Positions 1-64,000 of a stretch of DNA of 64,000 nt are shown here, piece after piece. The notes under the pieces were generated by a model. It had not been told where the DNA came from, made no database searches, and saw only the letters and a program-made list of their open reading frames with translations. The translations under genes and the position numbers were made by a program. The stretch spans positions 64,001 through 128,000 of the forward strand of contig CAWJZV010000048.1 of NCBI GenBank assembly GCA_963847445.1, in the 5' to 3' direction. Every line of letters starts with the position of its first letter. Positions within the stretch are counted from its first letter, which is position 1. The stretch comes from an uncultured delta proteobacterium. Its GTDB lineage: Bacteria; Desulfobacterota; Binatia; UBA9968.

Positions 1-156
1 CGCGCCACGGTCCTCGAAACCCGCCGCTCCGAATCCCGCCCCGACCGCGGCATCGTCCGGACGTTTATCGAAGTGCTGAATCAGAAGCGTGAAGTGGTGA
101 TGAGCATGAAGATGGTGAACTTCGTGAGGTGCCGGGAGAACTCGGGCGCGAAGTGA
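1..156 (+). CDS. MaoC-family (hot-dog fold) dehydratase, 3' end only
   Basis: Frame 1 reads RATVLETRRSESRPDRGIVRTFIEVLNQKREVVMSMKMVNFVRCRENSGAK*, a typical MaoC C-terminus (SRPDRGIV..NQ..EVV). Confidence 0.8.
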   Translation, partial: RATVLETRRSESRPDRGIVRTFIEVLNQKREVVMSMKMVNFVRCRENSGAK

Positions 157-175
157 AATCATTTATACAGTCAGG

Positions 176-229
176 TTTCTGAAAACCATTATTCCCAGTC
201 GCAAAGCGACCAAGGAGTATCTCAGATGA
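176..229 (+). pseudogene. C-terminal remnant of a BrnT-like toxin
   Basis: Reads FLKTIIPSRKATKEYLR*. Its TGA overlaps the antitoxin ATG (ATGA). No N-terminus is present. Confidence 0.6.
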
Positions 230-510
230 ATCAGAATCAGCTAAAACTGGACAAAGAAGAGCTAGAGATCCTGCATGACTTCGAGCGCAACGAATTTGCA
301 AGCCTCAAAAACTTCAGAGCGGAAAAGCGTCAACTCGAGGCCGCCGCGAGAAGCACCCTACAGAAGGGAAAGCGAATCAACATTCGCATCTCAGCGCGCG
401 ACCTTGAGAAGATTCGCAAATGGGCGGTCATGGAAGGGATGCCCTATCAGACCCTGATTGCCAGCGCCTTACACAAGTTTGTGAGCGGCCAACTCAAAGA
501 GACGAAATAA
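226..510 (+). CDS. CopG/BrnA-like RHH antitoxin
   Basis: 94 aa with C-terminal KRINIRISARDL...GMPYQTLIASALH ribbon-helix-helix pattern. Confidence 0.8.
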   Translation: MNQNQLKLDKEELEILHDFERNEFASLKNFRAEKRQLEAAARSTLQKGKRINIRISARDLEKIRKWAVMEGMPYQTLIASALHKFVSGQLKETK

Positions 511-794
511 GGCAGCGATCGCGCAGAGGCTCGTGTAATCCCGCCAGCTCCGAATCCCGCCCCGACCGCGGCATCGTCCGCACGTTTATTGAAGTGCTGA
601 ATCAGAAGCGCGAAGTGGTGATGAGCATGAAGATGGTGAACTTTTCGTGCGCTGCTTCCGGTTACAATCCCCATAGCCGAAGCTGCACAGCGACTCTGCG
701 CTTTAGTCCAACACGTTTTATCCCCTTACATATACGCCGGCGCCACTGCGCAACTTGATTGCCTTCATGCTTTGGGGGATAAAACGCTCAAACT

Positions 795-1319
795 GTGGAG
801 CAAATAATAACCAAACTTGAGGCAGCAATACGGCAGTTAGATTGTGCCATTGATCTATACTTCAATGAAAAAGATTCAGTGTCTATTCACACACTTGCCT
901 GTGCCGCCCATCAAGTCATTCACAACATTAATAGAGACCAGAATGGCCCTGAATTATTATTTGACAATGTTGATACTAGAAAGCCAGGGGGAAAAGTCAC
1001 AAGACAATTACTCCACAAACATTACAACTTTTTTAAACATGCAGACAATGACCCATGCCCAAATTGTGGTGTTTGGTTCGACAATGAAATAACCGACATT
1101 TTTCTGCTGTCTGCAATAATCGGAGTTTACTACATATGCGGATCAATCAATAAACTTGAGACTGCGTTCATCGTTTATTTCCAGATCAGAACTGGTGATT
1201 TTCTCTCTCAAGACATAGTCAAGATGGTCACGGATGACATCAATCCTAAATTTAGACAAGCGCTTGTCGGTCTCAACAAGCGAGATTATTTGCGGAGTTT
1301 TTTGGAGTCTATGGGATAA
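795..1319 (+). CDS. Hypothetical protein, AT-rich, probable integron cassette gene
   Basis: 174-aa ORF visibly more AT-rich than its flanks and followed directly by an attC site. Confidence 0.7.
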   Translation: MEQIITKLEAAIRQLDCAIDLYFNEKDSVSIHTLACAAHQVIHNINRDQNGPELLFDNVDTRKPGGKVTRQLLHKHYNFFKHADNDPCPNCGVWFDNEITDIFLLSAIIGVYYICGSINKLETAFIVYFQIRTGDFLSQDIVKMVTDDINPKFRQALVGLNKRDYLRSFLESMG

Positions 1320-1344
1320 CATAATCAAACCTCAGAAGAGAATC

Positions 1345-1410
1345 GTATAACGACCGCATTAAGGCCGACGCCAGCGAGCTTGGCGGCGCGGCTTATGCGG
1401 AACGTTAGGC
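1345..1410 (+). mobile_element. Integron attC site 1
   Basis: GTATAAC...GCATTAAG...CTTATGC...GTTAGGC imperfect palindrome of 66 bp with R''/L''/L'/R' layout. Confidence 0.8.
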
Positions 1411-1432
1411 ACACAAGCAATATTCCGATAGA

Positions 1433-1725
1433 ATGCGGATGTGGCCCAAGCTACTATTAACCGGACTTCGTGACTTGATCCGTTCTCTGAACTATGCCGT
1501 GTCTATCCATGCGGCGGAGGAACTTGACGATGACAATCTCACCATCCTCGATCTCGAAAACATTATCCTCACGGGCGCGATCGTCGAGCGCCAGCGCGAC
1601 CGGCAAACGCGCGAAGTCAAATATATCGTCCGAGGCACATACGCTCAGCGATCGTCCCCGCCGAAGCAGTCGTCAAGATTGCCACGGACGGAACTCTCTT
1701 CGTCATCACGGTCTACCGCGCCTAA
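1433..1725 (+). CDS. DUF4258-family toxin (frameshifted)
   Basis: Y.VSIHAAEELDDD.LTI.DLE.IIL.G.IVE at the N-terminus and LFVITVYRA* in another frame. Confidence 0.7.
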
Positions 1726-1969
1726 GCTGCGCTGTGCCGCGTGTGGGCGGACAGGGGTGCAACAGTCGAGAAGGTCACCCGTAGCTTTGGTCGTGGGCCA
1801 TCGCTGCTCGTAATTGAAGGGTATACCGCTCTGGTCGTGCCCGCACTGTGGGGAGTCGTACTTTACGGCCCAGACCCTGCACGAGATTGAGCGCATCAAG
1901 ACCCTGCGCAAGGCGGTCGCGGTTGAGCGGCGTGTACCGGTAGCGACATTCCAGGAACTCAGTGCCTAA
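1718..1969 (+). CDS. YgiT/MqsA-type zinc-finger antitoxin (frameshifted, start approximate)
   Basis: CAAC...IEGIPLWSCPHCGESYFTAQTL..., with the stop TAA inside the R'' of attC2. Confidence 0.7.
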
Positions 1970-2064
1970 CAAACGCCGCGCACGATGACCACCGCCCGTT
2001 TGCGGATGCTGCTGAACCTGAACAGACTCGTTTAAGCGGCGGCCCGTGACGGCAAACGTTAACC
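1964..2064 (+). mobile_element. Integron attC site 2
   Basis: GCCTAAC...GTTAACC, 101 bp. Its R'' GCCTAAC is the exact reverse complement of the GTTAGGC that begins this cassette. Confidence 0.75.
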
Positions 2065-2169
2065 GATCGAGAGAGATGTAGAAGAGACCAATTAAAGGAG
2101 ACTCTTGTTCTAGCTCACAACTCAACGAACACTGATTAGAGATTTCTTCGCCGGCCATTCGCTGAGCCC

Positions 2170-2478
2170 ATGGCAGTTGCTACAGAACGCGCCGCCGACG
2201 AGTTTCGGTCGCGAAAAAACCTCTTACGCTGCGAGGCGAGCCTCCTGATTTCAGTCGCATTCGCTGCCCGCTCTGCAAATGGCAACCGAAACCGTCGCAC
2301 CGCTGGTTCTGCGGGCCTTGTGAGTCATCCAGAATATTTTGCCGATGGCTGCGGCGAGTGTTGGAATACCTTCAGCACGCGTGGTCGCTGTCCTGGTTGC
2401 GCGCACCAATGGCGCTGGACGGCGTGCTTGAATTGCGCGGGCTGGTCGTTGCACGAAGATTGGTACGTGGGCAAATGA
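2170..2478 (+). CDS. Small multi-CxxC zinc-ribbon protein (frameshifted)
   Basis: Merged frames give RCPLCKWQP..WFCGPC..DGCGECWNTFSTRGRCPGCAHQWRWTACLNCAGWSLHEDWY. Confidence 0.6.
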   Translation: MAVATERAADEFRSRKNLLRCEASLLISVAFAARSANGNRNRRTAGSAGLVSHPEYFADGCGECWNTFSTRGRCPGCAHQWRWTACLNCAGWSLHEDWYVGK

Positions 2479-2486
2479 AGATATTT

Positions 2487-2624
2487 TCTCGCCAAGGCGC
2501 AAAGACGCCAAGTGACGGGCGGAGCCCGTCATCCCGAGCTGAAGCGAGGGATCTAAGATAGTTTTCCCTTTGGTCGAAATGACATCTTTATCCGATCTTT
2601 GCGCCTTGGCGCCTTGCGGGAGAA
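2487..2624. repeat. Nested palindromic repeat: GCGCAAAG-type inverted repeat enclosing a GTCATCCCGAGC...AAATGAC element
   Basis: Arms tctcgccaaggcgcaaagacgccaag and ctttgcgccttggcgccttgcgggaga; inner element at 2528-2583. Confidence 0.75.
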
Positions 2625-2664
2625 ATTCTTATAATTCGCTGGCCTGGCAGGAGTCCAGCCTCTC

Positions 2665-3573
2665 TCAGAATTCCTCCCGCACGCGCAGATAACTGGCAAA
2701 ACGCGGCACGCCGGTATTGGTCAGGCCGCGATAGGTGTACGTAATCGTCGTGCCCACCGACGGTGGCTTCTTTCTGACCTCATCGGTGAAGCCCGGTGCC
2801 GATCAGAAACACCTTGGCTTCGGGCGTGCGCACGCGCAGCGCGCCCATCATTCCTGTGTATTTCCCCTTGCCGGGAACATGCTCGATCACCACGGCTTCG
2901 GTATCTTGCAGCGGCTTTAACTTGAACAGCGCATCGCTGCGGCCGGTCACGTAGGGGGCAGTCGGCCAAATGCAGCATCAGCCCTTCGCCGCCGCCGCGG
3001 ACGACTTCATCTAACTTCTTTTTCAGCGCGGCGCGGTCAGCGACGCGGAATTGTTCCACGGCAACCAACTGCGGCGATTGGGCCTTGGCGGCAATTTCCC
3101 GTATGCGCTGGGCGCGCCCGGCAAACGTCCCCGGCGCATTGGGCAGTTCGAAGATCATGTATTTGATCCGACGCCACTCTGTCGTCTTGCGGTTCGGTTT
3201 TGCGCACGATACCGGAAAGCGTTTCGAATTGACCGCGGCCGATCCATAGCTCGCCATCGAGCGGCTCGGCTGGCAGCTTGGCAATAAACCACGCCGGCGC
3301 ATTGACCGGCCGGCCGCTGCGAAAGCGCAGCTCCTTGCCGTCCCACAGGGCGCGCACGCCGTCGTACTTTTCACTGATAAGATATTTGGCGGGATCGATC
3401 TGTGGCCTAAGCTCGTTGGCGAGGAGCAACGCCGGTGCATTCGCCGCTTTGACAAAGCCGGCGCCATTGAACGAAGCAGTGAACGTGCAGATCGCCAGCA
3501 ACAACCAAAGCTTAAACAACTTGAGCCCCCGCGAAACACCGCAAAGTGCAATTTGAAATCTGTAATTTGCCAT
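2665..3573 (-). CDS. ATP-dependent DNA ligase, minimal Lig E type with signal peptide (frameshifted, start uncertain)
   Basis: SEKYDG adenylation motif, LDGELW, GEGLML, C-terminal YRGLTNTGVPRFASYLRVR, hydrophobic N-terminus. Confidence 0.85.
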
Positions 3574-3599
3574 GCGGCATGGCGCAATCCGCCATGCCG

Positions 3600-4980
3600 C
3601 TACGCTTCGTCCATCTCGTCGCGACTGCCGTATTCGTCGCGCTCGGTGTAGTTCTCGAAGCGGGTGAATTCGCCGATGAACGTCAGATCGATGGCGCCGG
3701 TGGGGCCGTTACGCTGTTTGGCGATGATCACTTCGGCTTTGCCTTTCACATCGTCGTTGTTCTTGTTGTAGACCTCGTCGCGGTAGATGAACATGATCAC
3801 GTCGGCGTCCTGTTCGATGGCGCCGGACTCGCGCAGGTCGGACATCTGCGGGCGGCGCTCGGAGCGGTCTTCCAGGCGCCGGTTGAGCTGCGACAGCGCG
3901 ATCACCGGCACGGAGCAGTTCTTTGGCGAGAGCCTTCAGCGACCGGGATATTTCTGAAATCTCCTGCTCACGGTTGTTGGCGTTACCCATGCCGCGCATG
4001 AGCTGCAAATAATCGACGACGATGAGGCCGACTTTTTTCGACCGGTCGCGCACCAAACGGCGCGCTTTGGCGCGCAGTTCCAACACCGATATCGCCGGCG
4101 TGTCGTCGATATAGATCGGCGCCTCGTGAAGCTTGCCGGCGGCCTTGGCGAGCTGGGGGAAGTCGCGCTCGCCCAAGTATCCGGAGCGGACTTTCGAGCT
4201 ATTGACCCGCGCTTCGGAGCAAAGCATGCGCAAAACCAACTGCTCCTTGCCCATTTCAAGCGAAAATACCGCGGCGCCGACGCCGGTGTAGGCGGCGTTG
4301 GTGGCGATGTTGAGGGCGAAGGCGGTTTTGCCCATGCCGGGCCGCCCGGCCACAATGATCAATTCCGAAGGCTGCAATCCGGCGGTAATCTTGTCCAAGT
4401 CGTCGTAACCGGTGGACACGCCGGTGATCATTTCCTTGCGTTGGTAAAGCTTATCGATGGTCTTGAGCGTCTCGGTAATCATATCGCCGACCGCGACGAA
4501 GGACTGTTTTATTTTCTTTTCAGAGATATCGAAGATGACTTTTTCGGCAGTGTCGAGAAACTCATCGACATTGCCCTGCTCGTCGTAGCCGCGCGTGGCG
4601 ATCTCGGTGGCCGTCGAAATCAAATTGCGCAGAATCGCCTTTTCATGAACGATCCGGACATAGAAGGCGATGTTGGCCGCCGTCGGCACGAAATCGGCCA
4701 GCGACGCCAAGTAAGCGCTGCCGCCCACCGATTCCAGTTCGTTCTTGGTTTTAAGAAACTCGCTCAAGGTGATCAGATCCACCGGCTCGCCGCGATCGGT
4801 GATCTCGATCATGGCGCGCATGATCCGGCGGTGCGACTCGCGGTAAAAGTCCTCCGGGCGCAACGTCTCCAGCACCACGTTGATCGCTTCGTTCTCCAAC
4901 AGGATGCCGCCCAGGACCGACGACTCCGCCTCCAGGTTTTGCGGGGGAATCTTGCGCAGATTATCTTCTAAGGCAGCCAT
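3600..4980 (-). CDS. dnaB: Replicative DNA helicase (frameshift near 3911)
   Basis: [49 protein letters not shown]. Confidence 0.97.
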
Positions 4981-5200
4981 GGACGGTTTTCGCTTCGCAG
5001 TGCTAGGTCAGTGCCGATGCACCATAACAGAAAAATTTTGTTTCACGAATCTAATTTAATAAAAACTAAAAAGCAAGAAAAAATATTGCGCATTTGGCGG
5101 AATCAATGCCGTCAAAATATCCGCCCGGATTTTGGGCAAATCGGTAAAATAAATGAATGTCCGAGGCGACTCGGCCATTTTGATAAAATTAAAAACAACT

Positions 5201-5219
5201 TGTGAACAACTTACTCACA
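5201..5219. promoter_or_regulatory. Pair of oppositely oriented DnaA-box-like 9-mers in the AT-rich region upstream of dnaB
   Basis: TGTGAACAA and TTACTCACA, each one mismatch from TTWTNCACA. Confidence 0.45.
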
Positions 5220-5278
5220 ACCTATGCAGCGGCGAGAAATTTCACCGCGACCCCGGCGGTTATGAGAAAGATGCGAGT

Positions 5279-5635
5279 CTAGGGCTGCTGGTAGGTGGCG
5301 GTCACCGTGGTATGAATGCCGCCGCGCACATTGAAATCGCCGACCACCGTCATCTTGCGCGGCTTACAGGCAGCGACCAAGTCGTCGAGAATCTTGTTGG
5401 TCACGGCTTCGTGAAAGGCACCTTGGTTGCGATAGGACCACAGGTAGAGTTTGAGCGACTTGAGCTCGAGGCAAATCTTATCCGGCACGTAGGTAATGCG
5501 GATCGTGGCGAAGTCGGGCTGGCCGGTCCTGGGGCAGACACAGGTAAACTCGGGGCACTCCATATTGATTTCAAAGTCGCGCTCCGGCCGCGGATTGGCA
5601 AAGGTCTCTAATTCCAGACTCGCTTGGGTCGTCAT
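5279..5635 (-). CDS. queF: NADPH-dependent preQ0 reductase, unimodular
   Basis: [33 protein letters not shown]. Confidence 0.96.
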
Positions 5636-5756
5636 GAAAGTATCTTATCGCACCGTAATGCCATTGCAATTCGGCCACTTACCTTGACTCTAAAAAACTC
5701 GGATGATAACACCATGGAGCCTTGAGTGAATCCTATCCGAGATCGGAGTTGCCATC

Positions 5757-6542
5757 ATGAAAGAACCCAAAGCCGGTGAAAAACTAAGCGAGCAAGAAGC
5801 CAAGGAGTATGTCGATTCCTTGTATAAAGCGCTTTACAAATACGCCCACGAGAAGATTTACAAAGGCGCGTTTATGACCCAGCTGCGCGACGGCAAGCTG
5901 CCCTTGCCGGTCATGCGCCAGTTTTTCAAGAACTGGGGCCATTTCTCGATGGAAGTGAACGCGCTCAACGCGGTCTCCTATTACACCCATCTGCCGTTCT
6001 TCGTGCGCCACTTCGATCTATTGGGACCGTTCTGCGCCAAGATCGCCGACGAATTGATCTCGCCGAAAGCGCCGGGCCATGTGCTGGTGCTGCTGCAAAC
6101 CGCCGAGAAGATGGGCTTGAACAAAAAAGAAATGCTCGAAGATCCCTACTTGCCGGCGGCGCGCGCCATCAACGACTTCTGCCACAAGATTTTTATCGAC
6201 GGCTCCATCGTCGAACTCTGGGGCCTGCATGTTTTCGAAGAATCGTTATCGATGTGGTCCGGCCAATGGTTCACCGCGCTGACCACCCACTACGGCTTCA
6301 GCAAAAAAGACGCGATTTATTTCTCCACCCATGAAGAAGCCGACATGGACACCCACAAGTTGGGCGACAGCGATGAGGAAGCGATGGGCCATGGCGCGTT
6401 CAACCGCACGGTGCTCACCCGCGCCTTGCAGGAGAGCGTCGAGTTTCGCGCCGGCTATACTTTGGAATACTGCGCCATGACCATGGTCGACCTGCACGCG
6501 CAGATGAAGCAAGCCGCGTTAGATTATCCTTACAATCCGTAG
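5757..6542 (+). CDS. Heme-oxygenase-like iron-containing redox enzyme (TenA/PqqC/CADD superfamily)
   Basis: Helical protein with DE...H, E and YFSTHEEAD..H candidate metal ligands. Confidence 0.7.
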   Translation: MKEPKAGEKLSEQEAKEYVDSLYKALYKYAHEKIYKGAFMTQLRDGKLPLPVMRQFFKNWGHFSMEVNALNAVSYYTHLPFFVRHFDLLGPFCAKIADELISPKAPGHVLVLLQTAEKMGLNKKEMLEDPYLPAARAINDFCHKIFIDGSIVELWGLHVFEESLSMWSGQWFTALTTHYGFSKKDAIYFSTHEEADMDTHKLGDSDEEAMGHGAFNRTVLTRALQESVEFRAGYTLEYCAMTMVDLHAQMKQAALDYPYNP

Positions 6543-6825
6543 CGCGGCCAAGCTCCAACGGGAAATTCGCAATATCTCGCGCCAAAGCATCGCGAATAGC
6601 AAGCGTAGACGATACTCGGCGGCGATTCATGAATTCGCCCGCTCAACTTGGCGTTCATTGGCGAAGAATACCGAATGCCGAGCGTTGTCCACCGGCAAAT
6701 TTTCACGGCATGGCGAAGATATGTTATCGAGTCGCGCTCGCCAGTGGCATTCAAATAACGGCCTGCACGAGTCTAATCGGGCACGACAAGCAACTGCACG
6801 AAATCTCCGGTGCCTGGAAGACTAG

Positions 6826-8554
6826 ATGACCGATAGCGAACTCATTCCCTTACGCTCGATCCTTGCCGAGTTGGCGCCGCAAGGCCGTCCTGCACTCCTG
6901 CCGGCCTTGCACGCGGCCCAGCAGCTCTATGGCTCGCTATGCCGAACCGGTTGCGGCAGAAGTGAGCCGCTCCCTGGGCGTGCCCCTCGCCGATGTCTAT
7001 GGCGTCATCGATTTTTACGCGATGTTCTACCGCCAACCGGTTGGTCGCACCGTGGTACGCGTATGCAGCGCGCCGGTATGCGCTCTTGCCGGGGCCGACA
7101 CGGTAGCGGACGCACTGTGCCGCCACTTGCAGATCGAGCCCGGGGCAATCAGCTCGGATGGCGCGTTCACCGTCGAGCATGCCCCCTGCTTGGGCTTGTG
7201 CGACCACGCGCCGGCACTGCTTGTCGGCGAAAGCGCCGTTGGTCATGCCGATGCCGAGCAAGCAGCGACGATCTGCGCGCCAAACGCGCACAAGCCAGTG
7301 AGCTTTGTCGGCGGCGATATTCGCATCCTGACGAGCAATTGCGGCCAAGGCCATCCCACTTCTCTGGCCGACTACCAGGCGCGCGGCGGTTATGCCGGAC
7401 TCAAAAAAGCCTTGTCGATGACGCCGCCAAACTGTGCTCGCCGAAGTGAAAGCAGCGGGGTTGGTCGGCCGCGGCGGCGCGGCATTTCCCACCGGCGTCA
7501 AATGGGAGGGCGCAGCCAATGCGCCGGGCCAACCCAAGTATATCGTCTGCAACGCCGACGAATCCGAGCCCGGCACATTCAAAGACCGCATCCTCATGGA
7601 AGACGACCCACACCGCATCATCGAAGGAATGATCATCGCAGCCCGCGCCGTGGGCGCCGAGTCGCGGTTACATCTACGTGCGCGGCGAGTATCCTTACGC
7701 CTTCAAGGTCATGAGTGAAGCCGTCGCCGAGGCGCGCCAGGCCGGCGCCATCGGCGAAAATATTTTCGGCTCTGGATTGAACTTCGATATTGAAATGCGC
7801 TTGGGCGCCGGCGCCTACATTTGCGGCGAGGAAACCGCGCTGTTGGAATCCATCGAGGGCAAACGCGGCTTGCCGCGCATCAAGCCGCCGTTCCCCACCA
7901 CCCACGGCCTATTCGGCAAGCCCACCGTCATCAACAACGTGGAAACTTTCTGCAACGTCCCGCTGATCGTCGAACGAGGCGCCGCCGAGTATCGGAAAAT
8001 CGGCACGGAGCGCTCGCCCGGTCCGAAGCTGTTCTGCGTCTCGGGCCAGATACAGAAGCCCGGGCTTTACGAGGTGCCGTTCGGCGTCACCTTGCGCCAT
8101 CTGTTGTTCGATCTCGCCGGCGGACTGAAACCGGGGCGCAAACTTCAAGCGGTGCTCATGGGCGGCGCCGCAGGCGCATTTGCCACCGAGAAAGATCTGG
8201 ACGTGATCTTGTCCTTTGAAAACCTGCGCGCGGCGGACTTGCCCCTCGGCTCCGGCGCGGTCATGGTCTTCGACGATAGCGCGGACCTGCGCGACGTGCT
8301 CAAGCGGCTGGCGCACTTCTTCGCCGACGAAAGCTGCGGCAAATGCTATCCCTGCCAGCTCGGCACGCGGCGACAGTATGAGATTCTTGAGCGGAGCGCG
8401 GCGGGCCATTCCGCTCACCGGCGACCGCGAACGCTTATCGGACGTGGGCAACACAATGATCGACGCATCCCTATGCGGCCTCGGCCAGACCGCGCCGACG
8501 GCGATATTGAGCGCGATGAAGTTGTGGCCGGAGATGTTTGATGCGAAGAAATAG
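6826..8554 (+). CDS. Fused NuoE-NuoF-like diaphorase subunit of an NAD-dependent formate dehydrogenase (frameshifted)
   Basis: NuoE cysteines CSAPVC/CLGLC, then [43 protein letters not shown]. Confidence 0.9.
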
Positions 8555-8558
8555 GACT

Positions 8559-8636
8559 CACCACGAAGACACGAAGATCACGAAGTTCGGAATTTAATTT
8601 AACCGAAACCTTCGTGTCCTTCGTGCCTTCGTGGTG
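8559..8636. repeat. CACGAAG-type palindromic repeat, simple form
   Basis: caccacgaagacacgaagatcacgaag...cttcgtgtccttcgtgccttcgtggtg. Confidence 0.85.
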
Positions 8637-8686
8637 CAATACTCCGGGTGCTTGATCGATGCACATCATTGTAGCAGGGACTACTT

Positions 8687-9389
8687 ATGGCAGATGTAAC
8701 TCTCACCATTGACGACGAGCCAGTCACCGTCGCCGCGGGGACGACGATTCTTAAAGCCGCCGAGCAGCTCGGCCGGCAGATTCCGACCATCTGCTATCAC
8801 GATCACTGCACGGCCAACGGTCTGTGCCGCATCTGCGTGGTCGAAGTCGACGGCGTCAAACCGCTGGTGCCGGCGTGCTTGAGCCGGGTGAGCGAAGGCA
8901 TGAAAGTCTCGACGTCGAGCGCCCGCGCCGAGCGCAGCCGCCGCACTATTCTGGAAATGCTCGACTCGGCGGTGGATCTTTCGCAGGCGCCGGAGATTCA
9001 AAAATTGCTGGATGAATATCACGCCGACCGAGCGCGCTTTCCCGACGCCGAACGGCGCGAGCATGCCGGTGCTCGATGACAACCCGATGTACATCCGCGA
9101 CTATTCCAAGTGCATCCTGTGCTGGCGCTGCGTGCAGGTGTGCGCCGACGACGCCCAGTACACCTACGCGATCAACTTCACCGGGCGCGGCTTCGACACC
9201 GCCATCGGCACCTTCTTCGACAAGCCCATGCCGGATACCACCTGCGTCTTCTGCGGCCAGTGCGTCGGCGTCTGCCCCACCGGCGCGCTCAAGCCCAAGC
9301 GCGAGTCGCTGCTCGAGCAGGGATTCGACTCGAATGAAATCATCCAGGCCACCAGAGGCGGCAAAAAGCGCCGGAGGAAATCGCCATGA
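8687..9389 (+). CDS. 2Fe-2S plus 2x4Fe-4S subunit (NuoG/FdsA N-terminal-like; frameshifted)
   Basis: [39 protein letters not shown]. Confidence 0.9.
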
Positions 9390-11555
9390 TCACCGCCGAT
9401 CGCATCGTCACCGACCACCTGCCCCTACTGCGGCGTCGGCTGCAAGCTCGAACTGCACATCAAGGACGACTACATCTACAAAGTGACCTCGCCCTTCGAC
9501 TCGCGTGGTCAACCACGGCAACCTGTGCGTCAAAGGCCGCTTCGGCTACGACTTCATTTACAACAAGGACCGGGTGACCACGCCGCTGATGCGCAAGACA
9601 GCCGCAGGCGCCCGGCGCGCGCACCCAGGCCTTCGATCGCGACGAGTGGCGCGAGGTCTCCTGGGACGAGGCGCTCGACTACATCGCCGACCGGCTGGTC
9701 GAGATCTACCGGCGCGACGGCGCCGACGCCATGGCCGTCTACTGCTGCGCCAAGGCGACCAACGAGGACAACTACCTGCTGCAGAAGCTGTTCCGCGCGC
9801 TGTTCCGCACCAACAACATCGACCACTGCACCCGCCTGTGCCATGCCGGCTCGGTGGTCGCGCTGCAGATGGCGCTCGGCTCGTCGGCGATGAGCAACAC
9901 CGCCGCCGAGGTGATTCACAACGACGTTTTCATCGTCACCGGCTCGAACACCGCCGAAACCCATCCGATCATCGCCCTGCAAATGAAAGCCGCGGTCGAA
10001 AAACACGGCGCCAAGCTGATCGTCGTCGATCCGCGCCGGATCGAGATGGTCAACTGGGCGACGCTCTGGCTGCCCGAGAAGCCGGGCACCGACGTGCCGC
10101 TCTTTTCCGCCATGGCGCATGTCATCGTCAAGGAGAGGCTCTACAACCAGGAGTTCATCGATCGCCGCACCGAAGGCTTCGCAGGATTTCGCCGAAATCG
10201 ATGGAGAAGTTCACGCCCGAATATGCCGAGGCGATTTCCGGCGTCGACCGCAATCTGATCGTCCAGGCGGCGCGCATGTACGCCGGGGCGAAGAACGCGG
10301 CGATCTATTGGGCGCTGGGCATTCCCGAGCACTCCCACGGCACCGACAACGCCATGTCGCTGATCCATCTGGCGCTGCTCACCGGCCACATCGGCCGCCA
10401 GGGCACCGGGCTGAATCCGCTGCGCGGACAGAACAACGTCCAGGGCGCGTCGGACTGCCGGCGCCATGCCCTGGCACTATCCCGGTTATCAGCGCGTCGA
10501 TGACGAAGCGGCGGCGCGCAAATTCGAGCAAGCCTGGAATATCGAACCCGGCGGGCTCAACCGCAAGCTCGGGCTGACGACCACCGAGATCCTGAGCGCG
10601 GTCGGCCCGGGCGGCGTGCGCGCGCTGTACATCATGGGCGAGAACCCGATGATGTCCGAGCCCAACCTGAATCACACGCGCCACATGATCGAGCAGCTGG
10701 AATTCCTGGTGGCGCAGGATCTGTTCATCAACGAATCCGGCGCCTTTGCCGACGTCTTCCTGCCGGCCGCTTCCTGGGCCGAGAAGGATGGCACCTTCAC
10801 CAACACCGACCGCCGCGTGCAGCGCGTGCGCCAGGCGCTGGCGCCGCGCGGCCAGTCGCGGCCCGATTGGCAGATCATTTGCGATCTGGCCCAGCGCATC
10901 GAGAAGCGCCTCGGCCGCCGCCGAGCCGCCTTCTGGGCCTACCAACGCCCGTCCGAAGTGCTGGAAGAGATGGGGCGCGTCGTGCCTGAATATGCCGGAG
11001 TGAAGTATCCGCGCATCGAGACAGCAGGGCTTGCAGACGCCGGTGTGGGACGACAACCATCCGGGCACGCCCTATCTCTTCGCCGAGAGCTTCCCGCGCG
11101 GCAAGGGCAAGTTTCATCCGCTGGAATACATCCCATCCGTCGAGATGCCGGATGAGGAATACCCGTTCATCCTCACCACCGGCCGCGTGCTCGAACACTG
11201 GCATGGCGGCACGCTGACGCGCCATTCAAAACTCGATGACCTCTATCCCGAGGCGCGCATCGAAATCAATCCCGCCGACGCCGCCCGCCTGAAGCTCGAA
11301 GACGGACAGGCCGTGCGCGTCTCGTCGCGGCGCGGCACCATCGTCCTGCGCGCCTGGGTGACCCAGCGAACCACGGTGGGCGTGGTCTTCATCCCCATGC
11401 ACTTCGCCGAAGCCGCCGCCAACCTGCTCACCATCGACGCCCTCGACCCGCTGGCCAAGATCCCCGAGTACAAAGCCTGCGCCGTGCGCATCGTGCCGGC
11501 GGGAAAAGAAGAGCTGGCGCGGCCCGATGCCAAGGTGGGCAGGGGCCGGTATTGA
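9386..11555 (+). CDS. Formate dehydrogenase catalytic subunit, Mo/W-bisPGD, Cys-type (frameshifted)
   Basis: [59 protein letters not shown]. Confidence 0.92.
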
Positions 11556-11562
11556 ACGTAGC

Positions 11563-11591
11563 GGTAGGGGCGATTCATGAATCGCCCCTAC
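11563..11591. repeat. GTAG-type REP palindrome, possible terminator
   Basis: gtaggggcgattcatgaatcgcccctac, with a related copy near 6620-6640. Confidence 0.75.
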
Positions 11592-11876
11592 AACACCGTT
11601 GAAAAGAAAGAACAGAGATCCCGGACAACACGGTTACCCAGCTGGAAAGCCTCAATCCTTGCACGGCTGGCAAATCCTCGAGTCGCGCAATATCGCTCGC
11701 TCACTTGACTTCGTTAGTTGGTCCATTTAGATAAGCGTTTCCGCGGTTCCATAACTTTGGTGCAGGCGAATTCGCCAGTCGCGGCTTGCCGCGCAACACT
11801 CCAAAGCCGAGCCGTTCCGGCGAGAAATCGCGGGCGACGTCTTGAACGCTCTGGCCGCAAACCCTATCGTGTCAGT

Positions 11877-12485
11877 ATGAGTCTTGGAAGTTTTGAGCGC
11901 AGCAGTATCGCGGGATTTCTCATCCTCGTTGCCGCGGTATCGAGCAGCGCCGCGGCGCAGCTTACCAGGGAGCAAGGCGGCAAATTGGCGCTGAAAATTG
12001 ACGGAATCAACAAGAACGCCGCCATTGAGCCGGTCCGATCCAAGACGACGCCGATGTCCGAACTCGAAGTGAATTCCTACTTGGCCTTCAACATCAACGA
12101 CAAGATCCCGCGCGGTCTAGCCAACCCTGAGATTCGCATGGTCGGCGACGGCCAACTCGCCGGCCGCGTTTTCGTCGATATCGACGAGTTCAAGCGGCAC
12201 CGAAGCTCCGGCGGGTTTTTCGATCCGCTGAGCTATATCTCCGGCCAGGTGCCGCTCACCGCGCGCGGCGTCCTGCACACGCGCGGCGGCAAGGGACAGT
12301 TTCAATTGGCCAGCGCCGAAATCCATGGCGTGCCGGTGCCAAAACCGATCGTCCAGGAGCTCGTCAGTTTCTTTTCACGCACGCCGGAAAATCCGCACGG
12401 ATTCAACCTCGACGCGCCGTTCAATTTGCCCGCCAAAATCCGCGAGATCATTGTCAACCCGGGAGAAACTCTTTTGCTGCAATAA
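11877..12485 (+). CDS. Exported hypothetical protein, paralogue of 19073-19732
   Basis: Signal-peptide-like N-terminus; shares VDIDEFKR, GKGQF and NPxGFxL..PF.LPA motifs with the paralogue. Confidence 0.75.
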   Translation: MSLGSFERSSIAGFLILVAAVSSSAAAQLTREQGGKLALKIDGINKNAAIEPVRSKTTPMSELEVNSYLAFNINDKIPRGLANPEIRMVGDGQLAGRVFVDIDEFKRHRSSGGFFDPLSYISGQVPLTARGVLHTRGGKGQFQLASAEIHGVPVPKPIVQELVSFFSRTPENPHGFNLDAPFNLPAKIREIIVNPGETLLLQ

Positions 12486-12530
12486 CCTCACGGCTACAGT
12501 TAACGAAATCCATCGATCCGCATCGTGGAG

Positions 12531-13793
12531 CTATTTCTGGTAGCAGCTCTTCACTTCCATTTCCTTGCCCGCGCTTACCACCTGAAACTTATTCCAAAAA
12601 GCTTCGTCTACCTTCTTGAGCTCGGGATTTGGTTTCGCGGCACGGTAACGCCCCAAGGCGCTCGGACCGCCGTTGTAGGCAGAATAAGTCGCCCGCGCTA
12701 GGTTCCCTCCCGGCTGCTTGTCTTCGCTCTTGCGGATGGCATATCGCGTTAAATAGTAGAGCAGTATCTCTCCTCCAGCATTGCCGTTGTATTGAATGTC
12801 GCCACCGAGTTCTTTGATGTCATACACGTTGCGCCAGGTGTTGCGATTAACCTGCATCAAGCCCAAATCCCCGGTCGTAGAGGCGAGTGGTGTTACGTTG
12901 TTTCCCTTCTTGATGAATTGGCGCCAGCAGCTTTCCTGCCACGCGGCAGCAAAAACAATCTGCCGGTAAGTTGCCTGGTATTCCGCGCCAAGCTTGGATT
13001 TCACGGCGAGCCTATCGCTCATCCCCTCTAGCAGTCCCCTAACCTTCATCAGATAAGGGTGCAGTTCACTGCCATCGGGCACCACCCACGGGTTGGGCTT
13101 GCCCGCAGGCGACTCTGCCGCGAACGCGCGACGGTCGAGCCACGAACCAAGGAGCGATGCTTCCCGCTCCTCGGGGAAGAAGCGGCGATCCAACCGACTC
13201 TGCCTGACCCCTGACGCGCCAAATCCAAGCAGTGTGCGAAGACTCGAATCGACGCCGGTTGTATAAGCGAGCGGATCGGCCCCGCCAGTAGGCTGGATAA
13301 TGCGCGCCATGCCCGTTAGAACCTCGGGCGACAAGCTTACTATTCCTGATTGCACACCGGTCGGTCCGGTTGCCGCAAGTTTATCCGCCGCGCCGATAAA
13401 ATTGGCGTATAGGCTCGCGGTCTGCTTGGGTAACACCGGTAACGCCTGGTTCATGATCGGCGACAATCTTTTCCAACCATTCAGGAACAGTTGCGGCACC
13501 GGATCCCCGCCCCTACCCGGGGCAACCGCGCTGGTTAATTCGTATCGTGAATCGAGAAACGCACCTCCTAAGGGATCTTTCAGGTTTTCCGGTAAATCCT
13601 GACCAAACCGCTTCACGACAAAGGTGAAAAATGAGTCCCACTGCCGCCAATCCGCCGATTTCCCGGATAGGCCGGGAATTTGCGGCAGTTGCGGCAACTG
13701 AAACGCCGCAGCTCTTAACGCCTGGGCGTGACTCAGGATAACCAACGTGATGAGCGCGAGAATGCTCGCAGCACGGATCGTAAATAGCCACAT
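12531..13793 (-). CDS. Exported protein with C-terminal SLT lytic transglycosylase domain
   Basis: WQES, GLMQVN and AYNGG motifs; signal peptide. Confidence 0.85.
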   Translation of the reverse strand: MWLFTIRAASILALITLVILSHAQALRAAAFQLPQLPQIPGLSGKSADWRQWDSFFTFVVKRFGQDLPENLKDPLGGAFLDSRYELTSAVAPGRGGDPVPQLFLNGWKRLSPIMNQALPVLPKQTASLYANFIGAADKLAATGPTGVQSGIVSLSPEVLTGMARIIQPTGGADPLAYTTGVDSSLRTLLGFGASGVRQSRLDRRFFPEEREASLLGSWLDRRAFAAESPAGKPNPWVVPDGSELHPYLMKVRGLLEGMSDRLAVKSKLGAEYQATYRQIVFAAAWQESCWRQFIKKGNNVTPLASTTGDLGLMQVNRNTWRNVYDIKELGGDIQYNGNAGGEILLYYLTRYAIRKSEDKQPGGNLARATYSAYNGGPSALGRYRAAKPNPELKKVDEAFWNKFQVVSAGKEMEVKSCYQK

Positions 13794-14061
13794 ATGTTTC
13801 GTTCGTCGATAATTAAAAGCGACTGACCTCTCCCTACGCGGTGTGCCATGACAACACCCAGCCGCCGACTGTTTACAACGCTTAGCCAATCTTGGTTTCT
13901 TAGACAGGCTAGCATAGCTGAAATAGGTAGTTGTTGGCGGCGCCCTCCTGACAAAGATATGAGTATTGCCAAGCGGCTATACGCAACGGCCTCTACTGTT
14001 TGATGTTCTCGAAGTCTTGCCGATGAAACGTACTAAGCGTCTCAACAAAAATCGAATCGTC

Positions 14062-15141
14062 TCAGCGCAGCTGCCCGCTGCCGGTAATATGGGCAAAAGC
14101 GCTCATCTCGTGGGCGAAGGTCACCGGCGCTGCTTTGCAAACATATTTCGAGGTGATCTGATCGATGCGGGTCACGCCCATGAGCGCCATGTCGACCGTG
14201 ATCTCCTCTTCCAAGAGTTCGAGCACCTTCACCAAACCGTCTTTGCCGCCGGCGCCCAAACCCCAGCCTTGCAGCTTGCCGATGGTCACCGCGTTGGCGC
14301 CCAGCGCCAATGCTTTGACCACGTCGGTGCCGCGGGTCACACCGCCGTCGAGAACGATTTCTGCTTTGCCGCCCACCGCCGCGGCGATCTCCGGCAGCGT
14401 GTCGATGGTGCCCAGTCCATGGTCCAATTGCCGCCCGCCGTGGTTGGAAATGTAAATCACATCGACGCCATGCTCGACGGCGATCTTGGCATCCTCCGCC
14501 GTGGCGATGCCTTTGATGATCAGCGGCATGCCGGCGATTTTTTTGATCGCATCGGCCATTTCCCAAGTGAGCATCGCCTGATAAATCCGCCCGGTCTCGG
14601 TTCTGCGGCTGGGCGGCTGCCAGCGATTGAGCAGCACGCGCTCGCGCCGGCTGTAGTGCGCCGTGTCGACGGTAAGACATAGAGCCATGTAGCCGGCTTG
14701 CTTCACCCGCCCGACGATCTCGGCGCACCAGTCCAGTCCGCCGCGAATATAAAGTTGAAAAATTTTCGGATGGTTGGTGCTCGCGGCGATCTCTTCCAAC
14801 GTCGGTTGCGTCACGGAGCTGACGAAGTTCATCGTGCCGAATTCCGCCGCCGCCTTGGCCACCGCCACGCCGCCTTCCGGCGTGATCGTTTGTAGCGAGC
14901 CGATCGGCGCCATCATCACCGGAATCCGCAGCTTCTGGCCGAGAAAGGTCGTCGACGTGTCGACGTTGGAAACGTCCACCAGCACGCGCGGCCGCAATCC
15001 CAGGCTGTCGAAGCCCAAGCGATTGCGCCGCATGGTCGTCTCCGACTCCGCGCCGCCGGTGAGATAATCCCAAACATCCTGGGGCAGATTGCGGTGCGCC
15101 GCCTGAATAATTTCTTGATTGCTGACGTAGTCGAAGGCCAT
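14062..15141 (-). CDS. FMN-dependent alpha-hydroxy acid oxidase/dehydrogenase
   Basis: SNHGGRQLD, DGGVTRGTDVVKALALGA. Confidence 0.93.
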   Translation of the reverse strand: MAFDYVSNQEIIQAAHRNLPQDVWDYLTGGAESETTMRRNRLGFDSLGLRPRVLVDVSNVDTSTTFLGQKLRIPVMMAPIGSLQTITPEGGVAVAKAAAEFGTMNFVSSVTQPTLEEIAASTNHPKIFQLYIRGGLDWCAEIVGRVKQAGYMALCLTVDTAHYSRRERVLLNRWQPPSRRTETGRIYQAMLTWEMADAIKKIAGMPLIIKGIATAEDAKIAVEHGVDVIYISNHGGRQLDHGLGTIDTLPEIAAAVGGKAEIVLDGGVTRGTDVVKALALGANAVTIGKLQGWGLGAGGKDGLVKVLELLEEEITVDMALMGVTRIDQITSKYVCKAAPVTFAHEMSAFAHITGSGQLR

Positions 15142-15295
15142 GGGGAATTCTCCTTTGTTAGAACAAAACTATAGGATCGCTATTAATTGTTGGCGACACT
15201 ATCGAACCGTGCCGCGGCCTGTCAAACCATCAAGCGGATTTCCTCAAAGCAATGCAGTAAGGGAATGATCGCTGACAGCCAACTTTATGCTCCAT

Positions 15296-15362
15296 CGTTA
15301 TTCCCATGAAAACGGGAATCCAGGCCCATCCGCTCCTGGATTTCCGCATTTGCCGGAATGAC
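15296..15362. repeat. GTCATTCC/GGAATGAC-type palindromic repeat
   Basis: gttattcccatgaaaacgggaatccag...ctggatttccgcatttgccggaatgac. Confidence 0.65.
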
Positions 15363-15379
15363 AGAGGCGCTGAAACACG

Positions 15380-15410
15380 AAAAAGGGAGGCATTGCGCCT
15401 CCCCTTTCTT
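15380..15410 (-). terminator. Intrinsic terminator downstream of ilvD
   Basis: aaaagggaggc-attgc-gcctcccttt hairpin with A/T flanks. Confidence 0.7.
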
Positions 15411-15413
15411 AAC

Positions 15414-15443
15414 GTTGAACTTTTGAACCCTTGAACCTTGAAC
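15414..15443. repeat. TTGAAC short tandem array, identical copy at 30616-30645
   Basis: ttgaacttttgaacccttgaaccttgaacg occurs at both sites. Confidence 0.8.
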
Positions 15444-15460
15444 GAGTTACGCTCGCGCTA

Positions 15461-17141
15461 TTACCGCGTCACCGCGCCTTCCGAGGCCGATGAAACCAGT
15501 TTGGCATATTTCGCCATGACGCCGGTCTTGTAACGCGGCTCCGGCGCTTTCCATGTGCTGAGGCGCGACTTGCAGTTCTTGCTGCGGAGATCTCCACGTC
15601 CAAGCGACGCGCCTTGATGTCGAACAGAATCGAATCGCCATCGCGCAGCGCGGCGATGGGGCCGCCGTGGGCGGCTTCCGGCGCAACATGCCCCGCCATC
15701 AGTCCATGCGTCGCGCCCGGAGAAGCGGCCGTCGGTGAGCAACGCGACGGTATCGCCCAAGCCCGCGCCGACGAGCGCCGCGGTGACGCCAAGCATCTCG
15801 CGCATGCCCGGCCCGCCTTTCGGTCCTTCGTAGCGAATCACCACCACGTCGTTGTCTTTGATCTTGCCCGCCTGCACGGCGGCGAAGGCGTCTTCCTCGC
15901 GGTCGAACACGCGCGCAGGCCCGCGATGAATCATTCGCTCATGGCCGGCGACTTTGACGACGCAGCCTTCCGGCGCCAAATTGCCTTTGAGGATCACCAG
16001 ACCGCCGGTGGCTTTGAGCGGATCGTCGACCGCGCGCACCACTTCTTGTCCGGCAGTTTCCTTGGTCATCTCGGCCGCCTCGGCGAGGGTCTTGCCGGTG
16101 ACGGTGATGGTATCGCCATGAATCAATCCGGCATCGATCAAGCGTTTAGCCACCAGTTGAATGCCGCCGGCGTGATAAAGATCGCTGGCGACGAACCGTC
16201 CACCGGGTTTGAGATCGGCGATCAGCGGCGTCCGGTCGCTGATCTTGTCGAAGTCGTCGATGTTCAGTTCCACTCCCGCTTCGCGCGCGATCGCCAGCAG
16301 ATGCAGCACCGCGTTGGTCGATCCGCCGGTGGCCGCCACCGACGCGATGGCGTTTTCTATCGACTTTGCGGGTGAGAATCTTCGACGGTCGCAGATCGCG
16401 CTTGAGTAGATCCATCACCAGCATTACCGGCGTTGAACGCCGCTTGGTCTTTTTCCGCCACTGTCGCCGGGATGCCGTTGCTGCCCATCGGCGAGATGCC
16501 GAGAAATTCCATCACCGTCGACATGGTGTTGGCAGTGAACTGTCCGCCGCAGGCCCCAGCGCCCGGACAGGCGGCATTTTCCACCGCCAGAAAGCTGCTT
16601 CGGCGTCGATGCGCTTGCTGGCGTAGGCGCCCACCGCTTCGAAGACGTCTTGAATGGTCAGATCTTTATCGCCCAAGCGGCCCGGTGCGATGGAACCGCC
16701 GTAGAGCGCCAGGCCGGGAATATCGAGGCGCGCCAGCGCCATGACGACGCCGGGGTTGGTCTTGTCGCAACCGGAGAGGCAAACTAAACCGTCGAAATGA
16801 TTGCCACGCGCGACCAATTCGATCGAGTCGGCGATCACCTCGCGGCTGATCAGCGAGCATTTCATGCCTTCGACGCCCATGCTGATACCGTCGGAGATCG
16901 ATACGGTGTTAAACTCCATCGGCGTGCCACCGGCGGCGCGAATGCCTTCTTTGACCTTAACCGCCAAACGGCGCAGGTGATAATTGCACGGGCCGATTTC
17001 GATCCAGGTATTGGCCACGCCGATGATCGGCCGGCGCAGATCTTCGTCGGAAAAACCCGCCGCCTTGAGCATCGCCCGGGTCGGCGCCCGATCCGGTCCA
17101 TCGGTAATCACCGCGCTGCGCGGCTTCAAACTGTCTGCCAT
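15461..17141 (-). CDS. ilvD: Dihydroxy-acid dehydratase (frameshifted)
   Basis: [50 protein letters not shown]. Confidence 0.95.
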
Positions 17142-17185
17142 GAAATTCTCCTAAAGATAAAGAATAATGAGACTGTCAATTAACT

Positions 17186-17400
17186 ATGGCACTTGGTGAT
17201 TTGCAAGCCGACCTGGTCACGGCATGGGATGGCGAGCTGATGGTCGGGATCGCTCACGCTCTGATCGATTTCGGCTACGTCGGCTATCTGGGCGATCTCG
17301 CTGTGCGCACATCGCCCCAGCGGCGCGGCATCGGTATTGAATTGATTCGCCAGACCCGCGCGACCATGAGGCCATCGCCAGCTATCGGTTTCACCCAACA
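17186..17400 (+). pseudogene. GNAT acetyltransferase fragment
   Basis: VGIAHALIDFGYVGYLGDLAV...QRRGIG motif A; both termini appear to be missing. Confidence 0.6.
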
Positions 17401-17611
17401 TGGCAGCGCCTGGACCTGTATGCCACGATCCCCTACCCGATGCCGATTGATTTGGCGAAATTCGCAAAGGTTCTTTCAGAAACCGCCGCTTTTCGCTAAA
17501 CTGTTGATGAATTTACCGAGCGCGGCGTTGCAACCTAGTCGATCAGGGTCGCTCATCTGAGTAGGAGCAGAACCGGGAGTTGGTGTCAGCTAATCTCGAC
17601 GGGGAAAACAT

Positions 17612-18618
17612 GTGAAGAAATTTACCAGGCAGTATTTTTCAATCCGCGACTACTGACGGCGCTCATCTTAATCGCGCCGCTGCCCGCGCGCGGGCAAAAA
17701 CCAGTGATGATCGGCGTCGCCGGCCCTGCGGTTAATTTAACCTACGCTTACCTGACGCAGGACGCGGGCCTTTGGCGCAAATATGGCGTCGACGCAAGGG
17801 TCGTGCTGTTCGAATCGGGTTCAACCTTGGCCATGGTCGCCCGCACGGGTGAGGTCAGCTTCGCGATCAATTCCGGCCCGACCGTCATCGCTGCTCGGAC
17901 TCAGGGGGCAGACTCCATCATGGTCGCGGCAACGGTCAATACTCTGCCCTACAGCCTGATCACCGCCAAAAGCATTACCAGTTGGAATCAGCTTAAAGGC
18001 AAGAAAGTCGGCATCAGCCGTTTCGGTTCGGGAACCGATACCGCCATACGGCTAGTGGTAAAAAAATTCGGTCTCGACCCAGTGAAGGATCTGGTCATCC
18101 TCCAAGGCGGCACCCAACCGAGCCGTTTGCAAGCCGTATTGGCGGGCTCCCTTGACGCTACGCTCGTCTCTCCGCCCCTTAGACTTAACCGCAAAGAAAC
18201 AGGGGCTTCAATATCCTCGTCAACATTGCCGACTTGGGCATCCCCTATCCGCAGCTAGTGATCGAGACCACCGAACGCTTCAACCGTGAACAACCACTGA
18301 TGGTTAAGAATTTCTTGAAGGGCTTCATCGCAGGAATTTTCTACGCCGCCAGCCATAAAGAAGAAACCATGAAGACCATCACCAAGTATCTCAAGACCGA
18401 CGATCCGGAGATTCTTGAGGCGACGCACAAAAGCTTTTTGCAAGTAACCGATTATACGGCGATGCCCAACATCGAAGGCATTCGCAACGCGATGGATGAA
18501 GTCGCGGTCCGCATGCCGGCGGTGAAAAACAAAAAGCCCGAGGACTTTGTCGACACCCGGTTTTTAAAGGAACTTGGAGAAGGAAGGCTTCTTCAAACAG
18601 TTTCAAAAGAAGAGCTAA
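17612..18618 (+). CDS. ABC substrate-binding protein, NMT1/SsuA-like (frameshifted)
   Basis: LKGKKVGISRFGSGTD, GLDPVKDL, PEDFVDTRFLKEL. Confidence 0.85.
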
Positions 18619-18703
18619 TCCAGAGCAAGGGGCGCAGGACTTTGAAACGAGGATACCGACGGTCGGAAGAGCGAATCTAAAACTTGCTCGCTTCGGACTC
18701 GAC

Positions 18704-18844
18704 TTACGAGCGCGGGCGCAACAAGCGCTGCCAGGGCAACTGGGGTGTTTGCAATGCATTTTTCGGCTTGTCGACAAACATGCGCAGGGTATTGACGACA
18801 AAGACGCTGGCCAGCAAACCATAGGTAATAAGATCAAAAATCAT
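18704..18844 (-). CDS. 46-aa small membrane protein
   Basis: MIFDLITYGLLASVFVVNTLRMFVDKPKNALQTPQLPWQRLLRPRS*, with GGGAGG Shine-Dalgarno 4 nt upstream. Confidence 0.55.
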   Translation of the reverse strand: MIFDLITYGLLASVFVVNTLRMFVDKPKNALQTPQLPWQRLLRPRS

Positions 18845-18896
18845 GCTGCCTCCCAGTGGCGGAATTTTGCCTACCGACAATTCGGGAGTTTGGGGA

Positions 18897-18911
18897 GCAA
18901 AACCTAAGCCA
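18897..18911 (-). promoter_or_regulatory. Sigma54-type promoter for the small ORF
   Basis: TGGCTTAGGTTTTGC fits GG-N10-GC. Confidence 0.45.
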
Positions 18912-19072
18912 TCAGTTCGATCTGCGTAAGTGCTCGAATTCGCTGAGATATCGAATTGTTAGGCGGTCCGATATGAGTGAACTTTGGTCAGTTCTGAGCT
19001 CACCGTGGTGCAAAAAACGGCATCGCCGCCGCGGCCGGCGACGTAAACCCTCATGGCGCAAGGCATCGTTAA

Positions 19073-19732
19073 TTGGCAGTTTCGGGAGCGTACGACCCAG
19101 TGATTCATACGATAGACCGCCGCGCTCTTGGCAAAATACTAGGCCACATCGTTCTTGGCGGGATGCTCGCCATTGATCTCGGTTGTTCCGGCGTCGATCA
19201 CAAACCGCGTGCGGTCGACGAGCGCGAGCGTCTCAAAGAAAAAGTCGATCAGGTGATCGCCAACGGCGATCTCAATCCCGTGCCAGCCAAGAGCACTAGC
19301 TTCAGCGAAGCGGAACTCAACACGATTCTTAACGGCAAGATGCTCGATTGGATTCCCAGCGGCATCAGCGACCCGCAATTGCGGCTGCTCGGCAACAACC
19401 GAATTTCCCTGCGCGTCATCGTCGACATCGATGAGTTCAAACGCCGGCGCCGGCGGCCCGGCAGCGCCGGCCCGCTCAATTTTTTCAGCGGCAAGGTGCC
19501 GGCGTTGGTGCGCGGCGATCTCATCACCGGCGACGGCAAGGGGCAGTTTAAATTACAATCGGTCGAAATGAACGGTATTCCACTGCCGCGCGCCCTAGCG
19601 CTAGAACTGCTTTCGACGCACAGCAAAACTAGACGCAATCCCGACGGTTTCGATCTCGAAAAACCATTCGACCTGCCCGCCAGCATTCGCCAGCTACAGA
19701 TCGCTCCCGGCGGAGATCGTCGTCATGCAGTA
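19073..19732 (+). CDS. Hypothetical exported or lipoprotein, paralogue of 11877-12485 (3' frameshift, start uncertain)
   Basis: Shared motifs with the paralogue; LGC lipobox-like sequence. Confidence 0.7.
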
Positions 19733-19892
19733 GCCGCGTCATTGACGTTGCGGCAGAATTCCCTTGGCGCAGATTGCCAAAGGAGCGCGGACATTCCTGT
19801 CCGCCCGCGGGTTAATAAAACCCGCGCTCCTATTTAAGTGCGTAGCAGCTTGGAAGTATAAAAGGCGCCTGACCCGTTTCATCGCAACCGGG

Positions 19893-19978
19893 TCGAGGAC
19901 GGAGGATGGTCGACAATAGAGGATAGCGTTTTCGGACCGGTTAATTTCTATCTTCGATCTTCCATCCTCTATCCTCGA
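19893..19978. repeat. GAGGAT/ATCCTC 7-bp-periodic inverted repeat
   Basis: tcgaggacggaggatgg...tcttcgatcttccatcctctatcctcga. Confidence 0.7.
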
Positions 19979-20041
19979 CGAAAATTTTTTGAACACCTCG
20001 ACCCGAAACGCACGAATGCACGGAACTGGCGCAATGCCAAC

Positions 20042-21793
20042 TTAATCTGCCGCCGCTCTCCGCCGCTCCTCCACCGCGTCTTTGATCGCTTGGTAAATAT
20101 TCTCCACCGCCGTTTCTTTGGTAACGCAGGTGACGGCGCCGGCGGCTTTCATCGCTTGGGTTACCTCTTCACCGATATCGAAGGACAGCCCGACGACGAT
20201 CGTCGACGGCAGCTCCTGGGTAATCAATTTGGTCGCGACGATGCCGTTCATGCGCGGCATGTTGATATCCATGACGACCACGTCGGGTTTAAGCTGGCGC
20301 GCCAACTCGACGCCTGCCCTGCCGTCTTTGGCTTCGCCGACCACCGTCAGGTCGGCGAACTCCTCGAGTATTTGCCGTAAGCCCCAGCGCACCACATCGT
20401 GATCGTCCACCAGCACCACGCTTAACCGTTTTCCCGTCGTCAGGGCCGCCCTCGCTGGTGCGAGAGCGTCGGTACCCGTCGGCGCTACTTCGGTTGGCGG
20501 CGCCGGCAAGGTAAATCGCACCCTCGCTCCCTGCCCCGGCTGCGAGGCGATTTCAAACTTGCCGCCAACCCGCTTGACGCGCTCGCGGATGATGAAAAGT
20601 CCAAAATTGTCGCCACCCTTATCATCGGCGCGCACGCTGTCAGGATCGAATCCCCGGCCATCGTCGGCGACTTCGACGGTCAACTCGCCGTCCGCGAGCG
20701 CATAGGAAATAGTCGCTTGGTTTGCCTGGGCATGCTTGACGACGTTCCACAAAAGCTCCCGCGCGCATTGAAAGGCTAGATCGGCACGGTCCGCGTCCAA
20801 GAGAAATCCTTCAGCCTCACCGCGCAGCTCGACCTTGAGTCCATGCCGTTCCTGCTGTTGGGCGCCGAGCCATGCGAGCGCCTGCGGCAGCCCTTGATGA
20901 TCGAGCACGCGCGGATGGAGCTGGGTCATCAGCGAGCGCGTATAGGCGATCGATTCGTCCAGCGCCCGCTGCGCTTCGGCCAGCCGTTCCTTCAAGGCGC
21001 CATCCAGCGCAAGCTTTTCGGCCCGGCCGATATTCAACCGGCTGAGCGTCAGCATCTGTGCCAGATGATCGTGCAGCTCCACCGCCAAGCGGCGCCGCTC
21101 GCGCTCTTCGGCCCGCGACAATTCGGCGACCAAGGCGCGCAAGCGCGCTTGCGACTCCGCCAGTTCCCGTGTCCGTTCGACGACTCGGCGATCCAAGTCT
21201 TCGGTCAGTTTGCGCAAGGCATTGTCGGCTTTTGTCCGCGCGCTGATGTCGGTGATGGCGATCTGACAATGAATCAGCCCCCCCTCGCTGTCACGGATCG
21301 CGACCGCCGAAAGCAAAGCATGCACCAGCGGCCGCTCGGCGGGCGCCAACCGGAGGGCAACTTCTTCCCGCCCCGCATTTTCAAACAGACGCCGGAAGAA
21401 ACTTTGGAATTCATCGCGGTCGGCGCCGGTCACCGAGCTGGCAAAACGGCGACCTTTGAGGTAGCGCCGCTCCGTGCCGAGCAACTCCGCGCCGGCCAGA
21501 TTGATCTCCTGGATCGTCCCAAGCCGGTCGAGGGTCGCGTAACCGACCGGCGCCAATTCATAGAGATCGAAGTATTTGTTTTTCGCCGCCGCCAGTTCGG
21601 ACTGGCTGCGTTGCAGTTCCTCGTTCTGCATCTCCAGTTCGATCTGATGCACTTGAAGTTCATGAACCAGTTCGGAAACCCCGGCGTCCAGGAGCGAGCC
21701 CGGTTCTTGGGCGAGCCGGGTGATTTGTCGCACGGCCTTTTCGCGCAGATCGCTGCGGGCTTTTTTCTTGATGTCGTCCGCGGCCATTTTCAC
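20042..21793 (-). CDS. PAS / HisKA_3 histidine kinase / receiver hybrid
   Basis: ELHD H-box, NVVKHA, DDGRGF, C-terminal REC domain (VDDH, MDINMP). Confidence 0.9.
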   Translation of the reverse strand: MKMAADDIKKKARSDLREKAVRQITRLAQEPGSLLDAGVSELVHELQVHQIELEMQNEELQRSQSELAAAKNKYFDLYELAPVGYATLDRLGTIQEINLAGAELLGTERRYLKGRRFASSVTGADRDEFQSFFRRLFENAGREEVALRLAPAERPLVHALLSAVAIRDSEGGLIHCQIAITDISARTKADNALRKLTEDLDRRVVERTRELAESQARLRALVAELSRAEERERRRLAVELHDHLAQMLTLSRLNIGRAEKLALDGALKERLAEAQRALDESIAYTRSLMTQLHPRVLDHQGLPQALAWLGAQQQERHGLKVELRGEAEGFLLDADRADLAFQCARELLWNVVKHAQANQATISYALADGELTVEVADDGRGFDPDSVRADDKGGDNFGLFIIRERVKRVGGKFEIASQPGQGARVRFTLPAPPTEVAPTGTDALAPARAALTTGKRLSVVLVDDHDVVRWGLRQILEEFADLTVVGEAKDGRAGVELARQLKPDVVVMDINMPRMNGIVATKLITQELPSTIVVGLSFDIGEEVTQAMKAAGAVTCVTKETAVENIYQAIKDAVEERRRAAAD

Positions 21794-21796
21794 ACC

Positions 21797-24754
21797 TCAA
21801 TTGTTTGAAATGGCTTCGTTGATCGCCAAAAGGATCGTCTCGGTGCCAACGCCGGCGCGAAAAATGCGCCGCGCGTTGACGATCATTTTTTTTCGGCCAA
21901 TTTTTGGAAAGTCATGCTCGACGACGAAATCGTCGACCTGGCTATTTTGCGGCAAGATCTTTTCCAACAACTCGCGCAGTGCGGGAATGTCCCACTGGCG
22001 GTTGCCCAGCTCAAAAAAGGATTGTGTGATGGTCGTGCCGATCTCGGCCTTAAACAGCCGGTAAAAAGCGCCGTTGGCGGCGATCACCCTGAGCTCGCCA
22101 TCGAGCGCCACCAGCGGCTCGCGCACCGTGTCGACGATGCCCTCGGCGAGATTTTTCGCCGCCGCCGCGGATTCGGCGAGCTTCAGATCGGTCATGTCGG
22201 TCAACGTCATGACCACGCCGTCGATCTCGTTATCCTGGGTCCGGTAGGGAATCGTCCGGCACAGATACCAGCGCCCATCCGTGCTTCTCACCTGTCTTTC
22301 CTTGGCCACCAAGGAGTCCAAGACCTGCGCCGCGTCGGCGGATAAATTATCCTCCTCCAGCTTGCTGGCGATGTGATGGAACGGCCGGCCGACGTCGCTT
22401 GGGATCAGATTGATGACCCTGCTCGCCTCGGCGGTAAAGCGCTTGATCGAGAGCTGGCGGTCGAGAAACACCGTGGCGATTCTCGTGCTATCGAGAAAGT
22501 TCTGCATGTCGTTGTTGGCGCCGGCCAGCTCGGCGAATTTCTCATGCAGCTCGGCATTGACCGAGACCAGCTCTTCGTTCAAAGACTGCATCTCCTCTTT
22601 TGAGGTCTCCAGTTCCTCGTTGGCGCTCTGCAGCTCCTCGTTAGTCGACTGCAACTCTTCATTCGACGATTTCAGCTCTTCGTTGGAGATTTGCAACTCC
22701 TCGATGCTGGCCTGCAAGTCTTGCCGGCCATAGTTCAACTCCTGCTCGAGCTGGGCGATGCGTTGGCTTGCCGTGGCGCTAATCACGTTCCGGCCCTTGC
22801 CAACTTTCACTGGCTTGGCAGCGATATCCTCGAAGGTCACCATCAGCAGCTCGCCCTTCTCGCCGACCTCGGGCACGGGCGCGACGGTCAAGGCGATCTC
22901 TTGGTTGCCGCCATTGACCTTGAGCCGGACCGCGCCGCCGCCAATCCGCTTGGCTTGCGCTCGCGCCTTGCGGATCGCGACCGCCAATGGATGGCGGATT
23001 TCCTGCCACGCCATTTCGAGGATGTTGAGATGGGCGTGTCCTGGGGCGATTTCAAGATATTTCCCGGTTTTGCCGTGGGCAAAGAAAATCTCATTGTTGG
23101 CATCGATAAACACACAGGGCGGCGCGGCGTTGGCGACCCGCGCCAAGAGCTTTTGCGTGACTTCAGAGAGCGGGTTTTTTCGCGCCGGCGGGTTGGCGGT
23201 TACAGACATGAGACTACCCCGTTTCAGTTGCGGCCGCGCCGAGGGAAACTCTACCGGCGCGGCGGCCACCGCGCTCGGCCGGCGTTTGAAGAGCTTCGAT
23301 TTTTTGTCGACGGGCGAGAACAGATCGGCGTGCCGGTCGATACTCTCGGACGAGCCCAGGAATAAAATCCCGCCGGGTTTGATGGCGTAATGGAACAGCG
23401 GCAAAAGTCTTCTTTGCGGCTCGGCATCGAGATAGATCAGCAGATTGCGGCAGCTCAGCAGATCGAGTTTGGTAAACGGCGGATCTTTGAGCACGTCATG
23501 CAGCGCGAATATCGCCACCTGCCGGATATCTTTGTTAATCCGAAAGCCATTGCCCTCGGCGGTGAAAAATCGTTTCAAGCGCTGCGGCGCTACGTCCGCG
23601 GCGATGCTGGCAGGGTATAACCCGGCGCGTGCCACCGCCAGCGCATCGGCGTCGATATCGCTGGCGAAAATTTGCAGGTTAAAATTCTTTTTGAGCTTAT
23701 CCATGCACTCGCGCAGGACGATGGCGAGCGAATAGACCTCTTCGCCGCTCGAACAGCCGGCCACCCAAACCCGCACGGGCTCGCCTCTAGCTCGGTCGGC
23801 GAGCAGACGCGGCAGGACATCGCGGCGCAATACCTCGAAGGCTTCACGGTCGCGGAAAAAACTCGTCACACCGATCAACAGCTCCTTGAACAGCACGTCA
23901 CATTCCTGCGGCCGGCGCGCCAAATAACTGGCATAATGCGCCATCTTGTCGAGCTGGTGCAGGCTCATGCGCCGCTCGATGCGCCGCTCGATGGTATTTT
24001 TTTTGTACAAGGAAAAATCATGACCGGTGCGCGCGTGCAGCAGTTGGCAGATTTTCCCCAGCGGCTCGGCAGCTTGTTCAACAATCGCCGGCGGCCGGGA
24101 AACTCCGTGGGTCAGATAATCGACCAGTTGCCGGGCCATTTTCTCGGGTGCGAGAATGTAGTTCACCAATCCGGTTTCGACGGCGCTGCGCGGCATGCCG
24201 TCATACTCCGCCGTTGCCGGTTCCTGGGCCATCGCCATGCCCGAGCGCGCTTTGATCGCTTCGAGCCCCAGGGTGCCGTCCATGCCGTTGCCCGAGAGAA
24301 TAATCCCGACAGCGCGCGCGCCGCGATCCGCCGCCAGCGAGGTAAAGAAAGCATCGATCGGCAGCCGCAAGCGCCTCGGCTCTTTGAGCATCTGCAGCCG
24401 CAGCATGCCATGGGCGATCGTCATTGCGTTATTGGGCGGAATCACATGGACCCGGTTGGCCTCGACCTTCATGCCGTCTTCGGCCTGGACGATCGCCATC
24501 TCGGTGTATTTCTTGAGCAGCTCGGGCAGCATGCTCACATGGTTCGGGTCGAGATGAGGAATCAACACGAAGCCCGCGCCGCTGTCGGCCGGCATGTTGG
24601 CGAACAACCCCGCGAAGGCTTTGAGCCCGCCGGCCGATGCGCCGATGGCGACGATTGGGAATGGCTCGCTATTATTTTTAGAAGAAGCGCTTCGCCGCTT
24701 CGGCTTAGCGCGCTGGCGTGATGCTCGCGGCTTGGTAAATTTTTTTACCGCCAT
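21797..24754 (-). CDS. CheB-CheR-PAS fusion protein
   Basis: GASAGG, GVTSFFRD, WVAGCSSGEE, SCRNLLIY, ELQSTNEEL coiled coil, PAS domains. Confidence 0.95.
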   Translation of the reverse strand: MAVKKFTKPRASRQRAKPKRRSASSKNNSEPFPIVAIGASAGGLKAFAGLFANMPADSGAGFVLIPHLDPNHVSMLPELLKKYTEMAIVQAEDGMKVEANRVHVIPPNNAMTIAHGMLRLQMLKEPRRLRLPIDAFFTSLAADRGARAVGIILSGNGMDGTLGLEAIKARSGMAMAQEPATAEYDGMPRSAVETGLVNYILAPEKMARQLVDYLTHGVSRPPAIVEQAAEPLGKICQLLHARTGHDFSLYKKNTIERRIERRMSLHQLDKMAHYASYLARRPQECDVLFKELLIGVTSFFRDREAFEVLRRDVLPRLLADRARGEPVRVWVAGCSSGEEVYSLAIVLRECMDKLKKNFNLQIFASDIDADALAVARAGLYPASIAADVAPQRLKRFFTAEGNGFRINKDIRQVAIFALHDVLKDPPFTKLDLLSCRNLLIYLDAEPQRRLLPLFHYAIKPGGILFLGSSESIDRHADLFSPVDKKSKLFKRRPSAVAAAPVEFPSARPQLKRGSLMSVTANPPARKNPLSEVTQKLLARVANAAPPCVFIDANNEIFFAHGKTGKYLEIAPGHAHLNILEMAWQEIRHPLAVAIRKARAQAKRIGGGAVRLKVNGGNQEIALTVAPVPEVGEKGELLMVTFEDIAAKPVKVGKGRNVISATASQRIAQLEQELNYGRQDLQASIEELQISNEELKSSNEELQSTNEELQSANEELETSKEEMQSLNEELVSVNAELHEKFAELAGANNDMQNFLDSTRIATVFLDRQLSIKRFTAEASRVINLIPSDVGRPFHHIASKLEEDNLSADAAQVLDSLVAKERQVRSTDGRWYLCRTIPYRTQDNEIDGVVMTLTDMTDLKLAESAAAAKNLAEGIVDTVREPLVALDGELRVIAANGAFYRLFKAEIGTTITQSFFELGNRQWDIPALRELLEKILPQNSQVDDFVVEHDFPKIGRKKMIVNARRIFRAGVGTETILLAINEAISNN

Positions 24755-25246
24755 TCAAACCACCTTCAACCACCACCCACGGCCAGAATTAAATGCCGGT
24801 GAGCCAAGGCCGCGCTGTACTACAGAGGTTTTTCTCGGGGCAATTACTCTCAATCCGTTATCACGAAATTGTCAGGAAAGCATATGGCGCCTGAGCGCGT
24901 TGAATCGCGCTGGTTACTATCGTCAATCTGCAATTCTCCATGCACGGCTCGATGCGCCGAAATTCGCACCATAGGAGCAACACCGGCTTCATGTGCCGTC
25001 ACTCCGCGACGCTCCTCCATCGCGCAAACGGGAAATTACTTCCGCTTAGGCCCAACCCACGCCAAGTTCGGCCTGGGTGTCATTTCGACCGTAGGGAGAA
25101 ATCTCGCCTAGGTCCCGCGCATTCGCTGACGGCATCGGCCGGTCAGGTTTGCCGCCTTGGGGTTTTTGCGGGAGAAATTCTCAGCCATTTTTTTGCGCCA
25201 TTTGCGGCTCTGCCGCGTTAGAGCCTCCGGGGTTGATTGCCCCCTC

Positions 25247-26177
25247 CTAAAGATGCGGCATGATTTGCTTGGCGCAGATTTCCAAATGCTCGGTCTCGTC
25301 GAACATCGGATTGAAGACGATCTGTTGCGCGCCGGCTTTGACGATCTCCTTGGATTTGCTCGGTGCACTTGGCGGCGCTGCCCCAGATGGAAACCTTTGG
25401 ACCGAGATCGGCATTCTTGTAGCGCCGCGCAAACCATTCTCGAATACGCCGCTCGCCGCGCGCTTCGTCGTTGTCCACCGCCATGTAAACGCGCTTGGCG
25501 AAATGAAACGTCGCCGGATCTCGCTTGGCTTCGGCGAGCATGTCGCGAATCCGCGCCGACTCGCGCACGAACGATGCCGCAGACGACGAACCCGCGCCCA
25601 TCCAGCCATTGGCATACTTAACCGCGCGGCGCAGCGCGTTCTCATGATGACCGCCGAAGATGATCGGCAGATGCGGTTTTTGCACCGGCTTGGGCTCCAT
25701 GGAAATATCATCGAAATTCCAATAGCGCCCATGAAAGCTCGCCTTGGGCTCGGTCCACAGGAGCTGCATGATCTGCACCGCTTCGCTGAAGCGCGTCACC
25801 CGCCCTTCGCGGGTGTAGCCGAAGACGTCTTCGTGCGAACCCAAGTGTCCGCCGCCCAGACCGACACCCATCACCGCGCGCCCGCCGCTCATGACGTCCA
25901 AAGTCGAATAAGCTTTGGCCAGCTGCACCGGATTGCGCAGCGGCAAGAGAATCACCGAAGTGCCTAACTTCAACTTACTCGTGATCGCCGCGACGTAGCT
26001 AAGCAGCGTCACCGGTTCGAGCATGGTGAAATCGCCGATCACCCGCTCCTGCAGCCACAAACTGTCGAACCCCAGGGCCTCCGCCCGCGTCGCGAACTTG
26101 CGGATATGCTCCATGTCGGCAGGTCCGTCGAAAAATACTTGCGGCAGTTCGATGCCGCAGGGAGTGTGATTTGCCAT
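25247..26177 (-). CDS. LLM-class (luciferase-like) flavin-dependent oxidoreductase (3' frameshift)
   Basis: AEALGFDSLW, LGTSVILLPLRNP, TLDVMSGGR, PKPVQKPH. Confidence 0.9.
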
Positions 26178-26212
26178 GAAGTACGGTCTCCTTGATTAAT
26201 AAACATCCGTTT

Positions 26213-26533
26213 CACCACGAAGGCACGAAGGACACGAAGGTTTCGGAGAATTGAAACTCCGAACTTCGTGCTCTTCGTGTCCTCCTTCGAAAATACAGGT
26301 GAGGGGATGATATGCACAGCGAAGAGCCTCCGGGGCTCCGTCATGCCGGCGCAGGCCGGCATCCAGACCCATCATCCACCTGGATACCGTTTTTCAACGG
26401 TATGACGGACTCTGTCCGTCACCTGGATTCCCGCGTGCGCGGGAATGACGAATCGAGCAGGGAGCATGTTCTGGGAATGCCAACCATTTTCATGCTCTGT
26501 AGGCGAGCGCAAGCTCATGGACACTTCGTGGTG
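26213..26533 (-). mobile_element. Composite non-autonomous repeat element, copy A
   Basis: Reverse-complement match to 40139-40457; related to 55963-56250. Confidence 0.85.
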
Positions 26534-26587
26534 AGTCTTCCCCTTCGCGTTTTTCTCCCTTTGCGTCTCTTTGCGGCCAATTCATTC

Positions 26588-27740
26588 TTAACTCACGCCA
26601 TACAGCCGTGCGCAGTTGTCCCAGAGAATTTTTTTTCGCGATGAACTCGGCAGCTCCATCGCCATGAAATGATTGACGGCGTCGGGCCAGTGCGAGTCGG
26701 CGTGGGGATAATCGGTTGAGATCACCACGTTATCGTCGCCGATGCGCTTGACCACGTCGCCGACCAGATTCTCTTCGACATCGACTGAGATGAAACATTG
26801 GCGCAGGAAATAGTCGCTCGGCTTCATGCTCAGCGATTCGTTACAATACTCTTTGCGCATCTCCCAGCGCTCGTCCAAACGGTACAGCGCCCAGGGCAGC
26901 CAGCCGCAGTTGCCTTCGAGAAACGCGACACGGAGCTTGGGAAATCTTTCGAGCACGCCGCCGGCGCAAAAACTGCCGACGGCGAACATGAGCTCGATGG
27001 GATTGCGGAAGGCGTTGATCAGCACCGCCTCGTTGGCCTGGCCGCGAAAGCGGTGCACCGCTTGATCCTGATTGGGGCTCGCCGCCGGATGGAAACAGAC
27101 CGGCACGCCGAGTTTTTCCGCTTCGCGCCACACCGGGTCGTAGTAACGGTCGTGGATATGTTTGCCGTTGCTCGGCTCGGGCACGAGGCATAGACCGATG
27201 GCGCCCAGCTGGTTGATCGCGCGCCGGGTCTCGTCCACCGCCAGATCGACATCGTGCAGCGTGATCAGCGCCGATGGCCGCAGCCGCTGAGGATCGGCTT
27301 GGCAAAAATCCGCCATCCAGTCGTTCCACGCGCGGCACAGCGCATTGGCGTACTCCGGCTCCAAACTATCGTCGCAGTGCAGCGGAAAAGTCCGGAACAA
27401 CACCGCGACATCCAACCCCTCGTCGTCCATCGCCGCCAACTGTGACACGGCGTCATAATCGCGCGCCAATGGCTTGGCATAGCGATGCGCGACCTGCGCT
27501 TCGCCCGGCGCGCTTTCGCCGCTGTTGGACTTGGGCGCGGTCGCGGCTAGCGCTTGGGTTCCCGACGGACGCAGCGGCCGGCCGTCGGAGTAGGTAAATT
27601 TTATTTGCCCATGCTTGGTGCGCGGCTTGCCGCGCGGGATGCGCTCGCCCCATTTGGCGATCCATGTACTTCTCGTAGAGATCGTAGGGTTCGAACACAT
27701 GCATATCGCTGTCGAGGATCTTGTAACCGTCGCGCGCCAT
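26588..27740 (-). CDS. Amidohydrolase_2 family protein (frameshift near 27660)
   Basis: DSDMH, FHP, FLEGNCGWLP, STDYPHAD, NCARLY. Confidence 0.9.
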
Positions 27741-27799
27741 GGCGTTACCTCCGTAATGCTAATCGCCGAATATTGTCTTCATCCGGGCACCACATCGGC

Positions 27800-27941
27800 G
27801 GGCGTTTCGATGACCTTCTTGGATCGTCTTGGCTTGATAGAACGGCGCTTGCACCGATGCGGCGCCGGCATTCACCATCGTCGCCAAGATCAGCAAAAAA
27901 TATTGGCGCCGTCTCGCAAGGGGTGGAAAACAGCGAGTCAT
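27800..27941 (-). pseudogene. Remnant N-terminus of a TctC/Bug-like substrate-binding protein
   Basis: Signal peptide followed by APFYQAKTI, after which similarity ends. Confidence 0.4.
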
Positions 27942-28118
27942 AACTTCGGCTCATGACTAGTCTCAGCCCGGCGCCATGTCAACTGAAAAAGTCCCGGCTG
28001 AAAAAGTCCCGGCGCGCCACGCGCAACCGACGCCGAAGTTCATCTTGACAACACCGCGGGGAGCTGTAAAAGATTCCGCAGCGCATTAACGTCACGGAAT
28101 AAATTTCGGGAGGTTTCC

Positions 28119-29651
28119 ATGCTCTCAGCGAACTCAAAACTGGCATTGATGTTTTTTTTGGCAACTGCCGCAATTCTGGGCAATTCGAGTTTCGCCGACT
28201 CCCAGACGCCGCATCACCGTCGGCGTCACCGAAACCATCGAAACCCACAACCCTTACGGCGACAGCGTGTCGTTGCTGTACGGCATCTGGAGCGAGATCA
28301 CCGGCCCGTTTTGCACCTACAACTACGCCAAAGGCGACTTTGAAGGGCGGCTCGCCGAGAAGTGGAAAGTGGAAAATCCCACCACCTGGATTTTCTCGTT
28401 GAACAAGAACTACAAATTCAACGACGGCTCGCCGGTGACCGCCGACGACGTGGTCCATTCGATCGTCAATCGGGTGATCAAGGACCCGCAGTCCAAGCAG
28501 AAAGCCTCCGTCGCGCCGTCGGTCGTCAACGCCGAGGCCATCGACAAGTTCACCGTCAAGATCACCACCGACAAACCGACGGCGCCGTTGTTATCGTTTT
28601 TCTGCGACCGGTTGATCATCACCAGCAAAGCGATGTTCGACAAATACGGCCGCGATGTCGCCGACAAAGAGCACATGATCGGCGCCGGTCCCTATCGCTT
28701 GAAAGAGTTGATTCCCGGGCAACGTCTGGTCATCGCCAAAAACCCCAATCATCCGGAGGCCAAAAGAAATCCCCGCGCCCCGGACGAAGTGGTCTATCGG
28801 ATCATGCGCGAACCGGAGCAACGCGTCACGGCTTTGTTGAACGACGAGATTCAGATCGGCCAGTTCGTGCCGCCGCATATGCGCCAGCGGGTCGAGACCA
28901 ATAAGAGTCTGCGCATCACGCCGGTGGATTCCGTCGAGATCATGTTCCTGGCGATGCAACCCAAACCGCCCTTCGACAAGAAGGAAGTCCGCCAGGCGGT
29001 GTGCCAGGCCATCAATCGCGACCAGATCATCGCGACGTTACTTGGAGAGTTTCGCCAGCCGCCTCGACGGTCCGCTCGGGCCGGGACAGTACGGCTACGA
29101 TCCGACTTTGAAGCCAAAACTCAACTACGATCCGGAGAAAGCCAAGAAACTCTTGGCGCAGGCCGGATTTCCCAACGGCGTCGATGCCGAACTGCAAACC
29201 CCGGTGGGACGCTACACTCTGGACAAGCAACTCACCGAAGCGATGATCCCGATGCTCAACGCCGTCGGCATTCGCGCCAAGCTGGCGACACCCGAGTGGG
29301 CGACGCTCTGGGCCAACGTGCAAAAAGGCACGGTGCCTTTCTATTATATGGGCCGCGGCTCGGTCCAGGATCCCGAGCGCCGCGCTGCATCAATATTTCC
29401 ACACCGGCGAGACGCCGCGCATCGGCTATTCCAATCCCAAGGTCGACGAACTTCTCGACAAGGAGCAACAGGAGTTCGATCCGAAAAAACGCCGGCAGTA
29501 TTTGTCGCAAGCGATGAGCCTGATCACCGAAGACGCGCCGGCCTGCTTCATGTGGCGGCATAAGTTGCTGTGGGGCTTGCACAACCGCGTCGATTACAAA
29601 CCGCTGCCGGACTCGCGCGTCTATGCCATCGATATGGCGGTAAAAAAATAA
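28119..29651 (+). CDS. Peptide/nickel ABC substrate-binding protein (frameshifted)
   Basis: LAEKW, KFNDGSPVTADDV, GAGPY, VRQAVCQAINR, YDPEKAKKLLAQAG. Confidence 0.9.
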
Positions 29652-29703
29652 AACTAACGCCGAACCGTAACGCGGCGTAAGAATGGTCGCGGGGAGAGGA
29701 GCC

Positions 29704-30579
29704 ATGCAGAAGGAAAAATTTGTCGACGTTGACGGCATCCGCACCCGTTATTTCGAAGCCGGCAGCGGCCCCGATCTGGTGTTGTTTCACGGCGGCCACT
29801 TCGGCTCCCACGACGCCGCCGACTGCGCCGAGGATTGGAGCCTCAACTTCGACGAGCTGGCGCAATGGTTCCACGTCATCGCCGTCGACAAGATCGGCCA
29901 GGGCTTCACTGACAATCCCAAAAAAGACCAAGACTATACGATGGCTGCTGTCGTGCAGCACGCTTATAATTTTTTGCAAGTCCTCGGAGTGCGCAATGCC
30001 CACCCGGTGGGTCATTCGCGCGGCGCCTATCTGGTTGGGCGCTTGGTGATCGAGCATCCCGAGCTGTTCGCCACTTGCATTCTCGTCGACACCAACACGC
30101 TGGCTCCGGGTATCAGTAAAAATGAAACCGTGATGGCCAATCCGCCCCAGCCGCGCTTGAGCCGGGAAAGCCAGCGCTGGATCTTGCAGAAATACTCCTA
30201 TGGCCATGAACATATTACTGAAGAATGGTTGGACGTGATGATGCGTGTGGCGGCAACCGCGAAATACCAAGAGGCGGTACGCAAAATGGAAGATGTCGGC
30301 CTGCGCACGACCCGCTTCCTGCCCCACTTGGCGCGGCAAAAAGACGAGACGCTGGGAATTATTCGCGACCGCGGCTTGGGCAAGCCCACGTTGCTCGCCT
30401 GGTCCTATCAAGATCCGACAGCGACCATCGACCAGGGCTACGCGCTCTTCGACTTAATTGCCCGCAGCACGCCGGACTCGCGCATGTATATCTACAACCG
30501 CGCCGGCCATTTTTCTTACCGCGAGCATCCCGCGGAGTTTAACGAGATGCTGCGCAGCTTCATCCAGCGTGTCGTTTAG
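29704..30579 (+). CDS. Alpha/beta hydrolase (C-C hydrolase-like)
   Basis: FHGG, DKIGQG, GHSRG nucleophile elbow, AGHF. Confidence 0.88.
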   Translation: MQKEKFVDVDGIRTRYFEAGSGPDLVLFHGGHFGSHDAADCAEDWSLNFDELAQWFHVIAVDKIGQGFTDNPKKDQDYTMAAVVQHAYNFLQVLGVRNAHPVGHSRGAYLVGRLVIEHPELFATCILVDTNTLAPGISKNETVMANPPQPRLSRESQRWILQKYSYGHEHITEEWLDVMMRVAATAKYQEAVRKMEDVGLRTTRFLPHLARQKDETLGIIRDRGLGKPTLLAWSYQDPTATIDQGYALFDLIARSTPDSRMYIYNRAGHFSYREHPAEFNEMLRSFIQRVV

Positions 30580-30648
30580 AGAGCACTCAGCATCGCCGAC
30601 CGTCCGAGGCGGACCTTGAACTTTTGAACCCTTGAACCTTGAACGAAC

Positions 30649-31650
30649 ATGATCAGCTATCTCCTGCGCCGCCTTGCCGGAACCATCCCGGTTCTCGTGC
30701 TGATCAGCCTGTTAGTATTCCTGTTGATCCACGCCGCGCCCGGCGATCCGACGCTCATGCTCCTCGGCGAAGAAACCAACGCCGCCGAAGTCGCCAAGGC
30801 TAAAGCGCGCTGGGGACTCGATCAACCGCTCTATGTGCAGTACTGGAAATTCTTGAAGTCGGTCGCCGCCGGCGATTTCGGCAAGTCGTTCAAGTATGCC
30901 GAGCCGGTCACCAGCGTGATTCGCAGCCGGCTGCCGGCGACCATCGAGCTGGCGTTTTGCGCCATCGTCATCGCCACGCTGCTGGCCATCCCGCTGGGCG
31001 TTTGGGCCGGCGCCAGGCCGAACTCGTGGATCGACAATCTCGGCACCACTTGCGGCCTGTTCGGCATCAGCATGCCGAGCTTTTGGCTGGCGATCATGTT
31101 GATCCTGCTACTCGCCGGCGTGTTGAATATTCTGCCAACCTCCGGCCGCAGCACCTACGGCATCGCCGGACCGGAACGGACCGGCTTTTATATTCTCGAC
31201 AGCGTCATGGCGAAAAACTGGCAAGCGGTTTGGGACGCGTTGACGCATTTATTTCTGCCGGCGCTCGCCCTCGGCGTTAACATGCTCGGCATCCTCATGC
31301 GCGTCACCCGCTCGTCGATATTGGAAGTGATGAACGAGGATTATGTGCGCACGGCGCGCGCCAAAGGGTTGCGCGAGAAAAAAGTCGTCTGGCGCCATGT
31401 CAGCAGCAACGCCTTGATCCCGGTCATCACCGTGGTCGGCTTGGAGCTCGGCACCTTGCTCAGCGGCTCGATCATCGTCGAAACCGTGTTCGCCTGGCCG
31501 GGCGGCGGCAGTTTATTGATCACCGCGCTCAACGCCCGCGACTATCCGCTGGTCACCGGTCTGGTGCTGACCTACACCACGGCGTTCGTCGCGATCAATT
31601 TAATTATCGATGGACTTTATGCAGTCGTTGACCCTCGAATCCGTTACTGA
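30649..31650 (+). CDS. ABC permease, DppB-like
   Basis: PGDP, RLPATIEL, DYVRTARAKG, ETVFAWPG, RDYP. Confidence 0.93.
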   Translation: MISYLLRRLAGTIPVLVLISLLVFLLIHAAPGDPTLMLLGEETNAAEVAKAKARWGLDQPLYVQYWKFLKSVAAGDFGKSFKYAEPVTSVIRSRLPATIELAFCAIVIATLLAIPLGVWAGARPNSWIDNLGTTCGLFGISMPSFWLAIMLILLLAGVLNILPTSGRSTYGIAGPERTGFYILDSVMAKNWQAVWDALTHLFLPALALGVNMLGILMRVTRSSILEVMNEDYVRTARAKGLREKKVVWRHVSSNALIPVITVVGLELGTLLSGSIIVETVFAWPGGGSLLITALNARDYPLVTGLVLTYTTAFVAINLIIDGLYAVVDPRIRY

Positions 31651-32516
31651 AAAAAGCCCCGGCGCCCTGGCCCGTCTGCTGCCGCGGCTCCATGCCAAGG
31701 CATTCACCGGCGGGCTGATCGTCTTGACGTTCATCTTGGTCGGCATCTTCGGGCCCTACTTCGCGCCCCATGATCCCAACAAACAAGAACTCACCGCCAT
31801 GATGAAGCCGCCCGAGGGGATCGGCGCCAACCATGTCTTAGGCACCGACAATCTCGGCCGGGATATATTTAGCCGGGTGGTGCACGGCTCGCGGGTGTCG
31901 CTGTTGGTCGCCTTCGCCGTGGTGTTCGTCTCGGGGCTCATCGGCATCACACTGGGCGCGGTGTCGGGCTACTTCGGCGGCAAGGTCGATTTTCTGATTC
32001 AAAAATTAGTCGAAGTCATCTGGGCCTTTCCGCCGCTGTTGCTCGGCATCACGATCATGGCCTTCCTCGGCCAGGGACTTGTTCAATTTAATCCTGGCGC
32101 TGGTGGCGCAACGGTGGATTCCCTATTGCCGGGTGGTGCGCGGCCAGGCGTTGTCGCTGCGCTCCCGCGACTTTGTCACCGCGGCGCAATCCTTGGGCTC
32201 GGGCCATTGTCAAATCATTCTGCGCCACATCATTCCCAACTTGATTCAAACTTCTCTCGTCATCGGCACCTTCGCCATGGCGTCGTCGATCATCGCCGAA
32301 GCGAGCCTGAGCTTTCTCGGCGTCGGCGTGCCGCCGCATATCCCGACCTGGGGCACCATGCTCGCCGACGCGCGCATTTATATCAGCACTGCATGGTGGC
32401 TGCCGCTGTTTCCCGGCCTGTGCATCTTCATCACGGTGCTGGGCATCAATCTTCTCGGTGACGCCCTGCGCGACATCCTCGATCCGCGACTGAAACGAAC
32501 CGGGTCGGGGCTGTGA
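31610..32516 (+). CDS. ABC permease, DppC-like (frameshifted)
   Basis: LGTDNLGRDIFSR, RHIIPN, EASLSFLG, GDALRDILDPR. Confidence 0.92.
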
Positions 32517-32521
32517 AGACC

Positions 32522-32620
32522 TTGGAGTGATGGCGTAACGGAAGATTGGAGTATTGGAGTACTGGAGTGTTGGGAACTTCTGATCCCATCACTCCATCAC
32601 TCCATTGCTCCATCACTCCA
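32522..32620. repeat. TGGAGTA/TACTCCA 8-bp-periodic inverted repeat, related copy at 41666-41728
   Basis: ttggagtattggagtactggagtgttggg...cccatcactccatcactcca. Confidence 0.8.
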
Positions 32621-32679
32621 ATCCCATCTGTCCTCCCGCTCGCATTGATTCCCCCACGCTCTCGTGTAAATTGATCGGA

Positions 32680-34086
32680 ATGCGCCGCACTAAAATCGTT
32701 TGCACCATTGGCCCTGCCAGCTCGTCGGAGAAAATGATCGAAGGTTTGATCCGCGCCGGCATGAATGTCGCGCGGCTAAACTTCAGCCATGGCGACTATG
32801 CCTCGCACCGCCGGGTGATTCGGACGATTCGTAAGCTCGAACGTAAACTCGACGACGCCGGTGGCGATCCTGCAGGACCTGCCGGGACCGAAGATCCGCA
32901 TCGGCGCCATGGCCGGCGACCGCGTGCGTTTGCAAACCCGCGGCCGTCTGGTCCTGACGACCCGCAAAGTGCTCGGCAGCGAGCTGGCGGTGCCGGTGAA
33001 TTTTCCCGGACTGACTCAAGCGGTGAAAAAAGGCGATCCGATCCTGCTCGGCGACGGCGAGATCGAGCTCGAAGCGCTGCAAGTCGGCAAACAGGAAGTC
33101 AACTGCCGTATCGTCGTCGGCGGCATCTTGGGCTCGCACAAAGGCATTCACTTTCCGCGCAGCTCGCTCAACATTCGCGCCCTCACCGCCGAAGACAAAA
33201 AAGACTTGGCGTTCGGCATCGAGAACAAGGTCGACTTGGTGGCGTTGTCCTTCGTGCGCAACAGCCAGGATATTCTCTACGCCCGCCGCGAGATGCACAA
33301 ACTCGGCGCCAATATCCCGCTCATCGCCAAGATCGAAAAACACGAAGCCTTGGACAATCTCGACAGCATTTTGCAAAACGTCGACGGCATCATGGTGGCG
33401 CGCGGCGACTTGGGACTGGAGATCGCCCAGGCAGCGCATACCGGCGGTGCAAAAACATATGATTCGCGAGGCCAATCACCTCGGCAAGCCGGTCATCACC
33501 GCGACCCAGATGCTGCGCTCGATGGTGTGGAATCCGCGGCCGACGCGCGCGGAAGTCGCCGACATCGCCAACGCGATTCTCGACGGCACCGACGCGCTCA
33601 TGCTGTCGGAAGAAACCGCCGCCGGCGATTATCCGTTGGAAGCGGTCAGAATCATGGCCCAGGTCGCCGAGGAAACCGAAACAATTCTCGAACCGCGCCA
33701 ACGTTTCGCCGGGCTTGCCCAAGACGGTGCCGGAAGCGATCAGCGTCAGCGCGATTTCCTTAGCGCGCGACCTGGAGGTCAAAGCGTTTCTGATTCCGAC
33801 GACCTCCGGCAGCACGGCGCGCTTGATCGCGCGCTACCGGCCGACGCAGCCGATCATCGCCGTCAGCCCCGATCCCCAAACCGTCAAAATGCTTTGTCTG
33901 GTCTGGGGGGTCTATCCACAGCCGACGCGGGGTTTTAAGAACACCGATGAAATGGTCCGCGTGCTGCAAGAAAAAGCGCTCGAATCCGGCATCGTCAAAC
34001 GCGGCGATCTCGTCGCCATCACCGCCGGCTTACCACTGCACCAGTCCGGCACCACCAACATGATCACCGCCAAAGTGATCGAGTAA
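32680..34086 (+). CDS. pyk: Pyruvate kinase (frameshifted)
   Basis: [53 protein letters not shown]. Confidence 0.96.
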
Positions 34087-34177
34087 AGGCAATTTTTTTC
34101 TTTCCAAACTGCACAAAGGACGGGAACCATTGCCGCCATTTGTTTTTGCCATCCTAACTCGCAGTGTCCTGCCACGC

Positions 34178-34375
34178 AGTTATTCACCCGGCAGGGGTGA
34201 GTCCGGAGCAGTGAAGCCACCTAGCCGTGAAGTCGCAAAGTCGTGTTTCATTCGCAGCTCCAAGATATCACTTCCCTGCCAAACAAACCGGACGCACCAT
34301 AGTCCAAGCAGCGCTCTGAGGTAGAGGCCCATTGGCTTCACTGCGGAGGGCTCGCCCCTTGCCGCGCCGTTAACT
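34178..34375 (+). other. Long imperfect hairpin (candidate structured RNA or degenerate attC)
   Basis: Arms 34189-34219 and 34333-34364 are complementary with G-U pairs; ends in GTTAACT. Confidence 0.45.
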
Positions 34376-34538
34376 TTCAACTGCGGAATCTGGGATGAGC
34401 GTACAACTTGTGTTTGCGCCGCCCGGCAACGAGCCGGCATGATGAACCGGCCACCGATGGCAAAAGGCGCTGTCGCCTTCGCCTTGCAACCCTTGCTCAA
34501 ATCGCGCTAGATAAGATCAATTTGCTGGAGGTGACGCT

Positions 34539-35552
34539 ATGTCCGAAGTGCTGAAACAATTCGAAAAAGAGCTGGAAAGTAAGAACTTCAAAGGCTACTG
34601 GCAAAACATTCAGGGCGATGCCGCGCGCCAGCCGGTGGCGTCCTTCGACGCCTGCCACTGGAAGGGCAAGGATCTCTTCGCCGCCATGGAAAAAGCCGGC
34701 GACGTGGTCGGTCTCGACGTGTCGTTCCGGCGCGTCATCCAGCTGTGGAATCCCGCTCTCAAAAACGGCACCTCGCGCACCCTGGTGTTGAATCTGCAAT
34801 TGCTCAAGCCCGGCGAGAATGCCGGATCGCACCGCCATATCGCCGGCGCGATCCGATTTATTCTGAAAGGCCATGGCACCCGGCTGATCGTCGAAGGCGA
34901 ATCCTTTGAAATCGGCGAAGGCGATTTCGTCACCACGCCGAGCTGGACCTGGCACGATCATGAAAATCGCGGTGAGAACATGATGTGGCTCGACGGTCTC
35001 GACGCGCCGCTGGTGCGATTGCTCGAAACCGACTTTCACGAACCCGATCCGCGCAAGAAACAGACCGTCACCCGGCCCGACGGCTACACGCTCGCCACCA
35101 CCGGCCCGCTGCGCCCGGCGTGGGTCAAACCGAATACCATCCAACCGCCGGCCTTTTGCTACAAATGGGCCGACACCGAAAGCGCCTTGAATAAAGTCGG
35201 CGAGCAGCCCGGCGACCCGTTCAACGGCATCGTCCTCGACTATGCCAATCCGTTGAACGGCGGGCCGACCCTGCCGACCATGAACTGCCAGATCCACATG
35301 CTGCGCGCCGGCGAAAAAACCAAAAGCCACCGCCACACCAGCTCGGATATCTATCATGTCTGGCGCGGCAGCGGCGTCAGCTACGTCGGCGACAAGCGCT
35401 TCGAGTGGGAGCAAGGCGACTCCTTCGTCGTGCCGCTCTGGCAAAACCACCGCCATGAAAACACCTCGAAGGATCCGGCGATCTTCTTCGTCATGAACGA
35501 CAAACCACTGATGGACGCCATCGGCCACTACCGCGAAGAAGCGCAGGGATAA
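34539..35552 (+). CDS. Bicupin, gentisate 1,2-dioxygenase-like
   Basis: HRH, TPSWTWHDH, WLDGLDAP, YANPLNGGPTLPTM, second HRHT. Confidence 0.88.
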   Translation: MSEVLKQFEKELESKNFKGYWQNIQGDAARQPVASFDACHWKGKDLFAAMEKAGDVVGLDVSFRRVIQLWNPALKNGTSRTLVLNLQLLKPGENAGSHRHIAGAIRFILKGHGTRLIVEGESFEIGEGDFVTTPSWTWHDHENRGENMMWLDGLDAPLVRLLETDFHEPDPRKKQTVTRPDGYTLATTGPLRPAWVKPNTIQPPAFCYKWADTESALNKVGEQPGDPFNGIVLDYANPLNGGPTLPTMNCQIHMLRAGEKTKSHRHTSSDIYHVWRGSGVSYVGDKRFEWEQGDSFVVPLWQNHRHENTSKDPAIFFVMNDKPLMDAIGHYREEAQG

Positions 35553-35634
35553 CAGCTGTAGACCGAATAGGTTGTCGGGGCGCAGCAAGCTGCGCCCATT
35601 TCTATCCGCGATCACGCACAAGGAGTCGCGATCT

Positions 35635-36384
35635 ATGTTCACGCTCGATCACAAACTCAGCCCTGACGAATTCATCAAAACCTTCTTCGAAGTCAACCGG
35701 CAGGACCACCAACGCCCGCCCCATCCTTGGGAAGAGCTATTTCGCAACGGCAAATGCACCAAGGAGCAACTCCAGGGTTGGGGCAAGGAACGCTACTATT
35801 TCACCAAGCAGGTGCCGGTGAAGGAATATTCGATCCTGTATAACTGCCCGCACACCGACGTGCGCCGCATGTGGCTGCCCAAGGCCATCGAAGAAGAAGG
35901 CGAAGATCTGATCGGCAAATCCGGCAAACCTCATCCGGAATATTGGCTCGATGTCTGCGTCGGCATGGGCATGGACCGCGAGTTCGTAAAGAACTCCGAG
36001 CCGCTCTACGGCGTCAAGTTCGCCGTCGACAGCTTCGCCAACGCCGCCTTTAAAACCTCCTGGCTCCTCGGCGTCGCCGTCTCCGAAGGCGACGACACCG
36101 CCAAGGCGATGTCGCGCGACTTAGATATTTTTCGTAAACACTACCAATGGGTGCCTGACGACACCCTGACGTTTTACAAACTGCACGCCGAAGTCGATCA
36201 GGAACATGGCTTGCTGCGCAAAGAAATTTTGAAAAAGTACGCCGACACCAAAGAGCTGCAAGAAGCCTGCATCAACGCCCAACTGATGAAAAACAGCATG
36301 CGCTGGGTGATGGCCGACTGCATCTACATGGAGTACGTCGTCCGCGCCGCGAAGTTGAATAACAGCGCCGCGGCAGCGGCGTAG
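35635..36384 (+). CDS. PqqC/TenA/CADD-like iron-containing redox enzyme
   Basis: HPW..LF..G, ERYYF, EEEG...HPEYW, FYKLHAEVDQEH. Confidence 0.8.
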   Translation: MFTLDHKLSPDEFIKTFFEVNRQDHQRPPHPWEELFRNGKCTKEQLQGWGKERYYFTKQVPVKEYSILYNCPHTDVRRMWLPKAIEEEGEDLIGKSGKPHPEYWLDVCVGMGMDREFVKNSEPLYGVKFAVDSFANAAFKTSWLLGVAVSEGDDTAKAMSRDLDIFRKHYQWVPDDTLTFYKLHAEVDQEHGLLRKEILKKYADTKELQEACINAQLMKNSMRWVMADCIYMEYVVRAAKLNNSAAAAA

Positions 36385-36447
36385 TTTTCTACCACAGCTC
36401 CCGACAACGTAACTTGTCCATGTCGAATTCCAATCCTGTCATCCCGA

Positions 36448-36540
36448 GCGCAGCGATGGATCTCGTCTTCTTCGCCACTTACAAAGTCGAGATTCCTCGG
36501 CGGAGTTTATCCAGAGCCAAGCCGAAGCTCTCGGAATGAC
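36448..36540. repeat. GTCATCCCGAGC...GGAATGAC palindromic repeat abutting the next gene start
   Basis: gtcatcccgagcgcagcgatggatctc...gagattcctc...ctcggaatgac. Confidence 0.75.
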
Positions 36541-37500
36541 AATGTCTTCTCATCCTCGCAATCTCTCGTCATCTCGCACCAGCTCTCGCCGGCGCCGCGC
36601 CCATTCGCATCGCCTACAGCTCCATCAGCGCCGCCATGCTGCCGCTGTTCGTCGCCAAAGACAAAAAGCTTTTCGACAAACAGGGCGTCGACGTTGAAAT
36701 AACCTACATCCGCGGCATCGCCATCGAAGCGTTGATTGCCAACGAAGTGCAATTCACCCGCGCCTCGCCGCCGACCGTCGTTGGCGCCACGCTGCGCGGC
36801 GCCGATCTCGCGGTCATCGCCAACACGATTAACGTGCCGGTGTTTTCCTTGATGACCCGTGCCGACCTGCGGCGTCCGGAAGATCTCCGAGGAAAGAAAA
36901 TCGGCGTGACCAGCCTGGGCGATTCGCCGGATCTCGTGCTCAGCATGATTTTAGACAAGTTCGGCTTGCAGCGCGGCCGGGATGTCACCGTTATGGCGAT
37001 TCGCGGCGGCATGCCCGACATGATCCTCGCCGTCAGCAAGGGTTTCGTCGACGGCGCCATGATCTCGGCGCCCAGCAACTTGCGCGGCATGAAATTGGGC
37101 CTGCGCGAGCTCATCGACTCCGCCGACCTAGGCGTCCCCTATCTCAATTCACCGCTCAGCACCCGGCGGGCCTTCATCAAGACTAACCGCGACATCGTGC
37201 TGCAAAGTGCTGCGCGCTTACTATCAAGGCGTGCAAGAAACCCACAACGACCGCGACGGCGCCATGAAGATCCTCGCCAAATACACCCGCGTCAGCGAGC
37301 CAGAAATCCTCGCCGAGTCCTACCGCATCTACGGCCAGAAGCACTTGCAGAAAACCATCAGCGTCGATTTGGAAGGGGTCCGGCAATTATTGAAAACGCT
37401 GGGTAAAGAAGCCGCCAGCGCCAACCCCAGCCAGTTTGTCGACGCGTCGCTGGTACAGGAGTTGGAGAAGGAAGGGTTGTTTCAGCAGAAGAGCCGGTGA
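36536..37500 (+). CDS. ABC substrate-binding protein, NMT1/SsuA-like (frameshifted, start uncertain)
   Basis: IRIAYSSIS, EDLRGKKIGVT, FVDASLVQELEKEG. Confidence 0.85.
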
Positions 37501-37809
37501 CTCAAGCATTCATCCCGGATTCCACTGTCGAAGCTACGCTAACCGTTGAGCGCGGGGCGAGACTAGAGTAGCGAAGGTGCTGACGGTGCTTCAAGCTAAC
37601 GCAGGGGACGTACAATTGCTCGAGGTCTGTGCTTGAGTTTGCCAAGCCGGTGCACGGGATTCGCGGTTAACCAGCGCTTTGAAGAAAAAGCGATTAAATT
37701 TGCCGTGCCTGATAATTCCGCTTTCCTGCAGGCCCATTATCAGGTTGACAGCTGCCCCTACGGTTGATAGCTCTGCAATCGACTCAGCGATTCATTGCAC
37801 AATAAAACG

Positions 37810-38583
37810 ATGGAAAACGTCGACGCTAAATTCGTCCTTTTCACCCAGCCCGGTTGAAGCAGTTGCCTAAGAACGAAAGAGTTTCTTTCGAAAAAAGGCA
37901 TCGACTTCATCGCGCTCGATATCTTGAATGATCCCACGGCATTAGAGCGATTGGGCAAACTTGGCGTTCGCACCGTGCCGGTTTTGGCCAGCGGCGATCA
38001 ATTCATCTTTTGCCAGAACCTGGAAGACGTCGCCGAGTTCGTCGGCTTGCAAGGCAGCGGGCATACGCCCCTCGATCCAACTGCGTTGATGGCGAAATGG
38101 CTCACAGTGCTGCGCGCGGCGCAGCGCTACATTCGTCAGCTCCCGAGCGAACGGCTGGTCGAGCGCGCGATCGATAATCGCGACCGCTCGCTCCGACTCT
38201 TGAGCCACCACATCTTTCGCATCGGCGAGGCTTTTCTCGAAACCGCCATTGACGGCGTCGAATACCGCACCGACAATGCCAACATCCCGCCCGAGGATGG
38301 AAGCTGCACCGCCGCAGAGGAAATTGTCGCCTACGGTGACGGCATTGTCGAGCGACTTGAGAACTGGTGGAGCCAACTCACGGACAGATCCTGCCGGCAA
38401 CCGGTGAAAACCTTCTATGGCACGCCGCCGATGCACCAGCTTTTCGAACGCTCCACCTGGCACTCCGCGCAACACACGCGCCAGCTGATGGCCGTGCTCG
38501 AGCGCTTCGGTATCGAGCCGCAGGGGCGACTCACGGCTGAAGATCTCGCCGGCCTGCCTCTGCCGCAAGGCCTGTGGGAATGA
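37810..38583 (+). CDS. Selenoprotein: UxxC glutaredoxin/NrdH-like domain fused to a DinB-like domain (257 aa)
   Basis: MENVDAKFVLFTQPG-TGA(37855)-SSCLRTKEFL...RTVPV, in frame with ORF 37924-38583; DinB histidines HHIF and WHSAQH. Confidence 0.85.
37856..37908 (+). promoter_or_regulatory. Bacterial SECIS-like hairpin
   Basis: Outer stem tgcct/aggca, inner stem cgaaag/ctttcg, loop AGTTT beginning 22 nt after the UGA. Confidence 0.7.
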
Positions 38584-38602
38584 GTAAGAAAATTCGGAGT
38601 AT

Positions 38603-38677
38603 CTCTCGCCAAGGCGCAAAGGCGCGAAGGTAAGAAAAAATATTTCCGAACTTAGCGTCTTTGCGCCTTTGCGGGAG
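38603..38677. repeat. GCGCAAAG-type inverted repeat
   Basis: ctctcgccaaggcgcaaaggcgcgaag...cttagcgtctttgcgcctttgcgggag. Confidence 0.8.
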
Positions 38678-38702
38678 TAATTCCCCAAGGAACGGAAAAT
38701 CG

Positions 38703-40100
38703 ATGGGACTGACGCAAGAAGTTGCGCACTTTGTCGCGCGCACACGCTACCGGGATATTCCCAAAGAGGTCGTCCAACTGGCGCGCGGATTCATCCTGGA
38801 TGGACTCGGCGTCGCCTTGGCCGGTTCGACCGATGAGTGCTCGCGCATTGTTCAAACCCAGGTCCGGCAAATGAACGGCAAGGGCGAGTCGTCGATTGTC
38901 GGCACCGCGCTCACAGCGCCGGCAGCCAAAGCGGCGCTGGCCAACGGCGTGGCCGGCCATGCGATGGATTACGACGATACCCAGCTTTCAACTTCCAAGG
39001 AAGCCGTTTACGGTCTCCTGACGCATCCGACCACGCCTGTGCTCGCCGCCGTGTTGGCCATCGGTGAGAAAGAAAAAATCAGCGGCGAGCATTTTGTTTT
39101 GGCCTATCTGTTAGGCGTCGAAGTCGAGTGCCGCATCGCCGATGCGATCAACCCACGCCACTATCAGGATGGTTTTCACTCCACCGCAACCATGGGCGGC
39201 ATCGGCGCCGCCATGGCGGTGGGAAAAATCCTTCGACTCAACGAGCGAAAGTTGATTCAAACGTTGGGCATTGCCGCCAGCATGGCGTCTGGTCTGCGCG
39301 AAAACTTCGGCACCATGACCAAGCCGCTGCACGCCGGACGCGCCGCCGAGAACGGCGTGAGCGCCGCGTTGTTGGCGCGCGACGGCTTCACTGCGGCGGC
39401 GAATATTCTCGAAGCCCGCCGCGGCTTTTTCAACGCCATGGCCGGCGGCTGCGACGAGAGCAAGATTACCGGCCGCCTAGGTTCGCCTTTCTTCATGAAG
39501 GAGCCGGGAATTTCCATCAAGCCGTATCCATCCGGCTCACTCTCGCACCCGGCGCAAGATTTGATTCTCGACCTGGTCAAACAGCATGATCTTAGCGCGG
39601 GCGAAATCGATCACGTCGAAGTCGGCACCAATTCCAACGTGCCCAACGCCTTGATTTATCCGATGCCCAAGACCGCGCTGGAAGGGAAATTCAGCATTCC
39701 ATTCTGCATGGCAATCGCTATCCTCGAGCGCAAGGCCGGCATCGCGCAGTTCCAGGACCGCAAGGTGCGCGACAAGAAGGTCGTCGAGTTGATGAAGCGG
39801 GTGACGCTCTGTGTCGACGATGAACTTGAGAAGCTCGGCTACGATCAGGTGCGTTCGCGGATTCGCATCAGGCTGAACAATGGCCGGGTGATTGAAGGGC
39901 GCTATGACGTCGCCCGTGGACACCCGGAGAAACCGATGAGCTGGGCCGAGTTGGGCGACAAATTTCGCGACTGCGCCGGGCTCGTGCTGGCGGACAAGGA
40001 CGCCGAGACGGTGATCCAATTGGTCGCCCGCATCGAAAAACTGAAAAGCTTAAGCCCCCTGTTCCGCGCTCTGACCAGCGCCGCGCGCCAAGAGTGGTAA
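38703..40100 (+). CDS. MmgE/PrpD family protein
   Basis: NGVAGHAMDYDD, HP, GFHST, TKPLHAG, KPYPS, GKFSIPF, GHPEKP. Confidence 0.93.
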   Translation: MGLTQEVAHFVARTRYRDIPKEVVQLARGFILDGLGVALAGSTDECSRIVQTQVRQMNGKGESSIVGTALTAPAAKAALANGVAGHAMDYDDTQLSTSKEAVYGLLTHPTTPVLAAVLAIGEKEKISGEHFVLAYLLGVEVECRIADAINPRHYQDGFHSTATMGGIGAAMAVGKILRLNERKLIQTLGIAASMASGLRENFGTMTKPLHAGRAAENGVSAALLARDGFTAAANILEARRGFFNAMAGGCDESKITGRLGSPFFMKEPGISIKPYPSGSLSHPAQDLILDLVKQHDLSAGEIDHVEVGTNSNVPNALIYPMPKTALEGKFSIPFCMAIAILERKAGIAQFQDRKVRDKKVVELMKRVTLCVDDELEKLGYDQVRSRIRIRLNNGRVIEGRYDVARGHPEKPMSWAELGDKFRDCAGLVLADKDAETVIQLVARIEKLKSLSPLFRALTSAARQEW

Positions 40101-40138
40101 AAAAACTAAATCTTCTGGGATACCTGTGAAGGCGTATT

Positions 40139-40457
40139 CACCACGAAGTGCAAATGATCTTCCGCTCGTCTACAGAATATGAAAATGGCTGGGATTCCCG
40201 CCATAGTCGGCCTGCATGACGCGTCATTCCCGCGCACGCGGGAATACAGATGACGGACAGAGTCCGTCATACCGTTGAAAAACGGTATCCAGGTGGATGA
40301 CGGGTCTGAGATGCCGGCCTGCGCCGGCATGACGGAACCCCGGAGGCTCATTGTTGTGCATATCATCCGCTTACATGTACTTTCGAAGGAGAACACGAAG
40401 AGCACGAAGTCGGAGACATAACTTCCGAACCTTCGTGTTCTTCGTGCCTTCGTGGTG
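40139..40457 (+). mobile_element. Composite non-autonomous repeat element, copy B
   Basis: CACGAAG repeat interrupted by a ~244-bp insert (40149-40392) that contains GTCAT-type palindromes. Confidence 0.85.
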
Positions 40458-40632
40458 AGATTGAAATTTCTATCGGCGCGCCAGATCGACGACGTTATCG
40501 TTACGGTGAACCGAATCGAGTCAGACTGCCGGCGGTAATCGACATTGACTGAAAAACGAATTCCGCGATAATGTCTCGGCCCGGAAGTAACTTGGAAACG
40601 CGAGGATCTAATTGAAGGACTAGGAGGCCATC

Positions 40633-41659
40633 ATGAAAAAGATTGGTATTTACTTCGTCATTCTCACCGCGATTTTCGCCCTGGCGTCGCTGGTTGCGGC
40701 GCAAGATGCCGCGCTGATTCAGGCGGCGCGAAAGGAAGGCAAGGTCGTCTGGTACACTTCGCTGGCGATTCCGTCTTCCACGGCGATCGCGCACTATTTT
40801 CAAAACAAATACAAAGGCATCGAAGTCGAAGTGCACCGCAACGGATCGCAGCGGGTGCTGCAACGATTCATGCAGGAAGCGGCGGCGGGAATAAAGAATG
40901 CCGATATCATGCATACTTCGGATGCCGGCCACTTCGAGCTTCTCAAGGACAAAGGGATGCTGCTCAAATTCACGCCCCAGGGCGTCGCCGGTTTTCCGGA
41001 CGGCTTTAAGGACAAGGCCGGCTTTTACTACGGCATGCGGGCGACACTTTCGGTCATCGCTCACAATCCCGAAGATCAGTTGCGGAAAAGGACGCGCCGC
41101 AAACCTGGAAGGATCTTTTAAATCCCAGATGGAGCGGTAAGATGGTCACCGCCCATCCCGGCTACAGCGGCATCATCATGACCCATGTGCTGGCGCTGGT
41201 GAATCTCTACGGTTGGGACTACTTTCGCGATCTGGCGAAAAACAAATTGCATATCGTCCAGTCGGCCAACGATCCGGCCGGTGTCGTCGCATCGGGAGAG
41301 CGGCCGGTGGGCGTAAACGGCGCGGAATATTTCTATTACAAAACCCAAAAACAGGGTAATCCGATCAAGATCATCTATCCCAAAGAGGGCGTTCCGCTAG
41401 TGGTATCGCCGGTGGCCATCGCCAAAGACGCGCCCCATCCCAACGCGGCAAAACTCTTCACTGAGTTTATTTTCGCCAAAGAGTCGCAGCAGTTGTTGGC
41501 GGATAAAGAAGGACTTTATACCGGCCATCCTGACGTCACCTATCCGGCGGACAAGCCCAAGCTCAAGGACTTGAAACTGTCTGGCCGCCGAACGCCGACG
41601 AATTGGAAAAGCGCAATGCCGAGATAAAAAAACGCTTCGTTGAGTACTTTGGCGCGTAA
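40633..41659 (+). CDS. ABC substrate-binding protein, Fe3+/thiamine/polyamine family (frameshifted)
   Basis: AARKEGKVVWYTS, VASGERP, APHPNAAKLF. Confidence 0.88.
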
Positions 41660-41810
41660 TGGCGAAATGGCTGTTGGAGTATTGGAGTGTTGGGGTTCAA
41701 ATGCGTAACTCCATCACTCCAATACTCCCGGCTTTACCGCGTCGGAGCAAGGCGATTGAGCGCAACGAACCCTATGAAATTTTTTCAGCAGCCGGCGAGC
41801 AACTGAATTC

Positions 41811-43543
41811 ATGCCCGCTTCTGCAAACCTCGACTCTCGATCGAGTCGGCCACAGCGGGCTGGTCCGCGCTGCGATTCAAGGATCCGACCTTGCCCGTGT
41901 GGATCGGCGCGGCGCTGCTTCTGGTCTTCTTGATGCTCTTGCCGCTAGGCGCGATTTTCCGCGCCAGCTCTGTGGGATGACAGCGGGTTCACGCTCAGCA
42001 GATATCTTGAAGTATTTACCAACGAACAATTTCTCAAGGCGATCTGGAACACCTTGATCATTTCCACCTGGGTGGGAGCGATCGCGGTGATCATCGGCGC
42101 TCTGCTCGCCTGGTTGGTGACGCGGACGGATCTGCCGTGGAAAAAACCGATCCGCGCGCTGGTGATGGCGTCGTTTGTGACGCCGCCGTTCTTGGGCGCG
42201 TTTGCCTGGACGCTGCTTGCCGGGCCCAACGCCGGCTCGCTGAACAAACTTTACCGCGCCGTGACCGGTTCGGAAGAGGCTCTTTTCAATATTTTTTCCA
42301 TGCCCGGGCTGATTTTCGTCATGGCGCTCTACAGCTTCCCCTATCGTCTTTTCCATGATCGCCAACGTCTGTGAGCTGATTTCGTCGGATCTCGAAGACG
42401 CCGCGGAGATATTGGGCGCGAACAAATGGCAAACCGCCTGGACCGTCACGCTGCCGCTGGCGCTGCCGGCGCTGATCGGCGGCTTCATCCTGGCTTTTCT
42501 TCAATCGTTGTCGCTCTTCGGCGCGCCGGCGATTCTCGGCTTGCCCGCGGGGCTGCACACGATCACGACGCAGATCTGGACATTGTTTCAATATCCGCCG
42601 CGGTTGGATATGGCCGCCGCCTTTTCCGTGCCGCTGCTGCTGGCAACGATGCTGTTGCTTGCCGTGCAAAAAAAAATCCTCGGGCGCAAAGGCTACAGCA
42701 CGGTCGGCGGCAAAGGCGGACAGAAACGGTTAATCCGGCTCGGCTGGGGCCGGGTTCCGGTGCTGCTTTTTGTCTTCGGAATTCTTTCGCTTTCGGTGTT
42801 TCTGCCTTATTGGATCCTGCTGAAGGCGGCGCTCTCCAAGGCCTGGGCGCTGCCGTTGACCTGGGATAATTTCACACTGCACAATGTTTATTTTAGCTTT
42901 TTCGAGTACGGCGATACCCAGCTGGCGATTTACAATACTTTCAAATTGGGCACTGATCACCGCCACGCTCGGCACGCTGTTAGCGACCCTGATCGCCTAC
43001 ATTACCAATCGCAATCTGTTTCGCGGCGCGCGCTATCTCAGTTTCTTCGCGCTGGCGCCCTTGGTGATTCCCGGCATTGTCTTGGCCGTCGGCTTGTTTA
43101 TCGCCTACTCGCGGCCGCCTTTGGTGCTCTACGGCACGATCTGGATTCTCTTCGTGGCATTCCTGACCAAAGAAATGCCGATTGGATTTTCCCAGGCGGA
43201 GTCCACCTTCAAGAGCATTCACCCGGAGCTCGAAGATGCCAGCCGGATTATCGGCGCCAACCGGCTCATGTCCCTCAAAGATGTAACCGCGCCGCTGGCA
43301 CGCTCGGGACTAATCGCCGCCTGGTCTTTCATCTTCATCGGCGTAATCCGCGAGCTCAGCGCCGCGATCCTGTTATTCGCGCCGAAGTCGAAAGTTGTCT
43401 CGGTGGTCATTTTCGATCTGAAAGAAGAAGGACAAGTGGGAGTCATCGCCGTTTTAGGAATTCTTTTGCTGCTGGTCTCCTTCGCGGTCATACTTGCGGT
43501 CCAGTGGTTCGGCGGACGGGACGTGGTGGCGACGCGGGAATAG
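41811..43543 (+). CDS. ABC permease, FbpB-like, two TM modules (frameshifted)
   Basis: RTDLP, LEDAAEILGA, LEDASRIIGA EAA loops. Confidence 0.88.
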
Positions 43544-43599
43544 TCCGGATTATTCGCGGTAAAAGGGGTAATTTACATGGGCGCGAAACCCTTCCGCAG

Positions 43600-43695
43600 C
43601 GAAGGCGTGCCCTTCGGGATTGCCAATGGCAAATCGCAAATTCCAAATATGAAATCTGCAATCTGCGATTTGAAATTCCGCGCGTCAGCGAGGCA
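43600..43695. repeat. AAATC/GATTT 7-bp-periodic repeat, related segment at 3548-3573
   Basis: gcaaatcgcaaattccaaatatgaaatctgcaatctgcgatttgaaatt. Confidence 0.65.
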
Positions 43696-43758
43696 ACAGG
43701 TTCCACCTCGATCAACACTCTATCGTTCATTTTCCTGCTGAATAATCCAGGATAGCTC

Positions 43759-44848
43759 ATGGCAATAGTTTCGATACGAGGTCTCAGCAAACATTTCGCC
43801 GACAGCCGCGGCGGTCGACGATCTCCATTTGGACATCGGCGACGGCGAATTCGTGTCGCTCCTCGGTCCGTCCGGTTGCGGCAAAACTACAACGCTAAGA
43901 TTGCTCGCCGGCTTCTTACAGCCCGACGGCGGCGAGATCCGCGTCGCGGGTGAAGTTGTCTCATCGCCGTCCATCCTGGTGCCGCCGGAGCGGCGCAACA
44001 TGTCGATGATCTTTCAAAGTTACGCCGTCTGGCCGCATATGACGGTGGCGCAAAACGTTGCCTATGGCCTCAAATTCAAAAAACTTACGAAAGCGGAAAT
44101 TGCCGCAAAGGTTGCCAAACTGCTTGGTGTGGTGCGCTTGGCGGAGTTGAAAGATCGCTATTCGGCGGAGCTGTCCGGCGGCCAGCAGCAGCGGGTGGCG
44201 TTGGCGCGCGCATTGGTGGTCGAGCCGCAGATTCTTTTAATGGATGAGCCACTGAGCAACCTCGACGCCAATCTGCGCGAAGAGATGCGCTTCGAGATCC
44301 GCCGGCTGCATGAAGAATTCAAAATTACCACCATCTATGTCACCCACGATCAGGCCGAGGCGATGGCGACCTCCGACCGGATCGCCGTGCTCAATCGCGG
44401 CCGTCTAGTTCAGGTTGGAGCGCCGGCGGAGATATTCGACCGGCCGAAAACCCGCTTCGTCGCGGAGTTTGTCGGCAAAGCGAATATCTTGAGCGGGCGC
44501 CTCGACGGCGATGGCCGCTCAATTCTATCCGATGGCGTAAAGATTCGCCTGGCTGACGGCGGCGCTGTCGCGCCGGCGAGCGAAGTGTCGGTGTGCTTGC
44601 GGCCGCATAATATCAAGCTGGTCGCCGGGCAAGACGCCGCGCGGCAGCTGACCGATCAAGGTTACAATCTGTTCTCCGGTGTCGTTCGCCGCTCGATCTA
44701 TTTCGGCGACGCGGTCGATTATACGGTCGAGCTCGCTTCGGGGAGAGTTTTACACGTCATCGCGCCGCCATCCCAACGATTCGCGCCCGGCCAAGCGATA
44801 TGCGCGGCGGCCCATCCCGAACATTGCGTCGTCGTGCGTGAAGATTGA
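43759..44848 (+). CDS. ABC ATP-binding protein, FbpC/PotA-like (5' frameshift)
   Basis: GPSGCGKT, LSGGQQQR, DEPLSNLDA, THDQ. Confidence 0.94.
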
Positions 44849-45125
44849 CGCGGCAAAGCCGCGACCAAAGAGATAAGAGATTTCACCGCAAAGGCGCAAA
44901 GGGCGCAAAAAAGAAATAGGAAGATCTCCCGCAAAGGCGCTAAGAAAAATTCGAAACACGAAATCCGAAATTCGAAACAAATTCAAATGGTCAAACAACA
45001 CAAAATTCGAAACCATGCTGAATCGGATGCCGAGTTTTGGATTTTCCGGATTTGGGATTTCTTTTGGCCGCGGTTTGTTTCGGATTTGGTGCTTCGGATT
45101 TAGAATTTGGTTGTTATAAGCGCGG
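44848..45125. repeat. Stack of GCGCAAAG-type and AAATCCGAAATT-type repeats
   Basis: ccgcaaaggcgcaaagggcgcaaa; cgaaatccgaaattcgaaacaaattcaaat...ttcggatttggtgcttcggatttagaattt. Confidence 0.75.
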
Positions 45126-45180
45126 TGTAATCGCAACTCGGGTTGGAACACGGCAGCGAATATTATTTCGACGAAAAAAA

Positions 45181-45297
45181 GGGCGGGTTTGAAACCCGCC
45201 CCTACCCGATCGAAATTATTTGCGCCCTTTGCGTCCCGATCGCCCTGAGCTTAGCCTGCCCTGAGCTGAGTCGAAGGGTCGAAGGGTGCGGCGAATC
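45181..45297. repeat. Composite repeat, copy 1 (REP + TTTGCG + nested CCCTGAGC..GTCGAAGGG)
   Basis: Near-identical ~75-bp core also at 46448-46526 and 54646-54717. Confidence 0.9.
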
Positions 45298-45349
45298 AAA
45301 ACGATGCCAAGTGCGCGACGGCGAGCAACTCTTCGGTGTTTATGCCGAC

Positions 45350-45697
45350 TTAGCTTTCGTCGAGCAATAGCGTTCCTAACTTGTCTAAGACTTCATTGGT
45401 GGTCTCGCGCGGCAGTTTGCAGATGAATTCCGCTTTGCGAAAGCGCCAATCGAGACTCTTAACTTGATCGGCAAGAACCACGCCGCCGAGCTTCGATCTG
45501 GAAGGAATAGTCACTTCAAAAGGATAACCTTTTACCTGACTCGTGATCGGACAAAGAATGGCGAGTCCAACTTTGCGATTATAAGATGATGGAGAAAGTA
45601 CCAAAGCCGGGCGTCGCCCGGCTTGCTCATGGCCGGCTTGGGGATTGAAAGTTATCCAGACCGCGTCGCCCCGGGCGGGAACATAGCGGCGGTCCAT
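45350..45697 (-). CDS. mazF: MazF/PemK endoribonuclease toxin
   Basis: FNPQAGHEQAGRRPALVLSP, CPITSQVKGYPFEV, DQVKSLDW; TAATG overlap with mazE. Confidence 0.95.
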   Translation of the reverse strand: MDRRYVPARGDAVWITFNPQAGHEQAGRRPALVLSPSSYNRKVGLAILCPITSQVKGYPFEVTIPSRSKLGGVVLADQVKSLDWRFRKAEFICKLPRETTNEVLDKLGTLLLDES

Positions 45698-45939
45698 TAC
45701 CAAATTTCACGACCGACCGACGGACCGAAATCAACTTCCGCATGGAGGTTCTTCCGAGTTACCTTAGCCAGTAACTGTTTGAGGGACAGTTTCTTTTTTT
45801 CAACGGGTGTCGCAACGACCTTCCCTTCGGAGACCGCCAAGTTTAACACGGTGCCTTCCTTCACTTCGGCGTCTTCAGCCAGCGGCTTGGGAATCCTGAC
45901 GGCCAAGCTGTTTCCCCACTTTTGAACTCGAACATGCAT
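45697..45939 (-). CDS. mazE: MazE/AbrB antitoxin
   Basis: VQKWGNSLAVRIP...GREIW. Confidence 0.95.
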   Translation of the reverse strand: MHVRVQKWGNSLAVRIPKPLAEDAEVKEGTVLNLAVSEGKVVATPVEKKKLSLKQLLAKVTRKNLHAEVDFGPSVGREIW

Positions 45940-46422
45940 CGGCGCACCTCCAACCTGTTTCTACAATGAAGATACATAGCCTAGAAACTCGCGTCAAGCG
46001 TGAGGTGCTGAAGTGCATGGCAATGGGTCCGGGCACGGCGCAGAGGGCACGTCAGGGGGGACAGGAACGGGAAAGGGGTGTGAGTATTAATTCTCGACCA
46101 TCTTCGGCGTTCAAGGCTCACTGGTTCCGTAGCCCGCCTCGCGTTTCGAATAGTGACTGTCGGGGCCAGCCTTGCTACCTGAAAAAATTCAACCAGTCGG
46201 CAAAGTATCCCGGCCAGATCCGGTTTTTCATCCAATAGTGGACCCGCGACTCTTTATTTGCCCAGCTGGCGCGAGAAATTGGCGCGGCGGATTTCGTCGA
46301 GCAAAATCAGGTCGGGGAATTCGTTTTCGCCGAGCCTTTTGGCTTTGGGATAACGGCGCCCGATGAAATCCAAAAGGAAGCGTGAGTTCGGAAAGCTCAA
46401 ACGGCAAGCTCTGAAAAAAGCA

Positions 46423-46526
46423 GGGGCGGGGTGCGTCCCGCCCCTACTTTGCGCCCTTTGCGTCCCGATCGCCCTGAGCTTAGCCTGCCCTGAGCTGAGT
46501 CGAAGGGTCGAAGGGTGCGGCTAATC
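46423..46526. repeat. Composite repeat, copy 2
   Basis: Direct repeat of 45181-45297. Confidence 0.9.
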
Positions 46527-46536
46527 GAATTCCGAG

Positions 46537-47505
46537 CTACGCGCCTTTGCGCTTCTTCAGCTCTTCGATCAGCTGCGGGATGATTTTGAACAGGTCGCCG
46601 ACGACGCCGAAGTCGGAGTACTGGAAGATCGGCGCGTCCGGATCTTTGTTGATGGTGATGATGTACTTGGAGGTCTTCATGCCCGAGAGATGCTGCACGG
46701 CGCCGGAGATGCCGACGGCAAAATAAATATCCGGCTTGACCGTCTTGCCGGTCTGGCCGATCTGCATGGCGTAGGGCACCCAGCCGGCGTCGACCGCGGC
46801 GCGGCTGGCGCCGACGGCGCCGCCGAGGACATCGGCGAGATCCTTGAGCAGGTTGAATTGCTCTTCGCCCTTGAGGCCGCGGCCGCCGGAGACGACGATC
46901 TTGGCGCCTTCCAGCGACGGGCCTTCACGTTTGACCACGACCCGTTCCTTCATGTGGACTTTGCGCAAGCTGTCGTCCGCCGCCGCCGGGACTTCTTCAA
47001 CAGCCAGCGCTTGCGGATTTTCTTTCGGTTCGAAAGACTTCGGCCGCACGACTAGAAGCTTGGTTCCCTGATTGAGCAGGGTGCTGGTGTTCTCGTAGCT
47101 CGCGCCGAGTGCTGGAATCGTCGCCACCACGCTGCCGTCTTTGAGCTCGAAATCGCCGACATCGGTGATCGCGCCGCAGTCGAGCCGGGCGCTCAGGTTG
47201 GCGACCAAGTCGCGGCCGGCGTAGCTCGACGCAAACAACATCACCGCGGGATTATGCTTTTGAATCAGGCCGGCAACGGTCTCGGCCGCCGGTAAAGTCA
47301 GATAGTCTTGGTAAACTGCGTCGGCGCAGTGGTAGATCTTGCTGGCACCGTGATTGGCCAGCGTCTGCACGGCATCGTCAGGCGCCGGGCCAAGGAGCAC
47401 CACCTCGGCCTTGCCGGCTTCGGAGGCTTTGGCGAGCATCTCCAACGAAGTGGTGGTTATCTTGTCGTCGCCAATTTCCGCGTATACCCAGATTGTTTCC
47501 GCCAC
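46537..47505 (-). CDS. etfA: Electron transfer flavoprotein alpha subunit
   Basis: [34 protein letters not shown]. Confidence 0.96.
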
Positions 47506-48285
47506 TTAGATCACCTTGATTTCAGCAAGAAAGTCCGCGATCTGCTTGCCGCCTTCCCCTTCGTCGGTTACCGCTTTGCCGGCTTGCCGCTTGGGCGGGC
47601 GGCCGATGGTCAGAACTTTTTCGCGCGCGCCTTTTTCGCCCACCTGGTCCGGCGATAGACCGAGATCGGCAGCGCTATAGACTTTGATCTCTTTTTTCTT
47701 CGCCGCCATGATGCCCTTGAGCTGCGGATAGCGCGGTTCGTTGATGCCGCTGCTGCACGCCACCAACGCCGGCAACGTCGACTCGACGATGTCGTAGCCC
47801 GTCTCGCTCTGGCGCTTGATCGCGACCTTGCCGCCGTCGACGGTGATTTCCTTGGCAAAGGTAAGCGGTGGAATGCCCAAGAGCTGGGCGATCTGCCCAT
47901 GGACGATGCCGGAATAACTATCGCCGCTTTCGGTGGCGCACAGCACGATATCGAATTCCTGTTTCTTGATCGCCGCGGCCAACAGCTTCGCCGTCGCCAG
48001 CGTGTCGGAACCGGCCACCGCATCGTCGAGTATATGCACCGCCGACGTCACGCCCATCGCCAACGCGTTGCGGATGCCAATGGTCACATCGCTGGTGCCC
48101 ATGGTGACGAGCACGACTGTGCCGCCATGCTTTTCCGTGAGGCGCAAGCCTTCTTCGACGGCGCTGGCCGCTGCCGGGTCCAACTCGTGGGGGACGCCCT
48201 TGCGCACCATGCGTTTGGTATTGGCGTCGAGCTCGATGATGACCGTGCTCGCGGGAATGACTTTACCGCAGACGACGACGTTCAA
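47506..48285 (-). CDS. etfB: Electron transfer flavoprotein beta subunit
   Basis: ALAMG, GSDTLATA, INEPRYP, GIMAAKKK. Confidence 0.94.
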   Translation of the reverse strand: MNVVVCGKVIPASTVIIELDANTKRMVRKGVPHELDPAAASAVEEGLRLTEKHGGTVVLVTMGTSDVTIGIRNALAMGVTSAVHILDDAVAGSDTLATAKLLAAAIKKQEFDIVLCATESGDSYSGIVHGQIAQLLGIPPLTFAKEITVDGGKVAIKRQSETGYDIVESTLPALVACSSGINEPRYPQLKGIMAAKKKEIKVYSAADLGLSPDQVGEKGAREKVLTIGRPPKRQAGKAVTDEGEGGKQIADFLAEIKVI

Positions 48286-48400
48286 TGTTTTGCTCTCCCG
48301 TGCCTGAGTTCGCCTGTTACAGATACGACAAAGGCGCCTTTGGAGGGCGCCTCTGGTCGTGAGACTGATTGGATGCGCTTAAATTTTGCCGCTCAGCGGC

Positions 48401-48592
48401 TCATGAAAGCCACTGCTTGACATCGCCTTCGATGACTACGTCAAGAATTTCCTTGCAGTCGGCGATCGCTTGATCGACGACTTTTGGATCGTCCTTCAAG
48501 TGCGGTATGCCGGCGCCCACCGCTTTTTTTATGCCTTGAATGAATTCTTTGAACTGCTGGTCCAATGCTTCAGTATTCGCTGCAGGTTCCAT
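48401..48592 (-). CDS. 63-aa hypothetical protein
   Basis: AGGAG Shine-Dalgarno upstream; helical composition; co-oriented with neighbours. Confidence 0.6.
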   Translation of the reverse strand: MEPAANTEALDQQFKEFIQGIKKAVGAGIPHLKDDPKVVDQAIADCKEILDVVIEGDVKQWLS

Positions 48593-48662
48593 GACACTCC
48601 TGCGCTTAGCGATTTTGGGTTACGGCGTACAACCCGAAACCGAAAACCCCGTTAAAGATTAA

Positions 48663-49385
48663 TTATGTATAAAGCCGGCCCTTGTTGGGATCGGGGAGCG
48701 TTAGTCCCATCTTCAAGATCAGCGCGTCGATTTCGTCTTTGTATTGCTGGCGCGCTACTGAATTTGACCGGCGTTTGAGCCCCCAGTGCATGTAGCGCTC
48801 GGAACGGTACGACTTGCTGTTGCCGAACATGTCGAGTCCCTTGACGTACCAGTAGTCCACCGCTTTTTGCACTCTTTCTTTATACTCACCGCCTTTGGCG
48901 GCGAAATCGGCGGTGGCGTTGGTGCCGAAGTCGAGGTGACCTTCTTCCTCGCGGATGATGTCGGGATCCTCGACCACGCGGGCGAGCGGCAGATAGGTGC
49001 AATCGAGAAACTCTTCAAGCTGGAAGCGGCCAACCCGGTCGATCAAGAAACCGAAGACGGCATAGTCTTCCCAGGTTTTGATCTCGCCGCGAAACGCTTC
49101 GACGTAGCGTTCCTGATTGGTTCGGCTGAGCGTGTAGGAAACATCGACACCGATGTCACCGGCTAAACGGGCCATTTTGCGGAAATGGTCCATCTCTTCG
49201 GCCGCCGTGCGCGCCACGATCAGCTGATCCAACTTGGTCGGCGCCGTCGGCAAAATATGCTTTACATAAAGATTCGGACCGCCGATCTCGCAATCGGCTT
49301 GAATCGCCAGCACGCGGCGAATCAGATCCTGGTACTCCGGATCCTGTTTCTCAAAATCCTTAAGGTCGACCTTGTCGGTAAACAT
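48663..49385 (-). CDS. Ferritin-like diiron protein, PaaA/PaaC/BoxB family
   Basis: QADCE, EEMDH, IDRVG, EEEGH, LDMFG motifs; AGGAGG Shine-Dalgarno. Confidence 0.85.
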   Translation of the reverse strand: MFTDKVDLKDFEKQDPEYQDLIRRVLAIQADCEIGGPNLYVKHILPTAPTKLDQLIVARTAAEEMDHFRKMARLAGDIGVDVSYTLSRTNQERYVEAFRGEIKTWEDYAVFGFLIDRVGRFQLEEFLDCTYLPLARVVEDPDIIREEEGHLDFGTNATADFAAKGGEYKERVQKAVDYWYVKGLDMFGNSKSYRSERYMHWGLKRRSNSVARQQYKDEIDALILKMGLTLPDPNKGRLYT

Positions 49386-49534
49386 CGATGCCCTCCTATG
49401 GGATGTAATTAGGCGTAAGCTATACAAAAATGCTTAACAAAACGGTCCCGACAAATCAACCGGACTGGCTGGCCGGCAGGCCTGATTGGCAGTGCGGTTA
49501 TCTCCATCGGCGAGGAATCTGCTATAACGGCTGC

Positions 49535-50879
49535 ATGCGATCCAGCGAAAACTTCACGCTGCTCACCGACCTCTATCAGCTAACCATGGCCCAAGGCTAT
49601 TTTCGCGAGCAGCGGATCGCTGCAGCGTCGTTTAGTCTATTTATCCGCAGTTATCCGCCCAACCGCGGCTATTTCGTCTGCGCCGGGCTTCAGGATGTCC
49701 TCGACTATTTAGAAAATTTTTCCTTCGATAATGCCGCCCTCGATTATCTCGCGACGCAGAAACTTTTTACCGATGATTTTCTCCATTATTTGACAGATCT
49801 CAAATTCACCGGGGAGGTGTGGGCGATCCCCGAAGGGCGGATTTTTTTTAAAGACGAACCGGTGCTCGAAGTCACCGCGCCGGTGATCCAGGCGCAGCTC
49901 GCCGAGACCTTCATCATCAATCAAGTTCACCTGCAAAGCATGATCGCCACCAAAGCGTCACGCTGTGTCCATGCCGCCGCCGGCCGGCCGGTGGTCGACT
50001 TCGCGCTGCGCCGCACCCATGGCAGCGACGCCGGCATGAAGGTGGCGCGCGCCAGTTATCTCGCCGGCTTCGCCGGCACCAGTAACGTCATGGCCGGGAA
50101 AAACTACGGCGTGCCCATCGTCGGCACCATGGCGCACTCGTTCGTCATGAGCTTCGAGCGCGAGATCGACGCCTTCCGCGCCTACGCCGCGAGCTTTCCG
50201 CGCGCCACCATCCTGTTGATCGACACCTACGATACCCTCGCCGGCGCGCGCAACGCCGCGACCGTCGCCAGAGAAATGGCCGAACGCGGCGAAAAGCTCA
50301 TCGGCGTGCGCATCGACAGCGGCGATCTGGCGGCACAGGCCCACGCCGTGCGCGAGATTCTCGATGAAGCCGGGCTTGGCGAGGTCAAAATCCTCGGCAG
50401 CGGCGGCTTGGACGAATTTGATCTTGGCGAATTTTCCCGTCGCCCAAGTGCCCTTCGACAGCTACGGCGTCGGCACCAAGATGGGCACTTCGGCCGACGC
50501 ACCGTGGACCGACATGTCTTATAAAATGGTCGAATACGCCGGCCGGCCGGTGCAAAAACTCAGCACCGGAAAAATTTCCTGGCCGGGAAAGAAACAAGTA
50601 TTTCGCCGCCTCGACGCCGAGGGCAATCTAGCAAGCGATGTCATCGGCCTGCGCACCGACAATATTGCCGGTGCCGAACCGCTGCTTGAAAAGTCATGGA
50701 ATCGACGGAAAAGCGCCGCGACTGGCGAATCTCGAGAGAAAGTTCCTCGACGAATTTCACCGCCTCGACGAATCCGTCAAAGCGGTTCCGAACCCCGCCG
50801 TATATCCGGTCGATTACGCGATGCCCTGCGCGAACTACAGCGCGAGGTGGCGAGACGATCAACCAGCAGCTTGAACTGA
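49535..50879 (+). CDS. pncB: Nicotinate phosphoribosyltransferase (frameshifted, 3' end approximate)
   Basis: LLTDLYQLTM, DFALRR, GTMAHS, IDTYD, RIDSGD, YGVGT. Confidence 0.94.
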
Positions 50880-51131
50880 AGCTGCCGCGCCGAAATACCA
50901 AGCCACATCGCAAATCAGCCGAATTGCAGTCGTACTCCCAGCGTCATAGCTCTGCATAGCAAGCACCGACAACTGCGGGGTTTCGCAAACTTGGGGAAGT
51001 TGGACGGATCGCAGCCTATAGCCGCGAATGAGGGTTCGACGACCCCCATCGGCGTCACATGCGCAAGCTTGAACCTCAGCTTACGGCGAACGATATCGTA
51101 TCGCGGAATGACGAGCTCAGACGGCACAAGT

Positions 51132-52124
51132 TCAGAATTTGACCACCGCTGCGCCCCAGGCGAAGCCGGCGCCAAAAGCATTGAACAGGACAATGTCGCC
51201 GGGCTGGATGCGGCCGGCGCGTCTGGCTTCGTCGAGGGCGACCGGGATCGATGCCGCCGACGTGTTGCCGTATTTGTCGACATTGACCACGACTTTGTCC
51301 ATTGGCACGCCGAGCCGTTCGGCCAGCGCGACGATGATGCGCTTGTTGGCCTGGTGCGGGATGACTAGAGAGACCTGATCGATGCTGACGCCGGCTTCGT
51401 CGAGGGCTTGCCGGCTGATCTCTTCCATGGAACGCACGGCGATCTTGAACACCTCTTTGCCGTTCATGGTGATCGTGTGCTCGTTGTTGCGCACCGTCTC
51501 CGGACAGGGAGGCTTGAGCGAGCCGCCGGCGGGAACGTAGAGCTGCTTAACGTAGGAACCGTCGGTGCGCAGCTTGGTGCTCAAGACACCGGAACCGTTC
51601 TCGGACGCGCCCAGCACCACCGCGCCGGCGGCGTCGCCAAAAAGTATGCAGGTGCCGCGATCCTTCCAGTTGAGCATGCGGCTTAGGGCGTCGGAGCCGA
51701 CCACCAGCGCTTTGTTGGCCTTGCCGCTGCGAACGAATAAATCGCCCACCGCAAGCGCATTGAGAAACCCCGCACAGGCGGCGCCGACGTCAAAGGAAAA
51801 AGCATTGCGCGCGCCGAGCTTGTCCTCGAGGACGCAGGCGGAACTGGGAAACGGATAGTCGGCGGAAACCGTGCCCATGATGATGGCATCGAGATCTTTC
51901 GCATCGACGTGAGCGTCATCGAGAGCGCGCTTGGCCGCTTCGTAGGCCATGTCGGCATTGCCCTTGCCTTCTTCGAGAACGCGCCGTTCTTTGATGCCGG
52001 TGCGCACGGTGATCCACTCGTCGCTGGTGTCGACCATCTTTTCCAAGTCATGGTTGGTGACGATTTTGGACGGCAGTTCGGAGCCGGTGCCGAGAATCAC
52101 GCTGCGGCGTTCGGAACGGCTCAT
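51132..52124 (-). CDS. fabH: Beta-ketoacyl-ACP synthase III
   Basis: DTSDEWI..RTGI, AACAG, HQAN, GNTSAAS; own GGAGGTG Shine-Dalgarno. Confidence 0.93.
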
Positions 52125-53372
52125 GCGGCACCTCCCGAAAATCACGCAAGCATTGGTGCCGCCGAAACCGAAGGAGTTGGAAAGCACGACTTTGACATCG
52201 GCCTTGCGCGCTTGATTGGGCACATAGTCGAGATCGCAAGCCGGATCGGGATTTTCATAATTGATCGTCGGCGGCAGCATGCCGTGATGCAGCGCCAGCG
52301 CCGAGTAGACACCTTCCACCGCGCCAGCGGCACCGAGTAAATGTCCGGTCATCGATTTGGTCGAGCTCACCGCCAGCTTCGCCGCGGCTTCGCCAAAAAC
52401 AGTTTTAATCGCCGTGGTTTCATTGGCGTCGTTATACTCCGTCGACGTGCCATGGGCGTTGATATAGCTGACATCGCTCGGCGCAATGCCGGCGTCTTTC
52501 AAGGCCAGGCGCATGCAGCGCGCCGCCCCTTCGCCGTTGGGCGCCGGCGCGGTCATGTGATGGGCGTCGCCGTTGGCGGCGTAGCCGATCACTTCGGCGT
52601 AGATCTTGGCGCCGCGTTGGACAGCATGATCGCGCTCTTCGAGAATCAAAATACCGGAGCCCTCGCCGATGACGAAACCGTCGCGCTCCTTGTCGAAGGG
52701 TCGGCTGGCGCGCTCGGGCTCGTCGTTACGCGTCGATAACGCTTTCATGGCGGCGAAACCGCCCACGCCCAGCGGCGTGATCGCCGCCTCAGCGCCGCCG
52801 GCAATCACGGCATCCTGCAAGCCGCGGCGAATCATATGATAGGCCTCGCCGATCGCGTGGGTGCCCGAGGCACAGGCCGAGGTCGGGGTAAAGTTGATGC
52901 CCTTGGCGCCGTAGCGAATCGCCACATGACCGGGCGCTAGATTGGAAATGACTTTAGGAATGAAAAATGGCGATATCTTGCGCGGCCCACCGGCCATCAG
53001 CGCTTCTTTGGTGACTTCGAGGGTATCGAGGCCGTTCATGCCGACGCCGATGATGACGCCGACGTTCTCGGCGAACTCCCCTTCGATCTTGAGACCGCTG
53101 TCGGCCATGGCCTGAGCCGAAGCGCCCATGGCGTAGTGAATGAAGAGATCCATTTTTTTGATCTCTTTCGCTTCGATATAATCTTCGGCCTTGAAGTCAG
53201 GCACTTCGCCGGCGATACGCGAGGCAAACCCATCGGCGTTGAAGCGGCTGATCTTGCGGATGCCCGAGCGGCCGGCCATCAAAGCGTGCCAATTTTTTTC
53301 GACTCCGGTGCCCAACGGTGTGACCAGGCCAATACCCGTCACGACAACTCGGCGTGCTTCAGTTGTGTTCAC
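52121..53372 (-). CDS. fabF: Beta-ketoacyl-ACP synthase II (reads in frame into fabH in this sequence)
   Basis: [33 protein letters not shown]. Confidence 0.93.
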
Positions 53373-53449
53373 GATACTTAACCAATCTTTAATGGATTTG
53401 AAATATCACGATAAAGGAGACCTTCCGGTGAATCAATAGGACTTTCAAG

Positions 53450-54478
53450 TTAGCGATAACGCTCATGAAGCTGTTGAATGTGGCGAATCAGCGGAGCGAT
53501 TTGGCTGTCCCTCGACCTGGCCGCGTCGCCAGCCGGGGCTGCGCCGGATTGCATGGCAGCCAGCACCGCTGCCACCGATCCGCGCAAGCCGGCAAGGTCG
53601 TAACCGCCTTCGAGAAGAAAGGCGATCTTGCCATCGGCGAATTTATCTGCGAGCCCGAGTAACCGGGTCGCCATGAGCGCAAAACCTTCGTCGCTCACTC
53701 CCATGCCGCCCAGCGGATCGCGCCGGTGCGGGTCAAAACCGGCGGACACCAAAATCCAATCGGGGCAAAATTTTTCCGCCGCCGGCCCGACGATATCGTG
53801 AAACGCCTGAGCGTACTCGGCATCGGCGCAGCCGGCGGGCAGAGGGATATTGATCGTGTAACCTTCGCCGGCGCCGCTGCCAACTTCGTTGGCCGCGCCG
53901 CTGCCGGGGTAAAACGGATACTGATGGGTCGAAATGAACAGCACCGAAGGATCGGCGTAAAAAGCGTCTTGAGTGCCGTTGCCGTGGTGCACATCCCAAT
54001 CCATGATGAGAATTTTCTTGGCGCCGTGCGTGCGCCGCAAATACTCGGCGCCGATCGCCATGGTGTTGAACAGACAAAACCCCATGGCGCGGTTGCGCAG
54101 GGCATGATGTCCCGGCGGCCGCACCAGCGCGAAACCGTTGCGGCAATCTTTGGCAGCGACCGCATCGAGCAGACCGATGAATCCGCCCACGGCCAATAAA
54201 CTGACAGCGAACGAATCGCGGCAAGTGATCGTATCGCCGTCCAAGGCGTAGCGGTTATGCTGCGCCGTCGCTTCGATCAGTTTGATGTGTTCTTCGCCAT
54301 GGGTCGCTGCGATATCGGCGCGCTTGGCCGGTTCGGGCGGCAGCAATTGAAATTTCGCCGCGTCAAGTTCACTGGCCAAGTCGAGCAACACTTTGACGCG
54401 CTCGGGCCGCTCCGGGTGGGACTCGCCGGGCTGGTGTTTCAAATATTCTTTATCGACTACCACCGCCGTCTTCGCCAT
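53450..54478 (-). CDS. Zinc-dependent histone-deacetylase-family protein
   Basis: HPERPER, RPPGHHA, GFC, DWDVHHGNGT, SAGFD, LEGGY. Confidence 0.95.
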   Translation of the reverse strand: MAKTAVVVDKEYLKHQPGESHPERPERVKVLLDLASELDAAKFQLLPPEPAKRADIAATHGEEHIKLIEATAQHNRYALDGDTITCRDSFAVSLLAVGGFIGLLDAVAAKDCRNGFALVRPPGHHALRNRAMGFCLFNTMAIGAEYLRRTHGAKKILIMDWDVHHGNGTQDAFYADPSVLFISTHQYPFYPGSGAANEVGSGAGEGYTINIPLPAGCADAEYAQAFHDIVGPAAEKFCPDWILVSAGFDPHRRDPLGGMGVSDEGFALMATRLLGLADKFADGKIAFLLEGGYDLAGLRGSVAAVLAAMQSGAAPAGDAARSRDSQIAPLIRHIQQLHERYR

Positions 54479-54601
54479 GGAAAGAACCTAACACCGACGC
54501 CCAGGCGCTGCAAAGCAATTTCGCCGCGATTCGATCGAGATCTCTCGCTGCACTCGGGACGACAACGTTCTTAGTGTTTTACTTGAAGTAATGATCCAAG
54601 T

Positions 54602-54800
54602 GAGCGGGTGTCAAACCCGCCCCGACAGTTAGGAAATCTTTTTGAGCCCTTTGCGTCCCGATCGCCCTGAGCTTAGCCTGCCCTGAGCTGAGTCGAAGGG
54701 TCGACGGACGCCGCTAATTTTCCGCTTCCAAATCTGCTTAGATTGCTTCTCTGCCGCGCTCTGCAACTGTCATTTCGAGCGCCGCGAGAAATCCCGTCTC
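54602..54800. repeat. Composite repeat, copy 3, plus a GTCATTTCGAGC element
   Basis: gcgggtgtcaaacccgc; ccctttgcgtcccgatcgccctgagcttagcctgccctgagctgagtcgaagggtcga. Confidence 0.8.
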
Positions 54801-54879
54801 GCTCCGCGCAACCAGGCTAAACAAGCGTTAACCGTCGCGCAATCTTGCGGAGCCGAATGAAATCGCTTAGCTTAGCTGC

Positions 54880-55158
54880 ATGTTTGGTATCGGCATGCCG
54901 GAATTGCTCATGATCTTGGGGTTGGCTTTGATCGTCCTTGGCCCCAAGAAACTGCCGGAACTCGCCAAGACCTTGGGCAAGGGTTTAGCCGAGTTTCGCC
55001 GCGCCACCGATGAGCTCAAGGATGAATTTCGCAAAGTGGAGGCCGATCTTGACGAGCCGCCACCGCCGGCCGAGCCGCTGCCCATCGATCCCCAACCGGC
55101 GCAACCCGCCGACACGCCGCAGACCGACGTCAATCCCAACGCCACCGAGAAAAAGTGA
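54880..55158 (+). CDS. Twin-arginine translocase TatA/TatB family subunit
   Basis: MFGIGMPEL...[14 protein letters not shown]. Confidence 0.93.
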
Positions 55159-55928
55159 CCACGCCAGACGGCAACGGACAGCACGCCGATGTCCAAATGC
55201 CCTTTACCTCCCATCTCGGGGAGTTGCGCTCGCGGCTGATCAAGTCGGTACTCGCCGTCGCCGTCGCGTTCTTCGGCTGCTTTTATTTCGTTGACACGAT
55301 TTTCGCGTTACTCGCCGCGCCCGTGCGGCGTCTCAATATCCCAGGGCTGACACTCATCGGCACCGGCGTTACGGAAGCGTTCTTTACCAGGATGAAACTC
55401 GGCTTCGCCGCGGCGCTGGTTGTCGCTCTACCGGTGCTCCTGTGGCAGGGCTGGCAATTCGTCGCCCCCGGCCTCTATGAACATGAGAAGCGCTATACGC
55501 GAAGCTTCGTCTTCGCCGGTTCGCTGTGCTTTTGCCTCGGTGCGGCTTTCTGTTATGCCATCGTCGTGCAACATGGTTTGAGCTTTCTACTGCATCGCTA
55601 TGAGGTCATCGGCGTCAAGCCGATGCTCCAAATCGGTGACTACCTTTCGACGATCTCCCGCCTGGTTTTGGCCTCCGGCGCCATGTTCGAGCTGCCGGTG
55701 ATCGCGTTTTTCACCGCGCGGGTGGGCCTGATCGACCATCGCTTCTTGATCCGCCACAGCCGCTACGCACTGATCGCCATCGCGCTCTTGGCGGCGATCC
55801 TGACGCCGCCCGATTTGATCTCGCAAATCTTGCTGATGGTGCCGCTCATGCTGCTTTACGCCTTGAGCATCGCCATCGCCTACCTCGCGCGCTTCCGGAT
55901 GAACCGGCGCGAACGGTCGGCGCAATAA
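55155..55928 (+). CDS. tatC: Twin-arginine translocase subunit TatC
   Basis: [28 protein letters not shown]. Confidence 0.95.
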
Positions 55929-55962
55929 ACGGCTCTTCCGGGTTTACTGTAAAGATGTTTTT

Positions 55963-56250
55963 CCCACGAAGTGAATCATGATCTTACGCACGCCCACGGA
56001 GAATGAAAATGAGGGAATTCCCTCCCTATGCCATCTGCTCGACTCGTCATTCCCGCGCACGCGGGAATCCAGGTTTGGTCTGCGTCCAATTAGCCTGGAT
56101 ACCCGCTTTCGCGAGTATGACGGAACCCAGGTGACCTCGTCATTGTGGGAGACCATCGCCTTACATGTATTTTCAATGGAGAACACGAAGAGCACGAAGT
56201 TCGGAGTCTTAATCATCCGAAACCTTCGTGTCCTTCGTGCCTTCGTGGTG
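55963..56250 (+). mobile_element. Composite non-autonomous repeat element, copy C
   Basis: Same outer repeat and insert ends as copies A and B, with a different internal palindrome cargo. Confidence 0.85.
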
Positions 56251-56364
56251 CACAAAACAAACTGAACGCTGGCACATTATCCGCAAAAAACCCGGAAGGC
56301 CCGAATAAAAAAGGGCGCACCCGAAGATAACGCCCTTGATCGCTGCGAATCTGAAAATGAGACT

Positions 56365-56916
56365 CTAGTTGTCGTCGTTGATGAACGCGCAGGCGGCAAA
56401 CACCGTGGTCCACAGACCGTCTTTGTTGCCGATGGCGGACTGGGTGATATTGGAAGTACGGACGATTTTCTCGGACATTTTGAACAGCTGCTCGCGCTCG
56501 TCCCAGGCGGTGTCGGGATTGAACTCGATGCCTAGAGTGGTCGCCAGCATGCTGGCGGCGAGATCCTCGGCGTAGTCGCCGGCCTTTTCGTCGGTCTCGC
56601 CGAAGGAGTGATGCTCCGACAGATAGCCGTATTGGCTCTCATCCGATGGAATCGCCACGCCCACCGAGGCGGCCACCAAGCGGTTGGGCTCGTTGGTGCT
56701 CTCGCGGTCGTAGACGCTGAACACAATCTCCCCGGGACGGAGCAGCTTGGCGCCCTCTTCCTTGGAAAGCCGTTTGCAGTAGGGCGGGAAGATGCTCGAC
56801 ACCAACACCAGGTTGCAATAAGCCAGACCCGCTTGTCGCAAAGCCAGCTCGAAGGACGCCAACTTTTCCTTGTGAACGCCAACACCTTTGGTAAAAAAAC
56901 ATTTTTTCGGAATCAT
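56365..56916 (-). CDS. Pyruvoyl-dependent arginine decarboxylase
   Basis: [18 protein letters not shown] self-cleavage site, [17 protein letters not shown]. Confidence 0.92.
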
Positions 56917-56987
56917 GGTGCGCTGCTATAACATGAAAGATATTAAGCTGACAAGAATCTGGCGGGGAAATCTTCGTGAAATTCGGC

Positions 56988-57496
56988 CTACTCGACGACC
57001 AACCAGCAGGGCGCCGCCCTCGACGGTGTCGCCCGGCTTCACTTTGATCTCTTTGACTTCGCCGGCGATGGGACTATGCACTTCGTTTTCCATCTTCATC
57101 GCTTCGACGATCACCAGCCCCTGGCCCTTTTCGACCTGGTCGCCCTCGGACAACCAGGACCGCGATGAATTTTCCCCGGCATCGGCACGGACAACCTTCT
57201 GACGCCCCTGGAGTTCGAGGCCGCCCTGGGCGCCGCCGACGCGCACACGCCGCTCATCGACCAGGTTAACGTGGTAATTGCGCCCATCGACCAGCACCCG
57301 GTAGTCATCGTCGGTGTTGTCGACTTCGATCTCGAAGGAGCGATTGTCGACAATCAGCGAATAGTTGGTTCGGCCGGTCTTCTTGCCGTCGACGATAAAC
57401 TCATTGCCGTCGACCGAGACCCGGTAAACCGACTTTACCGGTTTCCTCGATTTCGACGGTGAAGGTTTGATCGCCGAGCTTGCCGATAAACGCCAT
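56988..57496 (-). CDS. Biotin carboxyl carrier protein (frameshifted)
   Basis: PMPGK, EAMKMENE biotinylation motif. Confidence 0.92.
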
Positions 57497-57500
57497 GGGG

Positions 57501-59043
57501 CTAGTCCTCTAACGGCGCCAGCCGCGGTTGCCGGGCGCGGCCGACCGGCGCAATGACGCGCGCTGCTGGCGCCACTTGGACGGCTCGGCCGCGCCTTTGG
57601 CAAGCAAGCCCGATGGTCCGTTCCTGTTCGCCGTGCAGCGCCGCGATGGCCGCCGAGGCGAGCGCGATCTCCTTGTGCGGGTAGACTTCTTCGTTGGCCT
57701 TGGGATTATATTCTTCGTCGATAAACCCGGTGTTGACGTCGCCGGACATGAACCGGGGATGGCGCAAGATCCATTGATGAAACGAAATATTGGTCTTGAT
57801 GCCGCGCACTTGGTACTCGCGCAGCGCCCGGCGCATGCGCAGAATCGCTTCGATGCGATTCTCGCCCCAGGTGATCAGCTTGGCGATCATCGGATCGTAA
57901 TAGATCGACACTTCGGCGCCTTCGTAGACGCCGTTGTCGTTTCTCAAGCCCAGCCCTTCGGGCAGACGCAGACCTTCGATCCGGCCGGGGCATGGCATGA
58001 AGTCGCGCTCGGGATCTTCGGCGTAAATCCGGCATTCGATGGCGTGGCCGGTCTGGGTAATATGGCGCTGGCGCCATGGCAAATAACCGCCGGCGGCGAT
58101 TTCGATCTGCGCCTTGACCAGATCGATGCCGACCACCCGCTCGGTCACCGCATGCTCGACTTGCAGGCGGGTGTTCATTTCCAAGAAATAAAAATTCTGC
58201 TCGCTGTCGAGCAAAAACTCCAACGTCCCGGCGCCGACATAGCCGACGGCACGGGCGCCTTGAATGGCGATCCGGCCGATGCGCCGGCGCGTGCGGTCTT
58301 CCAGCCCTGGAGCCGGCGATTCTTCGATAACTTTCTGATGGCGCCGCTGGATCGAACACTCGCGGTCGTAGAGATGAATCACCCGGCCATAGCTATCGGC
58401 GAGGATTTGAATCTCGACATGACGCGGTTTGACGATGAACTTTTCGACATACAGACGCGGATCGCCGAAGGACGACTTGGCTTCCGAACCGACGGCGCGA
58501 TAGGCCGACGACACTTCGCGCCGTGAGCGCACCAGCCGTAGCCCCTTGCCGCCGCCGCCGGCCACCGCCTTTAACATGCAGGGATAGCCGATCTCTTCCA
58601 TGGTCTGGAGTACTTCCTCTTCGGAAGTGAGAATGCCGTCGGACCCCGGCACCACCGGCACGCCGGCGGCTTTCATGAGCTGGCGCGCTTTAACTTTGTC
58701 GCCCATCTGATCGATGACTTCGGGCGACGGGCCGATGAAGACGATGCCTTCGTCTTTGCAGCGTTGGGCGAACTTGGCATTCTCCGCCAAGAAGCCGTAG
58801 CCCGGATGGACCGCCTCGGCGCCGCTTTTCTTGCAGACATCGATGATACGGTCGATCGACCAGATAACTCTGCGCAGACGGCGCCGGACCAATCGCGTAG
58901 GCATAGTCGGCGTATTTGACATGCAGCGACTCGCGGTCGGCTTCCGAATAGACCGCAATCGATTCGATATCGAGCTCGCGGCAAGCGCGCGCGATGCGCA
59001 CGGCGATCTCGCCGCGATTGGCGATGAGGATTCGTTTAAACAT
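57501..59043 (-). CDS. accC: Biotin carboxylase subunit of acyl-CoA carboxylase (frameshifted)
   Basis: [45 protein letters not shown]. Confidence 0.93.
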
Positions 59044-59051
59044 GGACGGCA

Positions 59052-59157
59052 GACAGAGATTGGAGATAGAGATTTGAGATAGAGAATAAAGATAGAGAAT
59101 CGAGTTCGCCGAGCCTCTTGATCCGGTCTCTGTCTCTAATCTCTGTCTCGCATCTCA
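59052..59157. repeat. AGAGAT/ATCTCT 6-bp-periodic inverted repeat inside the carboxylase operon
   Basis: gacagagattggagatagagatttgagatagaga...tctctgtctctaatctctgtctc. Confidence 0.75.
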
Positions 59158-59159
59158 TT

Positions 59160-60712
59160 CTACAGTGGAATATTCCCATGCTTCTTGGGCGGATTGTGAT
59201 CCTGCTTGTTCTTGAGCATTTCCAAGGCGCGGATCAAGGTCGGCCGGGTGTCCTCGGGATAGACGATGCCGTCGACATAGCCCGACTCGGCGGCTTTGAA
59301 TGGATTGGCGAAGGTCTCGCGATAATTGTTGACCAGCTCGTCGCGGGTCTTGGCCGGGTCGGCCGACTTCTCGCAGTTCATCGCGGAAGACGATGTTGAT
59401 CGCTCCTTCCGGCCCCATGACCGCGATCTCGCCGGTGGGATAAACTAAATTGACATCGCCGCGCAGATGCTTGCTCGCCATGACGATATAGCCGCCGCCG
59501 TAAGCCTTGCGCGTGACGATGGTGACTTTCGGCACCGTCGCTTCGGCATAGGCGTAAAGCAACTTCGCGCCATGGCGAATGATGCCGTGATATTCCTGCT
59601 CGGTGCCGGGCAAGAAACCCGGCACGTCGACAAACGTAACGATCGGAATATTGAAACAGTCGCAGAAACGGATGAAGCGCGCCGCCTTCACCGAGGCATT
59701 GATATCGAGACAGCCGGCCAAGTGATTCGGCTGATTGGCGACAATGCCGATGGAGCGGCCGCCAATATGAGCGAAGCCGATTAGAATATTGCGCGCGAAC
59801 TCCGGTTGGACTTCGTAGAAATAACCTTCGTCCACCACCGCGCCGATCAACTCTTTCATGTCGTAGGGGCGGTTGGGATTGTCGGGGATGATATCTTTGA
59901 GTCGCTTGTCGCGCCGCAGCGGATCGTCGTTGGTCGGCCGAAACGGCGGATCTTCCTGATTGTTGCTGGGCAAAAAACTGATCAGCTCGCGGATCATCAG
60001 CAAGCAGTCCTTTTCGGTATTGGCGGTAAAATGCGCCACGCCGCTCTTGCCCGTATGGGTCTCCGCGCCGCCCAAGTCTTCTTTGGTCACCTCTTCATGG
60101 GTCACCGTCTTGATCACGTCCGGACCGGTGATGAACATGTAGCTGTTGGTCTTGATCATGAAAATGAAATCGGTGATCGCCGGCGAATAGACTGCGCCGC
60201 CGGCGCACGGGTCCCATGATCGCGGTGATCTGCGGCACCACACCCGACGCCATGACGTTGCGTTGGAAGATATCGCCGTAACCGGCAAGACTATCGACGC
60301 CTTCTTGAATGCGCGCGCCGCCGGAGTCGTTGATGCCGATCAGCGGCGCGCCGTTCTTGATCGCCATGTCCATGACCTTGCAGATCTTGTCGGCGACCAC
60401 GCGGCTCAGGCTGCCGCCAAAAACAGTGAAGTCCTGCGAGTAGACATAGACGAGCCGGCCGTCGATGGCGCCGTAACCGGTGACCACGGCATCGCCGAAA
60501 AATTTTTGTTTATCGAGACCGAAGTCGGTGCTGTGGTGCGTGCGCAGGCGGTCGATCTCGACGAAACTGCCGCTATCGAGAAGAATGTCGAGACGCTCGC
60601 GCGCCAAAAGTTTACCCTGTTCATGCTGGCGGCGCGCGCGTTCGGCGCCACCGCCAGCTTCGGCCTTGTCGTTAAGTTCGCGGAGTTTGTCGAGATTGTT
60701 AGCGATCGTCAT
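59160..60712 (-). CDS. pccB: Acyl-CoA (propionyl-CoA-type) carboxyltransferase beta subunit (frameshifted)
   Basis: [51 protein letters not shown]. Confidence 0.93.
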
Positions 60713-60908
60713 CGAGAGAAATTCCTTAGGCGCGAAAGCAAAATAGTTTCGCCAGCGAGTCGCGGCATCATAACAAAAGCCCTTGGGCTGTCAACCGAAA
60801 CGCGCGAATTCACGAGGAAAAACTTGCAGTTCCAGAGGCAACTTGTTAGCTTGAAGGAGTCGCATGAAGCCCTTCGTGGCGCTTGCGGACTGCCTGTTGA
60901 GGAGGATT

Positions 60909-60995
60909 CACCGCAGAGACACAGAGGTAGTAGAGTTTGTCGTATTTCTTGATTAAGCACTCTTATACTCCGCGTCCTCCGCGCCTCGACGGTGC
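60909..60995. repeat. CACCGCAGAGACACAGAG-type inverted repeat
   Basis: caccgcagagacacagag...ctccgcgtcctccgcgcctcgacggtg. Confidence 0.7.
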
Positions 60996-61067
60996 AATGC
61001 CAAGCCCGGCTTCAGACAAAAGCCTAAAAACCCATAAACCAACGCGAATCGAGCGCGATCAACAATC

Positions 61068-62262
61068 ATGTTCGAAGCGAAGGCAAAGCCGACAAACACC
61101 ATCGAGCGGCTCCGCGCCGCAACCGATCCAACTCAAACCGAACCAGGCGATTCTGCTTTACGCCGCCAGCGAAGGCGACGCCAACATGCTTTACGCCACC
61201 GGTTTCTTCGTGCCCGATCCGTTTATTTTTTTTCAGCACAAGAACCATCGCCACATCGTCATGAGCGATCTGGAGATCGACCGCGCCAAGAAGCAAGCCC
61301 ATGCCGACCGGGTTCTGTCTCTGTCGCTGTATCAGAAGAAGCTGCGCAAGCTCGGCAAGTCGCCGGCGGCGGTCATCGACATCGTCGATTTGATTTTTCG
61401 CGAGCGCGCCATTCGCTCGCTGATCGTGCCGGCGAACTTCTCCGCGCTTCTGTTGGACCAGCTGCGCGCCAAGGGCTACAGCGTGCAGATCAATCGCGAC
61501 CCCTTCTGGCCCCAGCGCGAGACTAAGAATAATCTCGAAGTAAAACAGATCACCGAATCCCTGCGCATCGCCCGGCTCGGCCTGGAAGCCGGCATCCGCA
61601 TGCTCAAACGGACCAAGACCAAACGCGACGGCTATCTCTATCTCAACGGCACGCGGCTGACATCCGAAATGCTCAAGACCGCGGTCAACACGACGATCAT
61701 GGCGCAAGGCTGGCTGCCGAGCCACACGATCATCTCGTCGGGCAACCAATGCGTCGATCCGCACCATGAAGGCACGGGTCCGATTCGGGCGAATACCTCG
61801 ATCATCTTCGATATCTTTCCGCGCTCCCAACACAATGGTTATTTCGGCGATTTGAGCCGCACCGTGGTGCGCGGCCGGGCGTCGGAAAAACTAAAAGAGA
61901 TCTACGCCACGGTCCAAGCCGGCCAGCAGATCGGCTACGCGCAGATCCGCGACGGCGTCAACGGCAAGGAAGTGCACCAGAATATTTTGCACATGTTCGC
62001 CGCGCGCGGCTTCCCGACTGGGAGAATCAACGGCCGCATGCAGGGATTCTTTCACGGCACCGGTCATGGCTTGGGTTTGGATATTCACGAGCCGCCGCGC
62101 ATCGCCCCGATTGACGCAGTCCTGCGCACCGGCCATGTGGTCACCGTGGAACCGGGACTCTATTACATCGGCGTCGGCGGCGTCAGACTGGAAGATGTCG
62201 TCGTGGTCAAGCCCAAAGGCAATCGCAACCTCACCGATTGCCCGCAGTTTTTAGAAATCTAA
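61068..62262 (+). CDS. M24 Xaa-Pro peptidase (start uncertain)
   Basis: PH, FDIFP, YFGDLSRT, HGTGHGLGLDIHE, TVEPGLY, GVRLED. Confidence 0.92.
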
Positions 62263-62293
62263 ATCGGCTAACTTCTCGCGTTGGAGTTCGCTC

Positions 62294-62998
62294 ATGACCA
62301 CCGAGCCACGCGAGCTCGCCGATCTCATCGCCGCCCTCGATCATCCCGACAAGCCGACGATCCGCGCCGCCGTCGATAAGCTAATCGCGTTGGCCGAGAC
62401 TTCCGAAACTCTCAGACAAGCACTCCACAATCGCCTCAGCGAAGCGGGTCACAGAAACTATTGGCCGGTCGCCTACATTCTCGGCCATCAAGCCCGGCCT
62501 TCGGGACTTGTGATTCGCACGCTGCTCGACGCCCTCGACCACCGCGAACCGGATATCCGCTGGGCCAACGGCCTACTGCTCGTGCGCATCGCCCACCAGG
62601 AACGCGCCGTGGTACCGCTGCTGATCGAGCTGTGTGAAACCGGCAGCGCCAATCAGAAACGCATGGCGCTCTACTGTCTGCGCGACTTAGCTTTGAACGA
62701 TGCTGAGAGTCGGCTAGCAATGTTGACGGCGTTGGAAGACAAAGAACCGACAGTCCGCGTCGCCGCCGCAACCAGTCTGAAAGTGAGAACCGATGTCGAT
62801 CGCGCCGTTCGGCAAAAGCTGCTAGCGACTTATTTGCATGATGCCGACGACCGCGTGAAGAACGTAATCGCCGTAACCCTGGCGAGTCTAGGGTCGCCGG
62901 ATGAAGAATTTATGCGGGCGTTGAACGAAGCGAGCCGGAGCGGCAATGGGCAGATCAAAAAGAGCGCCGACGCGGCACTTAAGATGCTGCAAAAATAA
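62294..62998 (+). CDS. HEAT-repeat protein
   Basis: Repeated L..ALD...P.IR.AA-like helical units. Confidence 0.8.
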   Translation: MTTEPRELADLIAALDHPDKPTIRAAVDKLIALAETSETLRQALHNRLSEAGHRNYWPVAYILGHQARPSGLVIRTLLDALDHREPDIRWANGLLLVRIAHQERAVVPLLIELCETGSANQKRMALYCLRDLALNDAESRLAMLTALEDKEPTVRVAAATSLKVRTDVDRAVRQKLLATYLHDADDRVKNVIAVTLASLGSPDEEFMRALNEASRSGNGQIKKSADAALKMLQK

Positions 62999-63044
62999 AA
63001 AGGCCCGCTACACTCGGCAGCTTGCGCGACCGGTGCAGCGGGCC
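62992..63044 (-). terminator. Intrinsic terminator of the small transcript
   Basis: ggcccgctgcacc...gtgtagcgggcc followed by tttttattttt on the minus strand. Confidence 0.8.
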
Positions 63045-63112
63045 ACTGCGGTGGCTGAGGGAGATTCTCAGGCTCTAGGCCCGAATCTCCATTCAGAGTC
63101 GCCGCCTAGAGC

Positions 63113-63154
63113 CTAAGTCTCAGCCACCTCACAGCCAGTACTTAAATCAATCAT
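63113..63154 (-). CDS. 13-aa peptide MIDLSTGCEVAET
   Basis: ATG lies 2 nt after the extended Shine-Dalgarno; TAG lies inside the hairpin. Confidence 0.55.
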   Translation of the reverse strand: MIDLSTGCEVAET

Positions 63155-63186
63155 GTCTGGACCACCTCCTTTCCCTGCTGATTATT

Positions 63187-63240
63187 AGTTTACGAAAGTG
63201 TTTTTTCTCTGTCAATAAAATAACGTAAAAAAAATAAATT
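63187..63240 (-). promoter_or_regulatory. Sigma70 promoter with AT-rich UP-like element
   Basis: TTGACA (63215-63210), 17-bp spacer, TAAACT (63192-63187), A/T tract at 63216-63240. Confidence 0.85.
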
Positions 63241-63333
63241 GATTCAAACGTTGCACTCACAGCGATCGACAACTCTAACGGCCTTGCTCGGCAAAATCCT
63301 CCAAGCATGACGGCAGACCGTCAAGTTTCGATT

Positions 63334-64000
63334 CTAATCCCCATAAAGCTTTTTGATAAACCCACCCTGCTCCAGTTCCTTCAAATAACTCACGTCGATG
63401 AAACTCTCCGGCGCGAGACTCTTGGCCTTAGGCGTGCGCGTGCCGATCTCGTCAAGCACCATTTGAATGCCTTTGATCGTCGGGTACGGCACGCGCGGCA
63501 TCACTTTGACGGCATAGTGCTGATAGGTTTCCTCCAAAGCGTCGGGATCGGTCATGCGCGAATACTTGCCGATAACTTTCGCCGCGAAAGCTTTATCGGT
63601 TTTGAAGCGGTGCAGCCCTTCGACGTAGGCGCGCAGATAACGGCGGACAGTGTCGGGCGCTTCGCGCATGTACGAGCGGGTCGTCACGACGCCGGCGCCC
63701 TGGTAGTCGACACCGATGGCGCTCAAATCGGCGAGCAAGCTGAAACCGAGCTTGGCCGCTTGCAGATGAAGCGGCGAAGAGAGCATACCGCCGTCGATCG
63801 CTTTCGAAGCCAAGCCAGCGACAGTTTCTTGCGTACCGCCCATTTGAATCAGCGCCACATCACGGTCGGGCTGCAATCCCCACTGGCCTAAAACATAGCG
63901 CAGAAGGAAATCATCCGAGGTGCCGAAGCGGGTGATGCCGATCTTCTTGCCTTTCAAATCCTCGCGCCGCTTGATCTCCGGCTTGACCATGATCTTCTGG
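63334..64000 (-). CDS. ABC substrate-binding protein, NMT1/SsuA-like (5' part outside window)
   Basis: EDLKGKKIGITRFG, PDRDVALIQ, FIDVSYLKELEQGG. Confidence 0.88.
   Translation of the reverse strand, partial: QKIMVKPEIKRREDLKGKKIGITRFGTSDDFLLRYVLGQWGLQPDRDVALIQMGGTQETVAGLASKAIDGGMLSSPLHLQAAKLGFSLLADLSAIGVDYQGAGVVTTRSYMREAPDTVRRYLRAYVEGLHRFKTDKAFAAKVIGKYSRMTDPDALEETYQHYAVKVMPRVPYPTIKGIQMVLDEIGTRTPKAKSLAPESFIDVSYLKELEQGGFIKKLYGD

What the first reader, a model, noticed from the sequence alone, without database searches (positions are those of the whole stretch)
37810..38583. Hidden selenoprotein: UxxC glutaredoxin fused to a DinB-like (thiol S-transferase-like) domain
Seen: ATG at 37810 gives FTQPG-UGA-SSC with the UGA exactly at the first position of a CxxC motif. 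The frame continues through the glutaredoxin TVP motif into a DinB-like domain with His ligands. A hairpin directly after the UGA has a G-containing apical loop 22 nt downstream. Established: bacterial SECIS geometry, Sec replacing the attacking Cys in thioredoxin-fold proteins, and DinB-superfamily members acting as bacillithiol or mycothiol transferases. Inference: a single polypeptide coupling thiol conjugation with Sec-dependent reduction. An indel error cannot explain an in-frame TGA.
Basis: partly seen in the sequence, partly recalled or inferred. Interest (0 to 1): 0.75.

Follow-up and report, generated by a model that had tools for sequence, protein, structure and literature searches.

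The report
Selenocysteine glutaredoxin-DinB fusion gene
The early "stop" codon in this gene almost certainly encodes selenocysteine in the active site of a small redox domain fused to a metal-binding DinB-type domain; gene callers cut this protein family short and the selenoprotein lists I read do not name it.

Summary
ORF 37810-38583 (+) has an in-frame TGA at codon 16 (37855-37857), at the first Cys position of a glutaredoxin CxxC motif. The C-terminal half is a DinB/YfiT-type four-helix bundle with a conserved His triad.

The TGA sits in the same column in 20 of 20 full-length orthologues and in 4 of 4 members of a 30%-identity sister clade. In 50 full-length homologues that column is nearly invariant Cys.

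A 17-nt hairpin lies 16 nt after the TGA (37874-37890, GUU loop). It is nucleotide-identical in all 24 TGA-forms, synonymous sites included. None of 80 Cys-form genes forms it.

The genome has selA, selB and a Sec-containing selD. selA and selB carry private 1-nt insertions. selC is not assembled, but 5 of 5 congeners have it.

Public proteins start after the TGA (0 of 120 best hits cover the N-terminus). No NCBIfam model reaches its cut-off, and a 2026 selenoproteome review does not mention DinB.

Verdict: a real selenoprotein gene, a new variant of the known UxxC Grx-type kind. Biochemical function is inferred, not shown. This scan has noted the same family in at least 20 other genomes.

The parts
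37810..38583 (+). Complete coding sequence of the Grx-DinB selenoprotein: 257 residues, UGA16 = Sec, own stop TGA at 38581-38583
   Evidence: no G000-private indel inside the gene against 4 congeners
37855..37857 (+). In-frame UGA, predicted selenocysteine codon (U16), first position of U-S-S-C
   Evidence: TGA in the same column in 20/20 orthologues and 4/4 distant-clade members; nearly invariant Cys there in 50 full-length homologues
37864..37866 (+). Cys19, predicted resolving cysteine of the UxxC dyad
   Evidence: nearly invariant column C19
37874..37890 (+). Core SECIS-like hairpin: 7-bp stem, GUU apical loop at 37881-37883, 16 nt after the UGA
   Evidence: 17-mer identical in 24/24 TGA-forms; longest invariant nucleotide run in the gene, 17 against next-longest 6; 7 stem pairs kept in 35-36 of 36 unique sequences with one two-sided change; 0/80 Cys-forms form it
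37851..37912 (+). Extended lower stem enclosing the UGA and the core hairpin; variable among orthologues
   Evidence: fold; one search shows it kept in close orthologues, compensated in L033 (GUCUC/GAGAC) and lost in L036-L039
37834..38007 (+). Glutaredoxin/NrdH-like thioredoxin-fold domain (residues 9-66)
   Evidence: Pfam PF00462; PDB sequence hits 7c10, 7c12, 3zij, 1h75; Foldseek 3zit TM 0.88
38113..38487 (+). DinB_2-like four-helix-bundle domain (residues 102-226)
   Evidence: Pfam PF12867, 23.9 bits, below cut-off; Foldseek 6iz2 TM 0.83, 1rxq, 2f22, 2qe9
38209..38211 (+). His134, first predicted metal ligand
   Evidence: nearly invariant, invariant in A2; aligns with His of DinB-like 3di5
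38461..38475 (+). His218-x3-His222, second and third predicted metal ligands, in motif E-R-x-x-W-H-x-A-Q-H-T-R-Q
   Evidence: H222 invariant and H218 nearly invariant; align with H-x3-H of 3di5
38551..38565 (+). Conserved C-terminal tail G-L-P-L-P (residues 248-252)
   Evidence: G248, L249, P250, P252 nearly invariant

Best explanation
SHOWN BY COMPARISON: 37810-38583 is one gene for a 257-residue selenoprotein. UGA16 is recoded as selenocysteine with the help of a bacterial SECIS-type hairpin that starts 16 nt downstream and lies inside the coding sequence (codons 22-27, T-K-E-F-L-S). The protein has two domains. The first is an N-terminal glutaredoxin/NrdH-like thioredoxin fold whose attacking residue is Sec in a U-S-S-C dyad. 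The second is a C-terminal DinB/YfiT-type four-helix bundle with a His134/His218/His222 triad. It is the Sec form of a widespread, uncharacterised Grx-DinB fusion family whose other members carry C-[ST]-S-C.

INFERRED MECHANISM (about 40% for this part): the His triad holds a divalent metal and binds a substrate, either an electrophile or a glutathione conjugate or mixed disulfide. The tethered selenolate U16 attacks in cis, and C19 resolves the adduct as a selenenylsulfide. Thioredoxin reductase or glutathione then re-reduces it. On this reading the Grx domain supplies in protein form the thiol that free-standing DinB S-transferases take from solution.

The confidence figure below is for the identity claim: a real Sec-decoding gene with this architecture.
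For: TGA CONSERVATION
- The TGA is in the same column in 20/20 full-length orthologues at 72-100% identity and in 4/4 members of a clade at about 30% identity.
- That column is nearly invariant Cys in 50 aligned full-length homologues.

HAIRPIN
- The 17-mer is identical in 24/24 TGA-forms at the same distance from the TGA.
- Of 155 conserved degenerate codon columns in 19 orthologues, only 11 use a single codon. Six of those are the consecutive codons 22-27.
- The longest invariant nucleotide run is 17; the next-longest is 6.
- With 18 stand-alone Grx-like TGA genes added (36 unique sequences), 7 stem pairs hold in 35-36 of 36. Pair +17/+33 switches between C-G (21) and A-U (15). The loop is GUU (29) or GUA (7).
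- Control: 0/80 Cys-form genes form all 7 pairs (they form 2-5), and they show 49 distinct 18-mers.

GENETIC CODE
- TGA is an ordinary stop here. It closes 996 of 2383 open frames of at least 350 codons, and it ends this gene itself.

SEC MACHINERY
- selA scores 569.8 bits (over cut-off), selB is present, and selD scores 360.3 bits with its own in-frame TGA. All lie at C14:191.4-195.9 kb.
- tRNA-Sec is found in 5/5 congeners at 74-77 bits.

INDEPENDENT DNA
- Contigs from two metagenome runs cover 37702-38302 (8 differences) and 37826-38060 (3 differences). No difference at 37855-37857 is listed, though 75 further rows were not shown.

STRUCTURE
- AF2 model: pLDDT 95.1, pTM 0.92.
- Foldseek: DR0053 6iz2 TM 0.83, YfiT 1rxq, and Trx-like 3zit TM 0.88.

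DATABASE TRUNCATION
- 0 of the 120 best database proteins cover the N-terminus; lengths are 202-238 aa.
Against: - There is no experimental evidence of selenium incorporation or expression.
- selC was not found in this assembly, which is 91.8% complete. The best Rfam hits are tRNA-Ser at 45 bits, below the 47-bit cut-off, and the ARAGORN SeC call has no Rfam support. Only a 28-nt 3' fragment remains.
- In this assembly selA and selB carry five private 1-nt insertions and are out of frame.
- K-E-F-L is also conserved as protein in Cys-forms. Part of the hairpin's conservation is therefore protein-level, although the synonymous sites are not.
- DinB_2 is just under Pfam's cut-off, and sequence matches to solved DinB proteins are weak (E 0.03).
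- For the mechanism: there is no conserved gene neighbour. No substrate is known for any family member.
Confidence: 0.9

Rival explanations
1. The gene is a selenoprotein gene by descent but is not decoded in this particular organism. On this reading the Sec machinery has decayed: selA and selB are truly frameshifted, and selC was disrupted by an integrating element.
For: G000 has five private 1-nt insertions in selA and selB, against intact 463-aa SelA and 625-665-aa SelB in 3/3 congeners. No selC is found, only a 28-nt 3' fragment beside an integrase gene.
Against: Frame breaks also hit unrelated genes: an SBP gene at 40633-41627 and a CysS/MshC-like gene at C30:28574-29672. That pattern fits assembly indel errors. 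selD keeps its own TGA. The Grx-DinB gene has no private indel. An integrated element normally regenerates the tRNA at its other end, which could lie beyond the contig.
Confidence: 0.06
2. The TGA is a true stop, as annotated in public databases. The product is a roughly 219-aa DinB-like protein starting at TTG 37924 or another internal start, and the upstream 15 codons are untranslated or a tiny leader peptide.
For: All 120 best database proteins are called this way, at 202-238 aa. TGA is the commonest stop in this genome.
Against: That product would begin in the middle of the Grx fold and lack strand 1 and the CxxC. The frame upstream of the TGA is conserved as protein (M-E-x-x-x-x-F-V-L-F-T-Q-P-G) in 20/20 orthologues. 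Full-length Cys-forms exist. The invariant hairpin has no role under this reading.
Confidence: 0.02
3. UGA16 is read through as Cys, Trp or another standard residue by near-cognate decoding, rather than as Sec.
For: Not excluded by sequence alone. The Cys-forms show that Cys works at this site.
Against: A hairpin with SECIS geometry is under nucleotide-level selection only in TGA-forms. sel genes are present in the genome and its congeners. There is no sign of TGA reassignment.
Confidence: 0.015
4. The TGA is a sequencing or assembly error, or a recent nonsense mutation in a pseudogene.
For: This assembly has many indel-type frame breaks.
Against: The TGA is the same in 24/24 related genes from other assemblies. 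The metagenome contigs laid over it list no difference there. Indels do not create an in-frame TGA, and the frame is intact on both sides.
Confidence: 0.005

Closest known systems
Sec-containing glutaredoxin (Grx, PF00462, UxxC), listed as experimentally verified in the 2026 review PMC13188914 (passages read), and the 'Grx' and 'Grx-like' UxxC selenoprotein families of Zhang & Gladyshev 2008, PMC2398784 (passages read)
   Same: Thioredoxin-fold domain with Sec at the first position of UxxC. The SECIS lies just downstream inside the coding region. The best PDB sequence matches are glutaredoxins 7c10 and 7c12 (E 7e-18). Earlier scan notes say these are the Sec-to-Cys form of Clostridium oremlandii Grx1; I did not check that.
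   Different: Those are stand-alone proteins of about 80-100 residues. This one carries a 170-residue DinB-type domain, uses a U-S-S-C dyad, and forms its own family with Cys-containing full-length homologues. The word DinB occurs 0 times in either paper.
Stand-alone Grx-like selenoproteins of the same lineage (UXX-star type; NCBIfam NF041212, NF041211, NF047338)
   Same: They share the context (F/Y)-T-Q-P-G-U-x-x-C...K-E-(F/Y)-L-S. They have nearly the same hairpin at the same distance from the UGA. One such gene is in this genome, at C46:175813-176034.
   Different: Scores are below cut-off: 36.9 against 66, 28.5 against 100, and 26.5 against 97. Many of those proteins have a second TGA near the C-terminus, and this one has none. 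They have no DinB domain.
DinB/YfiT (S-transferase-like) superfamily: YfiT and BstA bacillithiol transferases, mycothiol S-transferase, DR0053 (review PMC10950700, passages read)
   Same: Four-helix-bundle fold (Foldseek TM 0.83 to 6iz2, prob 1.00 to 1rxq). Conserved His plus H-x3-H triad at the positions of the metal ligands.
   Different: Those enzymes are single-domain and use a free low-molecular-weight thiol. Sequence similarity is marginal, below Pfam's cut-off. No activity is known for this family, and here a redox domain is covalently attached.
Cys-form Grx-DinB fusion proteins, named only 'glutaredoxin' or 'hypothetical protein' in the sources seen
   Same: Same two-domain architecture and length, and the same invariant residues (G204, H222, R224, Q225). 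Identity is 28-41%. At least 553 loci were found in one-genome-per-species contigs, and of the 80 listed most are Burkholderiales MAGs.
   Different: They have Cys instead of Sec, no hairpin (0/80), and different codon usage at K-E-F-L.

Membership tests
Bacterial selenoprotein gene (Sec-decoded UGA) | In-frame UGA that aligns with Cys in homologues and is conserved in orthologues | tested here: met
   20/20 and 4/4 TGA-forms; nearly invariant Cys in 50 full-length homologues
Bacterial selenoprotein gene (Sec-decoded UGA) | SECIS hairpin shortly downstream of the UGA with a G in the apical loop. The criteria (loop 16-37 nt from the UGA) are recalled from the bSECISearch model; that program was not available. 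| tested here: met
   7-bp stem starting 16 nt after the UGA, and a GUU loop 23 nt after it. Invariant in 24/24; one two-sided compensatory pair across 36 unique sequences; absent from 80/80 Cys-forms
Bacterial selenoprotein gene (Sec-decoded UGA) | selA, selB and selD in the genome | tested here: met
   All three lie at C14:191.4-195.9 kb, and selD has its own TGA. In this assembly selA and selB carry private 1-nt insertions.
Bacterial selenoprotein gene (Sec-decoded UGA) | selC (tRNA-Sec) in the genome | tested here: inconclusive
   Not found in the 91.8%-complete assembly. Only a 28-nt 3' fragment at C12:77575-77602. Present in 5/5 congeners.
Bacterial selenoprotein gene (Sec-decoded UGA) | Selenium actually incorporated | not testable with these tools
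   Needs 75Se labelling or mass spectrometry
Glutaredoxin (Pfam PF00462) | HMM score over the gathering cut-off | tested here: met
   49.4 bits against 22.9
Glutaredoxin (Pfam PF00462) | CxxC-type dyad at the start of helix 1, and a cis-Pro (TVP) motif | tested here: met
   U16-S-S-C19 precedes helix 17-28 in the model; T55-V56-P57, with P57 nearly invariant
Glutaredoxin (Pfam PF00462) | Glutathione-dependent activity | not testable with these tools
DinB_2 (Pfam PF12867) / DinB-YfiT superfamily | HMM score over the gathering cut-off | tested here: not met
   23.9 bits against 24.8. Some relatives carry a precomputed PF12867 hit.
DinB_2 (Pfam PF12867) / DinB-YfiT superfamily | Four-helix-bundle DinB fold | tested here: met
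   AF2 pLDDT 95.1; Foldseek 6iz2 TM 0.83, 2f22 0.75, 2qe9 0.70, 1rxq prob 1.00
DinB_2 (Pfam PF12867) / DinB-YfiT superfamily | Three-His metal site (His plus H-x3-H) | tested here: met
   H134, H218 and H222 are conserved and align with His residues of DinB-like 3di5. Metal binding itself was not tested.
DinB_2 (Pfam PF12867) / DinB-YfiT superfamily | Thiol S-transferase activity | not testable with these tools
   Needs enzyme assays
UXX-star Grx-like selenoproteins (NCBIfam NF041212 and subfamilies) | Score over cut-off, and a second Sec three residues from the C-terminus | tested here: not met
   36.9 against 66 and lower. The protein ends L-W-E-stop with a single internal TGA.
NrdH / YruB glutaredoxin-like proteins (TIGR02194, TIGR02196) | Score over cut-off | tested here: not met
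   37.0 against 85.75 and 41.8 against 88.55

The most novel reading that the evidence does not exclude
Grx-DinB may be a widespread, uncatalogued class of metal-dependent seleno/thiol enzyme. In it a protein-borne selenolate (or thiolate) replaces the free low-molecular-weight thiol of DinB S-transferases and works directly at the His3-metal centre. The conserved K-E-F-L coding stretch may also be pre-adapted to become a SECIS. AAAGAG-UUUCUU is self-complementary, so synonymous changes alone could create the hairpin. That would explain why Sec and Cys forms have switched more than once and why fusions and stand-alone Grx-like selenoproteins share the same hairpin. A rare MmgE/PrpD-Grx-DinB fusion (P0170), together with the MmgE/PrpD gene directly downstream here, could point to a partner pathway.
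Probability: 0.2. Interest if true: 0.7.

Novelty: new variant of a known kind. Interest (0 to 1): 0.55.

Why it matters
UxxC thioredoxin-fold selenoproteins are a known kind. This two-domain family is not covered by any NCBIfam model above cut-off. It is not named in the 2008 GOS selenoproteome paper or the 2026 review I read. It is truncated in all 120 best public protein records. Recognising it would correct the annotation of the N-terminally cut 'hypothetical' proteins this search returned and add a family to bacterial selenoproteomes. It would also give the poorly understood DinB/YfiT superfamily a member whose attached redox domain hints at the chemistry. The natural Sec and Cys pairs, and a SECIS embedded in a conserved peptide motif, make it a convenient system for studying how Sec/Cys switches evolve.

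Tried and rejected
- Rfam gathering scan of the whole window: 0 matches. Rfam brought nothing for this hairpin.
- ARAGORN called a tRNA-SeC at C2:139122-139203. I rejected it: the acceptor stem is poor and there is no Rfam tRNA or tRNA-Sec hit at E<=1.
- The RF01852 hits in G000 are tRNA-Ser and tRNA-Leu.
- Conserved neighbours. In 20 TGA-form loci the MmgE/PrpD gene follows in only the 7 closest. NMT1-like SBP genes (10 loci) and amidohydrolase-like genes (9 loci) appear on either side. In 80 Cys-form loci with only 600-nt flanks, the commonest neighbour is an SBP-like ORF in 17, and PrpD-like sequence appears in 1. No partner emerged.
- Search for longer fused forms found 1 protein, P0272 (502 aa, TctC-type). 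It may be a mis-call across a TGA.
- A sample of 250 other genomes of the phylum gave 0 matches at E<=1e-20, so the family is not found in those searched outside the window's own order.
- Promoter and terminator scan: nothing convincing at the gene's ends.
- Expression. One contig of an RNA library (X15) covers 38366-38631 with 7 differences. Short RNA-library contigs cover only the conserved 37828-37910. DNA can be present in such libraries and these are relatives, so this is no proof of transcription. No run held half or more of the sampled words.
- MFE comparison of the Sec and Cys regions is uninformative (-6.7 against -6.6 kcal/mol). The pair counts are informative.
- The careful tree search did not finish, so only the quick tree is reported.
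- Literature searches found no paper on a Grx-DinB fusion or a DinB selenoprotein. The searches were selenoprotein+DinB+glutaredoxin, selenocysteine+DinB, selenoprotein with YfiT or DinB terms, and glutaredoxin+DinB+fusion+thiol. The library holds only open-access papers and bioRxiv. I opened no supplementary tables, and they might list the family under a generic Grx name.
Full report
OBSERVATION. The frame from ATG 37810 to TGA 38581-38583 is open for 257 codons except for one TGA at 37855-37857, codon 16. The local sequence reads F-T-Q-P-G-U-S-S-C. Pfam finds Glutaredoxin at residues 9-66 (49.4 bits, cut-off 22.9). It finds DinB_2 at residues 102-226 (23.9 bits, just under the 24.8 cut-off). 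No NCBIfam model reaches its cut-off. The best are the generic YruB, NrdH and Uxx-star glutaredoxin-like models. The wider fold of 37850-37915 has z = -3.5 against shuffles.

IS THE TGA REAL AND CONSERVED? I made a six-frame search of 60 related genomes plus the window's own.
- It gave 20 full-length matches, the window's gene included, at 72-100% identity. Every one has an internal TGA.
- When translated, 20 of 20 have the TGA in the same column, between (F/Y)-(T/V)-Q-P-G and S-S-C.
- One locus, L040, is out of frame after about residue 30. I dropped it from the codon statistics and trees.
- One of the 20, L034, comes from the unpublished genome G005. All counts hold without it (19 of 19).
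- G035, also unpublished, appears only as a row.
- Five further genomes hold a homologue at 30-33% identity with one TGA. I fetched four of them, and 4 of 4 have Y-(Y/F)-R-P-G-U-F-T-C.

A search of 1.84 billion representative proteins found 1089 relatives at E<=1e-3. In an alignment of the window's protein (U read as C) with 49 of the full-length ones, the column of U16 is nearly invariant Cys. P14, G15, S18, C19, K23, E24, P57, H134, H218 and the invariant H222 are conserved as well. So the TGA stands exactly where homologues have the attacking cysteine.

THE HAIRPIN. The 17-mer is identical in all 24 TGA-forms, at the same distance from the TGA. This includes the clade whose proteins are only about 30% identical.
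- In 19 orthologues, 155 codon columns have a conserved, degenerate amino acid. Only 11 of them use one codon throughout, and 6 of those 11 are the consecutive codons 22-27 that make up the hairpin.
- The longest run of invariant nucleotides in the gene is these 17. The next-longest is 6.
- I added 18 stand-alone Grx-like genes with TGA from the same order, one of them from this genome (C46:175813-176034). That gave 42 sequences, 36 of them unique.
- In these, seven stem pairs form in 35-36 of 36. One pair changes on both sides (C-G in 21, A-U in 15), one has a single U-A flip, and two show G-U wobbles. The loop is GUU (29) or GUA (7).
- As a control, I examined 80 Cys-form genes found by a pattern that requires Cys. 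They form only 2-5 of the 7 pairs (0 of 80 form all seven) and carry 49 different 18-mers at these codons.
- Those Cys-forms come mostly from high-GC Burkholderiales MAGs, so codon usage contributes to the difference.
- The peptide K-E-F-L is conserved in both forms. The hairpin arises only with the A/T-rich codon choice AAAGAG-UUUCUU, which is self-complementary.

GENETIC CODE AND MACHINERY. TGA is the commonest stop in this genome. It closes 996 of 2383 open frames of at least 350 codons, and it ends this gene too. Global reassignment is therefore excluded.
- selA (569.8 bits), selB and selD (360.3 bits, with its own in-frame TGA in V-K-S-A-G-U-A-A-K) lie together at C14:191.4-195.9 kb. They are not next to this gene.
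- In this assembly selA changes frame near its end and selB runs in three frames.
- Against three congeners, which have intact SelA (463 aa) and SelB (625-665 aa), G000 has five private 1-nt insertions in 3.6 kb.
- Similar frame breaks hit an SBP gene at 40633-41627 and a CysS/MshC-like gene at C30:28574-29672. I read all of these as assembly indel errors, but reads are needed to prove it.
- The Grx-DinB gene itself has no private indel against four congeners.
- selC was not found. The Rfam hits are tRNA-Ser and tRNA-Leu, and the ARAGORN call is unsupported.
- Five of five congeners have a tRNA-Sec at 74-77 bits.
- G000 retains only the tRNA's last 24-29 nt, at C12:77575-77602. These sit directly beside a 401-aa tyrosine-integrase gene (Arm-DNA-bind_2 plus Phage_integrase).
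- That is the picture expected at the far end of an element integrated into selC. The complete gene may lie beyond the contig.

INDEPENDENT DNA. No public run held half or more of the sampled words. When contigs were laid at 85% likeness or better, one DNA run covered 37702-38302 with 8 differences and another covered 37826-38060 with 3. None of the listed differences is at 37855-37857, though 75 further rows were not shown.

WHAT THE PROTEIN IS. AlphaFold2, run with the 50-sequence alignment, gives pLDDT 95.1 and pTM 0.92.
- The C-terminal domain matches DinB/YfiT four-helix bundles: DR0053 6iz2 (TM 0.83), BH3987 2f22, YizA 2qe9 and YfiT 1rxq.
- The N-terminal domain matches the Trx-like BC3987 (3zit, TM 0.88), NrdH (1h75) and an archaeal Grx (3ic4).
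- Matches to canonical GSTs have rmsd 10-16 Å and reflect only the domain order.
- By sequence, the best solved relatives of the N-domain are glutaredoxins 7c10 and 7c12 (E 7e-18).
- A profile of the C-domain alone reaches DinB-like 3di5 only at E 0.03. In that alignment H134 and H218-x3-H222 fall on its His residues.
- DinB-superfamily enzymes are metal-dependent thiol S-transferases with a three-His site, according to passages of PMC10950700.
- This genome has glutathione synthetase (397.5 bits). I found no BshC, and the MshC-family hits are below cut-off. Glutathione is therefore the likely small thiol.

DISTRIBUTION AND EVOLUTION.
- Public proteins of the close relatives all start after the TGA. 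Of the 120 best hits, 0 cover the N-terminus (lengths 202-238 aa).
- Among the 150 best 50%-identity cluster representatives, 59 matched my pattern for an N-terminal CxxC...K-E-F, and by eye a few more carry CxxC.
- At least 14 representatives begin within seven residues after the CxxC position (M-R-T-K-E-F-L, M-K-E-F-L-S and similar). That is the signature of further TGA-forms, but I did not see their DNA.
- Cys-forms number at least 553 loci in the one-genome-per-species collection. Of the 80 listed, most are Burkholderiales MAGs.
- In a sample of 250 other genomes of the window's phylum, none had the family at E<=1e-20.
- A quick maximum-likelihood tree was built (72 rows, SH-aLRT support, careful search unfinished, midpoint root for drawing only). 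It puts the 19 close TGA-forms and the 4 distant ones in separate clades (99 and 100).
- Each clade is next to Cys-forms and a 97-supported branch separates them, so at least two Sec/Cys changes are needed.
- In a FastTree of the 71-residue Grx domain alone, the distant clade's Grx domain groups with the stand-alone Grx-like selenoproteins (support 0.94). The window's clade does not. This alignment is short, so it is a lead only.

FUNCTION. No neighbour is conserved. There is one lead. A representative protein, P0170 (721 aa), is an MmgE/PrpD protein fused to a Cys-form Grx-DinB. The gene directly downstream here (38703-40100) is an MmgE/PrpD protein, 30% identical to the N-terminal part of P0170. 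That adjacency holds only in the 7 closest orthologues and in 1 of 80 Cys-form loci.

My best mechanistic reading is inferred at about 40%. The His3-metal site binds a substrate. U16 attacks in cis and C19 resolves the adduct to a selenenylsulfide. The dyad is then re-reduced by thioredoxin reductase or glutathione.

COMPARISON WITH WHAT IS KNOWN. Sec-containing Grx (PF00462, UxxC) and 'Grx-like' UxxC families are established, according to passages of PMC2398784 and PMC13188914. Neither text contains DinB, YfiT or PF12867. My four literature searches for a DinB-type selenoprotein or a Grx-DinB fusion found nothing relevant. I read no supplements. The gene is therefore a new variant of a known kind: a UxxC Grx-type selenoprotein with a DinB-type catalytic partner domain.

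EARLIER NOTES OF THIS SCAN. The same family has been noted in at least 20 other genomes, among them Burkholderiales and Dehalococcoidia/SAR202. Those notes led me to the 2026 review, which I then checked myself. Some of them report the gene beside selA-selB. Here it is on another contig.

Noticed in passing
G000:C12:77575-77602 and C12:77653-78855 (-), locus L059: The last 24-29 nt of tRNA-Sec, 100% identical to the congeners' selC, lie directly beside a 401-aa tyrosine integrase gene (Arm-DNA-bind_2 plus Phage_integrase). This looks like the far end of an element integrated into selC. The intact selC is not in the assembly.
   Followed up: partly
G000:C14:191462-194823 (selA, selB), locus L048: Five single-base insertions private to G000 put selA's C-terminus and selB out of frame. 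Three congeners have intact 463-aa SelA and 625-665-aa SelB. Probably assembly indel errors.
   Followed up: partly
window 40633-41627 (+); also window 36636-37500 (+); G000:C30:28574-29672 (-): More genes are split between frames. The two halves of an SBP_bac_1-type binding protein match profile positions 15-84 and 189-307 in different frames. An NMT1-like binding protein appears to change frame near 37207. A CysS/MshC-like gene lies in two frames. The assembly seems rich in indel errors.
   Followed up: partly
window 38603-38685: A REP-like dispersed inverted repeat lies just after the gene's stop. The arm around 38643-38680 has at least 67 short matches in G000 and the other arm about 20. 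Contig depth in metagenome runs jumps 50-100-fold there.
   Followed up: partly
G000:C46:175813-176034 (+), locus L050: A stand-alone Grx-like selenoprotein gene of about 80 codons (Y-T-Q-P-G-U-G-P-C) in the same genome. It has an 8-bp stem and a GUU loop at the same distance from its UGA.
   Followed up: yes
loci L041-L044 (genomes G036, G045, G034, G032): A second TGA-form clade of the fusion, about 30% identical, carries the identical 17-nt hairpin. Its Grx domain groups with stand-alone Grx-like selenoproteins in a short-alignment tree. This may reflect domain replacement or an independent fusion.
   Followed up: partly
protein P0170 and window 38703-40100 (+): A 721-aa representative protein fuses MmgE/PrpD N and C domains to a Cys-form Grx-DinB. 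The window's gene is followed by an MmgE/PrpD gene. This is a possible functional link resting on one fusion cluster and on closely related loci.
   Followed up: partly
protein P0221: One full-length family representative has S-T-S-S in place of C-x-x-C, a redox-dead variant of the dyad.
   Followed up: no
window 34539-36384 (+): Upstream genes are a bicupin protein (Cupin_2 twice) and a TENA/THI-4/PQQC-family protein. They are not conserved next to the Grx-DinB gene.
   Followed up: no

What the first reader, a model, noticed from the sequence alone, without database searches (positions are those of the whole stretch)
62992..63240. Stand-alone small transcript with ~17-nt complementarity to the 16S rRNA 3' end, a 13-aa ORF and a long hairpin
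Seen on the minus strand: an AT-rich UP-like tract, TTGACA-17-TAAACT, then within a few nt of the predicted start GAAAGGAGGTGGTCCAG (63173-63157). On the + strand this reads CTGGACCACCTCCTTTC, 16 of 17 identical to the conserved 16S tail CTGGATCACCTCCTTTC, and the one difference gives a G-U pair. Next comes the ORF MIDLSTGCEVAET*, whose 3' half, a second GAGGTG and the stop codon are buried in a nested hairpin (GGTGGCTGAG/CTCAGCCACC and AGGCTCTAGGC/GCCTAGAGCCT). An intrinsic terminator follows, with no downstream gene on that strand, so it is not an attenuator leader. Established: normal Shine-Dalgarno pairings are about 4-9 nt, and over-long ones slow ribosome escape. Inference: an abundant RNA that captures 30S or 70S ribosomes (a sponge, hibernation or 16S-end protection factor, perhaps favouring leaderless mRNAs), or an mRNA for a tiny peptide. 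I do not recognise a named family for it.
Basis: partly seen in the sequence, partly recalled or inferred. Interest (0 to 1): 0.85.

Follow-up and report, generated by a model that had tools for sequence, protein, structure and literature searches.

The report
Ribosome-loading small RNA, Ms_IGR-5 family
This is a real, expressed small RNA of a named but unstudied family (Ms_IGR-5) that starts with an unusually long match to the ribosome's 16S RNA tail and carries a tiny reading frame running into a folded RNA domain, so it probably works by engaging ribosomes.

Summary
On the minus strand a TTGACA-17-TAAACT promoter, an 18-nt stretch that can pair with the organism's own 16S 3' end, a 13-codon ORF, a nested hairpin and a terminator are all at the stated places. 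In the 7.19-Mb genome only this site and the antisense of the 16S gene itself pair 17 nt or more with that tail.

It does have a name. It is a full-length, just sub-threshold match to Rfam RF02471, Ms_IGR-5 (42.9 bits, cut-off 45, E 1.6e-8). An orthologue in the same genus scores 46.2 bits.

Homologues occur in Actinomycetota, the window's own class, and the phyla of a Solibacteraceae, a Leptospira and a Dehalococcoidia record. They keep:
- the 15-18 nt 16S complementarity;
- an in-frame start;
- a stop exactly three codons after an invariant GAGGUG;
- covarying helices.

The peptide itself is hypervariable. Metatranscriptome contigs from four studies cover just this transcript.

Best reading: a translated, ribosome-engaging structured sRNA. 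Its function is unknown. The pure sponge idea is untested and less likely.

The parts
63187..63240 (-). Promoter: AT-rich tract 63216-63240, -35 TTGACA 63215-63210, 17-nt spacer, -10 TAAACT 63192-63187
   Evidence: Read. The promoter scan scores it 10 of 12. The same TTGACA-17-TAnnnT layout is kept in 30 of 30 relatives' loci examined.
62991..63179 (-). Whole transcript, about 185-190 nt. The predicted start is near 63179-63181 and the end lies in the T-tract.
   Evidence: The Rfam match spans 62995-63179 and model R1 spans 63047-63180. Metatranscriptome contigs of 4 studies cover 62995-63171, 62984-63169, 62975-63169 and 62916-63169. The start is inferred from the -10 box, not mapped.
63157..63174 (-). 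Extended Shine-Dalgarno (SD1): 18 nt able to pair with the 16S 3' end CUGGAUCACCUCCUUUCU, with 2 G-U pairs
   Evidence: Conserved across the family.
63135..63160 (-). Hairpin P0: CCAG (63160-63157, the 3' part of SD1) pairs with CUGG (63138-63135). It encloses the start codon.
   Evidence: Minimum-free-energy fold. In Actinomycetota the equivalent helix shows covariation (helices 1-2). Its register differs between lineages, so support is weaker for this copy.
63113..63154 (-). 13-codon ORF MIDLSTGCEVAET plus TAG stop
   Evidence: Start, frame and stop position are conserved in 110 of 110 homologues, 30 of 30 and 100 of 100.
63125..63130 (-). Invariant GAGGUG (SD2, the Glu-Val codons), always 3 codons before the stop. 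Its GGUG starts helix P1.
   Evidence: That it acts as an internal SD is an inference.
63119..63128 (-). Helix P1, 5' strand (inside the ORF)
   Evidence: 10 pairs, 6 with changes on both sides.
63050..63059 (-). Helix P1, 3' strand CUCAGCCACC
63070..63114 (-). Inner hairpin A: 63114-63104 pairs with 63080-63070. The stop codon lies in its 5' strand.
   Evidence: helices 4-5: 10 pairs, 9 with changes on both sides.
63060..63090 (-). Pseudoknot: loop GGAGAUUC (63090-63083) pairs with GAAUCUCC (63067-63060). The latter contains the family-wide GAAUnCC junction motif.
   Evidence: 8-10 contiguous pairs with compensatory variants in the window's class; weak or absent in most other lineages.
62991..63044 (-). 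Intrinsic terminator: long hairpin 63044-63002 plus T-tract 63001-62991
   Evidence: The scan finds only its inner part.
62294..62998 (+). Convergent HEAT-repeat gene, a conserved neighbour in this class. Any link to the RNA is inferred, not shown.
   Evidence: Pfam HEAT_2. Present in 34 of 40 loci of the class at 37-100% identity, whereas the other neighbour is kept in only 5 of 40.

Best explanation
The element is this lineage's orthologue of the Ms_IGR-5 small RNA (Rfam RF02471). It is a stand-alone transcript of about 185 nt, driven by its own promoter and ended by its own terminator.

Shown:
- About 6 nt from the predicted 5' end sits a maximal ribosome-binding site, 15-18 nt complementary to the 16S 3' tail.
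- A 13-codon ORF follows.
- The ORF's last six codons begin with an invariant GAGGUG. They form the 5' strand of helix P1, which closes a pseudoknotted domain.
- The stop codon sits at the P1/inner-hairpin junction.
- Across phyla the following are conserved: the long 16S complementarity, an in-frame start (often weak: UUG, GUG, apparently CUG), the exact stop position and the helices. The peptide is not conserved.

Inferred mechanism:
- The product that matters is the ribosome-RNA encounter rather than the peptide.
- A 30S subunit docks on the single-stranded AAGGAGGUG. Pairing can then spread into GGUCC(AG), displacing hairpin P0 and presenting the start codon.
- The bound or translating ribosome shields the 5' end, as STAB-SD does.
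- The ribosome must melt P1 and hairpin A to reach the stop. At that point GAGGUG lies 6 nt 5' of the P-site codon, a normal SD spacing.
- The RNA would therefore toggle between a closed form (P1 and pseudoknot folded) and a ribosome-opened form.

The downstream output of that switch is unknown.
For: Family:
- Full-length RF02471 match, 42.9 bits, E 1.6e-8.
- 35 of 41 related genomes (G000 included) have one copy each; G014 scores 46.2 bits, over the cut-off.
- No other Rfam family matches homologues from five lineages.

Expression:
- 16 RNA runs listed.
- Contigs from 4 studies cover only the transcript; one has depth 35 in a 47-million-letter run.
- The family is RNA-seq validated in S. lividans (PMC8079986, passages) and is an sRNA transcription unit in S. 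avermitilis (PMC8780764, passage).

16S complementarity:
- Unique in the genome; -31.7 kcal/mol.
- 16-18 nt in 29 of 30 Rfam-found Actinomycetota.
- Kept in Leptospira-type copies through wobble changes, and in two Acidobacteria-type copies despite a 1-nt bulge.

Translation:
- 110 of 110 homologues have an in-frame start and a stop at the fixed codon. They give 71 distinct peptides; stops are TAG 98, TGA 6, TAA 6.
- 30 of 30 likewise in the independent set.
- A stop sits at that position in 100 of 100 in frame 0, against 0 of 100 in each other frame.
- ORF length varies in whole codons.
- Ribosome footprints on homologues (PMC4974804).

Peptide not conserved: Cys is replaced by Arg, Pro, Leu, Glu or His.

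Structure:
- Covariation score 0.329, against 0.152 in shuffles (0 of 500 reach it) and 0.027-0.067 with slid partners.
- 77.3% of cells paired, against 26-52% slid.
- Many compensatory P1 variants.

Plausibility:
- 30S binding to a 5' SD blocks RNase J (PMC4113751, passage).
- The genome encodes RNase J, 601.6 bits.
Against: - No translation or ribosome-binding data exist for this organism.
- The footprints reported in mycobacteria also cover classical ncRNAs such as 6C and F6, so they are not specific. I could not see that paper's supplementary dataset.
- 9 of 30 Actinomycetota copies lack ATG, GTG or TTG at the conserved start place; I read them as CTG (8) or ATA (1) starts.
- Frame 1 also has an open start in 41 of 100, so start-codon statistics alone are weak.
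- The register of P0 differs between lineages, and the strand-invasion step is pure inference.
- Pairing beyond 16S G1530 would need the base of helix 45 to open (recalled 16S structure).
- The pseudoknot is well supported only in the window's class.
- The fixed GAGGUG-to-stop distance could be set by the RNA fold rather than by the ribosome.
- Within the window's class the peptide is fairly conserved (M-[IS]-D-x-C-x-x-C-E-V-[AT]-E-T), so a peptide role there is not excluded.
- No target or output is known.
Confidence: 0.5

Rival explanations
1. Ribosome sponge or 16S-tail binder. The RNA acts by sequestering 30S or 70S particles, or protecting the 16S 3' end, through its 15-18 nt duplex. Translation of the ORF would be incidental.
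For: - The complementarity is the longest in the genome and the family's most conserved block.
- It is placed at the extreme 5' end.
- Apparent abundance in metatranscriptomes.
- A second SD-like GAGGUG is present.
- Ribosome footprints in mycobacteria.
Against: - A sponge needs no start codon, no reading frame and no stop. Yet all three are kept, with stop identity changing while its position is fixed.
- There is one copy per genome. To titrate ribosomes the RNA would have to approach ribosome numbers, which nothing here measures.
- The 3' part of the complementarity is sequestered in hairpin P0 in the predicted free RNA.
Confidence: 0.15
2. Micropeptide gene. The 11-16 residue peptide is the functional product, and the RNA structure only tunes its synthesis or stability. 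In the window's class it is a Cys-x-x-Cys peptide, possibly working with the neighbouring HEAT-repeat protein.
For: - The ORF is conserved and has a very strong RBS.
- Within the class the peptide is fairly conserved, with synonymous changes at Asp, Cys and Thr codons.
- A HEAT-repeat gene is adjacent in 34 of 40 loci despite rearrangement of orientation.
Against: - Family-wide, only Glu-Val survive, and those six bases are also a P1/SD-like RNA element.
- Residues after Val change together with compensating changes in the P1 3' strand.
- The Trp/Arg/Gly position keeps the bases GGA while the residue changes.
- The HEAT neighbour is not found beside more distant class members (L191-L193) or in other phyla.
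Confidence: 0.15
3. Ordinary trans-acting base-pairing sRNA. Its regulatory seed lies in the 3' domain or terminator loop. The 5' SD and mini-ORF serve only as a stabiliser (STAB-SD-like).
For: - Stand-alone sRNA architecture with a terminator.
- The 5' SD stabiliser precedent and RNase J in the genome.
- Actinomycetota and the Dehalococcoidia copy keep a GUCC-containing apical loop in the terminator hairpin, seen by eye in the alignment.
Against: - A stabiliser alone does not explain the fixed stop position or P1 overlapping the ORF.
- The GUCC loop is absent from the window's copy.
- No target was sought or found here.
Confidence: 0.15
4. Cis-acting leader or attenuator in which ribosome stalling in the mini-ORF controls read-through of the terminator into a downstream gene.
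For: - Short ORF, alternative pairings and a terminator resemble an attenuator.
- Some homologues have a same-strand gene downstream (L050, L090, L040).
Against: - Here the next gene is convergent.
- Neighbours differ in every phylum examined.
- P1 does not share bases with the terminator stem.
- Three of four metatranscriptome contigs end at the terminator region.
Confidence: 0.03

Closest known systems
Rfam RF02471, Ms_IGR-5 (Actinobacteria sRNA, found in M. smegmatis; function unknown)
   Same: - Full-length alignment to all 184 model positions.
- Shared blocks: GGAAGGAGGUGGUCC, the start region, UGUGAGGUGGCUG, GAAUnCC and CAGnCACC.
- A terminator hairpin, one copy per genome, stand-alone.
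   Different: - Scores 42.9 bits, under the 45-bit cut-off.
- Lies outside Actinomycetota.
- ATG rather than TTG start; 13 rather than 12 codons.
- Long perfect inner hairpin and an 8-bp pseudoknot.
- Lacks the GUCC terminator loop.
- Rfam's structure line pairs the SD with the GAGGUGGCUG region and leaves the P1 3' strand unpaired, whereas covariation supports P1.
STAB-SD 5' mRNA stabiliser of B. thuringiensis cry3A (PMC4113751, passage read)
   Same: An SD-like sequence at the very 5' end pairs with the 16S 3' end, so that a bound 30S can block 5'-to-3' decay. RNase J is encoded here.
   Different: STAB-SD does not direct initiation and sits far upstream of a long gene. Here a start codon follows and the ORF is conserved. 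The complementarity is about twice as long.
Extended, start-codon-proximal SD-aSD helices of S. aureus mRNAs (PMC13009471, passages read)
   Same: Pairing continues 3' of the core SD into the GAUCA part of the 16S tail. It is associated with weak, non-AUG start codons.
   Different: There it adds two pairs on ordinary mRNAs. Here it adds 5-8 pairs on an RNA with no long gene, and it competes with an intramolecular hairpin.
Dual-function sRNAs and free-standing leader RNAs with mini-ORFs (SgrS/SgrT, RNAIII/hld, rnTrpL/peTrpL; recalled, not looked up)
   Same: A small structured transcript that is also translated.
   Different: In those cases the peptide is conserved and the base-pairing function is known. 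Here the peptide is not conserved and no target is known.

Membership tests
Rfam RF02471 Ms_IGR-5 | Infernal score at or above the curated gathering score (45 bits) | tested here: not met
   42.9 bits, E 1.6e-8, model positions 1-184 of 184; no hit at gathering threshold. The orthologue in G014 reaches 46.2 bits. I file it as a divergent member on homology, not on the cut-off.
Rfam RF02471 Ms_IGR-5 | Conserved sequence blocks of the family consensus in the same order | tested here: met
   Alignment to the consensus. A joint model R1 built from both lineages finds one hit in each of 100 of 100 loci at 30-119 bits.
Rfam RF02471 Ms_IGR-5 | Shared secondary structure supported by covariation | tested here: met
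   covariation 0.329 against 0.152 in shuffles (0 of 500). P1 has 6 of 10 pairs and stem A 9 of 10 pairs with changes on both sides. Caveat: the alignment was fitted to the model.
Rfam RF02471 Ms_IGR-5 | Taxonomic scope Actinobacteria (family description) | tested here: not met
   Near-identical copies sit in records titled Ca. Binatia, Deltaproteobacteria and Syntrophobacter MAGs. The family is also found in the phyla of a Dehalococcoidia, a Solibacteraceae and a Leptospira record. The scope is wider than the name.
Rfam RF02471 Ms_IGR-5 | Independent small transcript | tested here: met
   Own promoter and terminator. Metatranscriptome contigs are limited to it (contigs give weak evidence for ends).
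STAB-SD type 5' stabiliser | SD-like sequence near the 5' end that does not direct initiation | tested here: not met
   A conserved start codon follows at 5-10 nt and the frame is conserved. It may work like STAB-SD but is not one by definition.
Transcription attenuator leader | A regulated gene downstream on the same strand | tested here: not met
   Convergent gene here; variable neighbours elsewhere.
tmRNA / tRNA-like | tRNA-like domain and tag ORF detected by ARAGORN | tested here: not met
   0 genes in 62000-64000.
Ribosome-sequestering (sponge) RNA | Stoichiometric, translation-independent binding of ribosomes | not testable with these tools
   Needs gradients, copy numbers and toeprints. 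Only the sequence potential and non-specific footprints in relatives are available.

The most novel reading that the evidence does not exclude
Ms_IGR-5 RNAs are a widespread class of ribosome-gated RNA switches. The 16S 3' tail invades the RNA by toehold pairing (AAGGAGGUG, then GGUCCAG), opening hairpin P0. The ribosome then translates a content-free mini-ORF and is parked at the stop codon by a second, internal SD (GAGGUG) in front of a pseudoknot. The RNA would thereby report or buffer the pool of free ribosomes: a translated ribosome sensor or parking site, neither a peptide gene nor a base-pairing sRNA.
Probability: 0.2. Interest if true: 0.85.

Novelty: new member of a known kind. Interest (0 to 1): 0.6.

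Why it matters
Ms_IGR-5 is listed as an actinobacterial sRNA of unknown function. In the paper searches I ran, nothing describes its anatomy or role. One search found 3 papers, and all only list it. Searches found nothing on its peptide, its SD string or a mechanism.

This work shows four things:
- The family reaches well beyond Actinomycetota.
- Its most conserved trait is a 15-18 nt complement of the 16S 3' end.
- It carries a mini-ORF whose translation, not whose peptide, is conserved.
- That ORF is interlocked with covarying helices.

Together these give a concrete, testable hypothesis for an abundant, widespread soil-bacterial RNA. Culturable, non-pathogenic carriers such as M. smegmatis and Streptomyces are available for testing it. 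If ribosome engagement is the function, it would be a new way for cells to use SD-antiSD pairing.

Tried and rejected
- Rfam at gathering threshold on the whole window found 0 hits. The family appeared only with the E-value threshold. The other weak hits there (mir-550, CC2171, PinT and others, 8-23 bits) were rejected as chance.
- A DNA search of the own genome for further copies found none. The other 10 matches were 15-26 nt scraps or the element's own palindrome.
- The 16S-fragment idea is rejected. Only the 18 nt resemble the antisense of the 16S end, and the flanks do not.
- The first P1 finder picked spurious helices in about a fifth of sequences. I replaced it with a junction-motif-anchored finder. 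Even that failed for L064, L070 (truncated locus), L072, L074, L092 and L104, and it chose an alternative helix in 8 sequences of one family.
- MAFFT alignment A1 put the window's lineage one column out of register at the 3' end. I therefore built model R1 and realigned.
- The pseudoknot test gave a mean of 4.8 contiguous pairs against 3.7 in shuffled loops. Only 26 of 100 sequences reached p <= 0.1, so I do not claim the pseudoknot for the whole family.
- The start-codon frame control was weak: 92 of 100 in frame 0, 41 of 100 in frame 1 and 0 of 100 in frame 2.
- Two of the three hits in the phylum of the Dehalococcoidia record (L195, L196) look like false positives by eye.
- Neighbour-gene analysis across phyla found no common neighbour.
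- The HEAT-repeat neighbour got no specific family name: NCBIfam gave only a spurious 19.6-bit hit, and PDB gave only designed alphaRep repeats.
- The literature string search was swamped by the universal 16S reverse primer (1,211 papers). None of the 25 listed held the window's own 13-mer.
- In the metatranscriptomes the flanking genes had no cover in the four runs laid.
- I did not run protein-complex prediction (the peptide is under 30 residues), structure prediction or large protein searches. None bears on a 13-residue ORF.
Full report
WHAT IS THERE. On the minus strand I read, in order:
- an AT-rich tract (63216-63240);
- TTGACA (63215-63210), 17 nt, TAAACT (63192-63187);
- GGAAAGGAGGTGGTCCAG (63174-63157);
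- ATG (63154);
- a 13-codon ORF, MIDLSTGCEVAET, ending in TAG (63115-63113);
- an outer helix (63128-63119 with 63059-63050);
- an inner hairpin (63114-63104 with 63080-63070);
- a long terminator hairpin (63044-63002) and a T-tract (63001-62991).

The promoter scan scores the hexamers 10 of 12. The RNA folds at -99.1 kcal/mol, z = -7.75. ARAGORN finds nothing. The next gene downstream is a convergent HEAT-repeat gene. Upstream on the same strand lies an NMT1-like binding-protein gene.

IS THE 16S MATCH REAL AND UNUSUAL? The genome's own 16S ends GGCTGGATCACCTCCTTTCT. The RNA can form 18 contiguous pairs with it, two of them G-U. Across both strands of the 7.19-Mb genome, runs of 17 or more occur only here and on the antisense of the 16S gene itself. 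The predicted duplex is -31.7 kcal/mol, below all 20,000 random genome windows (minimum -28.2); the core 9-mer alone gives -14.0.

IT HAS A NAME. At Rfam's gathering thresholds the window has no hit. With E-value reporting the element aligns end to end with RF02471, Ms_IGR-5, 'Actinobacteria sRNA'. The score is 42.9 bits against a cut-off of 45, E 1.6e-8. It is single-copy. In 41 related genomes (G000 included), 35 have exactly one match at E <= 0.01, and one (G014) exceeds the cut-off at 46.2 bits.

Three papers mention the family, and all only list it:
- RNA-seq validated in S. lividans (PMC8079986, passages);
- an sRNA transcription unit in S. avermitilis (PMC8780764, passage);
- ribosome-protected in M. 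abscessus and M. smegmatis, together with 6C and F6 (PMC4974804, section 9 read).

A review of mycobacterial sRNAs does not mention it by name (PMC7017587, term search). I found no functional study.

HOW WIDE IS THE FAMILY? The 80 listed were mostly Actinomycetota: Mycobacterium and relatives, Streptomyces, Kitasatospora, Gordonia, Brachybacterium and Saccharopolyspora. Others were titled Ca. Binatia, 'Deltaproteobacteria' or Syntrophobacter-type MAGs (near-identical to the window's copy), Thermodesulfobacteriota, Solibacteraceae, Dehalococcoidia and Leptospira weilii. Prevalence in even samples:

| Query | Sample | Genomes with a match |
|---|---|---|
| RF02471 | Actinomycetota | 44 of 151 (20 over the cut-off) |
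| R1 | window's own phylum | 4 of 151, all in its class; 0 of 146 in other classes |
| R1 | phylum of the Solibacteraceae record | 12 of 151 |
| R1 | phylum of the Leptospira record | 13 of 151 |
| R1 | phylum of the Dehalococcoidia record | 3 of 151 (two look false) |

R1 is the joint covariance model I built. Rfam gives these copies no other name. Each count includes the genome the sample was centred on. Absences are 'not found in those searched'.

WHAT IS CONSERVED.

1. The 16S complement.
   - In 30 Actinomycetota copies found with the Rfam model, not with my pattern, the contiguous pairing potential is 16-18 nt in 29; the remaining one has a single mismatch.
   - Substitutions are mostly A-to-G or C-to-U on the RNA side, which keep a wobble pair.
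   - Leptospira-type copies differ at two places, both wobble-compatible.
   - Two Acidobacteria-type copies carry a 1-nt insertion yet keep both halves.
2. A reading frame.
   - All 110 copies have an in-frame ATG, GTG or TTG 5-10 nt after AAGGAGGTG.
   - All 110 have a stop exactly six codons after the Cys codon. They encode 71 distinct peptides.
   - In the independent 30, the stop is again exactly three codons after GAG-GTG in 30 of 30.
   - In those 30 the stops are TAG 21, TGA 6 and TAA 3. The starts are TTG 12, CTG 8, ATG 5, GTG 4 and ATA 1.
   - A stop sits at that position in 100 of 100 in this frame and 0 of 100 in the other two.
   - ORF lengths differ by whole codons.
3. Not the peptide.
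   - The Cys is Arg, Pro, Leu, Glu or His in other actinobacteria; only Glu-Val is constant.
   - The residues after Val change together with compensating changes in the distal strand of P1.
4. Structure, on 100 distinct sequences aligned to R1.
   - 77.3% of cells pair, against 26-52% with slid partners.
   - Covariation is 0.329, against 0.152 in shuffles (0 of 500) and 0.027-0.067 slid.
   - P1 has 6 of 10 and the inner stem 9 of 10 pairs with changes on both sides.
   - The alignment was fitted to the model, which favours it. The raw P1 variants make the same point without a model.
5. A junction motif, GAAUnCC, precedes the P1 3' strand almost everywhere. In the window's class it pairs with the inner loop over 8-10 bp with compensatory variants, forming a pseudoknot. 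Elsewhere this pairing is near chance.
6. Hairpin P0 pairs the 3' part of the SD complement (GGUCC...) with codons just before GAGGUG. It covaries in Actinomycetota but uses another register in the window's lineage.

EXPRESSION. Sixteen RNA runs are listed as holding at least part of the stretch. I laid four, each from a different study. Each gave one contig: 62995-63171, 62984-63169, 62975-63169 and 62916-63169. One had depth 35 in a run of only 47 million letters. All four stop within 3 nt of each other, 8-10 nt short of the predicted start. Three end at or just past the T-tract. Contigs cannot prove ends or strand, so this is a hint, not a map.

CONTEXT. Neighbours differ between phyla: aminotransferase IV and a solute-binding protein in a mycobacterium, and CoA-transferase, MFS, protease, esterases and others elsewhere. 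Within the window's class a HEAT-repeat gene lies beside the RNA in 34 of 40 loci, from 100% down to 37% identity and in two different orientations. The other neighbour is kept in only 5 of 40. The protein has no specific family assignment.

HOW IT MOST LIKELY WORKS.

Shown:
- a stand-alone RNA whose conserved properties are a maximal ribosome-binding site at its 5' end;
- a short ORF of arbitrary coding content but fixed end point;
- helices that the ORF's own codons help to form.

Established elsewhere:
- SD-antiSD helices can extend towards the start codon and accompany weak start codons (PMC13009471);
- a 30S bound to a 5' SD blocks RNase J (PMC4113751);
- this genome encodes RNase J.

Inferred:
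- the ribosome is loaded with very high affinity;
- extension of the 16S pairing into GGUCC competes with P0 and exposes the start;
- translation must melt P1 and the inner hairpin;
- with the stop in the A site, GAGGUG lies 6 nt 5' of the P-site codon, where an SD normally sits, so it could hold the terminating ribosome.

The RNA would thus alternate between a folded form and a ribosome-opened form. What that controls is unknown. I put 0.5 on this general reading: translated, ribosome-engaging, with the peptide irrelevant family-wide. Membership of the family I hold at about 0.9.

RIVALS.
- A translation-independent sponge (0.15) does not explain the start, frame and stop.
- A peptide gene (0.15) fits the window's class and its HEAT neighbour but not the family.
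- A base-pairing sRNA with a mere stabiliser (0.15) does not explain the fixed stop.
- An attenuator (0.03) is contradicted by context.

VERDICT. The element is a divergent member of a known but uncharacterised family whose range and anatomy are wider and more interesting than its Rfam entry says.

Noticed in passing
window 62294-62998 (+), and loci L011-L039, L053, L075, L091, L092, L095, L102: A HEAT-repeat protein gene of about 200-234 residues stays next to the RNA in 34 of 40 loci of this class, from 100% down to 37% identity. It is convergent in some and upstream on the same strand in others. The other flank is not conserved. A functional link is possible.
   Followed up: partly
window 59155-60712 (-): An acyl-CoA carboxylase carboxyltransferase-like gene appears as two overlapping ORFs in different frames (60095-60712 and 59155-60288). 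This suggests a frameshift, a pseudogene or an assembly error.
   Followed up: no
G000 contig C48, about 6 kb beyond the window's end (minus strand): This is the only other non-rRNA site in the genome that pairs 15 nt with the part of the 16S tail that includes the core SD complement. It is followed directly by ATG, so it looks like an ordinary gene with a very strong RBS.
   Followed up: no
Actinomycetota loci (e.g. L050, L059, L042) and the Dehalococcoidia locus L108, terminator hairpin: The apical loop of the terminator hairpin keeps a U-G-U-C-C motif that could pair with the GGAC(A) of the ORF, the same bases that pair with the SD extension in P0. This hints at a three-way competition. The motif is absent from the window's copy (seen by eye).
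   Followed up: no
window 62963-62979 (-): A second terminator-like hairpin with a T-run lies just downstream of the main terminator, antisense to the end of the HEAT gene. One metatranscriptome contig runs through to 62916.
   Followed up: no
loci L172, L175, L176, L180-L182, L184 (Actinomycetota): At the conserved start position these copies have CTG instead of ATG, GTG or TTG, in frame with the fixed stop. This suggests CUG initiation driven by the extended SD.
   Followed up: partly
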